DNA from: Candidatus Sericytochromatia bacterium
GTDB lineage: Bacteria > Cyanobacteriota > Sericytochromatia > S15B-MN24 > UBA4093
Direction of reading: 5' to 3'
DNA length: 10,213 nt
NCBI GenBank assembly: GCA_036676985.1
Contig: JAKFBU010000074.1
Span: 1-10,213, forward strand
Made by a program: the position numbers and the translations under genes. Of this stretch, positions 1 through 10,213 are shown piece after piece (within the stretch, counting starts at the first letter, position 1; each line of letters opens with the position of its first letter). Below the pieces are notes generated by a model. The model saw only the letters and a program-made list of their open reading frames with translations, searched no databases and was not told the origin of the DNA.

Positions 1-123
1 CGCCACCTCGGAGATGGTGGCCTGGACCACGTACCGGGGGAAGGTGACCGTGCCGACGATGGGCGGCGTCTCGTCCTCGGCGCTGCCGAGAATGCCCTGG
101 GGCATGCAGGCCGCGAGCAACAG
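1..123. repeat. Terminal direct repeat, left copy (identical to 10091-10213)
   Basis: cgccacctcggagatggtgg...ggcatgcaggccgcgagcaacag is found at both 1-123 and 10091-10213, with no mismatch seen on base-by-base reading. Confidence 0.97.
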
Positions 124-186
124 GAGCAGCAGGCCTGCCGCTGAAAGCAGGAGCATGCGGTGCGGAAGCGTGAAGCGTCTCGTCAT
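1..186 (-). CDS. 5' part of G1 lipoprotein (signal peptide and start of N-terminal domain); continues through the terminal repeat into 9308-10213
   Basis: Not in the ORF track. ATG at 186-184 reads MTRRFTLPHRMLLLSAAGLLLLLLAACMPQGILGSAEDETPPIVGTVTFPRYVVQATISEVA: basic N-region, Leu-rich H-region and LAAC lipobox. The ATG overlaps the G7 TGA stop (ATGA, 183-186). GGAG at 195-198 lies 8 nt upstream. In frame with the 9308-10210 ORF across the repeat. Confidence 0.88.
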   Translation of the reverse strand, partial: MTRRFTLPHRMLLLSAAGLLLLLLAACMPQGILGSAEDETPPIVGTVTFPRYVVQATISEVA

Positions 187-1646
187 AGGGCCGTCTCCCC
201 TCCGACCGCAGCGGCCGGCTCGGGCGACAGGTACTGGCGCAGCGAGACATCGTCCCAGTAGGCGTTGGATTGGTAGGACGAGTTCATGCCGCCCCGGATC
301 ATGAGGCCGTTGTACGCCTGGGTATCCGCCGCAGTGCCGATTTGAACCCCGTCGACGAGGTAGGTCGTGGTGCCGTTGTAGCGACGGAACTCGTAGCGGT
401 GCCAGCCCGCCGTGCGGGCGACCGTGGTGTTCAACCAGCCACTACCGGTCGGACGGTAATGGAAGTTGGACCCGGCCACGGCCGTGTAGACGCCGATGAC
501 GCTCGTTCCCCAGTCGCCGACGATCGGCCCGATCCAGTCGTTGCGGGTGGTGTCCAGGTCGTCCTTGAACCAGGCATCCAGCGCGAAGTTGGTCGGGATC
601 GTCAGGTACCGTGCGAGGTCACGCGAGTAGTCGCTGGTGTTGGTATTGATGTTCAGGGCGTTGCCGGTCCGGCCCTGGCCGGCCGCCGCCGCGATCGTCG
701 ACAGGCCGCGGACGGTTTGCCAGCCCTGGTGGTGAATGTCCGCCGTCTGGTACTCGAAGCCGTCGAATAGGTCGTAGACCTGGGCGCGTTCGCTCGGGGC
801 GGCGATCGCCATGTTGTTGCCGTAGGTCACCAGGTAGTTGGCATCGGTGCCTGAGGCGGCGATCGCTCGCTGGAGCCGGAAGCGAATCTGGGAGTTCGTC
901 GTGTTGGGGCTCTCTACCTCTCGAAAGAGCTCCACGTACTTGTTGCCGTCCCAGTAGAGCACGTGGAGGTCGGCCATGTCCGCCCGCAGCTTGGCGCCCG
1001 TGACGAGCGACGAGGTGTTGAGGGCCAGGGTGGCGACGTACCCCGCGGGCGCCGCCAGGGTCGACGTGACGGTGATCGTGCGCCGATAACCCGCCATGAG
1101 CTGGGTGTTACCCGTCAGATTGCCGGCCGTGGGCCCCTGGGCCGTGCCATTGAGCGGCAGGATGCGCAACCCCGCGTTGACGTTATTCACGCCCGAGCCG
1201 ATCGCAAAGGATTGGGGAGGGTTGGTGAAGGGGTTCACGTTCCTGGGCTGACCGAGGGCCGGATCGCTCGAGGCCGGATCGAGCTGATTGGTGTAGGCGA
1301 GGCGAGCGCCCGAGCCGTTTCGCGCCTCGGCCTCCAGCGTGTAGCCGCCCCCTACGGGCAGGGAGTCCAGGGTCACGGTGTAGAGCGTCTGGCCTCCGAC
1401 CAGCGGAATGTTCGTCGAGCGGGGGACACCCAACAGGGCCGCGTTCGAGAGCATGGCGACGATGTTCGCGCTGCCGCCTGGGATGGTGGCCGTCTGATAA
1501 CCCGGCAGCGCCTCGGGCGGCACCCGCAGCGTCAGCTGGATGGTGCCCGTCTGCGCGGCGACTGCCCCCGGCGAGCCCGCGGGGCCCGGAGTGGGGTGGC
1601 ATCCGGCAAGGGCCAGTGCCGTCGACAGCAGGAGGGCCTGTCGCAT
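183..1646 (-). CDS. G7: lipoprotein (about 487 aa) with N-terminal Ig/transthyretin-like domain, DUF2341-like domain and C-terminal ConA/LamG-like beta-sandwich
   Basis: ATG at 1646 gives MRQALLLSTALALAGC (LAGC lipobox); the alternative GTG at 1658 adds 4 aa. YRRTITV...LNTSSLV..KLRADMADLHV...ELFREVE....IRFRL..AIAASGT..YLVTYGN (about 815-1088) matches the DUF2341 pattern as I recall it. DLFDGFE...GW...LDAWFKDD...GWHRYEF...YLVDGVQIG...YWDDVSLRQY..PEP is a typical lectin-like jelly-roll following DUF2341. Confidence 0.85.
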   Translation of the reverse strand: MRQALLLSTALALAGCHPTPGPAGSPGAVAAQTGTIQLTLRVPPEALPGYQTATIPGGSANIVAMLSNAALLGVPRSTNIPLVGGQTLYTVTLDSLPVGGGYTLEAEARNGSGARLAYTNQLDPASSDPALGQPRNVNPFTNPPQSFAIGSGVNNVNAGLRILPLNGTAQGPTAGNLTGNTQLMAGYRRTITVTSTLAAPAGYVATLALNTSSLVTGAKLRADMADLHVLYWDGNKYVELFREVESPNTTNSQIRFRLQRAIAASGTDANYLVTYGNNMAIAAPSERAQVYDLFDGFEYQTADIHHQGWQTVRGLSTIAAAAGQGRTGNALNINTNTSDYSRDLARYLTIPTNFALDAWFKDDLDTTRNDWIGPIVGDWGTSVIGVYTAVAGSNFHYRPTGSGWLNTTVARTAGWHRYEFRRYNGTTTYLVDGVQIGTAADTQAYNGLMIRGGMNSSYQSNAYWDDVSLRQYLSPEPAAAVGGETAL

Positions 1647-1659
1647 GGCGACCCACACG

Positions 1660-3612
1660 CTAGGGGGTGGCCTCCAGGCTGACGCCGTAGAGGCGGGGGG
1701 TCGTGTTGGCAGAGGCGCTCGGCCCCGTTCCGCCGCCTACCAGGGGGCCGGAGTTGGTGAGCATGGTCGAAGTGTCCGGCGCCAGCGTGGCACGGATCTG
1801 GATCCAGCGGTGGCGGTTGTGGACGGGGTTGGCCGCCGTTCCGCTCGCGGTGTAGTAGTCGCCCGCGCCGGTGGGACCGTACCAGGTGGCCGAGTTGAGA
1901 CCCGAACGATCGGTGGCCGAGCGCATCTGGAAGCGCACGGTCTGGCCGTTGACGGCGACGGTGTTGAAGTTGAGCCGGCCATAGAGGGGAGCGGCCGAAC
2001 CCATGTCCATGGGCTGAGAGGTCCAGGTGCCGCTCGACGGGAACACCCGGCCGGCCGTGCGATGAACGGTGCCGGTGGTGTAGTCGCCGAACCAGAACTT
2101 GTTGTTCACGACGTCGTAGGTGCCGTAGATCGGGTCGTCCGTTTGGGCTCCCGCATTGTAGAGCTGGGCGAAAGTGGTCTCGGCCTCGAGCTGACCGTCG
2201 GCCAGGCGGTAGCGGCGCATGCGGGCCGGGGTGTTCGGGTTCCACTCCATGGCAAAGACGTAGACGCCGTCCGAGAAGAAGCTGTCGGTGTAGTAGGACG
2301 TGCCGGCCAGGGGCGTGTTGCTGCCGTCCAGCTGGATCTGGCGCACCATCGCGAACGAGAGGGCCGGGTCGTAGACGCGCATGACGTGGCCGTTGTAGGG
2401 CGTCGTCGGCGCGGTTTCCTGGGCGCCCAGGGAGTTGATGCGGTACGAGCCGCTGTAGAGGTAGGTCCCGTCGGTGAAGAGCGTCGACCAGTCGCCCACG
2501 TCCGACAACCCCGAGTTGCGCCTGAGTACGGGGGCGCCCACGGTCACCGTGCTCAGGGCCCCCGTCGAGACGTTGATGCGCTCGACGGTCGTGCTACCGC
2601 CACCCTGGCCCATGTAGATCTGACCGCCGATGAAGGCCGCCGAGAGGGTGTCCGCGGGAATCGAGCCGTACGCCCCGGAGTTGAGACCGGCGGTCGTTCC
2701 TCCGAAGCCCGTTCCGACCTTGGAGAAGGCGACGCCCGAGCCGCCCCAGGGGCGAACATGCAGATAGACGCCGTCACAGGCTACCAAGCCCGAGACCGAC
2801 AGGCCCGTCGAATAAGAGAACTCCGAGCCCGTCTTCGGACGGGGCAGCCCGCCGCTCAACTGGACCGAGCCGTCCAGCATCAACCAGGTGCTGGAGAAGG
2901 TGCCGTTGTTCAGGTCGGGGCTCACGACCACGGCGCGATCCGACACCACCGAGAAGGTGGTTCCGTTGAGGCCGATGCGAGCGACCGGATCGAGATCGCG
3001 CCACAGGAGATCCGAGACCAGATCCCGGACGGCCTGCCAGTTGGCGTTGAGGGTGGCGTTGCCCGAGGTCACGGTGCTGCCCGAGACCACGCCCATGGTC
3101 TCCGCGAATCCGACGGCCGAGAGCTTGGCCTTGATGAGCGACACGGCTGTCGTCGTGGGGTTGATCGTGATGGTCGCGCCCCCCGTGCACGAGTTCCAGG
3201 CCGTGCCCGTCCACTGGAGGATGGTCCGCATGCGGACGGCGTTGCTCGCCGACGTGCTGCTCGAGAGCCCCTTTATGGCTTCGACCGTGTAGTAGGCGCC
3301 TGCAGCCGGCGTGAAACTACCGGTCACGTCCAGCGAAAAGGCACCCGCGGCGTCGGTGACCGTGGCCGCCACCGTCTGGCCCGCCGCGTCGATGATCGAG
3401 ACCGTGGCGCGGCTGACGACATCGCCGGTGGTCGCCGCGACCTGCCGCTCGCCGGGGAAGCTGACCTGGCCCTGAAGACGAGGAAAGACCTCGCGGGCGG
3501 ACACCTTCGCGGGACCCTGTGCCATCGGGGTGATGGGCAGCGCCTGACAGCCCAGGAGCAGGGCTCCCGAGGCCAGGGTGACTAGCGTTCCAATCCGCGA
3601 GCGCTGGCGCAT
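1660..3612 (-). CDS. G6: 650-aa lipoprotein, paralogue 3 (conserved N-terminal domain, DGxYLY beta-propeller, C-terminal beta-sandwich)
   Basis: MRQRSRIGTLVTLASGALLLGC (LLGC lipobox). AGGAGG at 3617-3622 overlaps the G5 stop. Aligns end to end with G4 and G5 (TDAAGAFSL, RTILQW, DPxARI, KVGTGFGGT, YTD, RRYRLxDG, ATWYGPT, TPRL). Confidence 0.92.
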   Translation of the reverse strand: MRQRSRIGTLVTLASGALLLGCQALPITPMAQGPAKVSAREVFPRLQGQVSFPGERQVAATTGDVVSRATVSIIDAAGQTVAATVTDAAGAFSLDVTGSFTPAAGAYYTVEAIKGLSSSTSASNAVRMRTILQWTGTAWNSCTGGATITINPTTTAVSLIKAKLSAVGFAETMGVVSGSTVTSGNATLNANWQAVRDLVSDLLWRDLDPVARIGLNGTTFSVVSDRAVVVSPDLNNGTFSSTWLMLDGSVQLSGGLPRPKTGSEFSYSTGLSVSGLVACDGVYLHVRPWGGSGVAFSKVGTGFGGTTAGLNSGAYGSIPADTLSAAFIGGQIYMGQGGGSTTVERINVSTGALSTVTVGAPVLRRNSGLSDVGDWSTLFTDGTYLYSGSYRINSLGAQETAPTTPYNGHVMRVYDPALSFAMVRQIQLDGSNTPLAGTSYYTDSFFSDGVYVFAMEWNPNTPARMRRYRLADGQLEAETTFAQLYNAGAQTDDPIYGTYDVVNNKFWFGDYTTGTVHRTAGRVFPSSGTWTSQPMDMGSAAPLYGRLNFNTVAVNGQTVRFQMRSATDRSGLNSATWYGPTGAGDYYTASGTAANPVHNRHRWIQIRATLAPDTSTMLTNSGPLVGGGTGPSASANTTPRLYGVSLEATP

Positions 3613-3620
3613 CGGACCTC

Positions 3621-5501
3621 CTAGGGCAAGACCTCGAGGCTCAGGCGGTTGAGCTTCGGGGTGGTGAGCAGGTCCTGCGACGTCATCGTCGCGCGTACCT
3701 GAAGGTAGCGGTTCTTGGCATGGACGGAGTTGAGGGCCGTCCCGCTCTCGATATAGGCATCGGTGGTACTGGTGGGGCCGTACCAGGTGGCCGTGCCGAG
3801 GCCTGCCAGGGTGGTGGCCGAGCGGATCTGGAAGCTCAGGCCGTCCGCCCCCTGGACGTCGCTCACCCAGGTCAGGCGACCGAAGAGGGGAGTGGCCGAA
3901 CCGGTGTCAAGCGTCCCCGACTGCCAGGTCCCCGTGGGGATGTAGGAGCCGCCGCGCAGGAGATGGATGTTCTCGTTGCTCAGGTTGCCCATCCAGAAGA
4001 CCTTGTTGTAGGGGTCCCACGTGCCGTTGAGGGGGTTGTTCGCAGGGGCGTTGTAGGCCTGGAAGCCGAACGTGTAGTCATGGATGCGCGGAAACGTCCA
4101 TTCGTCTTCCCGGGCGCCGTCCGAGAGCCGGTAGCGACGCATCTTGGGGGTCGGGTTGGCGTTGTTCCATTCCTGGAGCCAGAGGTAGGTTCCGTCGCAG
4201 TAGATGCCGTCCGTGTAGAACGAGTTGGTATCCATGGTGAACTGCCGCACGAGGCGGAAGCCCTGGCTCGGGTCGAGGACCTGGATGGTGTAGCCGCTGT
4301 AGACCACGTCGTTGATGCCGAACGAGGACGTATACATATACCGGCCGTCCGAGGTGATGAGGGGGCGACCGTTGACCGAGTTGTTGCCAGAGTAGTTGGT
4401 CAGCCGGACGGGCAGGTCGATGACGGAGCTGGCTCCCGTGGTGGTCGAGACCCGGTACAGCTGCGTGTTGGCGCCGTTCAGGGTGGAATAGACATACCCG
4501 TCGTGATAGGCCACGCTGATGCCGTAGGAGGGCGGGGCCGACCCCAGCATGCCGTAGTTGGCCCCCCTCACCGTGCCGTTGAAGCCCGTCCCGATCTTCT
4601 TCAGGGTGTGGTTGGTGTTGGAGTTGCCGCCGAACTCCCCCCAGGCCTTCACGTAGAGGTAGGTGCCGTCGCTGGTGATGGCGCCCACCGTGTTGGGAGC
4701 CACGTTCGCCGCCGCGAAGGTCTCGATCTCCGAGGCCGGATCGTTGGGAGCGGGCTTCGGTGGCCCGAGCACCAGTGCCCCCAGTTCGTCCAGCCGGGTC
4801 TCGGCGAAGGTGCCCGTCTGGAAGTTCTCGACGATGAGCGGCTGGGCCTTGTTGGGCATGGCCCGGTAGCTGCCGCTCACGAGCGAGATCCGGGCGAGCG
4901 GGTCCTGATCCTTGGCCAGCAAATCCCGCACCAGCGTGTTGAGGGCGCTCCAGTTGGCCGTGATCGTCCCGTTGCCCGAGGTGACGGTCGCTCCCGAGAC
5001 CGTCCCCAGCGTCACGGTCGGGGCGATGGTGCCCGAGTTGAGTCCCTGGATCACGCACACGGCCGTGGTTAGCGGGTTGACGACCACCGTCGTGCCCGAG
5101 GTGCTCGTCCAGCCGTTGGCCGTCCACTGGAGGATGGTGCGCAGCCGGGCCACGTCGCCGCCGGCCAGGTTGTTCCGCGTGCCCTTGTAGACGTCCAGGT
5201 AGAAGACGTCGCCCGCGGCCACGGCAAAGGACGCCCCGGGCAAGAGGCTGAAGGCACCCGCGGCGTCGGTGCGAGCGCTTGCGACCGTCTGGTTGGAGGC
5301 GTTGAGGAGGGTGACGGTGGCGAGGCTCGTGAGGTCTCCGGCGGCGATCTGGGTCCGGCGCTCGCCGAAGTCGGCCGTGCCCTGGAGGCGGTACTGCTCC
5401 TGCGCCTGCACGGATCCCGTCGGCGCGGACTGGGGAAGGACATGGCAGGCGGCGAGGGCCAGGGCCAGCGCCACCAGGCCCGCGTGGTGCAGGGACCTCA
5501 T
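3621..5501 (-). CDS. G5: 626-aa lipoprotein, paralogue 2 (conserved N-terminal domain, DGxYLY beta-propeller, C-terminal beta-sandwich)
   Basis: MRSLHHAGLVALALALAAC (LAAC lipobox). ATGA overlap with the G4 stop at 5498-5501. GGAGG at 5509-5513. Clear paralogy with G4 and G6. Confidence 0.92.
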   Translation of the reverse strand: MRSLHHAGLVALALALAACHVLPQSAPTGSVQAQEQYRLQGTADFGERRTQIAAGDLTSLATVTLLNASNQTVASARTDAAGAFSLLPGASFAVAAGDVFYLDVYKGTRNNLAGGDVARLRTILQWTANGWTSTSGTTVVVNPLTTAVCVIQGLNSGTIAPTVTLGTVSGATVTSGNGTITANWSALNTLVRDLLAKDQDPLARISLVSGSYRAMPNKAQPLIVENFQTGTFAETRLDELGALVLGPPKPAPNDPASEIETFAAANVAPNTVGAITSDGTYLYVKAWGEFGGNSNTNHTLKKIGTGFNGTVRGANYGMLGSAPPSYGISVAYHDGYVYSTLNGANTQLYRVSTTTGASSVIDLPVRLTNYSGNNSVNGRPLITSDGRYMYTSSFGINDVVYSGYTIQVLDPSQGFRLVRQFTMDTNSFYTDGIYCDGTYLWLQEWNNANPTPKMRRYRLSDGAREDEWTFPRIHDYTFGFQAYNAPANNPLNGTWDPYNKVFWMGNLSNENIHLLRGGSYIPTGTWQSGTLDTGSATPLFGRLTWVSDVQGADGLSFQIRSATTLAGLGTATWYGPTSTTDAYIESGTALNSVHAKNRYLQVRATMTSQDLLTTPKLNRLSLEVLP

Positions 5502-7390
5502 GGCAACACCTCCACGCCCACGCTCTGGAGCTTGGGGGATTGCAGGGTGTCGGTGGTGGCCATGGTCGCCTGTACCTGGAGGTAGCGCTGCTTGAGGTGG
5601 ATGGGGTTGAGCAGCGTGCCCGAGGACGTGTAGGAGTCACCGGCCCCCGTGGGCCCGTACCACGTGGCTGCCGAGAGATCGGCGAGGGTGTTGGCGGACC
5701 GGACCTTGAAGGAGAGGGTGGTGCCCGCGGGCGTGGTCGCCGTCCAGGTGAGGCGGCCGTACTGGGCGGCCCCCGACTTGGAGTCCAGGGCGGCCGTGGT
5801 GTAGGTGCCGCCCGTGTGGTGGTTGCCGCCCCGCAGCAGGTGGATCTTGTCGCTGGTCAATTGGCCGAGCCAGATGACCTTGTTGACGGGATCCCACGAG
5901 CCGGAGATGGGGTCGTTGTCCGCCGCATTGTAGTTCGAGTTCGTGACGGACTGCGTGAAGGTGCCCTCGTACTCCCGGACGCCATCCGATAGGCGGTACC
6001 GACGAATGCGCGAGGCGCCGTTCTCGAGCCACTCGATCGGGTAGAGGTAGGTCCCGTCCGCGACGAATCCGTCGGTGTAGAAGGACGAGGTGTCCATGGT
6101 GAACTGGCGAACCAGGCTGAAGCCGTTCGCGGGGTTCAGGACCATCACGTGGAAGCCGTTGTACTCGGTGTTGGACCGGGCGTTGACGCCGAAGGCGAGG
6201 TTGTAGACGTAGGTGCCGTCGCAGGCGAAGAGCGTCGAGAGGCCGGGCGCGCCACGATAGCGCTCGAGGGTGGGCGAGGCCATGGTCACGGTCGTCATGA
6301 CGCCGGTCGCCGCGTCCACGCGGCAGAGCTCGTTCACCGTGCCGGTACTGGAGTAGATGCCGCCGTTCCAGTAAAAGGCCGTGATCGAGGGGGGAGTGGC
6401 AGGACCTACCGTGCCGTAGTTCTGCCCGCGGGTCGTGCCGTTGAAGCCCGTCCCGATCTTCTTGTAGACCTGAGCGTTGGCCGTGGTGTTGGCGTAATTG
6501 CTCCAGGCCTTCACGTAGAGGTAGGTGCCGTCGGTGGCCACGCATCCCGTGCCGTCGTTGGCCATGCCCGCCGCCTGGAAGTAGGCCGTCTCGGAAGACG
6601 CGTTGCGGGGCAGCGGCTTGGGACCCGCCAGCTGGAGGTAACCGGAACCGTCGAGGGCCGTATCCGTGAAGCTTCCGCCCTGGAAGCGCTCGATCTTCAC
6701 CACGGAGGCCGCGTCGGGGATGGCCGCGTAGCGGCCGCTAGAGAAGCCGATGCGCGCGACGGGGTCCTGGTCCTTGGTCAGGAGGTCGGTGACCAGCGTC
6801 GTGACGCTGCCGCCCACCTGGGCGAAGGCCGGGACGGTGGAGTTGACGCTCGTACCCGTGACGGTGTTGAGCGTGTCCCGGGGTGAAAGGATACCGGAGT
6901 TGAGTACCTGGATGACGCAGACGGCCGTGGTCGCGGGGTTGATCAGGACCGGGGATCCGGAAACGCTGTTCCAGCCCGCTCCGCCCCATGCCACGATGGT
7001 GCGCAGGCGGACGACGTCCGAGCCGATGCCGGAGGTCGTGGCCGTCTTGTAGGCGTCCAGCACGAAGGTGTCGCCGACCGCGGGCACGAAGCCCGTGCCC
7101 GGGTCCAGCGAGAAGGCGCCGGCGGCATCGGTGCGTCCCACGGCGATCGCCTGGTTGCTCGAATTGTAGAGGGTAACGGTCGCTTGATTGACGACCCCGC
7201 CCGCGATCAACTGCACGGTGCGGTCGGGAAACTCGACCCGACCGGCCAACCGGAAGGCCGTTGAAGCGGGAGCCAACTGATCGCTGGAGGGCAGGGAGGG
7301 CGTTGCCGGGCTGCATGCAGCAGCGGTCCCCAGCAGCAGGGCTGCCAAGCCGTTTACAAGCGAACGATTGAAACGGTCGCAAATCGGCAT
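5498..7390 (-). CDS. G4: 630-aa lipoprotein, paralogue 1 (conserved N-terminal domain, DGxYLY beta-propeller, C-terminal beta-sandwich); probable first gene of the transcription unit
   Basis: MPICDRFNRSLVNGLAALLLGTAAAC (AAAC lipobox). Strong AAGGAGG at 7399-7405, 8 nt before the ATG. Follows the only substantial intergenic region. Paralogous with G5 and G6. Confidence 0.92.
   Translation of the reverse strand: MPICDRFNRSLVNGLAALLLGTAAACSPATPSLPSSDQLAPASTAFRLAGRVEFPDRTVQLIAGGVVNQATVTLYNSSNQAIAVGRTDAAGAFSLDPGTGFVPAVGDTFVLDAYKTATTSGIGSDVVRLRTIVAWGGAGWNSVSGSPVLINPATTAVCVIQVLNSGILSPRDTLNTVTGTSVNSTVPAFAQVGGSVTTLVTDLLTKDQDPVARIGFSSGRYAAIPDAASVVKIERFQGGSFTDTALDGSGYLQLAGPKPLPRNASSETAYFQAAGMANDGTGCVATDGTYLYVKAWSNYANTTANAQVYKKIGTGFNGTTRGQNYGTVGPATPPSITAFYWNGGIYSSTGTVNELCRVDAATGVMTTVTMASPTLERYRGAPGLSTLFACDGTYVYNLAFGVNARSNTEYNGFHVMVLNPANGFSLVRQFTMDTSSFYTDGFVADGTYLYPIEWLENGASRIRRYRLSDGVREYEGTFTQSVTNSNYNAADNDPISGSWDPVNKVIWLGQLTSDKIHLLRGGNHHTGGTYTTAALDSKSGAAQYGRLTWTATTPAGTTLSFKVRSANTLADLSAATWYGPTGAGDSYTSSGTLLNPIHLKQRYLQVQATMATTDTLQSPKLQSVGVEVLP
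6434..6533. repeat. Two perfect blocks shared by G4 and G5: 6434-6463 = 4572-4601 (30 bp) and 6503-6533 = 4641-4671 (31 bp)
   Basis: cgtgccgttgaagcccgtcccgatcttctt and ccaggccttcacgtagaggtaggtgccgtcg each occur in both genes, separated by 39 bp of divergent sequence in both copies. Confidence 0.85.
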
Positions 7391-7474
7391 CTCAAGAGCC
7401 TCCTTGCTCCTTGTTCCCGTGACCGAGCGTTGGATAACGGGGGGCCACCTTTGGTGTAAGACCCCACCGCGACC
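7391..7474 (-). promoter_or_regulatory. Only substantial intergenic region (84 bp); candidate promoter or leader for G4-G5-G6-G7-G1(-G2-G3)
   Basis: All other junctions are -4 to +13 nt. This gap is less GC-rich and holds a weak sigma70-like pair on the minus strand (CTTACA-N18-TATCCA), a CGTT-N4-AACG palindrome (7428-7439) and a tandem CAAGGAG x2 (7400-7413). The promoter elements are poor matches to consensus. Confidence 0.4.
7399..7405 (-). promoter_or_regulatory. Shine-Dalgarno site of G4 (AAGGAGG)
   Basis: Plus-strand cctcctt at 7399-7405, 8 nt upstream of the ATG at 7390. Confidence 0.85.
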
Positions 7475-8491
7475 CTACTCCGTCACCGTGATCGAGGCCG
7501 TCGCCATCAGCGTCCCCGACATGATGGCGATCTGCGCGGATCCCGTCGCCTGCGCCGTGAAGCGCCCCTGCCCGTCGATGGTCCCCACCGCGAGCGACCC
7601 GGTCGAGTCGGGGATGCCGTCCTCGATCCCCTGGATCCGGTAGTTCGAGATGGGCGCTGACGTCAGCGGCCCGCTCACGCTCCACGTCACCGCCGGAGTG
7701 CCTGAGAACGCTGCGTCCGCGGACGTCGTCGCCCGTGCCGTGAAGACCGCCACGTCCCCCGAGGCCACCGTCAGCTCCGCCGGGAAGATGTCGAGCTGCT
7801 TGAGCACCGTGAAACTGCCCGAGCCAGTCCCTGTGACCCCGTCCAGGATGGGGACGATGGGCCCGGATACCGCCGACATGGGCACGAGCACCGACACCGT
7901 CCCCTCCATCGGCGGATAGACCACCGAGACCGGCACACCGCCGAACGTGAAGCCTGGAACGAGCCCCCGATCCTGCCCGAAGCCGGAGCCGTAGATCTCG
8001 ACCGCAATACCCGGCCCCCCGTTGTCCGGCGAGAAGCCCGTGATGCTCGGGACGAACGCCGCGTTCAAGGCGACCGTCACGTTGGTGCGCTCGTTGGCCA
8101 GCACGTTGAAGGGGGAGCTCACGCCAGAGGCCACCAGCCGATGCGCCGGGTAGTTGTCGAAAGCCTGCACCGTGAGGGTGTAGCCGTTGCCGACCTCCAC
8201 GCTCAGCGTGGCCGTGCTCGTGGGCGCCGAGCCCTCGGGACGGAAGACCTCCGTCGTCTGGCTCGTCGGCCCGTTCAGCTGGAAGCTCAGGTGCTGCGCG
8301 CTCGTCGGCAGGACCTGGGCCCGATAGGGCCAGCGGATGGTGACGGCCACCTCGCTCGGTGTGCCCTGGGCCGTCGGACGCGAGTCCATAATGGAATCGG
8401 TCCGCACGAGCGGCTGGAGACCGGGAGCATGGCAGCCCACCACGAGGGCGAGGGCGGCAAGGGCCGTGTACTTCAGGGGCTTGTATCGCAT
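7475..8491 (-). CDS. G3: 338-aa lipoprotein with N-terminal Ig-like domain, IPT/TIG domain and Big_2-like Ig domain
   Basis: Start reassigned to the ATG at 8491 (MRYKPLKYTALAALALVVGC, VVGC lipobox; GGAG at 8497-8500; 2 nt after the G2 stop). PSITGFSPDNGGPGIAVEIYGSGFG...TFGGVPV...VSVLVP..AVSGPI is IPT/TIG-like. LDIFPAELTVASG...VTWSVS...GTIDGQGRFTAQATGSAQI....ASITV is Big_2-like. Confidence 0.88.
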   Translation of the reverse strand: MRYKPLKYTALAALALVVGCHAPGLQPLVRTDSIMDSRPTAQGTPSEVAVTIRWPYRAQVLPTSAQHLSFQLNGPTSQTTEVFRPEGSAPTSTATLSVEVGNGYTLTVQAFDNYPAHRLVASGVSSPFNVLANERTNVTVALNAAFVPSITGFSPDNGGPGIAVEIYGSGFGQDRGLVPGFTFGGVPVSVVYPPMEGTVSVLVPMSAVSGPIVPILDGVTGTGSGSFTVLKQLDIFPAELTVASGDVAVFTARATTSADAAFSGTPAVTWSVSGPLTSAPISNYRIQGIEDGIPDSTGSLAVGTIDGQGRFTAQATGSAQIAIMSGTLMATASITVTE

Positions 8492-8493
8492 GT

Positions 8494-9300
8494 TTACTCC
8501 AGCGTGACCGAAACCGCGCCCTTGGCGCTGACCGTCAACTCGCAGGTGGCCTTCTTCAGCGGGTCCTGGGTGGACCTGGCCTCGATGACGCACGAGCCGG
8601 AACCGAGGGCCGTCACCAACCCCGTGAGGCTCACCGTCGCGATGCTCGGGTCGGAGACGACCCACGTGACGGCGCTCGTGGTGCTCTGGTCGCTCATGAC
8701 CACCGTCGGGGTGAGCTGGGCCTTCGAGGGGTACTCGGGCAAGCTCGTGCCGTTCGCGGCCTGCTTGTAGAGCGAGAGGCTCGTGGGCAGCAGCTCGACA
8801 TAGGTGACCGTGAGCGGCTTGGTCGTGATGGTCGCGATCGCCTGCGCCGTGATGGACCCCGAGCTCGCCGTGATCGTGACCGGGCCGGCCGGCGCGTTGG
8901 GCACGACCTGCACGTAGCCCGCCGCGCTGACGCTGACCCGGCCCGGGGGGCTCGCGGTCCAGACGGCCGTGGTCGAGACCTGCCGCTGGTCGCTCATGGT
9001 TGCCACCAGGGCGAGCGCCTGGGCCCGCTGGTCGAAGCTCGCCATGGGGTCGCTGCTCAGGTTGAAGCTGGACGGCACGATCGCCAGCGACTTCAGCACC
9101 GGGACGGGCGTCGGGCTCGGGGTGGGAGCCGGCGAGGTTTCCGGCGCCGGGGTGGGCTCGCCGTTGCCGACCTCGCCGCCCAGCTGGTCGGAGGTCGTTC
9201 CGGTGGTCTTGCGGGGCGTCAGGAGGCCGGCCTCTTCGGGGCTGCAGGCCTGTGAGAGGACGGCGATCGCCAGGATGGCCATGAGACGATGGGTTCGCAT
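8494..9300 (-). CDS. G2: 268-aa lipoprotein with Pro/Thr linker and two bacterial Ig-like (Big_2, intimin/invasin-type) domains
   Basis: MRTHRLMAILAIAVLSQAC (lipobox-like SQAC). AGGAG at 9305-9309 overlaps the G1 stop. Linker EPTPAPETSPAPTPSPTPVP. AVWTASPPGRVSVSAAGYV...GPVTITASSG and VTWVVSDPSIATVSLTGLVTALGSGSCVIEARS are typical Big_2 signatures. Confidence 0.9.
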   Translation of the reverse strand: MRTHRLMAILAIAVLSQACSPEEAGLLTPRKTTGTTSDQLGGEVGNGEPTPAPETSPAPTPSPTPVPVLKSLAIVPSSFNLSSDPMASFDQRAQALALVATMSDQRQVSTTAVWTASPPGRVSVSAAGYVQVVPNAPAGPVTITASSGSITAQAIATITTKPLTVTYVELLPTSLSLYKQAANGTSLPEYPSKAQLTPTVVMSDQSTTSAVTWVVSDPSIATVSLTGLVTALGSGSCVIEARSTQDPLKKATCELTVSAKGAVSVTLE

Positions 9301-9307
9301 AAAGCTC

Positions 9308-10213
9308 CTAATACAACCCCGCGTTCAGGGTGCCCAGGACGGTCAGGGAGGGGATGCCGTAGATCTGGCCGTTGAGCCGGACCGTCACCATGCCGGTGGT
9401 GGCTCCGTTGGGGACCAGCACGTAGAGGGACTGGCGATCGCCCGAGATGCCCGTCACGGTGCCGCCGGCCCCTCCGTTGAAGGTCACGACGTTGTTTACG
9501 AGCGTCGTGTCGAAGGTGAGGCCCTGCAGGGTGATCGTCTGGTTGACGTTGCAGGAGGTGGGCGTGACGGTCAGGGACGAGCCCGAGACCTTGGGGATGA
9601 AACGCTCGGAAGGGCTCGTCTCGTAGGCGATGTTGGCCAAGGGGTCGGCGTTGGCGACGAGCAGCGTGACGACGAGCCCCCGGACGTCCGTGAACTCGCT
9701 GTTGGTCACGTTGGTCACGGGCGTGAACGTCTCGGGGCCGACCGACAGCTTGCCGATCAGGGTGTCGGGCGGGACGGCCGTCGGCCCCTTGTGGCTCGCG
9801 ATGACCGAGAGGGCGGTGGTGCCCTCGTTGAGGTAGATGGGCGAGTTGGCGATGGCGCTAGTGAGCGATCGCCAGCCGGCGTTGTACTGCAAGAGGGTCC
9901 GGACGCGCGCCGCGTCCCTTCCTGCCTGGTTGTTGCCGAGCCCCTTCATGGCCTCTAGGTAGTAGCTGCGGTTGGTGACCGGCTTGAAGCCCCTTCCGAA
10001 CGTCAGGCTGAAGCTCCCGCTCGCGTCCGTCAGGGTGGTGCCCAAGGAGACGTTGGTGGTCGCATCGATCAGGGTCACGGTGGAGGCGCTCGCCACCTCG
10101 GAGATGGTGGCCTGGACCACGTACCGGGGGAAGGTGACCGTGCCGACGATGGGCGGCGTCTCGTCCTCGGCGCTGCCGAGAATGCCCTGGGGCATGCAGG
10201 CCGCGAGCAACAG
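9308..10213 (-). CDS. G1 (3' part; 322 aa when joined to 124-186): lipoprotein with the same N-terminal domain as G4-G6 and a C-terminal IPT/TIG domain
   Basis: Open to the window edge. GTVTFP..VQA....ASTVTLID...TDASGSFSL...YYLEAMKGL.NN.AG.DAARVRT...GW.S...N..TTAL...DPLANI aligns with G4-G6. VTPTSCNVNQTITLQGLTFD....NVVTFNG...LYVLVPNGATTGMVTV (about 9335-9580) is IPT/TIG-like. Confidence 0.9.
   Translation of the reverse strand: MLLAACMPQGILGSAEDETPPIVGTVTFPRYVVQATISEVASASTVTLIDATTNVSLGTTLTDASGSFSLTFGRGFKPVTNRSYYLEAMKGLGNNQAGRDAARVRTLLQYNAGWRSLTSAIANSPIYLNEGTTALSVIASHKGPTAVPPDTLIGKLSVGPETFTPVTNVTNSEFTDVRGLVVTLLVANADPLANIAYETSPSERFIPKVSGSSLTVTPTSCNVNQTITLQGLTFDTTLVNNVVTFNGGAGGTVTGISGDRQSLYVLVPNGATTGMVTVRLNGQIYGIPSLTVLGTLNAGLY
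10091..10213. repeat. Terminal direct repeat, right copy (identical to 1-123)
   Basis: Exact match to positions 1-123, implying a 10,090-bp unit length. Confidence 0.97.

Follow-up and report, generated by a model that had tools for sequence, protein, structure and literature searches.

The window, by which we mean the whole 10,213-nucleotide stretch analyzed here, comes from a non-photosynthetic relative of the cyanobacteria. It holds seven open reading frames (ORFs) in a tightly packed minus-strand run, every one with a lipoprotein signal according to the ORF list and our reading of the sequence. G4 and G5 overlap at start and stop, G5 and G6 are 8 nt apart, and G6 and G7 are separated by 1 nt. 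G4, G5 and G6 carry the predicted β-propeller, with a hallmark motif in its first blade, that is the subject of this analysis; the genes at 7475–10213 lie upstream of G4 within the same run. The features of the window are as follows.

9308–10213, minus strand: lipoprotein gene with a stalk module and a weak TIG match (ORF list, Pfam, genome comparison)
8494–9300, minus strand: lipoprotein gene with Big_2 (ORF list, Pfam)
7475–8491, minus strand: lipoprotein gene with a weak Big_2 match (ORF list, Pfam)
5498–7390, minus strand: G4 (P0002), 630-aa paralogue with 48% overall identity to G5; propeller module at 5807–6658, hallmark at 6413–6466
3621–5501, minus strand: G5 (P0001), 626-aa lipoprotein containing the interval 3950–4690 (ORF list, translation, full-length AF2 model)
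1660–3612, minus strand: G6 (P0003), 650-aa paralogue with 40% overall identity to G5; propeller module at 2029–2886, hallmark at 2686–2727
183–1658, minus strand: G7, 491-aa lipoprotein beginning one base past the end of G6, with a weak DUF2341-like stretch
1–123, no strand assigned: 123-nt stretch identical to 10091–10213 and, as its reverse complement, to the final 123 nt of contig C56

The 123-nt end repeat is an assembly junction and does not prove a circle; we considered the window as a circular plasmid and rejected this, since the repeat also terminates contig C56. The last ORF of contig C56 runs on into the window gene at 9308–10213. We found no Rfam families in the window, and promoter- and terminator-like sites were no more frequent there than in shuffled sequences. 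The Pfam DUF2341 score of G7 was 19.1 bits, under the cut-off of 23.4. Our Pfam scan of family members also showed DUF2341 fused to the same propeller in P0160 and P0183.

G4, G5 and G6 are paralogous and, judged from their sequences, putatively lipid-anchored and extracytoplasmic; among named homologues, the nearest belong to records labelled Sericytochromatia. All three combine a lipobox with an Ig-like and helical stalk and a β-sandwich with the propeller nested in it. The lipoboxes, read directly from the sequence, are LAAC in G5, AAAC in G4, LLGC in G6 and LAGC in G7, and the Cys column of the G5 lipobox is common to most full-length homologues (alignment A1). The modules of G5 are arranged as follows.

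5445–5501, minus strand: signal peptide with lipobox LAAC (Cys19) at its end (sequence reading)
4857–5396, minus strand: N-terminal stalk module, aa 36–215, an Ig-like β-sandwich and then a helical subdomain (DSSP of the AF2 model)
4731–4856, minus strand: N-terminal strands (aa 216–257) of the propeller-carrying β-sandwich (model strands 205–245)
3942–4730, minus strand: five-bladed β-propeller, aa 258–520 (AF2 models)
3624–3941, minus strand: C-terminal part of the β-sandwich, aa 521–626 (model strands 523–625)

The G5 stalk gave weak CarboxypepD_reg/bMG3 Pfam matches, under cut-off, and copies of the stalk module were found at 31 other positions of this genome (in more than 30 other ORFs). 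The first-pass annotation had described the propeller as surface exposed, and the lipoprotein signals of G4–G7 and of the three other window ORFs agree with an extracytoplasmic location. The same domain occurs elsewhere in C25 peptidases with a type IX secretion (T9SS) tail, in RHS toxins and in pilin-headed giant proteins.

The interval 3950–4690 corresponds to G5 residues 271–517, that is, to the propeller itself. All ten motifs that the first-pass annotation quoted from the window are present in the proteins of the minus strand, displaced by no more than one base from the positions it gave; those of G5 and two of G6, located in the sequence, are as follows.

4650–4676, minus strand: G5 motif TSDGTYLYV
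4551–4604, minus strand: G5 hallmark LKKIGTGFNGTVRGANYG, comprising blade-1 strand C, a glycine-rich loop and strand D (DSSP strands 300–304 and 315–319)
4485–4508, minus strand: G5 motif YHDGYVYS
4329–4355, minus strand: G5 motif TSDGRYMYT
4176–4202, minus strand: G5 motif YCDGTYLWL
3993–4019, minus strand: G5 motif WDPYNKVFW
2455–2481, minus strand: G6 motif LFTDGTYLY
2371–2394, minus strand: G6 motif NGHVMRVY

The AF2 models bore out the claim of a bacterial β-propeller. The full-length G5 model, built from a 28-sequence alignment, had a mean pLDDT of 85.1, with the propeller blocks mostly above 90, and the propeller-only model had a pLDDT of 81.2 and a pTM of 0.84. Both models contain five four-stranded antiparallel blades (about 274–319, 330–362, 381–423, 430–469 and 490–516 by DSSP of the two), with the quoted DG motifs supplying the inner strands, one motif per blade. 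Because Foldseek with the full-length model returned mostly seven-bladed WD40 and phage tail chains, with low TM scores, we used the domain model, which superposed on five-bladed propellers of known structure across most of its length. The nearest solved folds were glutaminyl cyclase and olfactomedin. Sequence searches of G4–G7 against Pfam, NCBIfam and PDB gave no match on the propeller. The family profile matched only glutaminyl cyclase and NHLRC2 in PDB, the former at E 0.003 over 27 residues, and two ESM Atlas searches returned only generic propeller or lipoprotein clusters, with best scores (0.83 and 0.82) at chance level.

The sequence signature of the family consists of an inner strand, DGxYLYV, and the blade-1 strand-loop-strand [KR][IV]G[TS]GxxGTxxGxxYG. 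Hallmark residues G304, G306, T310 and G313 of G5 were invariant across 28 sequences. Using the regular expression [KR][IVLF]G[TS]G[FYLW].G[TS]..G, we obtained seven matches in the six-frame translation of the window's genome (9,353,428 residues), all of them in the seven paralogues, three in the window and four on contig C56. The hallmark thus occurs far above chance. The near-invariant residues of the family are mostly Gly, Asp, Tyr and Thr; such residues can be purely structural, and the hallmark loop may stabilize the fold instead of taking part in binding.

Sequence comparison places the propeller in a widespread prokaryotic family that has no name and no Pfam or NCBIfam model. The sequence search with G5 matched 27 proteins of 344–1096 aa, and the genome contigs searched carried the propeller at 45 loci (25 in Latescibacterota, nine in the Ignavibacteria group, two each in Omnitrophota, Myxococcota and archaea, and five in others). 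Within the host's own phylum, it was present in 4 out of 201 sampled genomes, all four belonging to one family. The family profile matched 738 representative clusters at E≤1e-3, of which 126 reached E≤1e-30. G4, G5 and G6 scored 315.8, 309.5 and 273.4 bits, respectively, on the A3 profile, all three being members of that alignment, while independent family members reached E values of 1e-30 to 1e-250 among the matches listed, which are the best 150 of the 738 and all score at least 100.9 bits.

To describe architectures, we ran a Pfam scan on 59 of these best 150 matches. All 59 were prokaryote-type extracellular proteins, namely RHS toxins, PorU-like C25 peptidases and giant adhesins. RHS repeats were present in 29 out of 59, with toxin tips such as Ntox44, Tox-REase-7 and Amidase_6, and Peptidase_C25 in 3 out of 59; the remaining matches had FG-GAP, TIG, Big_5, LamG, CARDB, F5/8-C, MopE, pilin-type N-termini or no domain. 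The propeller sits upstream of the RHS shell in RHS/YD polymorphic toxins, and P0030, P0145 and P0146 carry two or three propellers in tandem. The parts of a polymorphic-toxin survey available to us (PMC3482391) mention β-propeller repeats generically only. At the level of sequence, the propeller is a cassette that prokaryotes reuse in secreted or surface proteins.

A close counterpart is found in PorU-like C25 peptidases of about 1,900 aa from Latescibacterota and Ignavibacteria, which share the propeller-in-sandwich cassette of G4–G6 and reach profile E values down to 1e-114. One of them, P0031, is 33% identical to G5 residues 225–531, and the N-terminal sandwich flank of G5 co-aligns with it from residue 225 on. 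In this 1,900-aa group, however, the cassette is an accessory module (at about 1208–1503), after the peptidase and CARDB domains and before the T9SS sorting tail, whereas G4–G6 lack a peptidase. Indeed, Pfam found neither RHS repeats with a toxin tip nor Peptidase_C25 in G4–G7, and only the propeller cassette is shared. A further likeness is to the NHL propeller of teneurins, which is placed before the YD/RHS shell according to the portions of two papers that we consulted (PMC5851990, PMC6425310); the family propeller precedes DUF6531 and RHS repeats in 29 out of 59 scanned relatives. By contrast, NHL propellers have six blades and their own Pfam family, while G4–G6 have five blades and no RHS part, and NHL (PF01436) gave no match in G4–G6, nor in 18 family members at E≤10.

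Glutaminyl cyclases of the bacterial and plant type (PDB 3mbr, 3nol and 2iwa) have 9–12% identity and lack the blade-1 hallmark; they are free-standing enzymes, whereas the propeller of G4–G6 is nested in a β-sandwich on a lipoprotein stalk. The olfactomedin domain (latrophilin, gliomedin, olfactomedin-1) defines a family of extracellular animal proteins, likewise with 9–12% identity, and the Pfam olfactomedin model matched neither G4–G6 nor any of 18 family members. The receptor-binding protein propellers of staphylococcal phage phi11 (5efv) and phage NF5 (9m7x) are parts of a phage tail device, with 11% identity and no hallmark.

The propeller of G4–G6 most likely functions as an extracytoplasmic ligand-binding head, a reading that we consider probable. 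Such a stalk-and-head protein would run from the lipobox Cys through the Ig-like β-sandwich and the helical subdomain to the sandwich with the inserted propeller, which would bind a glycan or protein at a distance from the membrane. The seven paralogues of the locus would then represent diversified copies with different binding specificities. In olfactomedin and glutaminyl cyclase, inner-strand aspartates hold a metal in the central channel, and the G5 inner-strand aspartates D278, D385 and D436 may, by analogy, hold a structural metal there.

According to the first-pass annotation, the giant eukaryotic ubiquitin ligases MYCBP2 and HECTD4 may contain an unannotated propeller-like region that corresponds to this prokaryotic domain. 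The proposal concerns evolution and does not conflict with a binding head. Such a link is possible, because the first blade of the family also occurs in a giant eukaryote-like protein. We scanned metagenome records with a degenerate pattern fitted to the two eukaryotic strings quoted in the first-pass annotation, and three near-identical records matched. The protein in question, P0297, is a 1329-codon open frame in a 19–20 kb soil metatranscriptome record. It contains low-complexity tracts (acidic, serine-rich, and rich in Lys/Glu) as well as a weak RAD23-type ubiquitin-like stretch (E 0.018); the frame was complete in eight soil metatranscriptome RNA runs, in keeping with a giant eukaryotic mRNA. 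A DGNYLYV strand, left unconstrained by the pattern, precedes the hallmark of P0297 at a spacing like that in the family; it scored 29.8 bits on the family matrix (family median 32.5), a score reached by none of 200,000 random 40-aa windows (maximum 15.7). Alignment of the family with P0297 by hhalign gave a probability of 83.3% and E 8.6e-6 over 60 columns, and BLASTP of P0297 against G4 gave 32.7 bits and E 1e-4, with 20 out of 54 residues identical. Scored against the hallmark matrix, the quoted eukaryotic strings, if accurate, gave 36.7 and 24.2 bits, compared with maxima of 19.4 and 17.5 bits among 5,000 random 4,600-aa sequences.

Against this, the strings are as quoted by the first-pass annotation and not taken from the MYCBP2 or HECTD4 sequences, and P0297 was chosen by motif, so its match is partly circular. 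Blade 1 of P0297 matched, but the whole-domain score was only 24.8 bits, from blade 1 and one further DG strand; by our own arithmetic this is about E 0.9 in a library of 1.84 billion, and P0297 would thus be no blind hit. No HECT, PHR or RCC1 domain was present in the 59 scanned matches of the best 150. Our search for longer homologues covered proteins of 638–2000 aa, and a phmmer query with one giant prokaryotic protein of the family, run on sequences of 2,990–9,515 aa, gave three matches at E≤1, including the query itself; none of the three was shown to be eukaryotic, a weak result since only 1,121 candidates were scored. Two of the three had precomputed Pfam domains of prokaryote-type proteins and one had none. 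The exact back-translation of the quoted MYCBP2 string had no match in the metagenome contigs searched, and we found no description of a propeller in MYCBP2 or HECTD4 in the literature searched; one supplementary table (PMC13061254) gives only E3 class and UniProt accessions (O75592 for MYCBP2, Q9Y4D8 for HECTD4). The first-pass annotation had named a return of generic propellers alone as refuting the homology. On the face of it that is what the searches returned, but the sets searched could not show MYCBP2 or HECTD4. Taking both sides together, we regard the counterpart proposal as tentative, with somewhat less than an even chance of being right. The same holds for the course of descent that it implies, in which HECTD4- and MYCBP2-like ligases owe a strongly diverged propeller, or a remnant of its blades, close to their N-terminus to a prokaryotic extracellular binding propeller: conceivable, though we lean slightly against it. 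Mimicry of a eukaryotic partner, also raised earlier, is unlikely given the spread of the domain over many free-living bacterial and archaeal phyla.

We also considered G4–G6 as structural components of the cell envelope, such as a matrix scaffold or one resembling an S-layer, in which the propeller serves self-assembly. The many paralogous lipoproteins with the same stalk in this genome would suit a scaffold, as would the seven propeller copies in one locus (the window and contig C56) and the tandem propellers of P0030, P0145 and P0146. However, the propeller has changed more quickly than the stalk in each of the three duplicated pairs, with identities of 67% and 82%, respectively, for G4/G4′, 82% and 94% for G5/G5′, and 55% and 71% for G6/G6′, a pattern more consistent with a change of partners than with a fixed lattice. 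The propeller was also less conserved than the C-terminal sandwich in two of the three pairs, the exception being G5/G5′, where the sandwich (79%) fell slightly below the propeller (82%). Moreover, presence in so few sampled genomes of the phylum, all of one family, indicates that the propeller is not a core envelope part. We therefore consider a scaffold role unlikely. That the best structural neighbor is an enzyme, with a weak sequence signal to glutaminyl cyclase (Pfam Glu_cyclase_2 matched 1 out of 18 family members, at E 0.0098), counts against a binding head, but an envelope-displayed five-bladed catalytic domain, glutaminyl-cyclase-like or glycoside-hydrolase-like, is the least probable reading, given the low identity to cyclases (9–12%), the failure of G4–G6 to match Glu_cyclase_2 (PF05096) at E≤1 or reach its gathering score, E444 as the sole near-invariant acidic residue outside the DG strands, and the use of the propeller as an accessory module beside genuine catalytic or toxin domains.

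The family comprises at least 738 representative clusters and lacks a Pfam or NCBIfam model; naming and characterizing it would allow thousands of ‘hypothetical’ surface proteins to be better annotated. The cassette recurs in RHS toxins, T9SS-linked C25 peptidases and giant adhesins, which are proteins relevant to microbial interactions, and characterizing the propeller would point to the targeting module of RHS toxins and C25 peptidases. If the blade-1 match reflects descent, it would provide a first handle on a region of HECTD4- and MYCBP2-type ligases that lacks annotation, and add another bacterial extracellular module to those recruited by eukaryotes. In that case, well-behaved bacterial heads could model the uncharacterized substrate- or partner-binding region of these ligases.

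The window comprises the whole of its contig (C74, 10,213 nt) from a genome of 4.68 Mb in 79 contigs, in which we found no photosynthetic reaction-centre gene. Its minus strand is occupied almost without gaps by seven ORFs, three of which (G4, G5 and G6) are neighbouring paralogous lipoprotein genes. The ORF list gave the following layout:

9308-10213, minus strand, lipoprotein ORF
8494-9300, minus strand, lipoprotein ORF
7475-8491, minus strand, lipoprotein ORF
5498-7390, minus strand, G4
3621-5501, minus strand, G5
1660-3612, minus strand, G6
183-1658, minus strand, G7

The start and stop codons of G4 and G5 overlap, and the spacing is 8 nt between G5 and G6 and 1 nt between G6 and G7. A hydrophobic signal with a terminal lipobox cysteine could be read from the sequence at the N-terminus of all seven products (7/7). 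Window positions 1-123 are identical to 10091-10213; a plasmid or circular element was rejected as the source of this end repeat, because the same 123 nt also terminates C56, another contig of the same genome. The end of C56 holds four additional propeller genes (G4', G5', G6' and G6''), a G7-like gene (G7') and the start of the ORF whose body lies at window positions 9308-10213. Since C56 both shares the 123-nt end and begins this ORF, the window is one part, bounded by repeats, of a single chromosomal locus in which the G4-G7 cassette is duplicated and seven propeller paralogues occur. Pairwise identities were 76% for G4/G4', 83% for G5/G5', 62% for G6/G6' and 78% for G7/G7'.

The first-pass annotation had proposed a bacterial beta-propeller at 3950-4690, which corresponds to residues 271-517 of G5, and all ten motifs it quoted from the window were found where it had placed them. 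Full-length modeling of G5 using AlphaFold2 (28 homologues in the alignment; pLDDT 85.1) predicted these parts:

N-terminal, signal peptide
residues ~39-141, Ig-like sandwich
residues 143-204, helical part
strands 205-245 and 523-625, second sandwich
residues ~258-516, propeller of five four-stranded blades, between the two second-sandwich strand sets

A separate model of the propeller alone was concordant with the full-length one (pTM 0.84), and the observation is borne out. In these models, each quoted DG motif makes up the two inner strands of a blade, and in blade 1 the LKKIGTGFNGTVRGANYG motif supplies strands C and D with the glycine-rich loop between them. A six-frame search of the genome (9.35 million residues) for the pattern of this blade-1 hallmark gave seven matches, all of them within the seven paralogues.

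Pfam gave no match over the propeller of G4-G6, with only sub-threshold CarboxypepD_reg and bMG3 matches on the stalk (the Ig-like sandwich and helical part that follow the lipobox), and NCBIfam likewise gave no match. When 18 diverse members were searched against Pfam at E<=10, DUF6923 appeared in 7/18, DUF5074 in 2/18 and Glu_cyclase_2 in 1/18, with no other family. Sequence identity to solved fold neighbours was 4-14% throughout, and the propeller profile matched glutaminyl cyclase in the PDB only at E 0.003 across 27 residues. Thus, the propeller fold is already known and the sequence family is undescribed in the libraries searched.

G5 was matched by 27 proteins of similar length, the named ones coming from source records labelled 'bacterium', Pantanalinema or compost metagenome; the propeller profile also retrieved a relative, 37% identical, labelled Candidatus Sericytochromatia. 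Across 1.84 billion representatives, the profile matched 738 clusters at E<=1e-3, of which 214 remained at E<=1e-10 and 126 at E<=1e-30. Species genomes yielded 45 loci with the propeller: 25 in Latescibacterota, nine in the Ignavibacteria group, two each in Omnitrophota, Myxococcota and archaea (Iainarchaeum and Thermoplasmatota), and one each in Spartobacteria, Gemmatimonadetes, Bacteroidetes, Coriobacteriia and a 'Stenomitos' MAG. Within the window's phylum, it occurred in 4 out of 201 sampled genomes, all from one family and two genera, and two of these four carried seven copies apiece. This patchy distribution, with two genera of its own phylum set against common occurrence in Latescibacterota and Ignavibacteria, suggests that the propeller was acquired horizontally and then expanded locally.

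The first-pass annotation had also related the propeller to a region of the eukaryotic ubiquitin ligases MYCBP2 and HECTD4. Neither ligase appeared among the matches obtained, which covered the best 150 of the 738 profile clusters and proteins of 638-2000 aa, and literature searches yielded no description of such a propeller in either. If the two strings quoted in that annotation for these ligases are accurate, a matrix derived from 234 family hallmarks scores them at 36.7 and 24.2 bits, against maxima of 19.4 and 17.5 bits in 5,000 random sequences of 4,600 residues. The exact MYCBP2-type pattern had no match in metagenome contigs. A looser pattern fitting both strings found three near-identical metagenome sequences, which form the ends of records 19-20 kb long and each contain a single frame of 1329 codons that is open on either side. 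In the translation of this frame (P0297), extended tracts are acidic, serine-rich or Lys/Glu-rich, and one stretch weakly resembles a RAD23-like ubiquitin-like domain; the frame is present in full in eight soil metatranscriptome RNA runs. A giant mRNA of eukaryotic origin is the simplest reading of the record. Along this transcript of at least 19 kb, family blade 1 comes first, then the ubiquitin-like stretch, then ~150 residues rich in Lys and Glu, and last a stretch that, read by eye from the sequence, may be UBA-like.

The scan pattern had selected the P0297 hallmark (KIGTGLHGTLRGHVY) but not the DGNYLYV strand that lies 20 residues ahead of it. That strand scored 29.8 bits on the family matrix (family median 32.5); the highest score among 200,000 random windows was 15.7 bits. 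Alignment of the family with P0297 by hhalign had a probability of 83.3% (E 8.6e-6, 60 columns), and BLASTP of P0297 against G4 reached E 1e-4. The eukaryotic reading is therefore partly supported: a giant protein of eukaryotic type does share the family's first blade. Against a match over the full domain, the family profile reaches only 24.8 bits (by our arithmetic, E ~0.9 in the library of 1.84 billion representatives) over blade 1 and a second DG strand at 764-782; homology of the whole domain and identity with MYCBP2 or HECTD4 are hypothetical.

Among 59 Pfam-scanned relatives from the best 150 of the 738 profile matches, 29 contained RHS repeats; in these, DUF6531 and the RHS shell usually come directly after the propeller, and a toxin tip (e.g., Ntox44, Tox-REase-7 or Amidase_6) follows. 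Three out of 59 contained Peptidase_C25; the rest had FG-GAP, TIG, Big_5, LamG, CARDB, F5/8-C, MopE, pilin-like N-termini or no domain. Searching proteins of 638-2000 aa with the propeller profile returned mostly C25 peptidases of ~1,900 aa, which are PorU-like (below cut-off) and carry the sandwich-plus-propeller cassette at ~1208-1503, with a T9SS sorting domain at the C-terminus. Two or three propellers stand in tandem in P0030, P0145 and P0146. Three proteins of 5,958-6,495 aa (P0217, P0222 and P0241) have a second GTGxNGT hallmark ~170-470 residues past the first, within the same propeller match in P0217 and P0222. In P0173, P0178, P0175, P0249 and P0276, an archaeal or type IV pilin-like N-terminus (UpsB-like; T4SS_pilin) precedes the propeller, which may be exposed on pili or next to them.

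All these contexts are secreted or surface proteins, where the propeller accompanies catalytic, toxin or adhesin parts as an accessory module. Another 31 sites in the genome carry the stalk module (G5 residues ~10-220, window 4842-5472); the ORFs concerned span 231-1401 aa, lie on at least 14 contigs and have other C-terminal parts, suggesting that modular lipoproteins with swappable heads form a family specific to this lineage. In every duplicated pair, the propeller is less conserved than the stalk (67% versus 82% identity for G4/G4', 82% versus 94% for G5/G5' and 55% versus 71% for G6/G6'). Taken together, the extracellular accessory contexts, the recurring stalk and the faster propeller divergence point to G4-G6 as a diversified set of probable ligand-binding heads on a common anchor; a catalytic role and a purely structural one remain as rivals. 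G7 has a sub-threshold DUF2341 match, and P0160 and P0183, from other phyla, combine this propeller with DUF2341 and LamG domains in a single chain, which hints that G7 may work together with G4-G6. The propeller is an unnamed, widespread prokaryotic five-bladed cassette, carried here on lipoprotein stalks in a seven-copy locus, where G4-G6 would form a set of putative ligand-binding heads.
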